The translations under genes and the position numbers were made by a program. Below are positions 1-64,000 of a stretch of DNA of 64,000 nucleotides, one piece after another. The stretch comes from a virus. The notes beneath the pieces were generated by a model. That model was not told where the DNA came from and made no database searches. It was given only the letters and a program-made list of their open reading frames with translations. The first letter of the stretch is position 1, and each line of letters opens with the position of its first letter. The DNA lies in IMG/VR virus record IMGVR_UViG_3300045988_105290. One strand, written 5' to 3'.

Positions 1-266
1 GATTCGGCGCAGGCCTTTATAACTGCCTTTTGCCCTTTCGGTAAAACAATATCCATTCTGTCATAAGTCTTTTTTACATACTTGCGAACGGCGGCTTGCT
101 GGGCCTTTGTGGTTTTTGCCTTCCGGGCTATATAAGCGTTGATGTTTTCGGCGGTTCCGTCGTCCATAGCTTCCGCGGCGGCAAGACTGGCCGCAGCTCC
201 CCGGGTGAGATTTTCGGCGGGCTGGGCGTCAATTTCTGCCAGTCGTGCGCGTAATGCTTCGTTCAT
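1..266 (-). CDS. Ribbon-helix-helix (Arc/CopG-like) putative antitoxin; C-terminus runs off the window
   Basis: ATG at 266 with AAAGGAG RBS; frame open to window edge. Translation MNEALRARLAEID...KTYDRMDIVLPKGQKAVIKACAES ends in a typical RHH strand-helix start. Lies 80 nt downstream of the RelE-like gene. Confidence 0.5.
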   Translation of the reverse strand, partial: MNEALRARLAEIDAQPAENLTRGAAASLAAAEAMDDGTAENINAYIARKAKTTKAQQAAVRKYVKKTYDRMDIVLPKGQKAVIKACAE

Positions 267-345
267 GTTATATGCTCCTTTCAATGCCTCAATACGATTG
301 GTTATGCTGCTTTTTCTGCTTCTTTATTCGGCTTCTGGTTCTGCT

Positions 346-600
346 TTAGTATATGTCTCCGCGTGTATTGATCTCTTTTACAGTAACGGTTTCTTTGTCC
401 GTGTCAATCTGGAAAATTGCCCGGTAATGATAGATTTTCAACCGGTACATGCGAGAGCCAGCACCCCGCAAGGGGACAATATCGCCGGAAAGGGTTGATA
501 ATCCGGCCACCGCCGCCGCTACCCGGCCCCGTTCAGGCTCCGGCAGCTTGTCTAAATATTTTTGCGGCTGCTTCTTGATGATAACCGTTAGTCCGTCCAC
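346..600 (-). CDS. RelE/ParE-family type II toxin
   Basis: 84 aa, GTG start after AAAGGAGG. C-terminal ...RMYRLKIYHYRAIFQIDTDKETVTVKEINTRGDIY is the usual RelE/ParE signature. Confidence 0.75.
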   Translation of the reverse strand: MDGLTVIIKKQPQKYLDKLPEPERGRVAAAVAGLSTLSGDIVPLRGAGSRMYRLKIYHYRAIFQIDTDKETVTVKEINTRGDIY

Positions 601-636
601 GTTTCCGCCTCCTTTACTGTTGATATTTTACCACCC

Positions 637-720
637 TATATATAATTCTGTAAATATACAATTTCAACAATATAATTACAGAAATATTGTTAATTGTGTA
701 TCTTGATATAATTACAGAAT
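637..720. promoter_or_regulatory. AT-rich divergent control region with three copies of ATATAATTACAGAA (one inverted)
   Basis: Copies at about 642-655 (inverted, TTCTGTAA), 671-689 and 706-720, directly upstream of the toxin start and of the plus-strand genes. Confidence 0.45.
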
Positions 721-806
721 TATATATAATAGAAGCATAAAGAACAGGACAACACCACGGAGGCCCACCGGGCCAGAGGGGCACCGCCCCGGAAAGGAAA
801 ATAGAT

Positions 807-995
807 ATGTTTACACCTGAAGAGTTTGAGACCCGCACCAGCTGGAAAATGAGCTATGCCGAATATGTCGCTTGCTGCTGTGAGCGCTGCACCCGCGAGA
901 ACTGCCCGCACCGCGACGCATTCCGGCGCGTCCCGCTTATTGATGGCGGGTTGGCGCTCTGTCCTAACCTGCGCGGCCTCGATACCAACCACTAA
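807..995 (+). CDS. Small Cys-rich hypothetical protein
   Basis: 62 aa, GGAAAGGAAA upstream of the ATG; CCCERC...C...C pattern. Confidence 0.45.
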   Translation: MFTPEEFETRTSWKMSYAEYVACCCERCTRENCPHRDAFRRVPLIDGGLALCPNLRGLDTNH

Positions 996-1061
996 GGCCG
1001 GGACACCGCCCCCCGCCGACCACCAACCACCACTGCGAACAGATTTTAGGAGGAACAGAAA

Positions 1062-1424
1062 ATGAAGAGAAATTATTTCGACCAGATCGCCGGAGCCGTG
1101 AAGCTCGATTCTCGCGTTTCCGTTTACGTCCCCAGCACCACCAACACCGACAAACCCACCGACAACCGCGCCCAGGTCGAGAAGGTCGCCGCGAAACTGT
1201 CCGCCATGTTTGGCGGAGCAACCGCCACCGATGCGCGCGGCTACTGGTGCAGCCAGTCCGCCGGCCTCGTTGGCGAGGGCGTGACGATCGTTTACAGCGC
1301 CGCCACGCCGGAAGCTGTACAGGAGCACGCCGCCGAAGTCGTCGAGCTTTGCCAGCAGATCAAAGAGGACATGCAGCAAGAGGGAGTAATCCTCGATGTT
1401 GACGGCACGCTATACATCATCTAA
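1062..1424 (+). CDS. Hypothetical protein
   Basis: 120 aa, AGGAGG RBS 7 nt upstream, followed by an intrinsic terminator. Confidence 0.7.
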   Translation: MKRNYFDQIAGAVKLDSRVSVYVPSTTNTDKPTDNRAQVEKVAAKLSAMFGGATATDARGYWCSQSAGLVGEGVTIVYSAATPEAVQEHAAEVVELCQQIKEDMQQEGVILDVDGTLYII

Positions 1425-1454
1425 CCCAACCACAATACCATAAACCACCGCCAC

Positions 1455-1485
1455 AGCCCGCAGGGAACGCCCAGCGGGCTTTTTC
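1455..1485 (+). terminator. Rho-independent terminator
   Basis: AGCCCGC / GCGGGCT stem followed by TTTT. Confidence 0.6.
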
Positions 1486-1667
1486 CATGCCTTGGTGTAT
1501 CCGAGTGCCAAGAAAACCCCTGAGGCTGTACGCGCGCGCGTTTATCCCGCGCCCGTTTTCAGTACACTATCTTTAAACAATATCTTATTTATTATCAAAA
1601 CGAGCAAAAAAGCGGGGAGGGGTGGAAGAGTCGCCGAACCCGGCTTGTTCATGGGTGAGAGCGGCGA

Positions 1668-1685
1668 ACTGTTGCAAATGCAACA
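1668..1685. repeat. Copy 1 of ACTGTTGCAAATGCAACA (contains palindrome TTGCA-AA-TGCAA)
   Basis: Exact 18-nt direct repeat of 1818-1835, exactly 150 bp apart, in a 900-bp non-coding stretch. Confidence 0.6.
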
Positions 1686-1817
1686 CATCGAGCGAAGCGA
1701 GCGGAACGGCAGAAAGGTTAACTGCGATTGATAGTCAACAAGTGTTTACTATCTAACTTCGGCGATCAAACGACAAGACAGGTGTCTTGATACCTCTGTT
1801 GTGCAGGTTGACGAACG

Positions 1818-1835
1818 ACTGTTGCAAATGCAACA
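1818..1835. repeat. Copy 2 of ACTGTTGCAAATGCAACA
   Basis: Exact repeat of 1668-1685. Confidence 0.6.
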
Positions 1836-1880
1836 AAAAATGGTGCTAACTGTTGTGCTTATTATAAATAAGTGAAACAG

Positions 1881-1900
1881 TTGGCGTCTTTTGGCGTCTT
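1881..1900. repeat. Tandem 10-mer TTGGCGTCTT x2
   Basis: Read directly from the sequence. Confidence 0.6.
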
Positions 1901-1962
1901 TCTGCGAACCCTTGCGGCCTCGCCCGGGTCTGCTGGGCGGGTGCGATCGTCTCCGGCTGGGC

Positions 1963-1973
1963 GGGGGGGGGGG
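1963..1973. repeat. Intergenic poly-G tract (G11)
   Basis: Homopolymer read directly; no ORF covers it convincingly. Confidence 0.7.
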
Positions 1974-2334
1974 TTTACGATTCGAACCGACTTTCTCAGG
2001 CGCACAAGCCCCATAACTCTCCCTCCCCCACACACGTTCACCGCATTATGGGTGGGTGGTTTTGAAAGCGGGATGAAAAATCCAAAAAACCAAAAAGGTC
2101 TTCCAAAAAAATTTTATAAAATCGCTTCGCGTGTGATGTCTCTATTTTAGAAATTTTGCGCGGGCGCTTCGCGCCGTAGTGTCCGGTGACGTGCAGGGGA
2201 GGCAGTAAGGACAAAGCAAGGATTCTGATGGGAGTTAAAGCACGGGTACGCAGGCGGTGCAGAGGCGGCAAAAATTCGTTTGGAGGGAGTCTATACAATG
2301 AAATCAGACAACCAATAGAACGGAGTTGAGCAAG

Positions 2335-2703
2335 ATGTTCACAAAAGAACAACAGAAAACCATGCTTCATCGCGCGGCCAGATCGTCAAACATGGATGGC
2401 CACATCGTCGCCACACCTCCCGCAACGATGGCAGAGCACGCTATGACACGTTTCGGAGTGAAGGCGAGCGCACCACGAAAAAACAGTTATCTCTACTGTG
2501 ACAGCGTGGATGCCTGTTTCTTCTATGGCCCAACAGGCGCGCCGACGGTGACTTTCACTGCGCGGTGGACTTACGGGGCAAAGGATATTGACAAACTCGG
2601 CGAGACGGCGGAGCTGATTAAGACCATGCTCTATAATATGACCGTTGAGTCGGTCCTTGAAAATCTCACCGCCGATAGCGGAGGGGGTTTGGAAGATGGA
2701 TAG
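2335..2703 (+). CDS. Hypothetical protein
   Basis: 122 aa from the ATG 9 nt after CGGAG; the ORF track starts 9 nt earlier at a TTG. Confidence 0.6.
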   Translation: MFTKEQQKTMLHRAARSSNMDGHIVATPPATMAEHAMTRFGVKASAPRKNSYLYCDSVDACFFYGPTGAPTVTFTARWTYGAKDIDKLGETAELIKTMLYNMTVESVLENLTADSGGGLEDG

Positions 2704-2733
2704 AAACGCATTTGAAAATGGAGGCCGGTAGAC

Positions 2734-2949
2734 ATGGCATATACGCGGAAATACAGGCAGGGGGCGCAGGTCAAGAGCATTGAGGACTTTCTGCATTCCC
2801 CGGAGACACAGTATTTTTTCTGGCATGGGAGGACGATTCATAAGCAAGTCTTTATGCACTGGCAGCTTGATATGCTTATCAGGGAAATCGGTTGCAGACA
2901 TCTTTATTTTGCGGATAAGAACGTTCCGGCTGATGGAGATGCGGAATGA
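2734..2949 (+). CDS. Hypothetical protein
   Basis: 71 aa, GGAGG RBS. Confidence 0.6.
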   Translation: MAYTRKYRQGAQVKSIEDFLHSPETQYFFWHGRTIHKQVFMHWQLDMLIREIGCRHLYFADKNVPADGDAE

Positions 2950-3242
2950 GCTGCTATGGGTGTGTCTGCAACAACTGTCTCTACAACTGCGAGTTATTCA
3001 GCACATACTTCACGCCGGGAGAGATCAAGGACGTGGAGGCCGTCTGCTATTGCTGTGATGAGTGCAAGCGGTTCGATGGGGACTATACGAAGCGGAGCCA
3101 GTGGCGAAAATCGTGTGAAAAATTTCGCCTATCGGCGAAGTATAAAGCGCAGAAAGAGGATGTGGAACAGAAGAGGTCTCGCGTAGCTGTCATGCGCCGG
3201 GAAGCGTTTACTGTGATCGAAGGAGGGAAAAGGGATGGATAG
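2946..3242 (+). CDS. Cys-rich hypothetical protein
   Basis: 98 aa, ATGA overlap with the previous gene; CxxC / CYCCDEC motifs. Confidence 0.6.
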   Translation: MSCYGCVCNNCLYNCELFSTYFTPGEIKDVEAVCYCCDECKRFDGDYTKRSQWRKSCEKFRLSAKYKAQKEDVEQKRSRVAVMRREAFTVIEGGKRDG

Positions 3243-3840
3243 TTTGCAGGCGAGCCGCATTTCGGGCGGCAACAGCGCAAGAGGGCGCAGACAGTCCGAT
3301 CTATATCCCACGCCGCCGGAGGTGACGGTCGCCCTTCTTCAAGTTCTGAAGCTGCCAAAGAATACGACCATTTGGGAACCGGCGGTGGGCGAGGGGGATA
3401 TGCTGGAAGCGATCAGAGCGTGCGGCTACGGCAGCTCATTTGGAACGGACATATCCGAAGGGTTCGACTTTTTAAGCCATGATATTTTCACAAGGCTTCT
3501 CACGGGCTTCGACTGGATCATTACGAATCCGCCGTTTTCACTGGCGGAGGATTTTATTCGCCGCGCAGCAAAAACCGAGAAGCCCTTTGCGATGCTGCTC
3601 AAGTCACAGTATTGGCACGCGGCGAAGAGAATGGCGCTTTTTGAAGAGATCCCGCCGAGCTACATACTTCCCCTGACGTGGAGACCGGATTTCTTTTTCA
3701 AGGAGCGAGGGGGCGGCGATAGCGGCAGTCCCCTGATGGATGTGATGTGGTGCGTCTGGATCACGCCGTGGATGAGAAACACACAAACGATCTACCGTCC
3801 TCTGCCGCGCCCACCGAGGGACGAGGGGGAGAGAAAATGA
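3235..3840 (+). CDS. N6-adenine DNA methyltransferase (orphan, small)
   Basis: 201 aa. SAM-binding motif IWEPAVGEGDM followed by catalytic IITNPPF (NPPF motif IV). Confidence 0.8.
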   Translation: MDSLQASRISGGNSARGRRQSDLYPTPPEVTVALLQVLKLPKNTTIWEPAVGEGDMLEAIRACGYGSSFGTDISEGFDFLSHDIFTRLLTGFDWIITNPPFSLAEDFIRRAAKTEKPFAMLLKSQYWHAAKRMALFEEIPPSYILPLTWRPDFFFKERGGGDSGSPLMDVMWCVWITPWMRNTQTIYRPLPRPPRDEGERK

Positions 3841-4262
3841 AACGAATCTTCATCACCATGGCAGCGGTTACGGTGCTGCTGGTCGGCTGCTCGCAGACGC
3901 ATTATCCGTACTTGAGATATAAAAACAGCGATGCTGACGGCGACAGCAAAGATCGGTGGATCGAGGTTCCAGACGGACATGAGCTTAGCGAAGGGCATTC
4001 GTGTGACATCGTTGAAACCGATCAGGGTATGACCTGGTTTTGCATTTTGCGAGAACGGAGGTTGACTATGAGCTTTGAACACTGCCACTTCTGCCTGCCG
4101 CCGACGCGGTATCCCGGCTGTCAAGACCATTGCCCGCACTACGCGGCAGATATCGCAAAGCACCGAGCTGTCCGGAAGAAAGAGCAGCGGGAAGCGCAGG
4201 AGAAAGACGGCTATCTGAGCGCGCGGCATTTCAAAACGCGCCGCTATCAACGACTGAAATGA
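3837..4262 (+). CDS. Putative lipoprotein with Cys/His-rich basic C-terminal region
   Basis: ATGA overlap with the methyltransferase. MKRIFITMAAVTVLLVGC is a lipobox signal. C-terminal HCHFC...C..HC plus a K/R-rich tail. Confidence 0.6.
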   Translation: MKRIFITMAAVTVLLVGCSQTHYPYLRYKNSDADGDSKDRWIEVPDGHELSEGHSCDIVETDQGMTWFCILRERRLTMSFEHCHFCLPPTRYPGCQDHCPHYAADIAKHRAVRKKEQREAQEKDGYLSARHFKTRRYQRLK

Positions 4263-4275
4263 GGGAGCGAAAAAG

Positions 4276-4707
4276 ATGAATGCAAAAGACACTGCGGAGC
4301 GAATCCGTGGGCTGAGAACTGCTATTGGCATGAGTCAAGCGAGTTTTGCCAGCATGTGCGGGCTTGAGCAGGGCCAGCTGAGCAACTACGAGCTTGGGCG
4401 TATCATGCCGACTATCCCGCTGTGCGAGCGGATCTGCCGCGCCGTCGGCATCAACCTGCTCGACTTTTTGCGGGAGGATGACAAGGGGAAAAGCGGAATC
4501 CCGACCGAGAAACGCATTGGCGAGAGGGTGAAAGCCATGCGTCTAATGAGAGGGATGAACCAGACAGAACTTGCGGAAAAGTCAGGCGTCGCAGACAGCA
4601 CAATCTCGTCCATCGAGCGCGGCGAGCGATACGGTATAGTCACGACGTATCTCTATCTCGCCGAAGCGCTGGACGTGTCCATTGGGGCACTGTTAGGAGG
4701 GGAATGA
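4276..4707 (+). CDS. Tandem XRE-family helix-turn-helix protein
   Basis: 143 aa with two HTH_XRE repeats (IRGLRTAIGMSQASFA... and VKAMRLMRGMNQTELAEKSG...). Confidence 0.8.
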   Translation: MNAKDTAERIRGLRTAIGMSQASFASMCGLEQGQLSNYELGRIMPTIPLCERICRAVGINLLDFLREDDKGKSGIPTEKRIGERVKAMRLMRGMNQTELAEKSGVADSTISSIERGERYGIVTTYLYLAEALDVSIGALLGGE

Positions 4708-4708
4708 C

Positions 4709-4954
4709 ATGAGCCGATTTGTTATGAGCAAGACGCCGTGGGAGCGCTGCCCGTATCCGGGCCTCAAAGCGGCGCTGGAAAAGACGGGCTACAACCAGAC
4801 CACACTTGCCGAAGCGACCGGCATTTCGGTGACCACCGTGAGCCGCTACGTCAAGGGCGACGTGGACGCGACCGTGCGGGCGTTCCTTGCGCTGGAGGAT
4901 TTGACCGGCAAATCGTTCCGCGAGCTGTTCGGGGAATGCGAGGGGAGAAGATGA
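4709..4954 (+). CDS. Small HTH DNA-binding protein
   Basis: 81 aa; GYNQTTLAEATGISVTTVSRYVKG helix-turn-helix. Confidence 0.65.
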   Translation: MSRFVMSKTPWERCPYPGLKAALEKTGYNQTTLAEATGISVTTVSRYVKGDVDATVRAFLALEDLTGKSFRELFGECEGRR

Positions 4955-5646
4955 AAGTTTTGGTTGCCTGTGAGGAATCGCAGGAAGTCTGCAAGGCGTT
5001 CCGTGCGCTTGGGCATGAGGCGTATTCCTGCGACATACAGGAGCCGTCCGGCGGACACCCTGAGTGGCATATCCTTGGCGACGCGCTGGAGGCCATTAAG
5101 GGTGGCTCCATTACCACGATGGATGGGGCGGCACATGATATAGGGAAATGGGATTTGCTGATTGCGCATCCCCCGTGCACATACCTTACCGTTACAGGGA
5201 ACCGCTGGTTTAATACGGAAAGATATGGTGAAAAGGCGGTCAGACGGTTGCAGTTGCGGGAAGACGCTGCGGAGATTTTTCTGGCCTTTGTAAATGCCAA
5301 CGTTTGTAAAATTGCGGTAGAAAATCCGGTCGGATATATGTCTACACACTATCGTAAGCCTGATTGTATTATCCAGCCGTATGAATTCGGGCACCACGCA
5401 AGGAAAAAGACTTGCCTATGGCTAAAAGGCTTATCCGCTTTGCGACCGACAAACATTGTAGATGCAGGAGATATTTTGCCAGGTGGATACAGTGTGGGGG
5501 CAAGCGCAAACTATGCAAAAGACGAGACTGGTAAGATTATGCGATGGAATGACCCGCGCACGGCAAAAGCAAGAAGCAAGACCTTCCTCGGCATCGCCAA
5601 AGCTATGGCGGAACAGTGGGGCGGAGACGTTAGGGAGGAAGCGTGA
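4951..5646 (+). CDS. Putative C5-cytosine DNA methyltransferase-like protein
   Basis: 231 aa from an internal ATG (ATGA overlap with the previous gene). IAHPPCTYLT (PPC catalytic Cys motif) and VENPVG (ENV-like motif). Confidence 0.65.
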   Translation: MKVLVACEESQEVCKAFRALGHEAYSCDIQEPSGGHPEWHILGDALEAIKGGSITTMDGAAHDIGKWDLLIAHPPCTYLTVTGNRWFNTERYGEKAVRRLQLREDAAEIFLAFVNANVCKIAVENPVGYMSTHYRKPDCIIQPYEFGHHARKKTCLWLKGLSALRPTNIVDAGDILPGGYSVGASANYAKDETGKIMRWNDPRTAKARSKTFLGIAKAMAEQWGGDVREEA

Positions 5647-6143
5647 TGACAAAGAAAATTCTTGACGTGACCTGCGGGAGCAGAACGATTTGGTTCAACA
5701 AGAACCACCCGGCCGCGATATACTGCGACGTGCGGGATGAGGAATGCACAGGGGTATGGAAGAGTACCAACAGAGATTCAGAACGAACCTGCATCGTGCA
5801 TCCTGACGTGCTGTGCGACTTCACAGATCTGCCGTTCCCCGATAATTCTTTTGCGCTGGTCGTATTCGACCCGCCGCACCTTCGGCGCGTCGGCGAAAAT
5901 GCGTGGATGCGGAAGAAGTACGGGCAGCTCGGCGATAATTGGCGCGAAATGCTGCATGACGGATTCCGCGAGTGTATGCGCGTATTAAAACCGGATGGCG
6001 TGCTGATTTTCAAGTGGGCAGAAACGCAAATCCCTGCCGCAGATGTTTGGGCGGCAATCGGAGAACGACCCCTTTTTGGGCATCATAGCGGCAAAAAATC
6101 ACAGACCTTTTGGGGCTGCTTTATGAAGTTGGAGGACACATGA
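5643..6143 (+). CDS. SAM-dependent (N6-A/N4-C type) DNA methyltransferase
   Basis: 166 aa; ILDVTCGSR SAM motif and VVFDPPHL (DPPY-type) motif; overlaps the previous gene by 4 nt. Confidence 0.7.
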   Translation: MMTKKILDVTCGSRTIWFNKNHPAAIYCDVRDEECTGVWKSTNRDSERTCIVHPDVLCDFTDLPFPDNSFALVVFDPPHLRRVGENAWMRKKYGQLGDNWREMLHDGFRECMRVLKPDGVLIFKWAETQIPAADVWAAIGERPLFGHHSGKKSQTFWGCFMKLEDT

Positions 6144-7069
6144 ACATCGGCCTGATTGATGTGGATGTCCACAATTTCCCAAATTTAGCCTTAATGAGAA
6201 TATCCTCATATCACAAATCGCGTGGAGACACGGTTGAATGGTGGTGGGGGTGGGGGCACTATGACATCGTCTACATGAGCAAAATATTTTCGGACGCCTA
6301 TACACCGGACGTAGACGAGCCAATGAATGCAGATAAGATCGTCAAAGGCGGGACTGGATACGCGATCAGCCTTGTAAACGGTGTTGAGGTTTACGACAAG
6401 AGCAAAGACACAGAGTTTCCGCCCGAGATCGAAAAATGCTTCCCGGACTATAGCATTTATCCGCAGTATCAATATGCCGTCAGTATGACGAGCCGCGGGT
6501 GCCCGAGAGGGTGCGCGTTCTGCCACGTCGCTGCAAAGGAGGGGCGATGCTCGACTAAAGTTGCTGATGTTAAAGATTTTTGGAACGGGCAAAAGGAAAT
6601 TAAGGTGCTCGATCCTAATATTACCGCTTGCAAAGAAAAGCGGGACTTGATGCGGCAATACTTAGAGACCGGAGCAAAGATTGACTTTACGCAAGGGCTT
6701 GACATCCGGTGCATTAACGATGCGGATATTGAAGACCTGAACCAGATGCGGCTTGAAAATGTGCATTTTGCTTGGGATAACCCGAAAGACAATCTTGCAA
6801 AAAAGTTTGAAAACTATGCGAAGAAAGCAAAACACAAACCGCATGGAAGTTTTGGATGCGTATATATCTTAACCAATTTCAACAGCTCGATGGAAGAGAA
6901 TCTGATGAGGATATATACGCTGCGGGATTTGGGTTTCGATCCAGACGTGAGAATTTATGATAAACCGCACGCCCCGCAAGAGATTAAGCGTTTGCAGCGA
7001 TGGTGCAATAATCGACGGATTTTCAAGAGTGAGCCGGATTTTTACAAATACAATCCGAGCCATAAATAG
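6140..7069 (+). CDS. Radical SAM protein with N-terminal Rossmann/B12-binding-like region
   Basis: 309 aa from an ATG overlapping the upstream stop, GGAGG RBS. CPRGCAFC is the CxxxCxxC cluster motif. Confidence 0.8.
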   Translation: MNIGLIDVDVHNFPNLALMRISSYHKSRGDTVEWWWGWGHYDIVYMSKIFSDAYTPDVDEPMNADKIVKGGTGYAISLVNGVEVYDKSKDTEFPPEIEKCFPDYSIYPQYQYAVSMTSRGCPRGCAFCHVAAKEGRCSTKVADVKDFWNGQKEIKVLDPNITACKEKRDLMRQYLETGAKIDFTQGLDIRCINDADIEDLNQMRLENVHFAWDNPKDNLAKKFENYAKKAKHKPHGSFGCVYILTNFNSSMEENLMRIYTLRDLGFDPDVRIYDKPHAPQEIKRLQRWCNNRRIFKSEPDFYKYNPSHK

Positions 7070-7081
7070 GGAGGCTTGATT

Positions 7082-7267
7082 ATGTACATCGGCGAACCAT
7101 TTAGCTGGAAGCCTGCCGCATTTCAGGGCAGCGCCGGCATCCTGAGCGTTACCACGAAAGAGACGACTGCGCACGGGCGCGTCGTCTACATCAACGAGTG
7201 CCACCGTTACTTTACGGCGGAGGCAATGGCAAACGGGATCAAGCTCAGAGAGAGCTTCAAATTTTAA
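7082..7267 (+). CDS. Hypothetical protein
   Basis: 61 aa, GGGAGG RBS 7 nt upstream. Confidence 0.5.
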   Translation: MYIGEPFSWKPAAFQGSAGILSVTTKETTAHGRVVYINECHRYFTAEAMANGIKLRESFKF

Positions 7268-7290
7268 CAAAAATCAGGAGGAATTTTATC

Positions 7291-7574
7291 ATGAACAATC
7301 AGGACTATATCGTTCGCTGCGACCGCGCAGGCGTATTTTTCGGCAAGATCAAGGAACGTAACGGTTTGGAGGTAACCATGACCGATGTGCGTAAGCTGTG
7401 GAGTTGGGACGGCGCGTGCGCCGTGGAGCAGTTGGCGCAGGACGGGACGAAAGAGCCGGGCAACTGCCGCTTTACCGTGACGATTCCGGAAATGACCGTG
7501 CTGGGAGCAATCCAGATTATCCCGTGCACAGACACGGCATCTGCGTCTCTTCGAGATGTAAAGGAGTGGAAGAG

Positions 7575-7578
<4 letters not shown>
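7291..7578 (+). CDS. Hypothetical phage protein
   Basis: 95 aa, AGGAGG RBS. Confidence 0.65.
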
Positions 7579-8317
<739 letters not shown>

Positions 8318-8318
<1 letters not shown>

Positions 8319-8773
8319 TGGAACGACTGACATTTGATGGGAACTTCTGCGACATCGCCCAATGCTGGGAGCTTCCGTGCCCGCATAACGGCGCGTGCTC
8401 CCAGCGGAAGGTTTGGGAGAGGCTGAAAGCCTACGAGGATACGGGGCTGACGCCGGAGGAGATCAAGTCGATGAAAGATGAGCACTTTAGCGGTCTGGAA
8501 ATGGCAAAATTGCACAGCGCTCTTGTGGAACTCAAAAAATATCAAGAAGCCGACAGAGACGGGCGGCTGGTGGTGCTGCCGTGCAAGGTGGGCGATACGG
8601 TGTACCGGCTATTTGTGGGGAATCCCGATAACCCTGTGATTGCAACGCTCAAAATAAACACCGTGACCGAAGCGGTAAAGCTTATTGGCAAAATGGGGAT
8701 GCACAAATACATCGGGACATTCCTAACCCGCGAGGAGGCGGAAGCGGCATTGGAGGCGATGAAGGATGAGTAA
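8318..8773 (+). CDS. Hypothetical phage protein
   Basis: 151 aa; start overlaps the upstream stop (GTGATG). Confidence 0.65.
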
Positions 8774-9041
8774 AGCTGTTATGCTGAGCATCCGCCCAAA
8801 GTGGTGCGAAAAGATCGTCAGCGGCGAAAAGACGATTGAGGTGCGCAAGACGCGGCCAAAGTTGAACACGCCGTTTAAGTGCTATATCTACTGCACGCTG
8901 CCAAAATATCCGCACGAGGACTTCATTGCGACGGACTATCCAAGGCAACAATTTTACGGCGACTGCAAGGTCGTGAGCATCGTATCAGACCGGCAGAAGC
9001 CGGAACAAATGAGAATGAAGGGAGTAGCCAATGAGCATTAA
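8766..9041 (+). CDS. ASCH-domain protein, apparently shortened
   Basis: 91 aa. N-terminus MLSIRPKWCEKIVSGEKTIEVRKT is ASCH-like, but the C-terminal part is short and diverges. Confidence 0.55.
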   Translation: MSKAVMLSIRPKWCEKIVSGEKTIEVRKTRPKLNTPFKCYIYCTLPKYPHEDFIATDYPRQQFYGDCKVVSIVSDRQKPEQMRMKGVANEH

Positions 9042-9510
9042 CATCAAAAAATACACCAAAGACCAGATGGCGAAGATGGTGGAGGACGCGCAGGAAGCAG
9101 CGGAAAAAATGAATGGGTGCATGAACGAGCTGCGAAGTCGAAATAGCGAGCTGGAATTACAGGTCCGCACGTTGAAGGCCAAGAACGCTGCCCTGACCGA
9201 GCAGATCGACCAGATGAACGGCGAAGCCATCAACAAGGCAAACGAGATCGCAAACCTGAAAGCGGACGCGGATGCGTTGCGAAACAAGATTGCTGACACT
9301 GAGGCGGCGCTTGGGCGGGCGAATGCGTGCATTGCTACCATGCAGGTTGAAAAAGACCAGCAAACGAACGAACTTTTCGAATGGCAGGGAACCGCGCAAG
9401 CGTTGCATGATGACCTTTTGAATGCACGAGAGCGCGCCAACTACGCAGAAGCCCATCCGTGGCGAAACCTGTGGGCGTGGCTCAAGAGAACGCTGGCGCG
9501 CCATGATTAA
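9031..9510 (+). CDS. Coiled-coil hypothetical protein
   Basis: 159 aa, heptad-rich (ELELQVRTLKAKNAALTEQIDQMN...). Confidence 0.65.
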   Translation: MSINIKKYTKDQMAKMVEDAQEAAEKMNGCMNELRSRNSELELQVRTLKAKNAALTEQIDQMNGEAINKANEIANLKADADALRNKIADTEAALGRANACIATMQVEKDQQTNELFEWQGTAQALHDDLLNARERANYAEAHPWRNLWAWLKRTLARHD

Positions 9511-9554
9511 AGATAGCGGTGAGCGAATAATTAAAATTGAACAGGAGAAATTCG

Positions 9555-9842
9555 ATGACTGAAGAAGAGAGAAAGACATTTCTTGAAGCGCTGCGCGTGT
9601 TTGGCAGTCAAAATCAAATCACGATGGGTTTTGAAGAAATGGCCGAGTTGCAGGACGTGCTGTGCAAATTCCTGCGTGGACGCATTGACGGCGACACACT
9701 CGTTAACATCGCCGAAGAGATCGCCGATGTCGGGATCATGCTCGACCAGATGGCAATCGAGTTTAAGGTCGAGGACGCGGTGGAGGAACTGCGAGCCTTT
9801 AAGGTTCGGCGGCTGAGAGAAAGGATTGATAAAAATGCCTGA
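9555..9842 (+). CDS. MazG-like nucleotide pyrophosphohydrolase (small, all-alpha)
   Basis: 95 aa from the ATG after CAGGAGAAA; EEMAELQ and EEIADV acidic helix motifs. Confidence 0.6.
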   Translation: MTEEERKTFLEALRVFGSQNQITMGFEEMAELQDVLCKFLRGRIDGDTLVNIAEEIADVGIMLDQMAIEFKVEDAVEELRAFKVRRLRERIDKNA

Positions 9843-9954
9843 TTGCCGTTGGTGTATGGATGAAATTTGCGTCAACGATGATTGCCCGGTGTGTGCCGAC
9901 TATTGTCCAGTTCCGGACACCGAAGGTGTGTGCCGTCACGAGGATAGGAGATAG
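9835..9954 (+). CDS. Possible 39-aa Cys-rich peptide
   Basis: MPDCRWCMDEICVNDDCPVCADYCPVPDTEGVCRHEDRR. Below the ORF-track cutoff; overlaps the upstream stop. Confidence 0.35.
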   Translation: MPDCRWCMDEICVNDDCPVCADYCPVPDTEGVCRHEDRR

Positions 9955-9956
9955 TG

Positions 9957-10160
9957 ATGATGGATAAATGCAAAGAAAGGGATCGCGCCGTGCTATCCGC
10001 ACTGGATGACAACATCCGGCGCGCACCATCGCTCGGAGTTTGCGCAGAATGTTTTGTAGCGCTGAAACTCGAGTTCGAGCGCGTGATGGCGGAACGGGAT
10101 GCAGCCAGAAAAAGCGCTGTAATTGTTCCGAACAGAAAGCGCGCCGAGCCGCCGGAATGA
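9957..10160 (+). CDS. Hypothetical protein
   Basis: 67 aa, GGAG 6 nt upstream. Confidence 0.5.
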   Translation: MMDKCKERDRAVLSALDDNIRRAPSLGVCAECFVALKLEFERVMAERDAARKSAVIVPNRKRAEPPE

Positions 10161-10179
10161 GCATTTCAAAACTCTTCGT

Positions 10180-10198
10180 GTTAGCAATTTGTTAGCAA
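10180..10198. repeat. Direct repeats GTTAGCAA x2 (11-bp phase), candidate integrase arm-type sites
   Basis: Left of the att core. The same consensus recurs at 10415-10434 on the other side. Confidence 0.45.
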
Positions 10199-10310
10199 CC
10201 TAAAATGATTCATACCGCTTAACGCTGATTAACGTTTCAATAAATGCAAAAAGCACAGCAGAAAGTGGTGAAAAGCAAACAAAAGCGGTTAAAAATATGC
10301 AGTCTTCTAT

Positions 10311-10355
10311 TTCGTAATCAGCAGGTCATGTGTTCGAGTCACACCACCAGCTCCA
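10311..10355 (+). other. att core: 3' half of a tRNA-Thr(CGU)-like gene (anticodon loop to CCA), no 5' half present
   Basis: TTCGTAA-TCAGC-AGGTC-ATGTG-TTCGAGT-CACAC-CACCAGC-T-CCA. The upstream sequence cannot supply the acceptor or D arm. Confidence 0.65.
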
Positions 10356-10392
10356 AAAAAGCCCTGAAACCTCAATGGTTTCAGGGCTTTTT
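10355..10392. terminator. Bidirectional terminator hairpin
   Basis: A6-GCCCTGAAACC-tcaat-GGTTTCAGGGC-T5, between the att core and the integrase stop. Confidence 0.7.
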
Positions 10393-10401
10393 GATTTTGC
10401 G

Positions 10402-11496
10402 TTACTTTTTGTTTGTTAGTAACGAGTTAGTAACTGCATCGACTACTGTATCGCCGTCGATGTGAGTGTAAATGTTGGCTGTGGTGGAAAAATCTTTGTG
10501 ACCGAGGACTTCTTGCAAAATAACAGGCTCGAGATGCTCTTTGACCGCTCGCGTTGTATAGGTGTGCCGCGTAGCGTGCGGTGTCTTCTTTTCGATACCA
10601 AGACGCTCGAGCAGAGGGTAGTAGTCTCTTTTGCGGAAGTTATCTGGGCTGTGCTGTCCCTTATACCCCGACAGTAAGAGCGGCCCGTTTGCGATGGACG
10701 CAAAATGCTCGAAGCACGGGCGCGCTTCCAGCCGGATCGGAATGACACGGCGCTTGCCAGCTTCGGTTTTCACGCCTCCTATAATCCTGTCACCGTGGTA
10801 ATCCTCAAGCCGAAGTTTGAAAAGCTCGCTGATGCGCATTCCCGTGCCAAGATACATAAGGATTATTTTGGCCGTATCGCTTCCGTCCTTTTCCAACTTT
10901 TTTATGTCATCCTCGGTATATATTGCCTTATCCTTTTTTTCCTCTCCCGGCAATTTAATATACTGGGCAAAGTTAGTGGTGCAAATTTCTTCTCGCACAG
11001 CCCACTCCGACATTTGTGTAAGCAGGATCTTGTACTTGGAGATAGACGACCGGCTTTTCCGCATGTGGGGGTCTAAAGCCTCCTGAAAATCAGCAACGCG
11101 CAAGTCACGAAATTTCTTGTCGTGGAGCGTTGCAAAAATTTTATACGCATTGTCGTAAGAATCCTTGCTCTTCTCGCCGATGCTTTTATAGTGCTCTTTT
11201 TTCCACGATTCGAATACCTCTGCAAACGTCATATTGTATCGATCGGTTAAATCTTTGCCGGAAAGATGCTCCAGCGCTCCCAGAGCATCGGTCTTTTTTG
11301 CGTAATACCCAATCACGACTTTGTTCTTTGCAGCGACCCACGGGTGAGATCGCCTGCCTTGCAATTTGTAGACCGTTCCAGTGCCGTTGGCGCGTTTAAG
11401 CGCTTTCCGCTTTTCCTGCACCTGCTTTTTCCCACAAATGTGGCAAAAAATCGCTTCTTCCGGCAGTTCCGCGCCGCATTTTATGCATTTTTTCAT
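10402..11496 (-). CDS. Tyrosine integrase with N-terminal zinc ribbon
   Basis: 364 aa. CIKCG...CHICG ribbon; catalytic region ...TPHATRHTYTTRA...LGHKDFSTTANIYTH. Confidence 0.9.
   Translation of the reverse strand: MKKCIKCGAELPEEAIFCHICGKKQVQEKRKALKRANGTGTVYKLQGRRSHPWVAAKNKVVIGYYAKKTDALGALEHLSGKDLTDRYNMTFAEVFESWKKEHYKSIGEKSKDSYDNAYKIFATLHDKKFRDLRVADFQEALDPHMRKSRSSISKYKILLTQMSEWAVREEICTTNFAQYIKLPGEEKKDKAIYTEDDIKKLEKDGSDTAKIILMYLGTGMRISELFKLRLEDYHGDRIIGGVKTEAGKRRVIPIRLEARPCFEHFASIANGPLLLSGYKGQHSPDNFRKRDYYPLLERLGIEKKTPHATRHTYTTRAVKEHLEPVILQEVLGHKDFSTTANIYTHIDGDTVVDAVTNSLLTNKK
10415..10434. repeat. Direct repeats GTTAGTAAC x2 (11-bp phase) inside the 3' end of the integrase gene
   Basis: Same consensus and spacing as 10180-10198. 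Confidence 0.4.
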
Positions 11497-11533
11497 ATTA
11501 CTATCATCCCTCTACAGTGTGACTGACATGGGG

Positions 11534-12025
11534 TCAGAAAGCAAAACTTAAAAAGAAGTCCCGCATGAGTCTGGTAAAGCCCCAGTTGGGATTTGGCACA
11601 TCAAAATGAAAGAAGTAAATGAGGACGATCACGGATAGGATAACAGAAAGATAAATTGCAAACCTTCCAGCTCTCTTATCCTTTCGCAGCTCGCTAATCT
11701 GGCGTTCCTGCATGGAAATGATCTCGTCCTGATGCTGAGCGTTGATGGATTCCACTTCCTCTGACGAATCGGACGAATTATCGTCAGATTCTATTCCACA
11801 AACGTTATCGATCGAGCAATTCAGCGCTTTTGCAATGCGGATAACGACATAAGCGCTGGTCGCCTTGGAGCGGTTGGAAAAGTAATTGTTGACCGTATGA
11901 ACGGAAAGACCGGCGGCATCCGCTATTGCCTGATTCGAAAGGCCGAGCAAGTCTCTTTTGGCTCTCAATCTTTCTTTCAGAGCCAAGCTTTCATCAGATA
12001 CAGTTTCTTCTAAGCATTCCGGCAT
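11534..12025 (-). CDS. Membrane-anchored XRE-family HTH protein
   Basis: 163 aa. LGLSNQAIADAAGLSVHTVNNYF helix-turn-helix plus a C-terminal hydrophobic segment FAIYLSVILSVIVLIYFF. Confidence 0.75.
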   Translation of the reverse strand: MPECLEETVSDESLALKERLRAKRDLLGLSNQAIADAAGLSVHTVNNYFSNRSKATSAYVVIRIAKALNCSIDNVCGIESDDNSSDSSEEVESINAQHQDEIISMQERQISELRKDKRAGRFAIYLSVILSVIVLIYFFHFDVPNPNWGFTRLMRDFFLSFAF

Positions 12026-12160
12026 TGTTTCGGCTCCTTTCTACTGCTTGCTGCGCTTTTTTCGCATATCGTCATTTTCACTCAGCGAATAAAGTCGAAC
12101 CGTGTCGCATAGGAAGATGATGACACGCGGATAGGAAGGTTGTCTCGTAGACGTTCGAGA

Positions 12161-12259
12161 ATAAATCTGCTACGATAGACCCATAGCAGATCAGTGCTAG
12201 AACATAAATCTGCTATACCGGAGCCGCCGCTTTCGTGGCTGGTGCGGCGGCTCCGGTAT
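12161..12259. promoter_or_regulatory. ATAAATCTGCTA repeats (two direct, one inverted) followed by a 16-bp GC-rich hairpin
   Basis: Motifs at 12161-12172, 12184-12191 (inverted) and 12204-12215. Hairpin ATACCGGAGCCGCCGC...GCGGCGGCTCCGGTAT at 12215-12259, without a T-run. Confidence 0.4.
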
Positions 12260-12378
12260 CGGAGGAACATAGAATGAGAGAAGGAGAATGGCAAACAGAA
12301 TGGATGCGATAGACGGCCTGCAAAAAGAGGTGTATGAGCTGTTCGAGCGCATGACACCGGAAAACAAAATAAAAGCGC

Positions 12379-12885
12379 TTACTTATCTTGAGAACGTGCG
12401 ACGAGATCAAAATAATCTCGCACCTTTGCGCGATTCTCAGGCGTCAAGTCGCTGAGATCCAGCACATCGAGTTTGCTGCCCTCCCGGGCGGCAGGCTCTT
12501 TTTTTTCGCCCTTCGGAGAGAGCACGGTGAAATTCCCTTTACTGACAATTACCTGAGAAAATTTTAGATCGCTCAGGGATTCTTCAAGGATTTCAATGTT
12601 CGCCTCAATTTCATTCCTGGCAGCACCTACAGACTTCCCCAATTCCTTACGGAGACACCGTAAGCGGTATTCGGTCACATCAATCTGCGCCTCAACAGTA
12701 AATCCGAGAAGATACTCAGACGTTACGCCGAAATACTCACAGATTTTTCGCAGTTTGTCAGGCCGCGGAACGGACCCGTGTTTCCACTGCGTAACGGAGG
12801 AGGATGCAATTCCAAGTTCTTTCGCTACACCGTTTGGCGTCTTGCCGTCTCTTTCGCATAATGCCTTATATTGGTCAAAAAACAT
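12379..12885 (-). CDS. CI-like XRE-family repressor
   Basis: 168 aa from the ATG after GAGGGAG. GVAKELGIASSSVTQWKHG helix-turn-helix; divergent from the cro-like gene. Confidence 0.8.
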   Translation of the reverse strand: MFFDQYKALCERDGKTPNGVAKELGIASSSVTQWKHGSVPRPDKLRKICEYFGVTSEYLLGFTVEAQIDVTEYRLRCLRKELGKSVGAARNEIEANIEILEESLSDLKFSQVIVSKGNFTVLSPKGEKKEPAAREGSKLDVLDLSDLTPENRAKVRDYFDLVARSQDK

Positions 12886-12926
12886 AAAACGCTCCCTCAA
12901 TAAATGTCTATTGCGCCAAAACTCGT

Positions 12927-13090
12927 AATTATGAGATAATTCGATTGACAACCTAAGAATTATGAGGTATTATGAAGTTGTTCCGGGTAGGAACGACAAA
13001 TCGACCCCTCGTAGAGCGGTTGTTTTCGATATTGCTTGGCGGTTTTATTGTAACGCCGCTTTATGAGGTTGTCAAGAACTAAATCTCATA
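12927..13090. promoter_or_regulatory. Operator-like repeats (AA)TTATGAG(G) x3 direct plus one inverted CTCATA
   Basis: Sites at 12927-12936, 12958-12967 (inside the promoter spacer), 13061-13068 and 13085-13090. Confidence 0.45.
12945..12973 (+). promoter_or_regulatory. Rightward early promoter
   Basis: TTGACA - 17 nt - TATTAT. Confidence 0.6.
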
Positions 13091-13123
13091 TTTGTGAAGT
13101 AGTGCGCAAAGGAGCGTGATAGA

Positions 13124-13354
13124 TTGACACTAAAAGATTTGAGATGCAGGGTTCCTTTGTCGCAAGAGATCGTTGCGAGGGCATTGAAGCGCGATCAGTC
13201 AACAATTAGTTGTTGGGAAAGCGGTAAGTGGGCGCCAGCAAAGAAAATCAGACCGACTTTGGCCGCAATGTACCATGTCCCCCTTCCTGTGCTGGAGCGG
13301 TGCATTATGGAGACCTGCGGGAAGGACACCCCGGAGGATTCTGACGAAGCGTGA
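13124..13354 (+). CDS. Cro-like HTH protein (TTG start)
   Basis: 76 aa, AAAGGAG RBS; SQEIVARALKRDQSTISCWESG helix-turn-helix. Confidence 0.7.
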   Translation: MTLKDLRCRVPLSQEIVARALKRDQSTISCWESGKWAPAKKIRPTLAAMYHVPLPVLERCIMETCGKDTPEDSDEA

Positions 13355-13390
13355 CAAAAAGCCCAACCTTCTCAATTTTGGGAAAGCTCC

Positions 13391-13438
13391 TTTCGCACAT
13401 TTTTGTGCGAAACCTTTCGGTCATTTTTGACCGAAAGG
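13391..13438. repeat. Two adjacent palindromes of one family (CCTTTCGnnCA-TTTT-TGnnCGAAAGG)
   Basis: TTTCGCACA-TTTT-TGTGCGAAA (13391-13412) and CCTTTCGGTCA-TTTT-TGACCGAAAGG (13413-13438). Neither is followed by a T-run. Confidence 0.7.
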
Positions 13439-13544
13439 CTATGACGGAAGTTAGAGGTAAAATTGTCAGCAACCAGAAGCGTAGGCTGATATTTGAACCT
13501 GGTCAAATTTGGCCGAGTTCAAAGGATGAAAACGAAAAGGAGAA

Positions 13545-14318
13545 ATGCGAATGAACGAATTGCAGATTTTCAATAACCCGGAGTTTGGGGAGATTAGGGC
13601 CATGGAAATTGATGGGGAACCCTGGTTCGTAGGCAAGGATGTAGCGGCAGCACTTGGCTACAGTGATGCTTTTGGCGCATTGAAAAAGCATATCGATGAA
13701 GATGATAAGCTGGTCTGCCAAATTGACAGTGCGGGTCAAAAGCGTGATGCAACGCTGATTAACCGCTCTGGTGTGTATTCCCTTATCCTTTCCAGCAAAC
13801 TTCCGAATGCGAAGAAGTTTAAGCATTGGGTAACAGCGGAGGTTCTTCCCACTATTGAAAAACATGGTGCTTATATGACCCCGGACACACTGGACAAGAT
13901 GATTGCATCCCCTGAGTTCGGCATCCGGCTTCTGACCGCACTGAAAGAAGAACAAAATAAGAACCGCCATTTGGCGGCGCAAGCGGAGGCGGACAAGCCC
14001 AAGGTCTTGTTTGCGGACAGCGTGGCTGCGTCCCACACGTCCATTCTGATTTTCGACCTTGCGAAGATTTTGAAACAGAACGGCGTGGACATTGGTGGCA
14101 ATCGCCTGTTTGACTGGATGCGGAAGAACGGCTATCTGGTTCGACGGAAAGGCAGCGATTACAATATGCCAACGCAGCGGAGCATGGAGATGGGTTTGTT
14201 TGAGGTGAAGGAGACCAGCGTTTCTCATTCCGACGGACACATCAGCGTGAACAAGACGCCCAAGGTGACGGGCAAGGGGCAGCAGTATTTTATCAACGCA
14301 TTCCTGAGCAAACGATAA
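13545..14318 (+). CDS. Phage antirepressor (Bro-N plus KilAC domains)
   Basis: 257 aa. N-terminus MNELQIFNNPEFGEIRAMEIDGEPWFVGKDVAAALGY; C-terminus ...ILIFDLAKILKQNGVDIGGNRLFDWMRKNGYL. Confidence 0.85.
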   Translation: MRMNELQIFNNPEFGEIRAMEIDGEPWFVGKDVAAALGYSDAFGALKKHIDEDDKLVCQIDSAGQKRDATLINRSGVYSLILSSKLPNAKKFKHWVTAEVLPTIEKHGAYMTPDTLDKMIASPEFGIRLLTALKEEQNKNRHLAAQAEADKPKVLFADSVAASHTSILIFDLAKILKQNGVDIGGNRLFDWMRKNGYLVRRKGSDYNMPTQRSMEMGLFEVKETSVSHSDGHISVNKTPKVTGKGQQYFINAFLSKR

Positions 14319-14362
14319 GTGAAATCGACGCTCCGCACTGAAAACGAAGTAGGGAGGAGATT

Positions 14363-14572
14363 ATGGAAAAGATCATTACGCTATCCACGGACGCAGCAGC
14401 GAGCTACCTGCGCGAACGCGGAATGAGCATTTCCCCAGATACGCTGCGGCGTGGGATTCAGCAAGGAGTTTATCCGTTTGGCATCTGCATCGAGGCAGGA
14501 AGCTCGCCGGTGTATCAGATTTTCAAACGGCTGCTTGACGATTGGATCTCGGAAAGAAGTGTAGAAGGGTGA
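14363..14572 (+). CDS. Excisionase-like / MerR-type small HTH protein
   Basis: 69 aa; LSTDAAASYLRERGMSISPDTLRRGIQQG. Confidence 0.6.
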   Translation: MEKIITLSTDAAASYLRERGMSISPDTLRRGIQQGVYPFGICIEAGSSPVYQIFKRLLDDWISERSVEG

Positions 14573-14651
14573 AATTTCGCTCCGACTGTTTCGGTCGATG
14601 GAAAGTTGCGAAGTCCGCTCATGCGTGAGTACATGGGAACAAGGAGGAATC

Positions 14652-14813
14652 ATGGCAGATAAGACTTACATAGGCACGAAAGAGGCGCAGGCCATCGACG
14701 CTTGCCTTGCGGCAGGGTTGGATGTGCAGATCACGCGGACAGCGTTCGGCGTGAAGATCGTTGGCGTGGATGCCAAGAAGGTCTTTCGCTTCGGCGAACA
14801 GAAAAGCAAATAA
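14652..14813 (+). CDS. Hypothetical protein
   Basis: 53 aa from the ATG after AAGGAGG. Confidence 0.5.
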   Translation: MADKTYIGTKEAQAIDACLAAGLDVQITRTAFGVKIVGVDAKKVFRFGEQKSK

Positions 14814-14848
14814 CGCACCTGACCGCAAGCGGGCGGCCAGAAGAGCCA

Positions 14849-14900
14849 AGAGGGGCTGAGCAACCGGGGAAATCTCGGGACTCAGCCCCTCTTTTATTTT
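14849..14900 (+). terminator. Rho-independent terminator
   Basis: AGAGGGGCTGAG...CTCAGCCCCTCT followed by TTTATTTT. Confidence 0.75.
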
Positions 14901-14921
14901 TACGAAGAAGGAGAGCGCGAA

Positions 14922-15683
14922 ATGAATTTCGAAACGAACGAAAGCTCGAAGGAGCGCCAAGCACGTATCGCAAAGGTGGAACGCCGTGAGCGGCGGAAAA
15001 AGATTCGCAGACGGCGCCGTATCCAGCAGGCGGAGGATGTGGTGACATTTCTCCTCCCGTATCTGGCATTTCTAATGCTGCTGGTCAACATTCTGATTGC
15101 GGTCTGGGTTGTGGGAGAGCTGCTTCACAACATCAGGATGACCGAGACCGCTGTCGAAACGGAAAGCGCGGAATGCCCGACACTCCCCGCTGAGGGTACG
15201 CAGCCGGTTCTGATGATCGATGACGCGATTGTTTTCTCGGATGGCGCGGTGGCGGAAGAGTACGCATACATCCCTTTCCCTTTCAGCGAGGACGTTCCTC
15301 TGAGCTACGAGGAACAGGAAGCGCTTTATGGAGCTTGCGAGGAATTTTCGGTGGACTATCCGTTGATGCTCGCGCTGATCGAACGGGAGACTCACTTCAA
15401 AAATGAGATCGGAGACGGCGGGAAGAGCTATGGCTATTGCCAGATCCAGCCGCGCTGGTGGTCGAAGACGGCGGAAAGCATCGGTGTAACCGACCTGATG
15501 GACCCGGCGGGAAATTTCCGCACAGGCTGCGCAGTGCTGACACATCTGCTGGGCGTTTACGGATGCGGCAACCTGACAGATGCGCTTACAGCTTACAACA
15601 CCGGCCACGGCGGCGCGAGCGAATACGCGAGAGACGTGCTTGAGAAACAGGGAAAGTGGCAGGGAGTGCTGGGCTACTCCTAA
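14922..15683 (+). CDS. Membrane-anchored lytic transglycosylase (SLT domain)
   Basis: 253 aa. Basic N-terminus plus a TM segment; IERETHF, YGYCQI and AYNTGHG motifs. Confidence 0.8.
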   Translation: MNFETNESSKERQARIAKVERRERRKKIRRRRRIQQAEDVVTFLLPYLAFLMLLVNILIAVWVVGELLHNIRMTETAVETESAECPTLPAEGTQPVLMIDDAIVFSDGAVAEEYAYIPFPFSEDVPLSYEEQEALYGACEEFSVDYPLMLALIERETHFKNEIGDGGKSYGYCQIQPRWWSKTAESIGVTDLMDPAGNFRTGCAVLTHLLGVYGCGNLTDALTAYNTGHGGASEYARDVLEKQGKWQGVLGYS

Positions 15684-15702
15684 AAAGGAGGTGAATCAAG
15701 AG

Positions 15703-16347
15703 TTGATAACGAGAACAACGTACCCAAATCGTAAGGAATGGTTAATTGGTCGATCTCACGGGCTGGGAGCAAGCGATATTGGTTCGGTCTTGGGGGTGTC
15801 CGGCTTCAAGACGCCAATCCAGCTCTGGAAAGAAAAGTTAGGAGCCGTTACGCCGAAAGACATAAGCGATAATCCGCGCGTTCAATTCGGCAACGCCGCA
15901 GAAGAGCCTCTGCGGGAGATGTTCCGGCTTATGCACCCGGAATACGAATTGACGTTTGAGCCTTTTACCATTTTGCGACCGGCCGGAAGATACAGTTTTT
16001 TGTCCTGTACCCCAGATGGGGAGCTGATCGAACTGGCGAGTGGGCGAAAGGGTATTTACGAGAGCAAGACCGCGACGTGCCTCGGAAGAAATGACTGGGA
16101 GAAGTGGGACAGACAAATTCCAAAAACATATTATGCGCAGATACTCGAGCAAATGTTTTGCGGTGAGTTTGAATTTGCGGTGGTTTGGGCACTCCTGCTG
16201 AACGCTGATGGTGATGCAAGCTTACGCGCCTACAAATTCGAGAGAAGCGATTGCGAATCAGATATTCAATTTTTCCTTCCTCGCGCAGAGGCTTTCTGGC
16301 GGCACGTGGAAAACGGAACGATGCCGTCGCAAATTCTGACGCTCTGA
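15703..16347 (+). CDS. YqaJ-like recombination exonuclease
   Basis: 214 aa (TTG start 11 nt after GGAGG; a GTG at 15691 is possible). GLGASDIG...TPDGE...YESKT pattern of lambda-exo/YqaJ. Confidence 0.8.
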   Translation: MITRTTYPNRKEWLIGRSHGLGASDIGSVLGVSGFKTPIQLWKEKLGAVTPKDISDNPRVQFGNAAEEPLREMFRLMHPEYELTFEPFTILRPAGRYSFLSCTPDGELIELASGRKGIYESKTATCLGRNDWEKWDRQIPKTYYAQILEQMFCGEFEFAVVWALLLNADGDASLRAYKFERSDCESDIQFFLPRAEAFWRHVENGTMPSQILTL

Positions 16348-16389
16348 GCGTTGGCTCTGAACGATAAAAACCGAAAAGGAGAACAAAAA

Positions 16390-16740
16390 ATGGCATTGGA
16401 AATCACGGTAAGGGATCTCGAAAAACAGGAGGAAATCAGCAAGATGGTCTGCAAGTGCGCGCTGCTGTCGATGAATGAAGGTTGCGAGCACGGAGACGCA
16501 AGCACCATCGTATTTGCCGAGTGCGGCACGCTTTCTATCGCAGATACGATCCTGCGAATGGAGAAGGCAATCGAGGAGCTGAAGGAAGACCCTGACATTC
16601 GCAGGGCTGTAAACTTCGCTCGCTGGCTGCGCTCGGAAACTGAGCGCAGGAAAGAAAAGAAAGAACCGGAAGCGCAGGAACCGGACATTTCGTTTGCGGT
16701 CAGGGTGACGCGCGTGCCGAGAAAGGGCGGTGAGAGATGA
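16390..16740 (+). CDS. Hypothetical protein
   Basis: 116 aa from the ATG after AAAAGGAG. Confidence 0.55.
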   Translation: MALEITVRDLEKQEEISKMVCKCALLSMNEGCEHGDASTIVFAECGTLSIADTILRMEKAIEELKEDPDIRRAVNFARWLRSETERRKEKKEPEAQEPDISFAVRVTRVPRKGGER

Positions 16741-16976
16741 TGTATGTGACGGTCCGATACTACAAGCCGCAGCTCAGCGGCTACGCAGGCATGGCCTATA
16801 CCTACCGCACCGATCTGCCGCTAAAGGCGGGCGACAAAGTGATCGCGCCGACGAAGGGCGGAGACAACCGCGCCATTGTGCTGGACACCGATGTTCCGGA
16901 GAGCAACGTCGCGCCGCATATCCTGCCGCTCCTGCGCGAGATCACGCAGTATGACACCGAGGAGGAAAAAGCATGA
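16737..16976 (+). CDS. Hypothetical protein
   Basis: 79 aa, overlapping start and stop. Confidence 0.55.
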   Translation: MMYVTVRYYKPQLSGYAGMAYTYRTDLPLKAGDKVIAPTKGGDNRAIVLDTDVPESNVAPHILPLLREITQYDTEEEKA

Positions 16977-17872
16977 GTGGAGCAATGGAATTCAGCATTT
17001 CGACTGATTTGACGCCGCTGCGCAATTTTGATATTCAGGCAAATTTTGAGGAGTGCAAGGCATGGCTGGACGAGAATCTTGCGCCGTACCGCACGATGGT
17101 CGTCACTGAGGACGGGATCGCGTCTGCTAAAAGCTACCGCGCGACGATCCGCAAGGTGGCTGCCCGCATCGATGAGTGCCGCAAGATGGCAAAAGAAGCA
17201 GCGATGCAGAGCTATAAGCCGTTTGAAGAAAAGTGCAAAGCCCTGACCGCGCTGTGCGACGAGAGCGCCGCAAACCTCGACGGGCAGATCAAAGCCTTTG
17301 ACGAGGCGAAGAAGGCGGAGAAGAGCGAACGGCTGCGCGCGTTTTTCAACCAGAGCATCGGAGAGATGAACGATTTCCTGACGTTCGACGCCATCTATAA
17401 CCCGCGCTGGATGAATGCCACCTATTCCGAGGAACAGGCGCGCAAGGACATTATCTGCGAAATCGCCAAGTGCTCGAACGCCGTGGAGAGCCTGCGTGCG
17501 CTGCACAGTGAGTTCGAGACCACGCTGCTGGACGAGTTCCGCCGGACGCACGATCTGGCGGCGTGCCTGAAACGAAACGAAAACCTGCTGAGGATTAAGG
17601 AAATTGAGGAAACGCGCAAGCGTATGCGCCGCGAGCAGGAGCAGGACGTGGCGAATAAGCTGGCCGCCGCACGGGCAACGGAAGCGCCCACGCCGAAGAT
17701 AGCAGAGCCGCCCGAGACGGAGAAACCGCGCGAGGATGAACGCCCGGAGCACGCGGCGGAGCAGCCGCAGATGTTCGAGCTGGTCTTCCGCGTTCACGGC
17801 ACAGCGGAGCAACTGAACGGCTTGAAGCAGTACATGAAGGAAAATGGCATCCAGTTTGGACGCGCGGATTAA
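16973..17872 (+). CDS. DUF1351-like phage protein
   Basis: 299 aa. The N-terminal pattern ...NFEECKAWLDENLAPYRTMVVTEDGIASAKSYRATIRKV... is typical of DUF1351 proteins found next to RecT. Confidence 0.7.
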   Translation: MSGAMEFSISTDLTPLRNFDIQANFEECKAWLDENLAPYRTMVVTEDGIASAKSYRATIRKVAARIDECRKMAKEAAMQSYKPFEEKCKALTALCDESAANLDGQIKAFDEAKKAEKSERLRAFFNQSIGEMNDFLTFDAIYNPRWMNATYSEEQARKDIICEIAKCSNAVESLRALHSEFETTLLDEFRRTHDLAACLKRNENLLRIKEIEETRKRMRREQEQDVANKLAAARATEAPTPKIAEPPETEKPREDERPEHAAEQPQMFELVFRVHGTAEQLNGLKQYMKENGIQFGRAD

Positions 17873-17878
17873 GTCAAC

Positions 17879-18526
17879 ATGGGTCGTTTATTGGATTTGA
17901 CCGGGCAGCGCTTTGGGAAACTTACGGTCATTGAATTTGCAGGACACGCGCCGAACCGAAAAACTCTATGGAAGTGCAAATGCGATTGTGGAAACGAGAC
18001 TCTTGTCAAAACAAATGCTTTGCGAAGCGGAGATACGAAGTCGTGCGGGTGCTTGATTCCCGCCGCCTCGGGCGATTCGCACAGAAAGCATGGGATGAGC
18101 GAATCGCGTCTATATCGCACTTGGAAGAGCATGAAGGCAAGGTGCTTCAATGAGCGGGTTTTATGCTATCCGCATTACGGAGGGCGAGGGATTACGGTCT
18201 GCGAAGAATGGCGGAGCGGGTTTGAAGCGTTCCGGGATTGGGCGCTTGCCAATGGCTACCGGGACGATTTGACCATAGACCGTATTGATGTGAACGGCAA
18301 CTACTGTCCGGAGAATTGCCGGTGGGAAACGGCAAAACGGCAATCCGAAAACCGAACGAGTAATCGCCTAATATCCTTTGGCGGGGAGACTTACCCTGTT
18401 TCCGTTTGGGCCGAAAAACTGGGTGTCTCTGCCGACCTTCTTTATTCGAGGAAGCGAAAAGGCTGGACTGATGAAAAAACAGTAACAACACCAAGCAAAA
18501 GAAAGGGAATTGACAATGAAAGTTAA
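17879..18526 (+). CDS. Free-standing HNH-type homing endonuclease
   Basis: 215 aa; GKLTVIE...CKCDCGN...GRGITVCEEW...LTIDRIDVNGNYCPENCRWET pattern. Confidence 0.7.
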   Translation: MGRLLDLTGQRFGKLTVIEFAGHAPNRKTLWKCKCDCGNETLVKTNALRSGDTKSCGCLIPAASGDSHRKHGMSESRLYRTWKSMKARCFNERVLCYPHYGGRGITVCEEWRSGFEAFRDWALANGYRDDLTIDRIDVNGNYCPENCRWETAKRQSENRTSNRLISFGGETYPVSVWAEKLGVSADLLYSRKRKGWTDEKTVTTPSKRKGIDNES

Positions 18527-19514
18527 CAATAGTTTTGCCCCGCAGATAGCTCAAAAGCAGACGTTTTCAGCCGCTATTACGTCGGCGGCGATGCAGAACA
18601 TGATGTTGAAATCACTCCGCGACGAAAGAGCGGTTGCGCGGATTACATCGACGCTGATTTCCGCTGTAAGCGCCAGCGATCAGCTGAAGAACTGCGAACC
18701 TAGCACCATTGTGGCGGCGGCTCTCCGGGGCGAGGGAATGGGACTGATTTTTGAAAACGGCTACTATGTTGTGCCCTATGGGACCACCGCTACCTACCTA
18801 CTTTCGTACAAGGGCTACATTCAACTTGCAATGTCCACGGGATTTTATGCAGACATCGACTGCGTGGAAGTCCGTGAGGGAGAGATCGAAGGAAGGGATC
18901 GCCGGACGGGCAAGCCCATTGTGAACCTCGCCAAGTATGAAAGCGATGAAGAGCGGCAGAGCAAGCCCGTTATCGGCTACTATGGGTATTTCGAATTAAA
19001 AAATTCCATGTTCCGCTATGAATATTGGCCCATGGACAGGCTTTTGCGTCACGCGGACCGATATTCCAAGGCATTCAGCTATGAGAAGTTCAAGGCCATG
19101 CAGAGCGGGGAAATGAACCCGAGGGACGTGGAGAAACTGCTGAACGGTTCCCCTTGGTACGACCCCAACGGCGGACAGGATCGTATGTGCCGCAAGACGA
19201 TCCTTCGTCAGCTGCTCAACAGCGGCTATGCACCACTTTCCCCGGAGGTAAAAACTCAGCTTATGGAGGAATCCAGAGCTGAGGACGAGGGCGTGATCCC
19301 CGACTTCCAGATGCCCGAGCGCGTGATCCCGACGACTGGGGAGGTCGTTGAGGCTGCGGCAGATACCGAGAGCACCGCGCAGGAAGCCGCAGATGGGGCT
19401 GTGAGCGCTCCTGCCGCTTCGGACGTGAAATTACCCTCCAGAAAGGAAAACGCCGCACAGCGCGTCTCAGACGCGAATACGGTCGATTACGCGCAGAGCT
19501 TCTTTGACGACTAA
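18516..19514 (+). CDS. recT: RecT-family single-strand annealing protein
   Basis: 332 aa; ...NCEPSTIVAAALRGEGMGL...YKGYIQLA...GYYGYFELKN... core. Confidence 0.85.
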   Translation: MKVNNSFAPQIAQKQTFSAAITSAAMQNMMLKSLRDERAVARITSTLISAVSASDQLKNCEPSTIVAAALRGEGMGLIFENGYYVVPYGTTATYLLSYKGYIQLAMSTGFYADIDCVEVREGEIEGRDRRTGKPIVNLAKYESDEERQSKPVIGYYGYFELKNSMFRYEYWPMDRLLRHADRYSKAFSYEKFKAMQSGEMNPRDVEKLLNGSPWYDPNGGQDRMCRKTILRQLLNSGYAPLSPEVKTQLMEESRAEDEGVIPDFQMPERVIPTTGEVVEAAADTESTAQEAADGAVSAPAASDVKLPSRKENAAQRVSDANTVDYAQSFFDD

Positions 19515-19528
19515 GGAGGGCGCGCAAA

Positions 19529-20020
19529 ATGGGGATCATGGTTGGAAAGGCTGCATCGGACGGTTCACGTCCGATGCACCTTTGGGGGAAACTCTCGCGT
19601 GAAGTCAAGGTCGGAGAGACCGCCAAGGGAGAGCCGAAGGTACAGTTTGGCGTGTGCTATTCACGCGGCGAATTCATGAATATTCTTGCAGTCGGAAACG
19701 ATGAAACCACCAGAGTTGCCTGCGCGCTGGAGAAGGGCGACGTGGTGAGCATTGACGGCGTTTGGTCGCAGAGGAAATACCGAACGCGCGACGGTGAGGA
19801 AAAGATTTGGTCTGAGCTTCGCGCCGACACGATCTCATCTCAAAGCCTTTTGGCGGCGGTGCTGGACATTCTGTCCGCACCGCGCCCATCCACCGAATCC
19901 GCCCCTCGCAAAGATGAATTTTATGCAGAGGAACACCCCGCGCCGGCGGAAGACGGCGGAACGCTGCCGTGGGAGCAGGCGGCGGAAGATGAAGCGTATG
20001 ACTATATGCCGCAGATTTAA
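19529..20020 (+). CDS. ssb: Single-stranded DNA-binding protein
   Basis: 163 aa. OB-fold N-terminal part, low-complexity linker and an acidic tail ...EDEAYDYMPQI. Confidence 0.7.
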   Translation: MGIMVGKAASDGSRPMHLWGKLSREVKVGETAKGEPKVQFGVCYSRGEFMNILAVGNDETTRVACALEKGDVVSIDGVWSQRKYRTRDGEEKIWSELRADTISSQSLLAAVLDILSAPRPSTESAPRKDEFYAEEHPAPAEDGGTLPWEQAAEDEAYDYMPQI

Positions 20021-20033
20021 GGGAGGAACGAAT

Positions 20034-20207
20034 ATGAAGATCATTTGTACGAAGGATGAGTTTGCACGGCTCATTCGGTGGTGCGAGTGTGCAAAATACG
20101 AAAAAATGTGCGATGTGTGCCCATTTGTGCAATGTGACGGAGAAGATTGCGACCGCGATGAGCTAACCAATATGTGCCGGATCGTATGTGATCCTGACAA
20201 GGAGTAG
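20034..20207 (+). CDS. Small Cys-rich protein
   Basis: 57 aa, GGAGG RBS; multiple C..C pairs. Confidence 0.45.
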   Translation: MKIICTKDEFARLIRWCECAKYEKMCDVCPFVQCDGEDCDRDELTNMCRIVCDPDKE

Positions 20208-20210
20208 GCC

Positions 20211-21104
20211 ATGGCGACAGGAAAACGCTACTACTGGATGAAACTACGTGAGAATTTCATGACCAGTGATACAATTGACTATTTTATGTCCCAGCCGGAC
20301 GGAGCGAACTACGTTGTCTTGTACCAAATGCTTTGCTTAAAAACCATCAACACTGAAGGGCGTCTTTCCCGAAAAATTGGTGAAATTATCATTCCATACG
20401 ACATACCGAAAATTCAGCGGGATATGAAATGGTTTTCCGTAGACACCATTCGCGTGGCGTTGGACCTGTTTAAGGCGTTTGGCCTGATTTACGAGGACGT
20501 AGATGGCGTGTTGTCTCTGGCAGATTACCATTCACTGGTTGGTAGCGAAAGCGACTACGCAAAGCAGAAGAAATTGCAACGGAAGAATAACCGACCAGAA
20601 TTAGGTGTGGACATTGTCCACACGAATGTCCACACAGAGATAGAGATAAGAGATAAGAGATTAGAGAAAGAGATAGATATAGAAGATAGTTCTTCTTCAC
20701 TACGTTCAGAAGAACTTGTTGCCCCCGAAGCGGCGGCAACGCCCCAGCAGGAAGAAAACGAGCATATCCCTTACGCAAAGGTCCAGAAGCTGTATAACGA
20801 TCTTTGCCCGAAAATGGCGAAGTGCACCGTTATGAGCGAGGCGCGAAAGAAGGCAATCAAGGCGCGATTTAGAAGCGGCTACAAGCTGGAAGATTTTGAA
20901 CGCCTTTTCACGCTGGCGGCGCAGAGTTCATTTCTCAACGGGGGCAACAAACGGAATTTCATGGCGAATTTCGACTGGCTCATCAGGGACGCGAACATGG
21001 CGAAGGTTTTAGACGGAAACTATGCGGACAGAGCCGGCGGAAACAACAGCCCTGATGGCGGCGGGTTCACCTACGACTACGGAGATATGAGCGGGAGTTT
21101 GTGA
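20211..21104 (+). CDS. Phage replisome organizer / DnaD-like initiator
   Basis: 297 aa; N-terminus KRYYWMKLRENFMTSDTIDYFMSQPDGANYVVLYQML. Confidence 0.8.
   Translation: MATGKRYYWMKLRENFMTSDTIDYFMSQPDGANYVVLYQMLCLKTINTEGRLSRKIGEIIIPYDIPKIQRDMKWFSVDTIRVALDLFKAFGLIYEDVDGVLSLADYHSLVGSESDYAKQKKLQRKNNRPELGVDIVHTNVHTEIEIRDKRLEKEIDIEDSSSSLRSEELVAPEAAATPQQEENEHIPYAKVQKLYNDLCPKMAKCTVMSEARKKAIKARFRSGYKLEDFERLFTLAAQSSFLNGGNKRNFMANFDWLIRDANMAKVLDGNYADRAGGNNSPDGGGFTYDYGDMSGSL
20606..20692. repeat. Iteron-like cluster inside the organizer gene (candidate phage ori)
   Basis: GTGGACAttGTCCACacgaaTGTCCACAC followed by a GAGATA/AGAGAT purine-strand repeat run (gagatagagataagagataagagattagagaaagagatagatatagaagatag). 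Confidence 0.6.
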
Positions 21105-21937
21105 TGCTGGACGATATTTTCACTACGCTGGCGCGTCGATCGGCGGCGCTGGCCGTTCCGGAAGAGGGAGATTTCATGCGAGACGGTCTTCTTCACTGTG
21201 GAAAGTGCGGAAAGCCGAAGCAGTGCCGCGTGCCGCTCCGTGGAGATACGAAGAAACCGGAGGTCGTCGGGTGCTGCTGCGACTGCACGAACGAGGCGTA
21301 TCTGCGCGGAAAGGAAGAGCGTGAGCGAGAGGAAAAGCGGCTGCGCATTGAAGCTATGCGAACAGATTGCATCCGCGACAGGGGACTTTCATCGTGCCGC
21401 TTCGATTCCGCCGAGATGACGGATGGGATTTTGAAATGCAAACGCTACGCCGAACACTGGAAGGAGATGCAGGAGCAGAACAGCGGGCTTCTCTTGTGGG
21501 GCAACACGGGAACCGGAAAAACCTACGCTGCGGCTTGTGTTGCCAATTACCTGATCGGCTGCGGAACGCCGGCGATGGTGACGAGCTTTCCACGCATCCT
21601 GAACGCGGGATGGGATAAGCAGGAGATCATTGACCAGATGCACTATTACCCGCTGGTCGTAATCGACGACCTTGATGTGGAGCGGAGTACCGAATACGCG
21701 ATGGAGACGGTCTACATGGTGATCGATGAGCGATACAAGGCGAAAAAGCCGCTGATCGTGACTACCAACCTGACGCTTGAAGAGCTGTGCAAGCCGAAAA
21801 GCATGGATTATCAGCGGATTTACGACCGCATTCTTGAGCTGTGCATCCCGGTTGCATTTAAGGGCGAGAGCATCCGGCGCAAGACCGCAAATGAGAAAAT
21901 GCGGCGCATGAAAGAAATTCTTGACGGAGGGGTGTAA
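21104..21937 (+). CDS. DnaC/IstB-like helicase loader ATPase
   Basis: 277 aa. N-terminal CxxC pairs; Walker A GNTGTGKT; Walker B LVVIDDL. Confidence 0.8.
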   Translation: MLDDIFTTLARRSAALAVPEEGDFMRDGLLHCGKCGKPKQCRVPLRGDTKKPEVVGCCCDCTNEAYLRGKEEREREEKRLRIEAMRTDCIRDRGLSSCRFDSAEMTDGILKCKRYAEHWKEMQEQNSGLLLWGNTGTGKTYAAACVANYLIGCGTPAMVTSFPRILNAGWDKQEIIDQMHYYPLVVIDDLDVERSTEYAMETVYMVIDERYKAKKPLIVTTNLTLEELCKPKSMDYQRIYDRILELCIPVAFKGESIRRKTANEKMRRMKEILDGGV

Positions 21938-21940
21938 GGC

Positions 21941-22471
21941 ATGGGCGGATGCCGATTTGACAGCGTGAGCGATCTTCCTGAAAAGTACCGCGAGCAAATC
22001 AATGCCGAGATCAAGCGGCAGAACGTGAACCGCGCCGCCCGCGCCGCGGTGGAGCTGGTGCAGAGCGTGCGGGAGGCGAAAGAAAAGCCGAAAAAAAAGA
22101 AAGAACGCAAATTTCATAACCGCCCGACAGAGCGGATCATGCCCAACGGCGATGTGCGGACATTTGACAGCGCACGGGAGGCGAGCCGTTATGACGAGCT
22201 GATGCTGCTGCTCAGAGCGGGCGAAATCCGCGAGTTGAAGATCCAGCCGCAATTCACGCTGAAAGAAAGCTTTGTCACGCCGGAAGGAGACCTGAGCAGG
22301 AAGGTGGTATACATAGCCGACTTTTCCTACGAAGCGCGAGCGAAAGACGGGGCGTGGCACTTTGTTGTGGAAGACGTGAAGAGCGAGAGGACGAGGAAAA
22401 ACAAGGATTATCGCATCAAGGTAAAACTGATGCAGGAGAACAGAGGGATCACCGTGCAGGAGGTTTTCTGA
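21941..22471 (+). CDS. DUF1064-like (putative Holliday junction resolvase) protein
   Basis: 176 aa; FDSAREASRYDELMLLLRAGEIRELKIQPQF...YIADFSY...VEDVKS pattern. Confidence 0.7.
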   Translation: MGGCRFDSVSDLPEKYREQINAEIKRQNVNRAARAAVELVQSVREAKEKPKKKKERKFHNRPTERIMPNGDVRTFDSAREASRYDELMLLLRAGEIRELKIQPQFTLKESFVTPEGDLSRKVVYIADFSYEARAKDGAWHFVVEDVKSERTRKNKDYRIKVKLMQENRGITVQEVF

Positions 22472-22490
22472 CAGAAGGAGGTGCAGACGC

Positions 22491-22835
22491 ATGGTGGGGA
22501 GCTATGAAGTGCACACGCTAATCATCCACGCCGTCGCTCCGTGGGAGAGCGAAGATGCGAAGGCAGTGGAGGCGCGGCCTATTGAAACGCACAGCACGCA
22601 GGAGCAGATCGACTACTGCGTGAACCATTGCCCGTATGCTCATTGCGTGGACTGCATGGGCAGAAGGAGATCGGAGAGAAAGACGGCAGGGCGTCCGAGC
22701 CGATACGATTCACAGACATTGCGCGAGCTGCTGACGCTGAAGCTCACAAATGCAGAAATGTGCAGAGCGCTGGGGTGCAGCGAAAGGGCACTGAGAAATT
22801 ACAAGAGACGGGAGGCGGCAGAACGATGCCTATGA
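22491..22835 (+). CDS. Hypothetical protein with C-terminal HTH
   Basis: 114 aa; LTNAEMCRALGCSERALRNY. Confidence 0.55.
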   Translation: MVGSYEVHTLIIHAVAPWESEDAKAVEARPIETHSTQEQIDYCVNHCPYAHCVDCMGRRRSERKTAGRPSRYDSQTLRELLTLKLTNAEMCRALGCSERALRNYKRREAAERCL

Positions 22836-23065
22836 GCGAATACGAAAAGGCCCGGCTGATGCCGGAGGTGATCGGCAAGGCGAAACGAGAGGAAATCCAA
22901 AAGCAGCAGGACCAATTCCGCACGGCGGCGCTCGAGCGGCTGCAAAGGGCGATCCGCTATGCGCAGATACAGAAAAATGACCCGACGATTTGCGACCGGT
23001 ATGCAGACCTGCGATATTGGGACGGCTATCTGGCGGCGCTGAACGAGGCAAAGAACCTGATATGA
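22826..23065 (+). CDS. Hypothetical protein
   Basis: 79 aa from the ATG 10 nt after GGAGG. Confidence 0.5.
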   Translation: MPMSEYEKARLMPEVIGKAKREEIQKQQDQFRTAALERLQRAIRYAQIQKNDPTICDRYADLRYWDGYLAALNEAKNLI

Positions 23066-23111
23066 AGCGCCTAAAGGCGGAGTATGAAAAGTGTTTCGGG
23101 AGGAAAGCGCA

Positions 23112-23330
23112 ATGGATCAGATGCCGGAATACGCCGTTCGGCTGCGGAGACTGCGCGAGCAGAAAAAAATGAAGCGCCGCGTTGCTTCGGAGCTTTGCGG
23201 GCTGAGTAAAAACATGATGAAGCGCTACGAAAACGGAGAGGTAGAGCCGAGAGCAAGTGCTCTCATCCTGCTTGCGGACTTTTACGACGTTTCCGTGGAT
23301 TACATCCTCGGCGTGGAAGACAAAAAATAA
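23112..23330 (+). CDS. XRE-family HTH regulator
   Basis: 72 aa from the ATG after GGGAGGA; LRRLREQKKMKRRVASELCGLSKNMMKRYENG. Confidence 0.7.
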   Translation: MDQMPEYAVRLRRLREQKKMKRRVASELCGLSKNMMKRYENGEVEPRASALILLADFYDVSVDYILGVEDKK

Positions 23331-23381
23331 TTTTCAAAAAATCCCCATATATGGGGCGCACTTTTCCTGAGATGTGAAATC

Positions 23382-23429
23382 ATGGGAGATGTGGAGGTAT
23401 AAACCTCAACGTCTCCCATCTTATTTTTT
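23382..23429 (+). terminator. Strong intrinsic terminator between the early genes and the packaging genes
   Basis: 16-bp stem ATGGGAGATGTGGAGG / CCTCAACGTCTCCCAT (2 mismatches) followed by CTTATTTTTT. Confidence 0.8.
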
Positions 23430-23446
23430 CGAGCAAGGAGGTCGCT

Positions 23447-24415
23447 ATGGAAGAGCAGACGGTTGAAACACTGACGCTGGACGAGCAGCAGAAGCAATAT
23501 ACCGCAATTGCGCGCGAAACCAGCGACAGCCTTGCCCTTTTTTATTGCTGCATCCGCTTTGACGTTCCATTCGATATGCTGGCGGTCCCCAAAGAGGTGG
23601 GCAGTGCGGAGAAGTGGGTGGACTACTGCGACAATCTGCGAACAAAGGGGCTTGATAAAAAGCGCGGCGAGACGCTGGGCTTTCTCGATGGGCTGACGGA
23701 CATCATGGAGATTTTTGGCGAGCGGCTGGACGTGGGAGAGTTCACCAAGGCCGTGGGCAACGAGAAAAGCGCGCGCAACCGAAAGATTGGAACGGCGAAG
23801 CAGCGCAAGGACTGGGGAGAGAACAGCACAAAAAATCCTTATACCGCCGAGGATTACAACGAGCTTGACCGAATCTATGACGCGCTGGCCAGCGACCTGA
23901 TGGCGGCGGGTGGCGTGAGCGTGAAGCAGGAATTTATCCTGCGCGACTGCGCCAAGATGACGCTCGACCGGGACAATATGCGCTCCATCGGACAGTTCGA
24001 CAAAGCGGCCAAGCTGAACAGGATGATTCAGGACAACCTGTCGAGCGAGGGACTGAGAAAGAAGGATGCAAAGCCCATTGACGACCTGCGCATTGACAGC
24101 CTGACGGAAGCGCTGGAGCGCAAAGGGCTGCTGAAGAACGGGAAACCGTGCAGCCCCGACGAGGCCTTCAAAATCTTCTTCGGCAGGACGTGCAAGTACC
24201 CGTACACGATGGACGCGGCGGAGCAGATGATCCTCATCAACGAAAACCGGATGCGGCAAAACGACGGGATGCCGGAGCTGGTAACGCTGCCAGACAACAT
24301 GAGGCTGCACGACGACCTCGGCGAGTTTGCCGAAGAGCCGAACGAACGGGAAAGAGAAGCATACGCCAAGCTCGGACTTGTAAAAATGCCGCCGCCGAAA
24401 AAGAAAAAGCGGTGA
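23447..24415 (+). CDS. Putative terminase small subunit (by position only)
   Basis: 322 aa, AAGGAGG RBS, immediately upstream of the large terminase; basic tail KMPPPKKKKR. Confidence 0.5.
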   Translation: MEEQTVETLTLDEQQKQYTAIARETSDSLALFYCCIRFDVPFDMLAVPKEVGSAEKWVDYCDNLRTKGLDKKRGETLGFLDGLTDIMEIFGERLDVGEFTKAVGNEKSARNRKIGTAKQRKDWGENSTKNPYTAEDYNELDRIYDALASDLMAAGGVSVKQEFILRDCAKMTLDRDNMRSIGQFDKAAKLNRMIQDNLSSEGLRKKDAKPIDDLRIDSLTEALERKGLLKNGKPCSPDEAFKIFFGRTCKYPYTMDAAEQMILINENRMRQNDGMPELVTLPDNMRLHDDLGEFAEEPNEREREAYAKLGLVKMPPPKKKKR

Positions 24416-24419
24416 CGCT

Positions 24420-26276
24420 ATGGCAAGAAGAACGGGGAAAGTCTGGTCGGCAGATGTCGGCTGGATCGCAAAAAAACCAACGGAAAACCGCGACTACGGC
24501 GATTACGAGGATAGTTTCTGGGCATTTGTGGTCTGGGTCTTTCGATGGTATCCGGATAAATTGCTGGATATTGCGCGCAGCGAGGAAGCGGATTTTGCGA
24601 ACGAAGAGATATTGCAGCGCGTGATGATGCGCGAATATGCGCGCAAGCGAGAGGTTTCGATCACCGGCACACGAAGCCTGACGAAGACCAGCACGAAGAT
24701 GAAATACGCGATGGTCAGCGATCTTGTTTGGCCGGGAACGCAGAGTGCGTATTACGGTCCGTCGTATCGGCAGCTTGCGGCCATCGGCAGCAAGACCTTC
24801 CGGCAGATCGAGCACGACTATCCGATGCTGGCAAGGCATTGGCGCGTGACGGCGGAAAGTAAGGACGACTTCAAGATCGAGACCGACTGCGGAAGCGCAT
24901 TTTACATCTCGGCAATGCGCGGCGACAACCTTCATGACGTGACGGCGGAAGAATACGCGCAGGAGGAAGCGCCTGCGTTCGATTATGGAGAGTATTCGAC
25001 TGTGGTGCTTCCGGCAGTGCGACTGTGGCACAACGTCAAGGGAGAGCCGGACCGCAATTTCGTGGGCTATAAAAAGCACGCCATTACCAGCGCGGGGCGA
25101 AAGCAGAACCACGCTTTCCAGACACGCTGCAAGGTGATGAAAAAAATGGCGGAGGGCGAAAGCGCCTTTGCCATGGATATTTCATGGGAAAGTATCGTAT
25201 TGATGCAGATGCGCCCCTATGAGTGGGCGATGGGCCTCAAGGACGAGCTGACGGTAGAAAAGTGGATGCGAGAGATGGAATCACGCTACACGGGAGCGGA
25301 TGAATTCCCAGTGCTGTCGGACGAGGTGCTGACAGACAGCCAGCGCTTGAACCTGATGGAAACGGAACACTGCTGCAAGGCGGCACGCCCGATGTGCGAC
25401 CCGGAGGATGTGATCTACGTCATCGGATACGACGTATCCTACGAAGACAGCTCAAAAAACGCGAAATGCGCCTGCGTGGTGCTGAAACTGACGAGGCAAA
25501 AGGAATACCTCAAGCGCGACCGATTTTTGAAACAGCTCGCTTACATTGACGACTGGCCGCCGCCCGACCAGAGCAAAGCGCAGGCGCGGCGTCTGAAAGG
25601 AATTTGGCATCGCTTCTGCTATGATGGCAGCCAGACTTATATCGCCATTGACTCATGGCAGTATGGACGCGGCGTGCTGGAAGACTTGATGACCGACCTT
25701 GGAGACGGCTTGCCGCCGCTGTGCATCCGCAAACACGCAGCCTACGTCTCGGCAGAGCTGCCGGACGCTATCCCGGTGATCTACCCTATCAAGGCGGGCG
25801 GCACGGGCGTGACCGACCCGGACTTTGAGATGCTGAAATACGCACAGACGGAATTTGAACACCACAACGTAGAACTGCTGACGCTGAATGCCAACGAGGG
25901 CGTGGAAGCGTATAAGCGGGCGCACCGCATCAAAGATGATGACCGCGACTACCAGATTGCACTGCCGTATCAGAAGTGCCGCGAGCTGAGCGGGCAAATC
26001 CAAAACCTGAAGCTGGTGCCGAGCGGCGCAGGAATGAGCGAAAAGCGCATTTCCAAGGCAATCCAGCGCGACAGCTGGTCAGCGCTCAAATATGCGCTGC
26101 GGCTTGCGCAGATCATTGAGCGAGAGGAATTGCTCAATGAGATCAGCAGCCGGAAAAAGAGCGACTGGGCAGAAGCCCTGAAAAAATTCGAGAACGGCGG
26201 CATGGCGGCCATGGGGGCTCCCGGAAAGGCAGTGGGGCGCACCGTGACCGAAAGACGCGGAGGAAGGGTCTACTGA
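24420..26276 (+). CDS. Terminase large subunit
   Basis: 618 aa, by position and size. Deviant Walker A ITGTRSLTKTS; acidic nuclease-type C-terminal half. Confidence 0.75.
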   Translation: MARRTGKVWSADVGWIAKKPTENRDYGDYEDSFWAFVVWVFRWYPDKLLDIARSEEADFANEEILQRVMMREYARKREVSITGTRSLTKTSTKMKYAMVSDLVWPGTQSAYYGPSYRQLAAIGSKTFRQIEHDYPMLARHWRVTAESKDDFKIETDCGSAFYISAMRGDNLHDVTAEEYAQEEAPAFDYGEYSTVVLPAVRLWHNVKGEPDRNFVGYKKHAITSAGRKQNHAFQTRCKVMKKMAEGESAFAMDISWESIVLMQMRPYEWAMGLKDELTVEKWMREMESRYTGADEFPVLSDEVLTDSQRLNLMETEHCCKAARPMCDPEDVIYVIGYDVSYEDSSKNAKCACVVLKLTRQKEYLKRDRFLKQLAYIDDWPPPDQSKAQARRLKGIWHRFCYDGSQTYIAIDSWQYGRGVLEDLMTDLGDGLPPLCIRKHAAYVSAELPDAIPVIYPIKAGGTGVTDPDFEMLKYAQTEFEHHNVELLTLNANEGVEAYKRAHRIKDDDRDYQIALPYQKCRELSGQIQNLKLVPSGAGMSEKRISKAIQRDSWSALKYALRLAQIIEREELLNEISSRKKSDWAEALKKFENGGMAAMGAPGKAVGRTVTERRGGRVY

Positions 26277-26277
26277 C

Positions 26278-26640
26278 ATGGCGGTAAATTACAGGCTGTT
26301 TGCAGCGCCGGTGAGCGCGGAAACTGTGAGGCGGGCGGCGGACGAGCGCTTTTCCCGCATTACGGCGGAATATATCCTGATCTACCGCCGGACAAAACCG
26401 AAAAACCTGCCATGCGCAGAGATCAAGGGCGCGGACACCGAACACCTTACCGAGCGCGACAGGGCGTGGCTGAAGGATTCCATCCTTGTGCTGCTGGCGG
26501 AAGCGGCGGCGAAGGCACAGGAAAAGTCGAAGGAGCGCATGAACGAGCTGATCGACAACCTGGAGGATGCGCTGCGGGAGGAACAGGAAAAACTGAACGA
26601 GGGGACGGAAAATGGAGGAAAAACTGAATCTGACAACTGA
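26278..26640 (+). CDS. Hypothetical protein
   Basis: 120 aa, lies between the terminase and portal genes. Confidence 0.5.
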   Translation: MAVNYRLFAAPVSAETVRRAADERFSRITAEYILIYRRTKPKNLPCAEIKGADTEHLTERDRAWLKDSILVLLAEAAAKAQEKSKERMNELIDNLEDALREEQEKLNEGTENGGKTESDN

Positions 26641-28390
26641 ATTGCAGGACGTGCAGTATTCGTCATATTCCGACATTTTCGGACGCTTCAAAAAGCTTTC
26701 GGAACAGTATGGCGGAATGCCGATGAACAGCCTGATGAGCGCATTTTCTCGCACGACGGGCGCACAGTATTACCGAAACGACCCTTACATCCAGAACCGC
26801 CGCGTGCAGGCGATCTCTTCGCTGCCGAACGAGTTTTCGAAGAACAAAGTGGCAGAAATGCTGACAAGCCCGCTTGCCAACGAGCGGGGGCTGCGGCAGG
26901 TGGAGCACGCGCTGGAATACACGGCGTATCCGCTCTTCCACACGCGGAAGATGTATCAGGATCTGCTGACGTATCACAGTTACATCGTGCCGGAATTCAC
27001 CGACAAGGACGCTGCGAAAAACGACGACTTCTGGAGGGAATGGAAACTGCTGGAAAAGCTGCGGCGCAAGCTGGACCCGAAAACCACGGCGCACAAGCTT
27101 GCCGGTCAGGCGGTGCAGGAGGGAAAGGTATTCTACTATCCGCGCATCAGCGTGGACAAACCGCACAACAAGGTGGATTACGCTTTTATGCAGCAGCTTC
27201 CGTCCGACTGGACGAAGATCGTCGGATTCAACAGCGTGAGCAAGTACACGGTCGCCTTCAACCTCTTCTACTTCCTGCGGCCGGGGTGCTTCCCGGAGCA
27301 GTTTGGCGACCTCTTTGAGCCGTATCTTGACACCTTCTCGATGGTGACGGACAGAGCGCCGAAGGGCGTTGGGAAAAAATATGTCTACGCGGAGAAGGGC
27401 ACCGTGGACATGGGGAGATTCCGGCAGATCGTGCAGGATAACCCGCAGGGGCTTGCGGGAGAGCCGGAGGTCTACTACCAGAACGGAAAATGGTTCTACT
27501 GGGTGACGCTGCCCGTGGACAAGATTTTCACCTTCGAGATCGATGACGCCAATACGACAGCAGTTTCTCCGCTGACGGGGCTGTTTTTATCGCTGCTGCA
27601 AATTGCACAGTACGAACAGATCCAGTTGGAGCTGGTGCAAAACCCGCTGATCTCACTCTTCACGGGTGAGATCCCCTACAAGCAGAAAAACGATCAGACT
27701 GCCATTGAGGACGATTACCGGCTATCTGATGCGGGGCGAAGGCTTTTTGAATACCTGTGGTATCAGATGCTTTCCGACAGCAACACGAGCGGCATCGGGT
27801 GGTTTACAGCACCTGTCGCAAACATCAAAATGCACCAACTTGCAGAAGCGCCGAGCGCAACGAAAATTTCTTCTGCGGGCTATGGCTACACGATGGCGAA
27901 GGCAGGACTTTCGGCTCTGATCCCGACGAGCGACGAGCCACGCGCGGGCGTTGCGAACATCAGCCTTCAGATCGAAAGCAAATTTGCCGAGCAGATTTAC
28001 CGCTGCTACGAACGGATGATGCAGAGCATCATGGACGGCCTGAATTTGAAGTATTCGTGGAGATTTGAGTGTTTCGGCAATATTGCGGAGGACGCAAACA
28101 CGCTGAAAGCGGCCAAGGAGGGCATGACGCTCGGCATTCTGCCGCAGACGGTCATTTACCTTGCATTGCACGACATGAGCGTAGTAGACGACCTGACGCT
28201 CTCGCACGCGATCAGCGAAAGCGGCGTGCTGGATCTTCGCATCCCGCTCGTTTCGACGTATTCCGCGAAGCAGGGGGACAGCAGACTGCCGCCACAGGCG
28301 GCACATGACGCAAACCCCGGCGGACGGCCGGACGCGGAGGGGAAGAAGACAAGCGAGGGCGCCGAGGCGGGCATTGATGCAAACGGCTGA
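26612..28390 (+). CDS. Portal protein
   Basis: 592 aa, by position after the terminase and by size. Confidence 0.75.
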   Translation: MEEKLNLTTELQDVQYSSYSDIFGRFKKLSEQYGGMPMNSLMSAFSRTTGAQYYRNDPYIQNRRVQAISSLPNEFSKNKVAEMLTSPLANERGLRQVEHALEYTAYPLFHTRKMYQDLLTYHSYIVPEFTDKDAAKNDDFWREWKLLEKLRRKLDPKTTAHKLAGQAVQEGKVFYYPRISVDKPHNKVDYAFMQQLPSDWTKIVGFNSVSKYTVAFNLFYFLRPGCFPEQFGDLFEPYLDTFSMVTDRAPKGVGKKYVYAEKGTVDMGRFRQIVQDNPQGLAGEPEVYYQNGKWFYWVTLPVDKIFTFEIDDANTTAVSPLTGLFLSLLQIAQYEQIQLELVQNPLISLFTGEIPYKQKNDQTAIEDDYRLSDAGRRLFEYLWYQMLSDSNTSGIGWFTAPVANIKMHQLAEAPSATKISSAGYGYTMAKAGLSALIPTSDEPRAGVANISLQIESKFAEQIYRCYERMMQSIMDGLNLKYSWRFECFGNIAEDANTLKAAKEGMTLGILPQTVIYLALHDMSVVDDLTLSHAISESGVLDLRIPLVSTYSAKQGDSRLPPQAAHDANPGGRPDAEGKKTSEGAEAGIDANG

Positions 28391-28407
28391 AAAAGGAGAT
28401 GAAGACG

Positions 28408-28941
28408 ATGGCAAAGGCAAGAGAAATCTTTACATACGACGATGCGCGATATGCGCCGCTGCGCGACGCGGCACGAAATGCAACAAGAGCCTATCAGGAT
28501 GCGGCGCGCGGACTGGATACGCTCAAGGAGTGGGTGCTGATCGAGTTTGGCCTGATGAACTTATCGAATGCGATCCACGCGCTGGCACATGAACAGCCGA
28601 AGCGATTCGATGTGATCGGCGACATTCTGCACCAGCGGCATCTGATGCAGGAATATCCGGCGACGGAGGAATACCGGGCGCGGCCTGCAAATCTTGATGA
28701 CGTTTTTGAAGAGATCATCCGTATGCTCGACCGCATCGAGACGGCGCTCAAGGAATGTGTGCGCGTTTCGGACGAGCAGGGGCTTTACCCGCTGGGGAGA
28801 GCATTCGAGAACCTGCAAATGCAGAACAGCGAAAGCTACGAGACGTTCCTGTACGCATGGGAGATGTTCGACGAGACCGACGGAAGCGCCACAAGCTATG
28901 ACAACTGGGTGCGGGCGCTGTTCAAAAACGAGGGGGAATAA
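28408..28941 (+). CDS. Hypothetical head-module protein
   Basis: 177 aa from the ATG 9 nt after GGAG; the ORF track starts at 28399. Confidence 0.55.
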   Translation: MAKAREIFTYDDARYAPLRDAARNATRAYQDAARGLDTLKEWVLIEFGLMNLSNAIHALAHEQPKRFDVIGDILHQRHLMQEYPATEEYRARPANLDDVFEEIIRMLDRIETALKECVRVSDEQGLYPLGRAFENLQMQNSESYETFLYAWEMFDETDGSATSYDNWVRALFKNEGE

Positions 28942-28944
28942 GAA

Positions 28945-30330
28945 ATGCCATTCAGAACAAGAGAACGACCGCCCGAGCGCGTGAAATATTCCGGAGAGCT
29001 GCGCGTGATGCAGAAGCTCGGCCCGTATGAATTCGGCGTTGAGCTGTGGCTGATGCGCGACGGAAGGAACCGGAACAAGTGGGACTACCGAAATCTCGAG
29101 CGGTATTACCTGACATTTGTGGGGCAGCCCATCCTGTGCGCTTACATCGGGCCAAAGGTCGGCGACGGACACAATATGTCCGAGCGCGTCGACCCCAGCA
29201 CGGGAGAAAAATACTACAGCTTCACCGATGGAACGGCGGAGCGAATCGTCGGAACGCTTTCCGACGAACCGAAGGACTTTACCCTTGTGGAAAGGGATGG
29301 TCATACATGGATCGTGGCGAAGGGAAAGCTCTACTCTTTCTACGCCAAGGAACTGGTGGACAAGATCGTGCGGGCAGGGCGCATGGATGTGTCATCGGAA
29401 ACCTTGGTAGAGAAGGAGCATGAGGAAGACGGCTACGCGGTATTTACCGAGTGGACGGGCATCGGCGTCACAATCCTTGGGGATGACGTTTCCCCGGCGA
29501 TCCCGAGTGCGCGCATTGCGGCGCTCAAGGCCATGCAGGAAGAATTCAAAACGCTGAAACTGCGGGCGGCATCGCTGAACGACGGAAAGCCGCAAACCAA
29601 ACAAAACCCTAAAAAAGGAGTGAAAAGAAGCATGAACAAGAAAGCAGCGGAACAGCTCGCTCCGAAGTTCGAGGGCTACAAGATCGTGGCGCTGAGCGAA
29701 GACGGCCTGCGCGTTGGCCTGATCGACCAGACCGGCGCGGCTTTCACCTATGTTTTCAACAGCGAAGACAACGGGGAAGTCGTGGCAAGCCGCATCAAGC
29801 CGTGCTACCTGACGGCAGCCTTCCACTTCGACGCGGAGAACGAAGAGAGCGTGGATGTGTGCGACATCTGCGAGCACGCCTGCGCGTCCATCCGCGACAA
29901 GAACACCGACATCAGTGCACTGCGCGCGCAGCTGGAAAGCGCAAACAACCAGCTCGCGGCCATGCAGGAGACGGAGAACAAGCGCCGCATGAACGCCGCA
30001 AAGGCTGCCGTGACCGAGACGCTGAACGCCTTCAACCGCAACCGCGAGGACAAGATCGGCGAGGATGCGCTTGCCGCCGTCTCTGCCGATGTGGAGGCGG
30101 GCGTTTACGCCAACAGTCTCGACAAGGACGGCAGCTGGATCGGCGAGAAGCTGGTGCGCGACGCAGTGCTTGCCGTGTGCGGCGCTGCGGTGATGGAAGC
30201 AGACGAACGGCGCGCGAACGCAAAGAAGACCCGCTTTATCGGCGAACGCCTGAACAGCGGAGAGCAGCGCGAGGGCGTTGCAAGTCTGCTTGAAAAGTGG
30301 GGCATCGAGACGACCCCGCAGGGCAACTAA
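28945..30330 (+). CDS. Putative prohead protease/scaffold fusion
   Basis: 461 aa, between the portal and capsid genes; C-terminal half is coiled-coil. Confidence 0.55.
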   Translation: MPFRTRERPPERVKYSGELRVMQKLGPYEFGVELWLMRDGRNRNKWDYRNLERYYLTFVGQPILCAYIGPKVGDGHNMSERVDPSTGEKYYSFTDGTAERIVGTLSDEPKDFTLVERDGHTWIVAKGKLYSFYAKELVDKIVRAGRMDVSSETLVEKEHEEDGYAVFTEWTGIGVTILGDDVSPAIPSARIAALKAMQEEFKTLKLRAASLNDGKPQTKQNPKKGVKRSMNKKAAEQLAPKFEGYKIVALSEDGLRVGLIDQTGAAFTYVFNSEDNGEVVASRIKPCYLTAAFHFDAENEESVDVCDICEHACASIRDKNTDISALRAQLESANNQLAAMQETENKRRMNAAKAAVTETLNAFNRNREDKIGEDALAAVSADVEAGVYANSLDKDGSWIGEKLVRDAVLAVCGAAVMEADERRANAKKTRFIGERLNSGEQREGVASLLEKWGIETTPQGN

Positions 30331-30348
30331 AGGAAGGAGTGAACAAGA

Positions 30349-30945
30349 ATGTCTTATATCGCTAAAACTGCATTTGAAGCCCGTATCACGAACAACGAGT
30401 TCAACGAGCTTTGCAACATCACCGGCCGCTATCAGGCTTCCAGCGCGGACGCGGACTGCTCGGCAGGGCTTCTGTGCGTGAGAGGTGAGCAGCTCCCGTG
30501 CGCCGGATTCACCGGCATCAAGAACGAGAACGCATGGTATATGAACGCCGCCGGTGCTGCGGCCAATGTGGACACGCCCGTGTATGCCGCCAATACCTAC
30601 GAGGTGCAGCACCTTTCCGGAAAGAGCGGACAGCTCTACGCCATCGGCACCGAAACGCTCGGCCTCGGCATCCCCGCCGGACGCGACGGCACCTTTACCA
30701 AGATCGTGTTTGATGACGATCACGTCTATCGCTTTGGCGAAGGAAACCTCTCCACCGCCATTGGCACGAACACGTTCTTCACCATTGCGAACGGCCTGCT
30801 GGTTCCCGCTGCGGCGGCGCCCACTGCGGCCGGCTCGATCTATTTCAAGCTGCGCGGCAGCGGCAAGTTCACCGAGGGCACGACCGCAAGCTTCGGCTAT
30901 TACGATCTGGTCGCCTGCAAGGTGAGCGTCGCAGCAGGCGGCTAA
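30349..30945 (+). CDS. Putative head decoration / minor capsid protein
   Basis: 198 aa. Its RBS context AAGGAAGGAGTGAA is the same as that of the capsid gene. Confidence 0.55.
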   Translation: MSYIAKTAFEARITNNEFNELCNITGRYQASSADADCSAGLLCVRGEQLPCAGFTGIKNENAWYMNAAGAAANVDTPVYAANTYEVQHLSGKSGQLYAIGTETLGLGIPAGRDGTFTKIVFDDDHVYRFGEGNLSTAIGTNTFFTIANGLLVPAAAAPTAAGSIYFKLRGSGKFTEGTTASFGYYDLVACKVSVAAGG

Positions 30946-30975
30946 GCGGAAAAGTAAGGAAGGAGTGAATAGAAA

Positions 30976-32199
30976 ATGGCTAAACTGACTCTCAACAACG
31001 TGTCGAAGGACAATTTTGAAGTCCACGGCAACAACGAACGCGAAGACATCATCGCGGCCGGCCGCACCCTCTTTTTTGAGCACTCGGTCAAGGGCAGAAA
31101 CGAGATGCTCGCCGCAATGAACGGACGCGGCACTGCGATGCAGCGCATGACCACCGACGCGGGATACAAGCAGCTCAACGACAAGTTCCAGCGCGACCAC
31201 ATGCTGTACGCGGCGAAGATCGCCTGCGCACAGACCGGCGAGAACGCCCCGAAGAGCTGGGAGGATTTCAAGCGCGACGGAGGACGCTTCTACGGAAACG
31301 AAGCGTTCTATCGCGTGCAGCAGGGAATCTATATGGAGATCCTGCGCCCTATCCTTCCGGCGGTCTACTCCGAGGCTGTCAGCCTGTTTGCCGATACCGT
31401 GGAGGTTGACTTCGGTCAGACGTACATGGTCAGCATCGGCAGCAATGACATCCCGGTATTCCAGGATTCGAGCTGGGGCGCTTCGCGCAGCGTGCCGCGC
31501 AACCGCTTCTACAGCCGCGATTACGCACTGAACCCGCAGCCCAAGAGCTGCTGGATCACGGCAAAGTGGATTCAGCTCGTCGGCAACAACATGGACTTCG
31601 GCGACTTCTTTGCGAACATCGCCGCCGGTATGTACGCCAAGACCATGGGTATGTGGAATCAGGCAATGAACATCGCCAAGGGTGATGTTTCCCTGATCCC
31701 CGCGAACCTGAACTACACGTTCGACACCCAGAACTGGGTGAAGGCGGCAAACAAGGTATCTGCGCTGAACGCAACGCGCATCTCCAACCTGTTTGCGACC
31801 GGAAGCATGGTGGCGCTCTCCAAGGTGCTGCCGACGAATGTGACCGGCTCTACGAACGTGAACATGGACGCCGCCATCGCAACGCTGCTCGGCGCGGACT
31901 ACACCCGCAGCGGCTATCTCGGCGAGTTCATGGCAGTGCGCCTGATGCCGATGCAGGATGTGATCGTCCCCGGCACGCAGAACACTGCGCCCGAGACGCT
32001 GCTCTCCGATACCGACATCTACATGATGTCCTCGAGCGGCAGAAAGCCGATGACCATCGGCTACACGGCGGGCACGCCCATCACCATCGAGATGGACCCC
32101 ACGAAGTCTGCGGACTTTGAAATTGGAATGAACGTCACCATTGCCCTCGACACGGTGGCCACGTTTTCCAGCAAGATTGCCCACATCACTGTGTCCTGA
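30976..32199 (+). CDS. Major capsid protein
   Basis: 407 aa, strong RBS, by position; followed by the GCGGGAGGG/CCCTCCCGC hairpin at 32212-32234. Confidence 0.75.
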   Translation: MAKLTLNNVSKDNFEVHGNNEREDIIAAGRTLFFEHSVKGRNEMLAAMNGRGTAMQRMTTDAGYKQLNDKFQRDHMLYAAKIACAQTGENAPKSWEDFKRDGGRFYGNEAFYRVQQGIYMEILRPILPAVYSEAVSLFADTVEVDFGQTYMVSIGSNDIPVFQDSSWGASRSVPRNRFYSRDYALNPQPKSCWITAKWIQLVGNNMDFGDFFANIAAGMYAKTMGMWNQAMNIAKGDVSLIPANLNYTFDTQNWVKAANKVSALNATRISNLFATGSMVALSKVLPTNVTGSTNVNMDAAIATLLGADYTRSGYLGEFMAVRLMPMQDVIVPGTQNTAPETLLSDTDIYMMSSSGRKPMTIGYTAGTPITIEMDPTKSADFEIGMNVTIALDTVATFSSKIAHITVS

Positions 32200-32424
32200 T
32201 AACGGCGAAAAGCGGGAGGGGCAAACCCTCCCGCCCATACGCGGCGTGCTGATGCAGAAGCGGAAGCGGTGGCTATAGGCAACATCGCGGACGTGTGACG
32301 GCTCGATACCGTCTCGCCGCTCCAACCGGAAAGCCCGTGCCGTAAAGCCGGGACCGGAAAAAGAGGAAATCCCCTGCCTTTAAGTGGAGAGCTGAATACC
32401 ATCATTCTGAAAGGAGATAAAACG

Positions 32425-33273
32425 ATGGGCAAGAAGACGACCAAGAGCGCGGCGGAGCAGGCCGCGAAGATCATTGAGCAGGAGAGCGAGGTCGGTACGG
32501 AGGGCATCGTGGGCGCGGCGGAAGACGGAACGGCCTTTGAAGTCCCGGCGGATGAAGTGACCGCCATCAGTGACGACGGCAGAGAAACGCCCCTGACGGA
32601 GCTGGAACCGGCGCTGAAGGGCAAGAGCGTGACGGTGGAGAAGGAAGCCGTTGCGCAGAAGCTCTATACCGAAGAAGAGGTGGCGGAGATCGCGCGTCAG
32701 GCGGCGGCGAGCGCCGTGGCAGAGGCGATGAAAAATGCGCCGCAGGCGATGACACAGATCGTTCAGTATGGCGCGGATGCGCAGAAGGTGCAGTTCCTCT
32801 GGATGGCAGAGGTGGCGGACGACAACACCGTGCAGTTCGGCGACGGCGGCATGTACGGCAGCATCGTTGGCAAGACGGGCAGCTTTTATGTGCCCAAGAA
32901 CGACCTGAGCCGCATCCTGACGAGCATGAACAGAAAGTTCCTTGAAGACCGCTGGCTGATCGTGGTGAATGGCCTGACCGATGAGGAACGCGAGACGCTG
33001 GGCGTAGACTACAAGGAAGGCGAAGTGCTCGACCGCAAGGCATTTGCAAAGATGGTGGAGCTGGGCGACGAGCTGCTTGAGCTGTATCCCGTGCTGTGCG
33101 AGGGACACAAGCAGATGGTGGCGCAGCGCTACGCGGACGCATTTGCCGCAGGCAGCCCCTATGTGACGCGCGAGCGCGCGGTTAAGCTGAACGACCTGAG
33201 CCGACGCGAAGGACACGAGCGCGGAGATTTTATCCACATCATCGAAGAAATGAACGAGCGCGACGCGAGATAA
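32425..33273 (+). CDS. Hypothetical structural protein
   Basis: 282 aa, AAAGGAG RBS. Confidence 0.55.
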   Translation: MGKKTTKSAAEQAAKIIEQESEVGTEGIVGAAEDGTAFEVPADEVTAISDDGRETPLTELEPALKGKSVTVEKEAVAQKLYTEEEVAEIARQAAASAVAEAMKNAPQAMTQIVQYGADAQKVQFLWMAEVADDNTVQFGDGGMYGSIVGKTGSFYVPKNDLSRILTSMNRKFLEDRWLIVVNGLTDEERETLGVDYKEGEVLDRKAFAKMVELGDELLELYPVLCEGHKQMVAQRYADAFAAGSPYVTRERAVKLNDLSRREGHERGDFIHIIEEMNERDAR

Positions 33274-33301
33274 TTCGCCGCGCGGAACGCAGGAGGGAAC
33301 T

Positions 33302-34981
33302 ATGGCGAGCGTAATGCAGGGCGATGCTTACAGCATCCCCGTGACGATCAAATCGGGAAACGGGACGCTGATCACGCCGGAGATCGCGGCGTGCGTGGAA
33401 ATCACGGTAGGGCAGTTCACAAAGCGGTGGCCGGGACAGGTGACGTTTGATGAAAAGACGGGCGAATGGAAGTTCCCCGTGACGCAGAAGCAGACATTCC
33501 GATTTGCCCCCGGCACTGCCGTGGTGCAGGCGCGCGTCGTTTTTCAGGACGGCTCGATCATGGGCGGCAGCGGTGCGCCGGTTCGCGTGGAGCAGAGCGC
33601 AAGCCGCGGCACACTGCCGCAGCCGGAGAAGACGGAAGCGGTGACGGGAAGCGCACCGAAGGCAACAGAGGTCACGATTCCGACGGTTCACGACATCGAC
33701 ATTTCCCTCCACTCGCAGGTCATCCTTTCAGACCCCATCAAAGCACCGTACATCGGGGATAACGGGAACTGGTACGAGTACGACGCCGCGACAGGAACGT
33801 TCGTCGATACCGGCACAGCCGCCTCCGGTACTCCCCCCATCACCCCCGACACCGCCGGTAAATATCTGACCAACGATGGCAGTAAGGCAGAGTGGGCAAA
33901 AATCGAGTCCAACCTTTTCCTTGTTCATCTCATTCAAGGCGAGCTTGGTTCTGACGGCAAGCCAATATATACGGTTGATAAGACTTTTGCTGAGATTAAA
34001 ACTGCATGTGACGCGGGTAAAAAGGTTGAGCTGATTCCGCCTGCGAATGACAAGAACTTCTTTATGTCGGTTGGTACGGTCCCGTTTGAGGTTGTAAACA
34101 TAACTACCAAGGCGATTAATTTCCAAAGTTTCGGCGTATCTTCCGTTGGTATTGACCTCATCCCACCTTGGACACTTGGTGGTATACCAATGGGGGTTAT
34201 CAATGTTAGTATTTCTCCTGATGAAAAAGTATTAGTTGATTTTCCTTTCTTTGTAGACGGCGATACTGAAATGCCAGTATGGGACGTGATCCAAAGGCTA
34301 CCGCAGCAGTATATCGTTGCTGTGACTGCTGGGGCGGACGGCACTCTGAGCGCCAACAATACTTTGTATCAATTACAAAGCGTGGTGCAGGCATACGGCT
34401 TTATAAATGATATTATTGGGACTGCATTGATTAACGCAGTCTATAACGGAAAGTTATATTACATGTCTGCCTCAAAAGACACTTCTGCGACCTTTACCGC
34501 CACAACTGAGAACGGCCTGGAAACTCTAACTGTTTCAAATGACGGTAAAGAGGGCAGCACGGATGTATGGACGCATGAGGTCACTCCTTTTGACAACAAA
34601 GTTGTTGTGACGTTGGCGTACCAAAATGGCAAATATAGGCCGTCGATTAGCGCCATAGCTATCGACAGCGCTGCACGAGCTGGGAAGAATGTTGTCCTGG
34701 AAAATCCTAACAGTGGTTATGAAATTCCACTTGTATATAGTTCGAGTTACGATATTGGCTTGGCTACATTTACTTTTGTGGAACAAAAGTCTTCCATCCA
34801 TCAGCGGATTAGTCCGCCTGATGTGGTCACTTGGGAAATTCGAGGGGAAGGCACTGCCACACTATATCGGACACCCCTTCCTCCAGCTGTTTCTTCCTCT
34901 GACAATGGAAAGTTCCTGAGAGTGGTGGACGGTCAGTGGGCGGCGGAAGCCGTCGCCAACGCGAATGGGGTGAACTTCTGA
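33302..34981 (+). CDS. Fibre-like protein with BppU-N-like N-terminus and an AT-richer C-terminal module
   Basis: 559 aa. N-terminus MQGDAYSIPVTI...; junction motif GKYLTNDGSKAEWAKI. Confidence 0.7.
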   Translation: MASVMQGDAYSIPVTIKSGNGTLITPEIAACVEITVGQFTKRWPGQVTFDEKTGEWKFPVTQKQTFRFAPGTAVVQARVVFQDGSIMGGSGAPVRVEQSASRGTLPQPEKTEAVTGSAPKATEVTIPTVHDIDISLHSQVILSDPIKAPYIGDNGNWYEYDAATGTFVDTGTAASGTPPITPDTAGKYLTNDGSKAEWAKIESNLFLVHLIQGELGSDGKPIYTVDKTFAEIKTACDAGKKVELIPPANDKNFFMSVGTVPFEVVNITTKAINFQSFGVSSVGIDLIPPWTLGGIPMGVINVSISPDEKVLVDFPFFVDGDTEMPVWDVIQRLPQQYIVAVTAGADGTLSANNTLYQLQSVVQAYGFINDIIGTALINAVYNGKLYYMSASKDTSATFTATTENGLETLTVSNDGKEGSTDVWTHEVTPFDNKVVVTLAYQNGKYRPSISAIAIDSAARAGKNVVLENPNSGYEIPLVYSSSYDIGLATFTFVEQKSSIHQRISPPDVVTWEIRGEGTATLYRTPLPPAVSSSDNGKFLRVVDGQWAAEAVANANGVNF

Positions 34982-35703
34982 TGGCACAAAACGAATATTT
35001 GGTCGATGGCGCTGATATGACGTCCGTTGCTGATGCTATCCGTGAGAAGGGCGGCACGACCGCGCCGCTGAGCTTTCCCGAGGGAATGGCAAGCGCTGTG
35101 AGGGATATCCCGTCTGGCGGGACTGACCTCTCCCTCGGCATCACAGGTGCGGCCGTCGGTCAAATCGCCAAAATCACGGCGGTGGACACCGACGGCAAGC
35201 CGACCAAGTGGAAGCCGGTGGATATGGCGGGAGGCGGGAGCGAAATCACACAGCTCGAATTGCTACTGGATTTAACGCTCGATAGTGCTTCGGCCATCAT
35301 CGAGAACGTCGACTTTAGCAAGCACAGCAAGCTGGTCATCTTGATTGGCGGGGAAAAGGGGGAGGCAGCAATAAGTATGCCTTCCGGCGATCTGTTCGCG
35401 TGGGGATATCAGTTCGAAATCGCCTATTATTCTTTGTTCCTGCCAGCGGCGAACACGACTTATCCTAAGGGAGGAGTGGCGTACTATGTCACACGGATCG
35501 CACCCAATGTAGCTCGTGTCGATTTTTGCAAGACCGCCGTAACCGATATATATGTCACCAATAAGTTACAGATGAACTCATCGGCAATCGACACCCCCAA
35601 AACCGGCAATTGCCTCGGCACTTTGACGGACAAACAGGACGGTGTGTATTTGAGATTTTCGGCGGAGGTTGCTAACGTAAAATTGCAAATATTTGGAGCG
35701 TGA
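34981..35703 (+). CDS. Fibre-associated protein
   Basis: 240 aa, ATGA-type overlap with the upstream gene; LVDGADMTSVADAIREKGGTTAPLSFPEGMASAV motif. Confidence 0.6.
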   Translation: MAQNEYLVDGADMTSVADAIREKGGTTAPLSFPEGMASAVRDIPSGGTDLSLGITGAAVGQIAKITAVDTDGKPTKWKPVDMAGGGSEITQLELLLDLTLDSASAIIENVDFSKHSKLVILIGGEKGEAAISMPSGDLFAWGYQFEIAYYSLFLPAANTTYPKGGVAYYVTRIAPNVARVDFCKTAVTDIYVTNKLQMNSSAIDTPKTGNCLGTLTDKQDGVYLRFSAEVANVKLQIFGA

Positions 35704-35707
35704 CGAA

Positions 35708-35893
35708 ATGAAAATTTATGAGTATGGCATCTACCGCGACATGACCCCCGAAGAAATCGCGGAGATGGAAAAGCTGGCAACCGAAATGCCCGCGCCTGAA
35801 CCCTCGCCCGAAGAGCGCATCGCCGCGTTGGAGCAGGACAACGCCGAGTTGCGCGAAGCAATGGAGGCACTGTTAAGCGGGGTGACAGCATGA
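35708..35893 (+). CDS. Hypothetical protein
   Basis: 61 aa. Confidence 0.45.
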   Translation: MKIYEYGIYRDMTPEEIAEMEKLATEMPAPEPSPEERIAALEQDNAELREAMEALLSGVTA

Positions 35894-36066
35894 GCGAGCT
35901 GAGAGAGCGAGTCATCGCGTACAACGCCGAGATCAAGGCCGCACTGCAAGCGGTCTACAACGACCTCAACCAAGGGCAGCGCAAAAAGCTGCTGCGCAAT
36001 CCCGCCATCCGCGCAATGTTTGCGCGGTACGGGGTGGAGGCGGATGCGAAGAGCGGGAAGGAGTGA
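35890..36066 (+). CDS. Hypothetical 58-aa protein
   Basis: ATGA overlap; MSELRERVIAYNAEIKAALQAVYNDL... Below the ORF-track cutoff. Confidence 0.4.
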   Translation: MSELRERVIAYNAEIKAALQAVYNDLNQGQRKKLLRNPAIRAMFARYGVEADAKSGKE

Positions 36067-36071
36067 GCGCT

Positions 36072-36215
36072 ATGAGCGAGCGGGATATGAACTGCGGAAC
36101 GGAGGCACGCGGGATTCCGGAAGCGGATAACCGCTGCGTCTGCTGCGGAGAGATCATACCGGAGGGACGGATGATCTGCTGGGGCTGCGAAAAGGGGCAC
36201 AGCAAGAAAGGATAA
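36072..36215 (+). CDS. 47-aa zinc-ribbon peptide
   Basis: CVCCGEIIPEGRMICWGC. Below the ORF-track cutoff. Confidence 0.4.
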   Translation: MSERDMNCGTEARGIPEADNRCVCCGEIIPEGRMICWGCEKGHSKKG

Positions 36216-36219
36216 CGCA

Positions 36220-36522
36220 ATGGGAACGAAGTGGAGCGAGATCATCAGCGAAAACGCAATGACGGATATTAACGATGTGCGGCTGATCGAGCTGGCGCAG
36301 GAAAACCCTGCGCGGTTTTTCCGAAAAATGGCGCTTTACATGAAAAACGCGATCCCCATCTTCAATCGCCCGCCCGAGATCCGACAGTGGTTGGAGCTGG
36401 ACATGACGCTCCCTTCGTGGGACGAAGCAAGTTGGGTATCGACCGGCGAAAGCGCGATGGAGGAAACGCAGGTGGCGACCGGAAAGACCGGCTACGGCGT
36501 TTTTTTCCTGCGTGAAGGTTGA
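36220..36522 (+). CDS. 5' part of a split head-tail gene (frame A)
   Basis: 100 aa; ends 14 nt after a T7 run at 36500-36506. Confidence 0.5.
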   Translation: MGTKWSEIISENAMTDINDVRLIELAQENPARFFRKMALYMKNAIPIFNRPPEIRQWLELDMTLPSWDEASWVSTGESAMEETQVATGKTGYGVFFLREG

Positions 36523-36934
36523 ATGGCTCGACAACGGCGAGGCGGTAGAAACACCATATCACGGCGCGAGCTACGACGCGGAGACGGGGGTCGTGACGTT
36601 TGCGGCGCAGGACGCGGCAGGCGTGGAGTATTCGATGGATTTTTACCGCGACGGCGCATTTGCAAAGGAGCTGACAGCGACGCAAAAGCGCATCCTCGGG
36701 CTGTGCGTGGCAAGCACGTGGGACGAACATTTTTTTCGCGACTGGCTGGCTGACGTTGCCAAGGCGCACGACAGGAGCTATGAAGCGCCGAACGAATCGC
36801 AATACATGGAAAAAAGCGTGAAAAAAAAGATGGCGAACCGAAGCCTCCTCAACGAAGAGCTGCGCAAATACGAGCAGGACTGCGCGTATTACAACGCTTT
36901 TCGCGCAGGAAACCGCAGGGAGGGATTCGTATGA
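36512..36934 (+). CDS. 3' part of the split gene (frame +1)
   Basis: Frame is open from 36407. Removing one T from the T7 run fuses it to 36220-36522. Confidence 0.5.
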   Translation: MKVEWLDNGEAVETPYHGASYDAETGVVTFAAQDAAGVEYSMDFYRDGAFAKELTATQKRILGLCVASTWDEHFFRDWLADVAKAHDRSYEAPNESQYMEKSVKKKMANRSLLNEELRKYEQDCAYYNAFRAGNRREGFV

Positions 36935-38250
36935 GCGAGAACGACGCCATCCGAAACGTGACACTGCTCGGCGGCACGGCGGCGCGCCGCACCAATGCGC
37001 CGAAGCAGTACAGCGGCCGGCAAAAGCAATACAGCGGCGATGCGACCGCACTCTTTTACGCAGAGCGCGCGAAGTACGCGACCGATTTTGTGGACGCGCA
37101 GGTGCAGGGGCTGGTGCCGGGCGACTTTTACGCATGGCGCGGGCAGAAAATGCGCATCAGCGACACGATCAAGCAGGGCGCAAGCCTGACGAGAAAGACG
37201 GACGACCAGAAGGAATACCTGATGGCAGACCGTGGCATCGACTACATCCCCGAGGGGGCAAAGATCGAAACGATGGGGTCAACGTGGCTTGCGACGAACC
37301 CATCCAACCTTTCAAGCGTTGCGGGAAGCGGCATCATGCGCCGATGCAACGCAACATGGAACCATCTGGACTGGTACGGCAGGGTGCGCAAGGAACCCAT
37401 CCTTGTGGAAAAACAGCAGGCGATGGCGACGGCAAACGACTTTCAGGACGTGTCGCTCATCATGCAGGGATACTTCAACATCATCTGCCAGAAAAACCCC
37501 GAGACGGAGGAGCTGGATCAGAACAGCCGCCTGATCCTCGGACGAAGGGCATTCCAGATCACGGGATACAGCGACGTGACGCAGGAATTCACAGGAGAGG
37601 ACGAGAGCACGCATCTTTTGTACTTTGCGGCGCGGATTCAAGAGCCGGACGAAACGATAGACGACCTTGCACGCAGAGTTGCGGGCGGGAAAACCTTTTC
37701 GTGGGAAATCCGAATCTCCGGCGCGGCGGTGCTGCGCGCGGGGGAAACCGCACAGATGGAAGCAGAATCCATCCGCTGCGGCGAAGCGGTGGCGGGCGGA
37801 GACGAAAAGCATCCGGTCTCGTATTTCTGGGAAACGAGCGACGAAGCGGTGGCTCGCGTGGATGCGGGCGGGCTTGTGACCGCTGTGAGCGCTGGAAGCT
37901 GCACGATCACGGCGCGGCTGGCACAGAACCCGGAGATCGAAAGCGGGATCACGCTGAGCGTTGCAGATGAAAAGAGCGGCGCGGAGGTAAGATTCCTCAC
38001 CGAACCGCCTGAAACGATCGGTGCTTACGACGCGGCGACGCTGCGGGCGGCCTACTACGAAGGCGGAGAAAAGAAGGGCAACGCCGTGACATGGGAAATT
38101 TCCGGCGCGAGCGAGGACGCTTATACCGCCGCAGTGCTCGGAAATCAGGTGACGATACAAAACTGGGGCGGCAGCGAAACGCCGCTGACGGTGACGGCAA
38201 AATGCGGCGATGCAAGCGCGAGCGCGAGCGTCCGGCTGGAGGGGATATAA
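36931..38250 (+). CDS. Structural protein with C-terminal Ig-like (Big_2-type) repeats
   Basis: 439 aa; VARVDAGGLVTAVSAGSCTITARL motif. Confidence 0.65.
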   Translation: MSENDAIRNVTLLGGTAARRTNAPKQYSGRQKQYSGDATALFYAERAKYATDFVDAQVQGLVPGDFYAWRGQKMRISDTIKQGASLTRKTDDQKEYLMADRGIDYIPEGAKIETMGSTWLATNPSNLSSVAGSGIMRRCNATWNHLDWYGRVRKEPILVEKQQAMATANDFQDVSLIMQGYFNIICQKNPETEELDQNSRLILGRRAFQITGYSDVTQEFTGEDESTHLLYFAARIQEPDETIDDLARRVAGGKTFSWEIRISGAAVLRAGETAQMEAESIRCGEAVAGGDEKHPVSYFWETSDEAVARVDAGGLVTAVSAGSCTITARLAQNPEIESGITLSVADEKSGAEVRFLTEPPETIGAYDAATLRAAYYEGGEKKGNAVTWEISGASEDAYTAAVLGNQVTIQNWGGSETPLTVTAKCGDASASASVRLEGI

Positions 38251-38251
38251 A

Positions 38252-38431
38252 ATGGAGCACTGCCCATACGCTTACCGAAAGATCGGAGATGTGAGTCTGC
38301 ATTGCTGCGCGGACGAGCAAAACAGCGAAAGCGACTGGTGCGCGCATCAGTTTTTCTGCCCCGATACGGGGCGGTGCGAGGTATCTCCCGACGGGGCGCG
38401 ATGCCCGCTGAGGGAATGCAAAAATCCATAA
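38252..38431 (+). CDS. Small Cys-rich protein
   Basis: 59 aa from an internal ATG; 8 Cys residues. Confidence 0.4.
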   Translation: MEHCPYAYRKIGDVSLHCCADEQNSESDWCAHQFFCPDTGRCEVSPDGARCPLRECKNP

Positions 38432-38453
38432 ATATCTGAAAGGAACTTAAATT

Positions 38454-39011
38454 ATGGAATACAAAAAGCTGACGGATGAAATGATGGCGGCGGCGCGCGA
38501 CTATGTGCCGCTGATGGAAAAGATGGCGTTTCTGCGCGCCTGCGCGTCGGACTGCTTTGAACGCATGGAAATGCGGCTGACGGACGACACCGTTCTTCCG
38601 TTCTTCAAGGAAAACGGAGAGCGCAAGAGCCGCTACATGATGGGCGCGCTGGTAAAGCTCTATCTGATGCAGGAGATCGAACCGGCGGAGGGAACGAAGT
38701 TCCTGCTGGCGGCAGACGACTACGACCGCTGGGCGGGCGGACACATCCTCGGACAGCTGAAAGCGATGAAGGCGCGCGGCGGCCCGACCAGCGAAAAGGC
38801 AAACAACCTGATCGCAGACTACAAGGAGCTGGAAAAGCGCTTCAACGCAGAGGTGTACGCGATGCTTCAGGGAATGAACGACCCCGTTTCGAGGATGCAG
38901 CAGATGGCAATGCAGAGCATGACGCCGGAGGCGGTGCAGAAGCTGGCCGAGCAGACCGGCGAGATCAGGGATGAGCTGGAAGCATTTCGAAAGAAGCGTG
39001 AAGGAAAATGA
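38454..39011 (+). CDS. Hypothetical structural protein
   Basis: 185 aa, RBS present. Confidence 0.55.
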   Translation: MEYKKLTDEMMAAARDYVPLMEKMAFLRACASDCFERMEMRLTDDTVLPFFKENGERKSRYMMGALVKLYLMQEIEPAEGTKFLLAADDYDRWAGGHILGQLKAMKARGGPTSEKANNLIADYKELEKRFNAEVYAMLQGMNDPVSRMQQMAMQSMTPEAVQKLAEQTGEIRDELEAFRKKREGK

Positions 39012-39712
39012 GCGCGAACTTTGAAAGCGCGACCTACCCATACGAGCGCGTACACCCTTCGTACCTGACATTCAAAGGGGCGGAGGAGCTGCCGAAGAAG
39101 CTGCTCCTTTATCTGCTCGACCTGCCCGATGCGGCAGGATATATACCGAAGGATGACAACGCAAGACCGCGCGTGCGGCTTTCCAAGTACCTGTGGTATG
39201 ACGGGGCGAGACCGCTCGCAAACTCGCTGCCAACGGCGGCAGAAAAGCGCAGCATGCTTTTTGACGGCGAACAGCCCGTGGTGGACAGCGCCGAGATGAA
39301 GAAAAAGCACCCGAAGGGCTACCGGCTCTACGCCCAGCGATTTGACGGGCAGGCGCAGACCGAGGCGCAGACGACGATCCGATGCTTTCTGGGGCGCGTT
39401 TTTGCGGAGAACCCCTACAAGGCGCGCATCGGAGTGACATTCATCATCACCTGCAACGTGAATCAGGAGACGACGACGAGGTCAGACGCATATTCCCGCG
39501 CATACGACATCGAGCAGTGCATCATCGAGGCGCTTCACGGCGTAAACATGACGGGCATTGGCGTATGCGATTTTTCGCGCATGGCGCATGGAGACAATGG
39601 AAGCAGGTCAATTTACGACCAGACGGGCACACTGGTGGGACGCGAGGTCAAGATGAGCATCCAATGGGCGGAGAGCGACGATGCAGAGTCCGGCGCCGTG
39701 ACCGCTTTTTGA
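39008..39712 (+). CDS. Hypothetical structural protein
   Basis: 234 aa, overlapping start. Confidence 0.55.
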   Translation: MSANFESATYPYERVHPSYLTFKGAEELPKKLLLYLLDLPDAAGYIPKDDNARPRVRLSKYLWYDGARPLANSLPTAAEKRSMLFDGEQPVVDSAEMKKKHPKGYRLYAQRFDGQAQTEAQTTIRCFLGRVFAENPYKARIGVTFIITCNVNQETTTRSDAYSRAYDIEQCIIEALHGVNMTGIGVCDFSRMAHGDNGSRSIYDQTGTLVGREVKMSIQWAESDDAESGAVTAF

Positions 39713-39745
39713 GATAAAAGAAATACGATCACGGAGGACAGCCAC

Positions 39746-40054
39746 ATGAGTATGGAAATGCAGGATGTAGCTATCGCCCTGGAAGGGCACGAGCATGAGA
39801 TCAAGTCGCTCAAGCACCGCATGGTTGCGGTGGAAGAGGCGCAAAAGGCGATGAATGAGCTGACCACAAGCGTGAAGCTGATGGCGGAGGAACAGAAAAA
39901 CATTTCGGAAAAAGTCGATAAGATCGACAAGAAGATGACGGCGGTGGAGGGGAGACCTGCCGAGCGCTGGGAGAACATGGTGGACAAGGTCATCTGGCTT
40001 CTGGCGGGCGCCGCGATCATCGCCTTTTTCGCTCAAGCAGGAATCGCCTTATAA
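39746..40054 (+). CDS. XhlA-like coiled-coil protein with C-terminal TM anchor
   Basis: 102 aa; heptad region followed by VIWLLAGAAIIAFFAQAGIAL. Confidence 0.6.
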   Translation: MSMEMQDVAIALEGHEHEIKSLKHRMVAVEEAQKAMNELTTSVKLMAEEQKNISEKVDKIDKKMTAVEGRPAERWENMVDKVIWLLAGAAIIAFFAQAGIAL

Positions 40055-40090
40055 AAATTCCGGATATGCGAGGAAGGAGAAAATAAAAAA

Positions 40091-40930
40091 GTGGAACTTT
40101 CTCTTGCTATCAAAAAAGCCGTGCGGACGTACAGCGATATCGAAACGGACGGCATTACCCTGTACCCGATCCTTGTATCCAGATGGGATGAATTTATGCT
40201 GGCGCGGCCGGCGCTCGAGCTGATGCAGCAGACACTCCCGGTAAGGTATCTCTCCATGCCGCTGCTCAGCGCGTATTACGCGATGGACTACGAGGCTGTA
40301 ACCAAAGACAGCGGCGGCTTGCCGACGGGGCTGTTTGCGCGCTCGCTTCTGCTCCTGTCACTCGCCCTGCGGCTTGGGCGGGCAGACGAGGAAGCGGAGC
40401 AAACGCTGAAACGGTTCCGGCTGCGGGTGGATGAAAGCGACCCGTCGATGCTGCGGGCGGTGGAATTTTCGCAGGACGGCGAAACGATGCAGAGCATCAC
40501 GCCGGTGCAGTTTTCAAGACTGCGGGAGATCATTGCGGCACAAAACGGCGTGGAGCTGGTAAGCGCGGACGCGAATCCCGAGCTTGTGGAGGCGGAGCGC
40601 GACATTGCGGAGCAAAGGAGCGCAAAGCTGAGCGGCGATTTCGGAGAGCTTTTCAGCACCGTGGCGGCGCTGAGCCACGAGGATGAAAAAACCATTATGG
40701 AATGGCCCATCAAGAAATTGTTGGACCGCAAGGATGCTTACGCGCGTGTGCTGGGATACCTTCTGTGCGGCGTGAGCGAAGCGAACGGCGCAAAGTGGAC
40801 GGGCGGAAACCCGTATCCCAGCCCGTTTTTCAGCAGAATGCAGCATGGCAGCGGCGCCCTGATCGCACTCGACCGCTTTGCCGGCGGCGCGGGCGCGAAA
40901 GCCGTTGCCGAGCAGCAGACGCAAGGATAA
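40091..40930 (+). CDS. Hypothetical tail-module protein (GTG start)
   Basis: 279 aa, GAAGGAG RBS. Confidence 0.55.
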   Translation: MELSLAIKKAVRTYSDIETDGITLYPILVSRWDEFMLARPALELMQQTLPVRYLSMPLLSAYYAMDYEAVTKDSGGLPTGLFARSLLLLSLALRLGRADEEAEQTLKRFRLRVDESDPSMLRAVEFSQDGETMQSITPVQFSRLREIIAAQNGVELVSADANPELVEAERDIAEQRSAKLSGDFGELFSTVAALSHEDEKTIMEWPIKKLLDRKDAYARVLGYLLCGVSEANGAKWTGGNPYPSPFFSRMQHGSGALIALDRFAGGAGAKAVAEQQTQG

Positions 40931-40963
40931 CAACAGACGACAAATTTCAAAGGAGTTGAGAGT

Positions 40964-42088
40964 ATGATCCAGTTTACTGATCCGAAACTTTACCTCAAGG
41001 GAACGTGCCTCGGCATTGGCGCAGACCCGAAGACCGGACAGATCCTTTTTTACGACAACAAGTTCCAGACCGCGAACTTCCAGACGAGCCTGACGATGGG
41101 CGAGATCCGCGCGGGACTGGGCAACGCCATCGCCACGATGCTGGGCAGCGACAGCGCCGTGACCGTGAACGGTATTTCTGCCGCGTTCAACCTCGCCATG
41201 AAAATGGCGCAGGTGGGCGGTACGCTGCGCTATAACGCGCCCGCGCCCGTGTGTCAGGTCGTGACCGCAGAAAGCGCGGCGCTGAAGGTGAACGTTGCCT
41301 CCGGCGCGCCGGTCGCGCAGGTGGGCATGAGCAAGGTGCTGTGCTACGTGCAGACTGTGGGCGAAAGCTCGCTGATCGCGCAGGACGGCATTCCCTATCC
41401 TATTACTGCGGACGGCACTGTGGCCGGATTCACCGCGAAGAGCGGCGAGCAGTACAAGGTATGGTACTTCGTCAACAAGGCGAGCGCACAGCTTGGCACC
41501 ATCACCTCGATGATGAACCCGAAGGTGCTGCACTGGACGCTGCAGATGGCCGTCTACGCCAACGCGAACAGCGAGAGCAACGGCGGAACGCGCGTGGGCT
41601 GGCTGTATGCCATCGTGCCGATGCTAAAGCTCAACGGCGACGGCGGCGGTATCGTGGGCGACCAGACGACCCCCGACACCACGAGCTACACCGGACAGGC
41701 GCTGACTGCGGATGAAGACGTGGTTTCCGGAACCTGTGACAACTGCGGCGAGAGCGTGCTGGCGCACTATCTCTACGTCCCCGATGAAGCAAGTGCTGAT
41801 ATCAAGGGCCTTGCCATCGTGGGCGGCGTGGTGAATGTGCCCGTGAGCGGCACGGCGAAAGTCAACGCCAAGTTCGTGATGGCGAACGGCCAGCTCGTCG
41901 ATATCGATCCTGCCAATCAGGCAAAGTATGCACTGACGGGAGCACCGAGCGGTACGAGCGTTTCGACCGACGGCGTGATCACGGCGGGCGCGACTGCCGG
42001 AAGCAACGGCGAGATCACCGTCACCTATCCGGCGACCGGCGCCGCGCAGTTCACCTGCACGGCGAATCTCGCGGTAGTGAGCGGCTAA
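40964..42088 (+). CDS. Putative major tail (tube) protein with Ig-like C-terminus
   Basis: 374 aa, strong RBS; followed by a GCCCCCTC/GAGGGGGC hairpin at 42096-42115. Confidence 0.65.
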   Translation: MIQFTDPKLYLKGTCLGIGADPKTGQILFYDNKFQTANFQTSLTMGEIRAGLGNAIATMLGSDSAVTVNGISAAFNLAMKMAQVGGTLRYNAPAPVCQVVTAESAALKVNVASGAPVAQVGMSKVLCYVQTVGESSLIAQDGIPYPITADGTVAGFTAKSGEQYKVWYFVNKASAQLGTITSMMNPKVLHWTLQMAVYANANSESNGGTRVGWLYAIVPMLKLNGDGGGIVGDQTTPDTTSYTGQALTADEDVVSGTCDNCGESVLAHYLYVPDEASADIKGLAIVGGVVNVPVSGTAKVNAKFVMANGQLVDIDPANQAKYALTGAPSGTSVSTDGVITAGATAGSNGEITVTYPATGAAQFTCTANLAVVSG

Positions 42089-42186
42089 GACAAAAGCCCC
42101 CTCGCAAGAGGGGGCGAGCGCGAGGGCACGAGGGAGATCGCGCCTTGGCGCTTATAAGGAGCTGAGACAGCAGGAGGCAAAGACGC

Positions 42187-42723
42187 ATGAACATTTCACT
42201 TTCAGTGAGTGTGACGGGACTGGACGAGGACATCGCCCAGATCGAGGGGAGATTCCGCACGGCGATGAAAAACGCAATGCCTGCGCTCAAGGAAGAAATG
42301 GCGATGTGCCTTGCCGAGCACGTGCAGGGGGACGTATACGAGAAATTTACGCCAAAAGAGTATGTGCGGCGCGGCGAATACGGCGGGCTCGCGGACATTG
42401 ACGCGAACGCTCACTTTGACATGAGAGACAACGGCGTGCGGATGATCTACCTTCCGAGCGGCGAAAGCGAGCAGGTGGAGCCGGAAGCACAGCTGGACGG
42501 CGACGCGCTCATTGGGCGCATTGAGAACAGACGCCCTGATTACGACTGGCGAAGAAAGCCACCCAGAAGACCGTTCTTTACCAACTTCCTTGGGGAAATG
42601 ATCGAGGAGGGGCGCGCGGAGCGGGCGCTGGTGAATGGAATCAACGCGGCGGACGGAACGCTTGAGGTCATGGCGGATCTATTCAGCACGACAAGAGACG
42701 GCGACGAGGGATTTTCAGACTGA
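42187..42723 (+). CDS. HK97 gp10-like tail-module protein
   Basis: 178 aa; ...HVQGDVYEKFTPKEYVRRGEYGGL... pattern. Confidence 0.55.
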   Translation: MNISLSVSVTGLDEDIAQIEGRFRTAMKNAMPALKEEMAMCLAEHVQGDVYEKFTPKEYVRRGEYGGLADIDANAHFDMRDNGVRMIYLPSGESEQVEPEAQLDGDALIGRIENRRPDYDWRRKPPRRPFFTNFLGEMIEEGRAERALVNGINAADGTLEVMADLFSTTRDGDEGFSD

Positions 42724-42740
42724 CGATAGGCGGTGGATGA

Positions 42741-45700
42741 ATGGCACAGGTACTTTTTAAGGGCGTTCCCGATTTTACGCAGGTACATATTGAGGTAGAA
42801 AAGGTCAAACGTGAGGTCGCCAGCATCAGTGCGTCACCGGTAAAATTGGGCGCAGGAACTGCGGCAAAGGAACTGAAAGATGTCAGTACGGCAGCGGAGA
42901 AAGCGGCGACATCTACCAAAAAGGTAACTGCTGCAAACGAACTCTTAGGAGACAGTTTCGGTAACATCTATAAAAAGATGCTCGTCTGGCAGGTCATGGG
43001 AACGATGGTCAGCAAGACGCTGGGTGCGTTCCGCGATGCGCTGGATATGATGCAGAAGGTAGACGACGAGCTTGTGACCGTGCGCAAGGTGACAGGAGCG
43101 ACGGCGGCGGAGCTGGACGCGCTGAGCGAGAAAGCCTATAAGGTCGCTTCCGCTTACGGAGAAGCTGCGGACGAATATCTCAGCTCCGTTTCGGCCTTTG
43201 CCCGCGCGGGCTATGGCGATCAGGCGGCGGATCTTGCAGAGCTTGCTACGAAGACAAAGCTCGTCGGCGACACCAATGCAGAAACGGCGCAGCAGTTCCT
43301 CCTTTCCGTTGATGCGGCGTACCAGTACAAGGGCAATATTGAAGCGCTGAGCAAGGTGCTGGACGGCTCAAACCAGATTGATAACAGGTACGCCACCTCA
43401 TTATCCAAGATTGCGGAAGGTCTCGGTACGGTGGCGCCCGTCGCGGCGCAGGCACACGTTGGCATCGACGAGCTGACCGCTGCCATCGGTACGATCACGG
43501 CGGTAACGCAGAGAAGCGGAACGGAGGCCGCCCGCGCGTTCCGCGCTTTGGTTCTCAACATCGTGGGTGATACCAAGACGGAGATCGACGAGGGCGTAAC
43601 GTGGACGACCGGCGAGATCGCGGGCTTGCGCGATGTCATCAAGCTTTACGCAAAGGATGCCTACGATGCGGCGCAGGCGACCGGCGAGGTCATCGACCCG
43701 ATGAAGGCCATCGGCGGTCTTGCGCAGAGCATGAAGGACGGGCTGCTGACCGAGCAGAAGCTGATGGAGATGGTCAGCGACATCGGCGGAAAGCTGCGCA
43801 CCTCGCAGCTGCTCGCGCTGATCCAGAACTGGGATATGTACGAGTCCATGCTGGCCGACTACGGCAACGCTGTGGGCAGTGCGGACAAGGAAGTTGAGAA
43901 CGCGCTGGACAGCTGGACGCGCAAGACCAATATCCTGAAAAACAGCTGGTCCGAGTTCGTAAGCGGTATTGTTGATACCGATTTGATAAAGGGGGCGCTC
44001 GACGGCATTATTTGGGTCGTTGACAAGCTCAATGCGAGCCTGAAAGGCGATAGCGACAATAGGCTACAACGAAACGCGGGCATCTATATAGGGAATATCA
44101 ACACCTATCGGCAGCAGATCGAAGCGCTGAACAAAGCGATTGAGGATGGCGGCGGCGTCGCAACCGAAAAGCAGACGCAAAAGCTTGAAAAACTGCAAAA
44201 GAAACTGGGCGAAACAGAAGAAAAGGCCAGAGGCCTTTACAACACGCTGAAAGCGCAGGATGACGCAGGAGTATTGAGCGAGTCCATGCGCAGCACAATG
44301 GAGGGCCTCCAAGACCTACTGGGCATTATGCCCGAGGTGGAGACGGCGACTGAAAGTGCAGCGGTATCGGCGTCCGACTACGTTCAGGCGCTGATAAGCG
44401 AAAAGACGCAGGCCGGGGAAACCGGAAGCGAGCTTTACAATCTCGTTCAGGCCGAGATCGCGGCGAACAACCAGAACCTGAATTTCTCGCAGCAGGTTGC
44501 GGCGCTGCGGACACTGGCGACGCAGGCGGGCTATGCGGCCAGCGCAATCGCCGCCGTTTTCGGCATGGACGAGAACAGCATGAGCAACCAGATCCGCGCG
44601 GCGGCAAAGGGGTTGCTACAGGCGGGGCTTGCCGAGGATAGCCATGACGCTATGCTCAAGGCGAAGCAGAACTACATGAACGCCCTGTGGGGCAGCCTGA
44701 CCAACTTCTACACGCCGGAATCCAGCGGAATCCCAAGCGGAGGGCCACCGAGCAGAGAAAAGCCTTCCTCCGGGAGCACCAAGAGCCAGACGGACAAGCA
44801 GCTTGAGGCGCACAAGGAAAATGTTTCACTGCTCAAGAGCGAGCTTACCCTGATGGAAAAGCAGGGCAAAAGCGTGGGCGAGCAGGTGGAGAAGATCAAG
44901 GCCATCCAGAACGCGCTGCACCGTCAGGCGGAATATATGCGCTCCATCGGCGCAAGTCAGGACGAGATCAACGCCCTTTCCGCCGAATGGTACGACTGGC
45001 AGGAGAAGATCGCAGAGCTGCAAAAAAGCCTTCTTTCCGAGCTGGACAGCGCGGTGCAGAAGAAGCTGGACGAAGCGAAGAAAAACCGAGACGCAGAGCT
45101 GGACGCGATCCAAGCGCAGATCGACGCGCTGAAGGAGAAGAACGAAGCCGAGGATACGGCGCTTGCCATTGAAAAAAAGCGTGCAGCCATCACGGAAAAG
45201 CAGAACGACCTGCTCGAAAAGCAGAAGGCACTGCTTGATGCGCGCAACGAGCGAACCGTGCGCACCTACAACGCCAAGACAAACCAGTGGGAATGGATCG
45301 CGGACGAGAAAAACATAAAAACCGCCGAGGACGCCCTCAAGAGCGCCGAGGACGCGCTGGAAAAGGCCAAAGACGATCTTGCGGACTACAACAAGAAACT
45401 GGAGCGCGACGCAGAGATTGCAGCGCTGGAGGCCAAAAAGGACCAGATCAATGCCCACTATGACGCGCTGGAAAACGCATGGGACCGCATTATGGATTCC
45501 CTTGATGATCCTGTGCGCGAGATCAACGACATTCTCAAGGACATTGCAGAGAACGCGACGCCGGAGCTGCGAGACCAGATCCTTAAAAACCGCGATCTCT
45601 TTGAGGAGTTGGGCATTGACCTGAGCATGCTTTCCGGCGCGATGAAGGCACAGATCGAGAAAATCTACGCAGTCTCGTCCGGTGGACAGCAGTATGGCAT

Positions 45701-46358
45701 TGGAAGTGACCGCGGGCTCGACTTTGTGAACAACGCATCGGCTGGCAGTGAAATGACCGGAAGCGATGGCTCGCAGTGGACAAAGAATCCGGATGGGACG
45801 ACCACGATCACAAAAGACGGACAGACCTATACGACAACGGGGCAGCCAAACCACATCGTTCGGGTGCAGCCGGATGGGAAGGCCCCTCCGGGCTACGGGG
45901 TGGGTGACTGGGTGGTCACGGCGGCAGGAACGTATCAGATCACAGCGGTAAATCCCGATGGGTCTTATCAGTCTGTTTTGATCGACCGCAGCAAGACAAC
46001 GAGTACATATCCGGGTCCATATTACGATCAGGGCGGATGGCTCAACGGTACAGGCGGCATCAAGGCGACGAGCAAGCCAGAGACGGTGCTGCCGCCGGAT
46101 TTGACGGCCAAACTCCTTTCCCCTGCGGCAGACGCGACGTTCCAGAAGCGTATGAACGAGCTGGGATTCCTGTACGGGGCCACGGGCAGAACGCCGGTGA
46201 CGGCGGGAGGAACGGTGACGAATTCCAACGTGACGAACAACAACGGGGCGCATTACCACTACCGCGATATCGTGCTGACGGAAGAGCAGGCCAAGGGGAC
46301 ATCGCTCTATCAGCTGACGAAGCTGAGCGGAAGCCTTGGAAATTACAACAACATGTGA
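42741..46358 (+). CDS. Tape measure protein
   Basis: 1205 aa with long coiled-coil segments, at the expected position. Confidence 0.9.
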   Translation: MAQVLFKGVPDFTQVHIEVEKVKREVASISASPVKLGAGTAAKELKDVSTAAEKAATSTKKVTAANELLGDSFGNIYKKMLVWQVMGTMVSKTLGAFRDALDMMQKVDDELVTVRKVTGATAAELDALSEKAYKVASAYGEAADEYLSSVSAFARAGYGDQAADLAELATKTKLVGDTNAETAQQFLLSVDAAYQYKGNIEALSKVLDGSNQIDNRYATSLSKIAEGLGTVAPVAAQAHVGIDELTAAIGTITAVTQRSGTEAARAFRALVLNIVGDTKTEIDEGVTWTTGEIAGLRDVIKLYAKDAYDAAQATGEVIDPMKAIGGLAQSMKDGLLTEQKLMEMVSDIGGKLRTSQLLALIQNWDMYESMLADYGNAVGSADKEVENALDSWTRKTNILKNSWSEFVSGIVDTDLIKGALDGIIWVVDKLNASLKGDSDNRLQRNAGIYIGNINTYRQQIEALNKAIEDGGGVATEKQTQKLEKLQKKLGETEEKARGLYNTLKAQDDAGVLSESMRSTMEGLQDLLGIMPEVETATESAAVSASDYVQALISEKTQAGETGSELYNLVQAEIAANNQNLNFSQQVAALRTLATQAGYAASAIAAVFGMDENSMSNQIRAAAKGLLQAGLAEDSHDAMLKAKQNYMNALWGSLTNFYTPESSGIPSGGPPSREKPSSGSTKSQTDKQLEAHKENVSLLKSELTLMEKQGKSVGEQVEKIKAIQNALHRQAEYMRSIGASQDEINALSAEWYDWQEKIAELQKSLLSELDSAVQKKLDEAKKNRDAELDAIQAQIDALKEKNEAEDTALAIEKKRAAITEKQNDLLEKQKALLDARNERTVRTYNAKTNQWEWIADEKNIKTAEDALKSAEDALEKAKDDLADYNKKLERDAEIAALEAKKDQINAHYDALENAWDRIMDSLDDPVREINDILKDIAENATPELRDQILKNRDLFEELGIDLSMLSGAMKAQIEKIYAVSSGGQQYGIGSDRGLDFVNNASAGSEMTGSDGSQWTKNPDGTTTITKDGQTYTTTGQPNHIVRVQPDGKAPPGYGVGDWVVTAAGTYQITAVNPDGSYQSVLIDRSKTTSTYPGPYYDQGGWLNGTGGIKATSKPETVLPPDLTAKLLSPAADATFQKRMNELGFLYGATGRTPVTAGGTVTNSNVTNNNGAHYHYRDIVLTEEQAKGTSLYQLTKLSGSLGNYNNM

Positions 46359-46373
46359 GGGGAGGAAGAAAGC

Positions 46374-48455
46374 ATGGCAATCTATCAGCCGACGAATATT
46401 TCCCCTTCGCTGTGGGGTGAGCTGGGCAACGGCGTGGTGGATGCGACGAAGGCGCTGACGGTGACGTGGCAGGTGAACGGAACGAGCGCGCTGACGGCGT
46501 TTTCCATCACGATCTATCGAAACGATGCGGCGAGCACGCAGCTCTATACAACCGGAAAGCTTGCAGACGGGTGCCCGTTTTACGGAACGAATTATGCGGG
46601 AGAAACGCAGCTTTTCAGTTATACGATCGCCGCGAGCGCTCTTTCCGGTGCTGGCATCACGAACGGCGGAAACTACAAGCTCGTCATTACGCAGTATTGG
46701 AGCAGCAGCGCCAGCGTGACGCAAACGAGTGCGAGCGCGTTTATTACACGCGCCGATCCGACGCTGTCAATCAAAGGAATCCCGGCCCCGCTCACTGCGA
46801 AGGAATATAACTTTACAGGAACGTATGTGCAAGAGCAAGGTGACACACTGAACTGGGTGAGATGGCAGCTGTGCGCCCAGGGAAGCGAAGATGACCCGCT
46901 GTATGACACGGAGCGCATTTATGGGACAGGAGAGCTGCAATTCAAATATGACGGACTTTTCAGCGGCACGACCTACGGAGTCCGGCTGCAGGCGCAGACG
47001 GAGAACGGCGTGCAGGCCGATACCGGGTGGGTCTATTTTGCGGTGAGCTATGCCACGGCGTCTTCAACGGCGGCGGTGCAGGTGTGCTGCACCAGAAGCG
47101 TGAGCGGTATTTATATCACGTGGCCGCGTCTTGCAAGCATCATGGGAAGCGCGGACGGAGATTATGAAATCAGCAGCGGGAGGCTGACGCTTCCAGCTGG
47201 GAGCGCGATCACGTGGAACAGCGTCACGGGTCAAGCAATGCGCTTTGCACCGCCGTGGATGATCGCATGGAAGGGAAAAATCGCGCAAGCTGCAACGCTG
47301 TTTACAGCGGAAACGGATAACGGCAATATTACGGTGCGTGCGGCAAAGGATTCGTTGACGCTTATGCTTGACGATACAGTGCTTTATGAGAGCACGGAGA
47401 CGCTGAATTACGGAGCGGAGCTTCTTGTGGCGCTGACACCAGGCACGCTCTATTGTTGGCAAATGAATCTGTCAGGTGGTCTGTATCCGCAAAAAGGGTT
47501 ATATCCACACAAAGAGCTTTACCCGCTCAGATCGACGGTAGAACAGGTGACGCAGTGGTCCGCCGATATCTTAATTGGAAATACAGATATTACAGGGTTG
47601 AAACTCGAGGGAGCACAGGTGACGGACTATCTGTGGGTAAGCGCGCAGAGCCTGACTGCACAGCAGATGGATGAATTGTTTGGCAGCGGAACGTTCACGC
47701 CGAGTTTCGATGAAAATACATTGATGCTGGCAAACTTCGAGGACGGGCTGCAAGCAGGAAACCTCAGCGGCGTATTTGGCAGTGGGTTGAAAGGATTTTC
47801 CATTTACAGATACGAAACGGGTGCGCAGACGCTCAAACGCATCGCGGATGTGACGCTGGACAAACTGGCTATCGTGGACTGCGGGGCAAAATCGCAAGTC
47901 CCGGTTAGGTATTACATGTTTGGCATCGGGGCGGAAACCTATACGACTGCGCCGATCATCAGCGAAGAGATCACGCCGGTATTCTGGGACTGGACGGTGC
48001 TCGAGTGCGCGGCGGACAACGAGGGGACTTACCGCCCAAGCGAAATTTTCCGCTTTGGAAAGAACCTGACGAGCGGCGCCATCGGGAACAACAACCAGCC
48101 GGGAGTGCTGCAAAACTTCACGCCGTACCCGACGGTGCAGCCGTCGCCTGCGAACTACAGGAGCGGGACGCTGACGAGTCTGATCGGCAGCATCGACCGC
48201 GAGGGCAATTACAGCGACACGACGGAGCTGCGCGACCGCATTTATGCGCTGAGCGTAACACAGCGGGCGCTATTCCTGAAAAACAGGAAGGGCGATATCT
48301 GGCAGATCCGCACGAGCGATGCGGTAAGTATGAGCACGGCAGACGGGACGAGAGAGCAGGCACAGGTCGCATCGCTGCCGTGGGTAGAAACGGCGGATGC
48401 GGAGTCGGCGCGCATCATTTTACTGCCGGGAGATGCGCTGATGCCGACGGTGTGA
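46374..48455 (+). CDS. Distal tail protein-like
   Basis: 693 aa, directly after the tape measure gene. Confidence 0.65.
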   Translation: MAIYQPTNISPSLWGELGNGVVDATKALTVTWQVNGTSALTAFSITIYRNDAASTQLYTTGKLADGCPFYGTNYAGETQLFSYTIAASALSGAGITNGGNYKLVITQYWSSSASVTQTSASAFITRADPTLSIKGIPAPLTAKEYNFTGTYVQEQGDTLNWVRWQLCAQGSEDDPLYDTERIYGTGELQFKYDGLFSGTTYGVRLQAQTENGVQADTGWVYFAVSYATASSTAAVQVCCTRSVSGIYITWPRLASIMGSADGDYEISSGRLTLPAGSAITWNSVTGQAMRFAPPWMIAWKGKIAQAATLFTAETDNGNITVRAAKDSLTLMLDDTVLYESTETLNYGAELLVALTPGTLYCWQMNLSGGLYPQKGLYPHKELYPLRSTVEQVTQWSADILIGNTDITGLKLEGAQVTDYLWVSAQSLTAQQMDELFGSGTFTPSFDENTLMLANFEDGLQAGNLSGVFGSGLKGFSIYRYETGAQTLKRIADVTLDKLAIVDCGAKSQVPVRYYMFGIGAETYTTAPIISEEITPVFWDWTVLECAADNEGTYRPSEIFRFGKNLTSGAIGNNNQPGVLQNFTPYPTVQPSPANYRSGTLTSLIGSIDREGNYSDTTELRDRIYALSVTQRALFLKNRKGDIWQIRTSDAVSMSTADGTREQAQVASLPWVETADAESARIILLPGDALMPTV

Positions 48456-48473
48456 CAGGGGGTGAAAAGGAAA

Positions 48474-49748
48474 ATGCCTACACAGCTAACAACGCACGCA
48501 GAACGACTGAACGACTACATGAAGATGCTGCGGAAGCCTTACATCAAGCTTGCCCGGCTGCGATTTTTGCAGCCGGACGGCTCGACGGCATTCGCCATCG
48601 ACAATAACCCCCTGGGGTGCAGGAGCGGGGCGTTCCTGCAAGAGGGGAGCATCACGGTAAACCTACAGAACGGGCGGCGCAGGTCGGCAGACGTGACGCT
48701 CTCCAATCTGGACCATGCCTTTGATTACAATGTCAACGGCGTGTGGTTCGGGACGCAAATCGCGCTGGATGAGGGACTGATCCTATCGGACGGGTCAGAG
48801 TATTACATACAGCAGGGCGTTTTTCTGATCGAAACGCCGGATGAAGAGCTGATGCCGAAGAGCCGGACAGCGCACTACAACCTTGTGGACAAGTGGGCGA
48901 ATCTGGACGGGACGCTTTTCGGGAATTTGGAAAGCATCTATGAGGTGAAGGCGGGAACGAACATCTACGCGCCGATCTCGGCGCTGCTGAAGCTTGACCG
49001 CGGGAACGGATACCAGATCGACCCCGTGCTGCCTGTATTCACCGAATACTACAACGGCAAAACGCAGGCGCTGCCGGGCGGCGGCACGGCGCTGCTGACG
49101 AACGCGCCCTACACGCTGCGCATCGACAGCGAGAGCGGGACAATGGCAGACGTGGCGCTGGGCTGCGCGGGGATGGTGAACGCATGGATCGGATACGATC
49201 AGGCCGGGGCGCTGCGGCTTGACCCATCGCAGGACGATATTGTGGACACGAGCAAGCCGGTGCAGTGGCAATTCTCACAGGAGGAAGTCCAGTTCCTCGG
49301 CGCGACCTACACGGTGAAGAACACCGAGGTCTACAACGATTACATCATCATTGGGGAGGCGCTGGACAGCGGCACGCAGATCGCGGGGCGGGCGACAAAC
49401 ATGGACCCGCAGAGCGACACGAATATTTACTCGAGCATCGGGAGAAAGACCAAGCGAGAGAGCGCGAGCGGATACTACACCGTGCAGCAATGCCAAGACC
49501 TCGCAGCATGGAAGCTCAAGCGCGCGACGGTTCTGCAAAAAAGCGTGAGCATCCAGTGCAGCCAGATGTTCCACCTGAACGAGAACGAGCTGGTGGAGAT
49601 CGTGCGGAGCGACAAGCTGGGGTCGCCGGTGGAGCGGCACCTTATCATGGGATTTACCCGACCGCTGGGTGCAACAGGTCAGATGACCATCAACGCAGTG
49701 AGCACAAACGACTTTCCAATCGCCACGCTGACCAAGTGGCCGGCATGA
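48474..49748 (+). CDS. Tail-associated (baseplate hub / Tal-like) protein
   Basis: 424 aa from the ATG after AAAGGAAA. Confidence 0.65.
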   Translation: MPTQLTTHAERLNDYMKMLRKPYIKLARLRFLQPDGSTAFAIDNNPLGCRSGAFLQEGSITVNLQNGRRRSADVTLSNLDHAFDYNVNGVWFGTQIALDEGLILSDGSEYYIQQGVFLIETPDEELMPKSRTAHYNLVDKWANLDGTLFGNLESIYEVKAGTNIYAPISALLKLDRGNGYQIDPVLPVFTEYYNGKTQALPGGGTALLTNAPYTLRIDSESGTMADVALGCAGMVNAWIGYDQAGALRLDPSQDDIVDTSKPVQWQFSQEEVQFLGATYTVKNTEVYNDYIIIGEALDSGTQIAGRATNMDPQSDTNIYSSIGRKTKRESASGYYTVQQCQDLAAWKLKRATVLQKSVSIQCSQMFHLNENELVEIVRSDKLGSPVERHLIMGFTRPLGATGQMTINAVSTNDFPIATLTKWPA

Positions 49749-49766
49749 AAAAAGGAGGAATGAACA

Positions 49767-50126
49767 ATGCCTATTGTGGACGGAAAGTACAAGAATCCGG
49801 GATGGCAGAACGGCAGCGCGCCGGATATCGACGCCGCCGAATTGAACGCCATGAGCAATACGCTGGAAAAGGCGGACAGCACGCGCTACGACAACGTGAC
49901 GATGTTGGCTTCCGGGTGGAGAAGCAAAGCATACAGTTTTGAGACGACATATCCAAGCGACAGTTACAACATCACAATCAGCGTGGCGGCAAGTGCAACG
50001 TCTGCGCAGTATGATGCTTTTACCAACGCAAAAATATGCGGGAATGCAACGAGCAACGTCGTGACGGCGCTGGGGACAGTACCGACAGTCAATATTCCAC
50101 TAATCGTAAAGGCGGTGAAGAAATGA
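49767..50126 (+). CDS. Small fibre-like protein
   Basis: 119 aa; GWQNGSAPDIDAAELNAMSN motif. Confidence 0.55.
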   Translation: MPIVDGKYKNPGWQNGSAPDIDAAELNAMSNTLEKADSTRYDNVTMLASGWRSKAYSFETTYPSDSYNITISVAASATSAQYDAFTNAKICGNATSNVVTALGTVPTVNIPLIVKAVKK

Positions 50127-50629
50127 GCGTTGAAGTTTATGGCGGGGGGGGGGCTATAAAACTGCAAGAGCGCAGTGTGTATCCGGCGAAAACAACGCAG
50201 ATCCTTACGCCAGGCACAGGATATGACGGCATGTCCAAAGTGACGGTCTACCCGTACAACGCGACGACCGAGAAACTTGTGGGCGCGACGACCGCAGGGA
50301 GCTACCTGACTTTTGAGACCACCAATGTTAATAGTCAGTTCTTTTCGATTTTCGGCTCGGTTCCAATTGCCTCACAGCCGACGGACGGCAGCGTCGTGGC
50401 GTTTTTCTTGTTTTTCCCAGAGACGACAGACTGGAGCCAGGTGCCCACGCTCTGCCCCTATGGGTTTTTCCTCAAGCGCTCGAGCAGCGGCTTCTCGCCA
50501 TCCACAATGACGGCTCTCAAGTGGTCGATCGGCTCCACAGGCGGAAACGGCGTCGGGATCGGTCCTAACAATACCGCATTGTTCGCACCGAGCATCTCTA
50601 ACTGGGACATCATCGTATCTTACAAATAA
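50123..50629 (+). CDS. Tail-tip accessory protein carrying a G10 tract in codons 7-10
   Basis: 168 aa, ATGA overlap with the upstream gene; starts MSVEVYGGGGAIK... Confidence 0.55.
   Translation: MSVEVYGGGGAIKLQERSVYPAKTTQILTPGTGYDGMSKVTVYPYNATTEKLVGATTAGSYLTFETTNVNSQFFSIFGSVPIASQPTDGSVVAFFLFFPETTDWSQVPTLCPYGFFLKRSSSGFSPSTMTALKWSIGSTGGNGVGIGPNNTALFAPSISNWDIIVSYK
50144..50153 (+). repeat. Coding poly-G tract (G10)
   Basis: Read directly; in frame as assembled. Confidence 0.9.
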
Positions 50630-50650
50630 TTTGAACGGAGGGAATTTAAG

Positions 50651-50854
50651 ATGAAAGAAATTTTGACGAAGAGAGTGGCGAACCTGCTGAGCGTGAAGTC
50701 GCTCGTCACCATCGCGCTGACGGTGACATTCTGCATCCTGACGGTACAGGCAAAGGTGACACAGGAATTCAACACCGTATATCTCATGGTGATCGCGTTC
50801 TATTTCGGAACGCAGAACGCCGCAGGCAGTGCGAAGGGCGACGACAATGGTTAA
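50651..50854 (+). CDS. Holin
   Basis: 67 aa, two hydrophobic segments, polar tail; immediately upstream of the endolysin gene. Confidence 0.7.
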   Translation: MKEILTKRVANLLSVKSLVTIALTVTFCILTVQAKVTQEFNTVYLMVIAFYFGTQNAAGSAKGDDNG

Positions 50855-51503
50855 CTCGAACAAGATCAGCGACCTGCGGGAAGATATCGCACAGAACGCG
50901 ATGATATTTGTTGCGTTGTGCAGAGAGGAAGGGCTGAACGTAAAGATCACGCAGACGATGCGCGACGATGCCTACCAGAAGACGCTCTACCAGAAAGGCT
51001 ACGCCAAAACGCCGTATACAACGTTCCACGGGAAGGGGCTTGCGTTCGACATCTGCAAGAACGTGCGCGGGCACGAATACGACGATCTCGCTTTCTTTGC
51101 CCAGTGCGCGAAGATTGGCAAGCGGATGGGCTTTACATGGGGCGGAGACTGGAAGAGTTTTCCCGACAGGCCGCACTTTCAGTGGGACGAGCACAAAAAA
51201 TACAGCGGAACGATGGTGCGCGCGGGCAAGCTGCCGCCCACGATGCCGCGATACGAGGAGGATGACGAGATGGACATTCAAAAGTTCAAGGAGCTGATGC
51301 GCGAATACCGCACGGAGCTGCAAGACAACGACAGCTCCAAGTGGAGCAAGGAAGCACGCGAATGGGCTGTAAAAAACGGCATTATCACGGGCGGCACGCC
51401 GCTGCCCGACGGGCAGCCCAACTACATGTGGGAAGACCTGCTGACGCGCGAGCAGATGGCGACGCTGCTGTATCGCTTTGCCAAGCTGATGGGAAAGGCG
51501 TAA
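50847..51503 (+). CDS. Endolysin, M15-family peptidase with C-terminal wall-binding region
   Basis: 218 aa; FHGKGLAFDI and FTWGGDWKSFPDRPHFQW motifs. Confidence 0.85.
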   Translation: MVNSNKISDLREDIAQNAMIFVALCREEGLNVKITQTMRDDAYQKTLYQKGYAKTPYTTFHGKGLAFDICKNVRGHEYDDLAFFAQCAKIGKRMGFTWGGDWKSFPDRPHFQWDEHKKYSGTMVRAGKLPPTMPRYEEDDEMDIQKFKELMREYRTELQDNDSSKWSKEAREWAVKNGIITGGTPLPDGQPNYMWEDLLTREQMATLLYRFAKLMGKA

Positions 51504-51506
51504 GCC

Positions 51507-51881
51507 ATGCAGGGCGATATGAGAGGCAAAAGAAGAAACCACCGCAAAAGCCGCTCAGACGCGCTGAGAGCGCATTTAAAATCGCTCGGGTTTACCAATA
51601 GGCTCGCCCTCTATCTCGTCGCACTGCTCACCGCAGGGCTTGCAGGAGGGTTCCTGCTCGCCAAGTGGAGCATCGAGGCGAGATATACGGGGGCGCTGGC
51701 ATGCTACACGGTGGTTTTTACGCCGATCGGAACGGCGCTGGGCGCGGTGCTGGGGCGCGTGGTGAAAAAGAACATGGAGGAAAACACCGGCGCAGACGGC
51801 GAGGGCATTGTATATGCCGCCGCCAAAGCCTGCGGATTTTCCGAAGCGGATGACATCAGCGAGAACAGCCCGCCAATTTAA
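51507..51881 (+). CDS. Membrane protein (lysis accessory or exclusion function unknown)
   Basis: 124 aa. Basic N-terminus and two or three TM segments. Confidence 0.5.
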   Translation: MQGDMRGKRRNHRKSRSDALRAHLKSLGFTNRLALYLVALLTAGLAGGFLLAKWSIEARYTGALACYTVVFTPIGTALGAVLGRVVKKNMEENTGADGEGIVYAAAKACGFSEADDISENSPPI

Positions 51882-51897
51882 GCAAGATTTTAAACAA

Positions 51898-51936
51898 GAA
51901 ACGCACGGAAGGCTATCCTCCGTGCGTTTCGTTTTT
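51898..51936 (+). terminator. Rho-independent terminator closing the late operon
   Basis: GAAACGCACGGA / TCCGTGCGTTTC followed by GTTTTTATTTTT. Confidence 0.8.
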
Positions 51937-51943
51937 ATTTTTA

Positions 51944-52948
51944 TCAATTTGCGGCGGCGAGGCGGTCAAGATTGCGCTGCGCCTGATAGTCGCGCTCGGC
52001 GATGACTCTTTGGGCGCTGCCGCGTCCGGCGCGCGCCATGAGCTTGCCTGAATAAATCTGCGTGGTCTGCGGGTTTGCGTGCCCAAGCTTTGCTTGCAGG
52101 GCGTAATGGTCCATGCCGGAGTTCAGGTCGATGCGAGCGCCAACATGGCGCAGATCATGCGAGCGGATATTGTGAACGCCGGTGACGGCAAAGACGTGCC
52201 GCTCGACCACGCCGGAAAGCCACTGCTGCGTGCCGACCCTCCACGCGCCGGAACGCATGGTGCCGAAAAGGGGAGCGGATGCGGGTACATCCTGCGGGCG
52301 GATGCCCGAGGCAAGATAAGCGCGGACGGCGGTCTGCGCGATGAGGGGGAAATCAACCGTGCGGAATTTGTCGCCCTTGCCGTGGTCGACGGTGATCTGC
52401 TCGGACTGAAAATCGAGGTCGGCAAGCGAGAGGGTGCGAAGCTCGGAATTGCGCAGCTCGGTAGAGAGGAGCAAAACGACAATGGCGTAATTGCGCGGCC
52501 AGTTCTCCGGGTGCGTGGTGACGACGGGGGAGTTGCGCCATAGGTGCATGACCTGCTCATCGGTGAGAAGGAGATCGTAGGGGCGCGCGTCGATCTTCCG
52601 CATGGCGGGGAAGAGCATGAGGGAGACTGGATTTGACGAATAAAACTGCTCGCCGCCAAGGTCGGGAGAGCTGGCAAAGGTAAAGAACGCGCGCAGGACG
52701 ACCAGATGCTGATGCACTGTGCGGGCGGCACAGCCGCGGTCTAACAGCGCGTCCCGATACGCCTGAATGGTGGTAAAGGTCGGGTCATCACGAAAGAGAT
52801 CGGAGGACACAAAAAAATCATAGAACGAGGTAATGATATGGGAGTAGTCGGTCAGCGTTTTTGGCGCGATGCCGGTGGACTGGCAGTTGCGCAGCCAGAG
52901 GTCGGAACTCTTGAGAAAACGCCGCTCGGCGGCAGAGGTAACAGGCAT
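51944..52948 (-). CDS. Second tyrosine recombinase (XerC/D-like)
   Basis: 334 aa. SAM-like N-terminal domain; RSHDLRHVGA...LGHANPQTTQIYSG catalytic region. Confidence 0.85.
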   Translation of the reverse strand: MPVTSAAERRFLKSSDLWLRNCQSTGIAPKTLTDYSHIITSFYDFFVSSDLFRDDPTFTTIQAYRDALLDRGCAARTVHQHLVVLRAFFTFASSPDLGGEQFYSSNPVSLMLFPAMRKIDARPYDLLLTDEQVMHLWRNSPVVTTHPENWPRNYAIVVLLLSTELRNSELRTLSLADLDFQSEQITVDHGKGDKFRTVDFPLIAQTAVRAYLASGIRPQDVPASAPLFGTMRSGAWRVGTQQWLSGVVERHVFAVTGVHNIRSHDLRHVGARIDLNSGMDHYALQAKLGHANPQTTQIYSGKLMARAGRGSAQRVIAERDYQAQRNLDRLAAAN

Positions 52949-52995
52949 GGTCGGCTCCTTTCAAGCGGTGGGGACGGGCTGGATTGGCCGGGGCG

Positions 52996-53211
52996 TTATG
53001 CCCCAGCCTTGACAAAATCCTGTTTCAGTACCAGCTCAACGCCACATTCGGAAACATGAATGTAATCGACGACAAAATCACCATACGCGGCCATTGCCAA
53101 AGGGTCGAGCGTATTCAGCTCGCTTGCAGCGCCGCCGCTGGCGAGGTAAACCTTTTCGGCAACGCCGCCGCCAAACTCGATGCTATTTGCAAGACTTTTC
53201 ACTGTAAACAT
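52996..53211 (-). CDS. Hypothetical 71-aa protein co-transcribed with the recombinase
   Basis: TAAGGAGAAAATACT-ATG RBS. Confidence 0.55.
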   Translation of the reverse strand: MFTVKSLANSIEFGGGVAEKVYLASGGAASELNTLDPLAMAAYGDFVVDYIHVSECGVELVLKQDFVKAGA

Positions 53212-53237
53212 AGTATTTTCTCCTTATAAGCTTAAAT

Positions 53238-54041
53238 TCAGTTTTCTGCGCCTGACGTGCGGGCGGGAAGATCGCGGCGGCGTGCGGCAGCATATCGGTT
53301 CAGGAAATATTTTTGTCCCTTTGGTGTTACTTTGCTGACACGATCAATCACCGCTCCATCTTTGGAGATACGAGGTGATTCTTTTATGAAGAACAGGCCG
53401 AGATCCATAGCTCGCTGAGTCGGCATATTCTTGTCGCTGCCCTCTTTGATGAGATACCCATCGGAACGAAGCTGCTCATAGAGCCGCTTTTCCCCAGTGT
53501 CCACGCCGTTTTGCTTGAGGATCTTCGCAAGGTCGCGGACGAGAATGTTCGTGTCGCAGCTCGTGATGGCATTGGCGAAGCGGACGGCGGGCGCGTCGGC
53601 CTTTACCTTTTCCTCAAGAGCCTTTCGGCGCTCCTGCTCGGATTTCAGCTCGGTCAACAGACGGATGCCAAACTCCGGGGAGGAAATCATCTGGTCGAGC
53701 GTGTCAGGCGTCATGTAGGCGCCATTGCGCCGGATAGTGGGGATCACATCATCCGCGATTTTTGCCTGAAATGCTTCAGCTGCTTCGTTCTTCGCTTTCA
53801 TGGCAAGGCGGTAGAAGATGTTTTCGGGGATAAATTCAGGCAAATCGCCATCGCAACTTGTTGCGATGCCCAGCTCTGCAAGGTATTTCTTTACTGTGCG
53901 CCATCTTACGCACTCATTTCCGCTTGCCGCAATTTCGGTGAAGCCGAGTCCCCGCGCCACGGTTTCCAGCCTGAGATAGACCGTGCCGTTGCGCTCGTAG
54001 CAGTCGATGCCATTAATGTTGAAAACTTGCAATTCGTTCAT
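53238..54041 (-). CDS. Antirepressor (Bro-N plus KilAC), paralog of 13545-14318
   Basis: 267 aa; MNELQVFNINGIDCYERNG... and ...ILVRDLAKILKQNGVDTGEKRLYEQLRSDGYL. Confidence 0.85.
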   Translation of the reverse strand: MNELQVFNINGIDCYERNGTVYLRLETVARGLGFTEIAASGNECVRWRTVKKYLAELGIATSCDGDLPEFIPENIFYRLAMKAKNEAAEAFQAKIADDVIPTIRRNGAYMTPDTLDQMISSPEFGIRLLTELKSEQERRKALEEKVKADAPAVRFANAITSCDTNILVRDLAKILKQNGVDTGEKRLYEQLRSDGYLIKEGSDKNMPTQRAMDLGLFFIKESPRISKDGAVIDRVSKVTPKGQKYFLNRYAAARRRDLPARTSGAEN

Positions 54042-54065
54042 CTATACAATTCCTCCATAACAGGC

Positions 54066-54094
54066 TTGACCTTTGGAGGCGGGTGCATTAGAAT
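54066..54094 (+). promoter_or_regulatory. Near-consensus sigma70-type promoter, antisense to the operon
   Basis: TTGACC - 17 nt - TAGAAT, inside the RHH-antirepressor intercistronic gap. Confidence 0.6.
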
Positions 54095-54100
54095 ATTTAC

Positions 54101-54174
54101 ACCGCTCCCAAAGGGGGCGACCAACTCCTTCACCGTTCTGTTTGCGAGACTAGCGGCGGGGGAGTTGCCTTTTT
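54101..54174 (+). ncRNA. Predicted antisense small RNA 1 (about 74 nt)
   Basis: Starts about 7 nt after the -10 box. 5' hairpin CGCTCCC-AAA-GGGGGCG; terminal stem CAACTCC/GGAGTTG plus T5 overlapping the RHH stop codon; no ORF. Confidence 0.45.
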
Positions 54175-54346
54175 ACTTTTTCAGCCCATTGTAGATGGCC
54201 TTAATTCCATCACGGATGATTTCAGCCTTCGTTTTGCCGGTAACCTCCGAGCAATAATTAAGTCTGTCAACATCCTCTTGCGAGAGTCGGACTCGGGTAT
54301 TTAAGGTCTTAGGGTCATCGGTGGGCCTGCCGATCTGTGGAGACAT
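54173..54346 (-). CDS. Arc/CopG-like ribbon-helix-helix protein (RHH-1)
   Basis: 57 aa; TRVRLSQEDVDRLNYCSEVTGKTKAEIIRDGI. Confidence 0.7.
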   Translation of the reverse strand: MSPQIGRPTDDPKTLNTRVRLSQEDVDRLNYCSEVTGKTKAEIIRDGIKAIYNGLKK

Positions 54347-54428
54347 AAATGCACCTACCTTTCGTATCCACAAAAATAATATATCATTTGTGGATACACA
54401 AGTCAAGAGTTTTTTATATGCTTCTGAT

Positions 54429-55241
54429 TCAGTCGATGCGCGCTGCGTTCAGCTCGGTGATGCGGCAGCGCAGGATGCTTTCAAAGATGGCGCGCAGTTT
54501 CCGATCCTGAGAAACGATGGTGAGTTTGTTGACAGCTCTGCGCTGCGTGGCCGTGGCTCCAGATGCCGCCATTCTGTTTTGCAGGCGGGTAAGACGCTGC
54601 TGGAGGTCTGCGCCCGCGGCGCGCTCCAGTTCCTCGTAAATGTCGTGGCGGAATTTCTGGTGATTGAGTCCGAAATGCTGCACAATGGCGTTGATCGCGC
54701 GGTTGGCGGATTCCTGCCAGTTGTCTCCCGATGCAAGCGGGGCAGACCACGCGGCGGCGAGGTTGTCCATGCGCTTTTCGTGCTGCTCGAAGCGCCCGGA
54801 AAGCTCGTCCATACGGCGCTCCTGCTCCTGCTGGCGCATCTCGATACCGATAAGTGCCTGAAGCTGGGGAGAGAGGGACGCAAACTGAGAGTTGGTCGCC
54901 TTGGCTCGGAAATATCCGTTGATAAGTTCGCGCTGGACTTTCCACGCGAGATCGTCGGTAAAGGATTTTACCAGCATAAGATAGCCGGATTCTGTGATGA
55001 GGGTGATGTCGTTCTGCTGGCGGGCATCCATCTCTCCGATCGCCGTCCGAAATTCGGACGGCGTTATTTTGAAGTAATCTTCACCCTCGATAAAGTGTTC
55101 ACGGTTATCGTTGAACCGCTTGCGGGCAGTCCCGTCCGGTCTGCCATGCACGGCGTCGATATCCTTGAAGGTGACGACGCGCTGACCGGAGAATTCCTTG
55201 ACGAGAACCTGCGTGTTGTTAATGATAGTCAATTCGTTCAT
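54429..55241 (-). CDS. ORF6N/KilA-N-type antirepressor-like protein
   Basis: 270 aa from the ATG after AAGGAGC; QRVVTFKDIDAVHGRPDGTARKRFNDNREHFIEGEDYF. Confidence 0.8.
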   Translation of the reverse strand: MNELTIINNTQVLVKEFSGQRVVTFKDIDAVHGRPDGTARKRFNDNREHFIEGEDYFKITPSEFRTAIGEMDARQQNDITLITESGYLMLVKSFTDDLAWKVQRELINGYFRAKATNSQFASLSPQLQALIGIEMRQQEQERRMDELSGRFEQHEKRMDNLAAAWSAPLASGDNWQESANRAINAIVQHFGLNHQKFRHDIYEELERAAGADLQQRLTRLQNRMAASGATATQRRAVNKLTIVSQDRKLRAIFESILRCRITELNAARID

Positions 55242-55337
55242 TTGAAAAGCTCCTTTTCTTGTAGATACTTCTATTATATAGACCGCATCCAAGTTGATTT
55301 TTGCCGTCATCGTGGGATAAAAATACCCCAAAATGGC

Positions 55338-55367
55338 TTGACACACGCGGAGCTTTTCGCCTATAAT
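55338..55367 (+). promoter_or_regulatory. Consensus sigma70-type promoter, antisense to the operon
   Basis: TTGACA - 18 nt - TATAAT. Confidence 0.65.
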
Positions 55368-55373
55368 GATTTA

Positions 55374-55446
55374 GACAAAGCCCTCGCGGTTTTGGTCGCA
55401 TAGATGCTCACTCCGTCCGGCAAGATGATAGTGGGCATCTATTTTT
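55374..55446 (+). ncRNA. Predicted antisense small RNA 2 (about 72 nt)
   Basis: 13-bp terminal stem ATAGATGCTCACT / AGTGGGCATCTAT followed by TTTT, overlapping the RHH-2 stop codon; no ORF. Confidence 0.5.
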
Positions 55447-55588
55447 ACTTCAGCTGATTTTCAAGATATTCCGAGCAGGCAATGCGGACGACGGCGGCAA
55501 GGGATATGTTTTTCCGGTCAGCTTCCGCCTTTAAGCGTTCGTACAGCTCGGGGGGTATCATGATATTCAGTGCTTTGCTGTTTTTCAT
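55445..55588 (-). CDS. Arc/CopG-like ribbon-helix-helix protein (RHH-2)
   Basis: 47 aa, MKNSKALNIMIPPELYERLKAEADRKNISLAAVVRIACSEYLENQLK, AAGGAGG RBS. Below the ORF-track cutoff. Confidence 0.7.
   Translation of the reverse strand: MKNSKALNIMIPPELYERLKAEADRKNISLAAVVRIACSEYLENQLK

Positions 55589-64000: not shown

Follow-up and report, generated by a model that had tools for sequence, protein, structure and literature searches.

Introduction

In phage P22 the immI region, a 'moron' located in the genome's late or accessory portion (PMC2629481), produces the sar RNA, which lowers synthesis of the antirepressor (PMC12197685). Other short phage antisense RNAs, lambda OOP with its target cII and the c4 RNA of P1 and P7 with its target ant, likewise tune a regulator of the lysis-lysogeny decision; OOP acts via RNase III, and c4 controls an antirepressor and sets heteroimmunity (PMC12197685). 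In the plasmid pMV158 a CopG-type ribbon-helix-helix (RHH) autorepressor is the first gene of a bicistronic operon, and a short countertranscript, RNAII, is encoded in the intergenic region. RNAII is 48 nt long, forms one hairpin without U-turn loop motifs, complements a stretch just 5' of the downstream translation signals while excluding these signals themselves, and inhibits translation of the downstream gene (PMC4485353). For the antisense RNAs of Inc plasmids a YUNR U-turn loop is found in either partner (PMC4485353), and CGCCAA is the Inc RNA loop motif of Asano et al. 1998, as cited in PMC10724649, which also gives IncK RNAI sequences.

Here we describe two cassettes carried by a temperate phage of gut Clostridia/Oscillospiraceae, located in a 64-kb stretch of DNA (the window). 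Judged by sequence they are a functional analogue of P22 immI and not a homologue, and they are members of a hitherto undescribed family of widely shuffled modules.

Results

Both cassettes map to the accessory arm of the phage, beyond the lysis genes. An earlier note on this DNA had placed six minus-strand genes, two plus-strand promoters and two terminators here, and all were recovered at the same positions. Module 2 starts with RHH-2 (55445-55588, minus strand), a 47-aa CopG-type RHH repressor which matches Pfam RHH_1 with 21.1 bits; phrog comparison also gave matches to Arc-like repressor phrogs, and the match to the ORF56 copy-control family is below cut-off. It is followed by an ORF6N-domain antirepressor-like gene (54429-55241, minus strand; 270 aa, ORF6N E 1.5e-18). 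Module 1 is composed of RHH-1 (54173-54346, minus strand), a 57-aa RHH repressor of the MSPxxGRP family matching phrog_876 (E 5e-14), and of a Bro-N/KilAC antirepressor-like gene (53238-54041, minus strand; 267 aa). The label "Arc-type" previously given to the RHH proteins has to be revised, as they match CopG-type RHH_1 (RHH-1 with 17.2 bits, under the cut-off) and not Pfam Arc. By annotation, the ORF6N and Bro-N/KilAC proteins would act as antirepressors. Further along the minus strand lie an acidic 71-aa ORF (52996-53211), for which a family search gave zero matches, and a Xer-like tyrosine recombinase with its catalytic motifs present (51944-52948), separated from the convergent lysis genes by a 14-bp hairpin terminator (51898-51930).

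Each RHH gene is preceded by a consensus-like promoter on the minus strand. The promoter of module 2 (TTGACA-17-TATTCT, 55612-55640) sits in a divergent region shared with a PD-lambda-1 gene, and TTGTRG repeats surround its -10. In module 1 (TTGACT-17-TATATT, 54378-54406; 54364-54406 including the operator) there is a perfect inverted repeat around the -10, composed of GTATCCACAAA at 54364-54374 and its complement at 54387-54397, which occurs only once in the window and is presumed to be the RHH-1 operator. Comparison of relatives showed that the repeats flanking the -10 of each RHH promoter vary in step with the RHH sequence, and each RHH would thus autoregulate its own promoter. Since promoter and specificity-matched operator repeats are separate for each RHH gene, what had been taken for one operon appears instead to hold two autoregulated modules; transcriptional read-through from one module into the other is possible.

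On the plus strand, antisense promoter 1 (TTGACC-17-TAGAAT, 54066-54094) has 10 out of 12 consensus matches and antisense promoter 2 (TTGACA-18-TATAAT, 55338-55367) has 12 out of 12. The -10 and start region of the former, TAGAATATTTAYA, is unchanged across 17 variants, and the latter is kept in lineages L001, L015, L032, and L035. Searching both strands of the window identified 11 promoter sites with at least 10/12 matches, only three of which have a strong hairpin and T-run 40-120 nt downstream; two of these three are antisense promoters 1 and 2. The third promoter/terminator pair (12388-12507) was attributed to chance, given its poor -10 and its position within coding sequence.

Predicted antisense RNA 1 (54101-54179, plus strand; about 79 nt, -35.1 kcal/mol, z = -4.1) would form hairpin 1 (54103-54119) and a terminator hairpin (54122-54167) with apical UUUGCG at 54141-54146, and predicted antisense RNA 2 (55374-55450, plus strand; about 77 nt, -29.6 kcal/mol, z = -3.8) would likewise form hairpin 1 (55374-55397) and a terminator hairpin (55400-55442) with the apical loop CGGCAA at 55418-55423. 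At 54170-54174 a T-run overlaps the RHH-1 stop codon (54173-54175), and another at 55442-55446 overlaps that of RHH-2 (55445-55447), in agreement with the earlier note, which was also correct in that the RNAs leave the antirepressor RBS uncovered. Its statement that the two RNAs share no sequence does not hold: they have a common architecture and loop motif, and covariance model R1, which scores 55.7 bits against RNA 1, gives a weak full-length match to RNA 2 (55362-55453). The loops of the window are imperfect with respect to the CGCCAA motif, CGGCAA in RNA 2 and, in inverted orientation, UUUGCG in RNA 1 each being one mismatch off. Natural recombinants exchange halves of the two RNA types. 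By their sequences, RNA 1 and RNA 2 are diverged members of one family and not unrelated.

A search for the layout in related phages, the check proposed at the outset, found the cassette in at least 22 distinct relatives from phages of gut Clostridia/Oscillospiraceae. Most of these were drawn from a single metagenome collection, and they are not phylogenetically independent; the shuffle statistics given here therefore overstate significance. The 22 relatives share the promoter, hairpin 1, the long terminator and the T-run over the RHH stop codon, with hairpin sequences that differ, and both promoter hexamers are found at canonical spacing in every variant of both groups. Compensatory double changes occur at 11 of the 13 pairs of the terminator stem, which is paired in 89%, versus 69% in shuffles (0/500) and 33-51% with slid pairing. 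The antisense strand is more stable than its complement in 20 out of 22 instances, by 7.6 kcal/mol on average, and has 89 G-U pairs against 26. The hairpin-1 loop is a GNRA loop (GAAA, GCAA, or GUGA) in 14/19 variants, on the antisense strand only, and the T-run is always located 3' of the hairpin on that strand. In 12/22 instances (shuffles 0.1) the apical hexaloop reads exactly CGCCAA or the complementary UUGGCG, and in 18/22 (shuffles 1.8) it is within one mismatch of either. All significant matches of model R1 are antisense and adjoin an RHH gene at its 3' end. On these comparative data the antisense RNAs are very likely real.

In the module-2 leader, an anti-SD strand (55349-55358, minus strand; GAAAAGCUCC in the mRNA) is the complement of the antisense promoter 2 spacer and shows perfect complementarity to the SD region of the ORF6N gene (55244-55253, minus strand; GGAGCUUUUC in the mRNA). 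The module-1 switch elements (54052-54079, minus strand) are the anti-SD CCUCCAAAGG at 54070-54079, predicted to pair alternatively with the upstream strand targeted by the RNA or with the SD, and this SD, GGAGG, at 54052-54056. When the RNA target was masked in constrained folding, the cost of opening SD and AUG went up by 4-9 kcal/mol in 14/18 leaders (8.3 kcal/mol in module 1 and 5.0 kcal/mol in module 2), compared with a change of about 0 +/- 1.5 in controls with a shuffled middle segment (0/40). Anti-SD and SD covary: L205 combines CCUCCCG with CGGGAGG, and L279 combines CCCCCCG with GGGGG. For the window modules masking left the mean unpaired probability of the SD unchanged and shifted the opening-energy measure alone; the SD-sequestering hairpin of module 1 taken by itself (-12.2 kcal/mol) is little better than its shuffles (-9.1 +/- 2.5 kcal/mol). 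The predicted switch effect is almost zero in L001, L029, L032, and L035, so the mechanism may differ or be mixed. The raised RBS opening cost upon masking points to an indirect translational switch, and from the folding model it seems that the antisense RNA blocks translation indirectly.

Discussion

We consider it probable that the locus is composed of two tandem, independently promoted modules of one family, each combining an RHH repressor, an antisense RNA and an antirepressor whose translation is blocked via an anti-SD switch. In each module a sigma-A promoter with operator repeats would transcribe a small RHH repressor gene under autoregulation, and the transcript would run on via a 130-200-nt structured leader into the antirepressor-like gene, ORF6N in module 2 and Bro-N/KilAC in module 1. 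The near-consensus promoter on the opposite strand of the leader would give a two-hairpin RNA of about 77-80 nt. This RNA would end at an intrinsic terminator, with a U-tract overlapping the stop codon of the RHH gene, and would be fully complementary to the portion of the leader next to that gene. First contact would be loop-loop kissing at the terminator hairpin, the loop which in relatives carries CGCCAA/UUGGCG. Pairing of the RNAs would then take away the strand otherwise holding the anti-SD segment (complementary to the spacer of the antisense promoter), and the released anti-SD would pair with the antirepressor SD and block translation, with possible further repression by cleavage of the duplex and by promoter collision. 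The outcome would be a double lock of protein and RNA over a potentially dangerous gene, on the same principle as in P22 arc-sar-ant and pMV158 copG-rnaII-repB.

The antisense promoters could also be real and act by transcriptional interference, with polymerase collision or occlusion cutting antirepressor read-through, the RNA being a by-product and the leader structures serving mRNA stability. Near-consensus promoters pointing head-on at the sense transcript, and the four lineages lacking a predicted RBS switch, fit such a scheme, but by itself it accounts neither for the two-hairpin fold with its GNRA loops, CGCCAA hexaloop and covarying terminator stem nor for the anti-SD/SD covariation, and we judge it unlikely. 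We hold about equally little expectation for control in the leader by attenuation, as in pT181/pIP501, or by RNase III-type cleavage in the style of lambda OOP/cII, in place of a translation block. Such control by antisense RNA is common in Gram-positive plasmids, OOP offers a precedent, and in the leaders of L029, L032, and L035 a U-rich stretch comes after a strong sense-strand hairpin; neither window leader, however, has a sense-strand hairpin with U-run, and the predicted alternative pairing falls on the SD and not on a terminator. That the promoter- and terminator-like sites are chance or sense-strand by-products (leader hairpins, a 3' stabiliser of the RHH mRNA), with antisense RNA not being made at all, is highly improbable: the inverted repeats around the -10 do also fold as sense-strand hairpins, but this would leave unexplained the invariant hexamer spacing in both groups, the marked difference between the strands in G-U pairs and stability, the confinement of GNRA loops to the antisense strand, the constant placing of the T-run, and the rarity of the promoter-terminator combination in the window.

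The recombinase raises the question of whether the cassette forms the control end of an element centred on the recombinase, which would couple antirepressor expression to DNA rearrangement or excision by the recombinase and the 71-aa protein. The two genes travel together in many relatives; here and in L001-L015, L174, and L253 they are co-directional with the antirepressor modules and follow them without a terminator, in L029, L032, and L040 a recombinase relative lies no more than about 2 kb away, and a 34-nt inverted repeat pair is present nearby at 57021 and 61462. Against this, L205, L219, L262, L278, and L279 carry the cassette without a recombinase, a search for repeats fit as recombination sites flanking the cassette found none, the enzyme is a generic Xer-like protein under every NCBIfam cut-off, and the acidic 71-aa protein is rare and lacks annotation. 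We give this coupling very little credence. A recombination switch is not evident, and by their distribution the recombinase and 71-aa gene are frequent neighbours and not constant parts of the modules.

The P22 layout used for comparison was taken from the annotation and the fold of its region, and that of pMV158 was also checked. In both P22 immI and the cassettes the RHH repressor gene is directly 5' of, and co-transcribed with, the antirepressor gene, a two-hairpin antisense RNA of about 70 nt (a predicted one in the cassettes) comes from the intercistronic region, and its terminator overlaps the RHH (arc) stop codon. The match to immI proposed in the earlier note stands for the logic of repressor, convergent short antisense RNA and antirepressor, but does not extend to homology: Rfam sar has no match in the window (a positive control was run), the RHHs lack an Arc match, and the antirepressors are unrelated to P22 Ant. 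Whereas the sar promoter lies within ant and sar spans the ant RBS, the window promoters are 25 and 97 nt 5' of the start codons; the window module is moreover duplicated, has no Mnt-like divergent repressor, and belongs to a phage of Gram-positive Clostridia. Lambda OOP resembles the predicted RNAs in overlapping the 3' end of an upstream gene, but its target is the overlapped gene; c4 differs in being processed out of the same transcript and in binding at the RBS, and neither has an RHH partner or the layout of the window cassettes. The apical CGCCAA/UUGGCG is the IncI kissing-loop motif of the IncI-alpha/IncB/IncK/IncFII antisense RNAs (Inc RNA, RNAI, CopA), which act by way of a leader peptide and a pseudoknot, have other hosts and other controlled genes, and from whose motif the window loops are one mismatch away; Rfam families gave zero matches to the predicted RNAs. 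In comparison with pMV158 CopG/RNAII, the downstream gene encodes an antirepressor-like protein in place of a replication initiator, the RNA has two hairpins and, in relatives, the CGCCAA loop, and the anti-SD switch proposed here is absent from the pMV158 model. By analogy of layout the cassettes nonetheless also resemble pMV158, and the hosts of both are Firmicutes.

Organization of the two modules

The window carries, twice, a module composed of a gene for a ribbon-helix-helix (RHH) protein, a predicted cis-antisense RNA and a gene for an antirepressor-like protein. As judged from sequence this is a real, conserved module family of gut Clostridia phages, and apparently an undescribed one: for Gram-positive phages we found no description of an RHH/antisense RNA/antirepressor arrangement in the literature. 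The six minus-strand genes which an earlier note had proposed were all recovered by gene calls, Pfam and PHROG. These are RHH-2 (55588-55445; 47 aa; Pfam RHH_1 at 21.1 bits, just over the cut-off), an ORF6N-domain protein (55241-54429; 270 aa; Pfam ORF6N), RHH-1 (54346-54173; 57 aa; phrog_876 'transcriptional repressor', E 5e-14, and RHH_1 at 17.2 bits, below the cut-off), a Bro-N/KilAC protein (54041-53238; Pfam Bro-N plus ANT), a 71-aa acidic ORF without a family match (53211-52996) and a Xer-like tyrosine recombinase (52948-51944). Both RHH genes are followed directly, in the same orientation, by an antirepressor-like gene, across a gap of 131 nt in module 1 (RHH-1 and Bro-N/KilAC) and of 203 nt in module 2 (RHH-2 and ORF6N). 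The antirepressor function of the ORF6N and Bro-N/KilAC proteins is suggested by family annotation (PHROG 'anti-repressor').

Both plus-strand promoters which the note had placed in these gaps were found, at 54066-54094 (10/12 consensus matches) and at 55338-55367 (12/12), each with a long hairpin and T-run about 70 nt after the presumed start, the T-run overlapping the RHH stop codon. The two predicted RNAs, of about 77-80 nt, would run from near 54101 to near 54175 and from near 55374 to near 55447, and have folding energies of -35.1 (z = -4.1) and -29.6 kcal/mol (z = -3.8). Such a combination is rare. Promoter-like sites with at least 10/12 matches number 11 in the whole window on both strands, and three of these 11 are followed 40-120 nt on by a strong terminator. 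The third such pair, at 12388-12507 (+), was judged to be probably chance, having a weak -10 (AATAAT) inside coding sequence and a terminator that serves convergent immunity-region genes. The proposal that all six genes form one operon gave way to two units, as a separate consensus-like promoter on the minus strand precedes each RHH gene (55640-55612 for RHH-2 and 54406-54378 for RHH-1). No terminator was found between the modules or before the downstream genes, so that read-through between modules or into downstream genes is possible.

Conservation of the predicted antisense RNA

The layout of RHH gene, gap with antisense promoter and antirepressor gene was sought in relatives by searches with both antirepressor proteins and with promoter patterns, and 22 distinct versions of the gap element were recovered, forming a group A (module 1-like) and a group B (module 2-like). 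Of the promoter patterns, a 16-nt AT-rich one gave mostly chance matches in IMG/VR (about 12 of 120 real) and a 21-base one gave 8 matches in genomes, three of them real. Relatives carry one or two modules in varying combinations. All 22 versions have, on the strand opposite the genes, a canonically spaced -35/-10, a short 5' hairpin (hairpin 1), a terminator hairpin of 13-17 bp and a T-run, and in all of them the T-run covers the RHH stop codon. Seventeen group-A variants are identical across the -10 and start region (TAGAATATTTAYA), while their hairpin sequences differ.

In the terminator stem 11 of the 13 pairs show compensatory double changes, and 89% of the stem cells are paired, against 69% in shuffles (0/500) and 33-51% when the partners are slid. 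Hairpin 1 was not aligned in register by MAFFT and RNAalifold recovered the terminator stem only, so hairpin 1 was tabulated separately; it has a GNRA tetraloop (GAAA, GCAA or GUGA) in 14 of 19 variants, on four different stems, which on the other strand would read UUUC, UUGC or UCAC. In 20 of the 22 versions the antisense strand is the more stably folded of the two (mean difference 7.6 kcal/mol), and it holds 89 G-U pairs against 26 on the complement. The better folding, the G-U pairs and the GNRA loops together indicate that the structured strand is the antisense one.

Significant matches of a group-A covariance model (E < ~0.05) occur only in antisense, immediately next to the 3' end of an RHH gene. 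Group B is matched by the same model weakly but over the full length, the window at 55362-55453 included, from which we take the two window RNAs to be diverged relatives, in place of the earlier view that they share no sequence. Natural recombinants have their breakpoint between hairpin 1 and the terminator hairpin. One example is the comparison of the window with L001 (L-numbers denote relative loci in gut Clostridia/Oscillospiraceae phages and metagenome-assembled genomes, MAGs), in which homology ends above 55395, between the two hairpins of antisense RNA 2 (55374-55450, +). Against L015, divergence begins below 55214, 27 nt into the ORF6N gene, and a Rha N-terminal domain stands in place of ORF6N. 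No Rfam family matched the predicted RNAs at E <= 1 in the searched interval 51500-58500.

Operator-like repeats at the RHH promoters

Repeats flank the -10 of the RHH gene promoters in the window and in 18 relatives, and the repeat changes with the RHH sequence. The RHH-1 promoter has GTATCCACAAA as a perfect inverted repeat (54364-54397), of which there is no other copy within the window, and the RHH-2 promoter has TTGTRG repeats at 55600-55640; other lineages have GTCACGCAT, TGTACCCCAC, TGGAACTC or TTGTAGCAACA. Such covariation would be the signature of autoregulated RHH repressors, which presumably bind these repeats.

A predicted switch in the antirepressor leader

As the earlier note had anticipated, the predicted antisense RNAs do not lie over the antirepressor ribosome-binding site (RBS): their starts are 60 and 133 nt upstream of the start codons, and they extend in the direction leading away from these. 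In each antisense promoter the spacer repeats, imperfectly and in inverted orientation, the initial ~16 nt of the RNA, and it covaries across lineages (CCGAAAGG, CCCGCAAGG, CCATCAGG, CCGTGAGG, CCCAAAGG). Its reading as an RHH operator was ruled out because it is unchanged under three different RHH proteins. A role in the mRNA leader is the reading we favor. There, strand 2 is the target strand, to which the 5' portion of the antisense RNA is complementary; strand 3, rich in C and U, reads CACCUCC... in relatives and CCUCCAAAGG (54070-54079) or GAAAAGCUCC (55349-55358) in the window; and strand 4 is the Shine-Dalgarno (SD) region, which is GGAGG in module 1 (54052-54056) and GGAGCUUUUC in module 2 (55244-55253), where all 10 nt are complementary to strand 3. 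Strand 3 would act as an anti-SD, pairing alternatively with strand 2 or strand 4; masking of the target by the antisense RNA would free it to pair with the SD, giving indirect control of the RBS.

Mean unpaired probability of the SD showed no change between the free and RNA-bound states of the window modules, and opening energies of the SD with shuffled controls were used in its place. Masking the antisense target raised the cost of opening SD and AUG in 18/18 leaders, in 14 of them by 4-9 kcal/mol; the rise was 8.3 kcal/mol for module 1 and 5.0 for module 2. With a dinucleotide-shuffled middle segment the effect was ~0 +/- 1.5 kcal/mol (0/40) in eight of nine representatives. Little effect of masking was seen in four lineages (L001, L029, L032 and L035). 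The 3:4 hairpins of short-leader relatives reach -16 to -23.5 kcal/mol against -8 +/- 2.4 in shuffles; that of module 1 is weak by itself. Anti-SD and SD also covary: in L205 the partners are CCUCCCG and CGGGAGG, in L279 CCCCCCG and GGGGG. The three-strand switch is a model, backed by thermodynamic calculation and covariation, and duplex cleavage and transcriptional interference may be additional contributors.

A hexaloop motif in the terminator hairpin

At its apex the terminator hairpin has a loop of six nucleotides. Exact copies of CGCCAA or of the complementary TTGGCG stand there in 12 of the 22 versions, and copies with at most one mismatch in 18 (0.1 and 1.8 in composition-matched shuffles). 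The window hexaloops match the motif at five of six positions, as CGGCAA at 55418-55423 and, in the inverted orientation, as UUUGCG at 54141-54146. On the antisense strand of L180 (4285-region) and L205 (5478-region) the apical 19 nt, TCCGTCCGCCAAGATAGAG, are exact reverse complements inside identical stems, a flip by which CGCCAA comes to lie in the loop of the sense RNA instead of the antisense RNA; UUGGCG may therefore be displayed by either.

Genomic setting

The window belongs to a temperate phage or a prophage, with genes for an integrase and a CI-like repressor at 10.4-12.0 kb (the repressor at 11534-12025), structural genes on the plus strand, and an endolysin and a holin-like gene ending at 51881. 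The cassette occupies the accessory arm past the lysis genes. It adjoins a PD-lambda-1 defence gene and a further Bro-N/KilAC gene (57078-57863). The PD-lambda-1 gene (55675-56979, +; DUF4041 + T5orf172; PADLOC E 1.6e-149) is divergent from RHH-2, with a promoter region common to both, and its relatives adjoin the cassette in L015, L030, L035-L039 and L091. Searches for att sites between the integrase end and the right arm found none, and hence no prophage borders. The relatives are Oscillospiraceae, Clostridia and Defluviitaleaceae MAGs and many IMG/VR gut contigs; no close nucleotide relative was found in the phage collection, where the search recognised only the neighbouring PD-lambda-1 gene.

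Several other elements of the window were recorded. In the early region (13124-14318, +) there is a fourth antirepressor-like gene of the Bro-N/KilAC type (13545-14318), preceded by an HTH and not an RHH gene and by two hairpins at 13384-13443 without an antisense promoter; such HTH-antirepressor pairing without a gap also occurs in L016-L026. A repeat of 22-34 nt, GGCGGCAAAAATTCGTTTGGAG..., is present in three copies, each immediately 5' of a gene (2264-2285, +; 57021-57054, +; 61462-61497, -). The copies at 57021 and 61476 are inverted and bracket 4.4 kb with the third Bro-N/KilAC gene and three tRNA genes (Glu-UUC, Gln-UUG and Gly-UCC; 60225-60866, -), and the repeat may serve in regulation common to several genes or as a site of recombination. 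A 12/18-nt tandem repeat with about 15 overlapping copies (7573-7884) within the ORF at 7398-8318 implies a repetitive protein.

The recombinase and the variable cargo

The 71-aa ORF and the recombinase follow the antirepressor modules in many relatives (L001-L015, L174 and L253), and in the window they could be co-transcribed with module 1. The earlier note had read the coupling to a recombinase as suggesting a switch that joins immunity to a DNA rearrangement or excision step. Such a link, though conceivable, is not supported, because no candidate recombination sites (repeats) flank the cassette around 51.9-55.7 kb, the enzyme is of a generic Xer-like class, the 71-aa protein is unannotated and has just three relatives in 5.8 billion proteins, and the RHH/antisense cassette occurs elsewhere with other cargo and without a recombinase, namely a Rha-family protein in L219, an unknown protein in L205 and L279 and a ParE toxin in L278. 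An integron-like or invertase role was likewise rejected, given the wrong orientation, the lack of sites found and a neighbour that is not constant. The L278 locus (2384-2900 of a Defluviitaleaceae MAG) consists of an RHH-2-like gene, a group-A antisense promoter, two hairpins and a terminator, and then a ParE-family toxin gene in place of an antirepressor.

A broader reading, which we regard as doubtful, is that RHH, antisense RNA and anti-SD leader form a portable 'double-lock' cassette, which gut Clostridia phages would exchange by recombination and which would have an evolutionary connection with the copy-control cassettes of plasmids (CopG/RNAII, Inc RNA). The gated cargo may then be varied and potentially harmful, comprising ORF6N, Bro-N/KilAC and Rha antirepressor-like proteins, ParE toxin and others. 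The antisense promoter and 5' hairpin are near-identical across phages with different RHH specificities, so that the RNA of a resident prophage could silence the antirepressor of an incoming relative in trans. By analogy with c4 in P1/P7, the portable cassette could provide an RNA-based layer of heteroimmunity between phages, and two modules per phage would then widen the coverage of immunity.

Independently of this reading, the predicted RNAs would represent an undescribed family with a testable mechanism, the predicted dual use of the antisense-promoter spacer as the anti-SD of the sense leader. The cassette offers a tractable handle on the control of induction and cross-immunity in abundant uncultured gut temperate phages, and possibly a compact, tightly off expression module for Firmicutes as a synthetic-biology part.

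Comparison with known systems

Antisense-RNA control of antirepressors is a textbook mechanism which, to our knowledge, is limited to a few enterobacterial phages (P22 sar, P1/P7 c4). In the P22 record, arc occupies 14861-15022 and sar 15021-15090 on the other strand; sar has its promoter within ant, its terminator and the stop codon of arc overlap, one end of sar is next to the ant start codon, and the RNA folds into a 5' hairpin and a 14-bp terminator hairpin (z = -5.3). The likeness to P22 immI drawn in the earlier note stands as regards layout and logic: in both, an RHH repressor gene lies directly upstream of a co-directional antirepressor(-like) gene, with an intercistronic antisense RNA, predicted in the window, whose terminator abuts the repressor stop codon. 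Homology is absent. The Rfam sar model (RF00262), which finds P22 sar at 97.8 bits, gave no match at E <= 1 in 51500-58500. The RHH proteins, which had been called Arc-type, match only RHH_1 (CopG family), whereas Arc and Mnt match Pfam Arc (PF03869) at ~1e-30. Ant is P22_AR_N/P22_AR_C whereas the window proteins are ORF6N and Bro-N plus ANT, and BLASTP found no homology of these two to Ant (E 0.057 and 3.4). In addition, sar is complementary to the ant RBS, unlike the window RNAs and their antirepressor RBS. P22-type control logic appears here in gut Clostridia/Oscillospiraceae phages, assembled from unrelated components and present twice in a single genome.

The copG-rnaII-repB region of pMV158 is an equally close analogue. 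There, the operon begins with a gene for a CopG-type RHH protein, and the countertranscript complements the intergenic leader just short of the translation signals (PMC4485353). Likewise, the predicted window RNAs are complementary to the leader immediately upstream of the translation signals of the downstream gene and exclude them. Autorepression by a CopG-family RHH protein is a putative further parallel: RHH-2 passes the RHH_1 cut-off, RHH-1 falls below it, and both RHH promoters have operator-like repeats that change along with the RHH sequence. One difference is in the downstream gene, which encodes a replication initiator in pMV158 and the ORF6N and Bro-N/KilAC proteins in the window. 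A possible further likeness is to Inc RNA/CopA-type systems: in the ColIb-P9 Inc RNA system the loop motif is CGCCAA/UUGGCG, as given by the title of Asano et al. (1998) and by IncK RNAI sequences (PMC10724649), and loop-loop antisense systems generally have a YUNR U-turn in the recognition loop of one or the other partner (PMC4485353). The hexanucleotide 5'-UUGGCG-3'/5'-CGCCAA-3' is exact in 12 of 22 relatives and one mismatch off in the window RNAs, and its occurrence in both settings points to possible convergence or a link with plasmids. The modules are a functional likeness of P22 immI and of pMV158 CopG/RNAII and a member of neither by homology; their distinctive features would be the modelled indirect anti-SD switch, formed from the antisense promoter's own spacer, together with a plasmid-type CGCCAA kissing loop.
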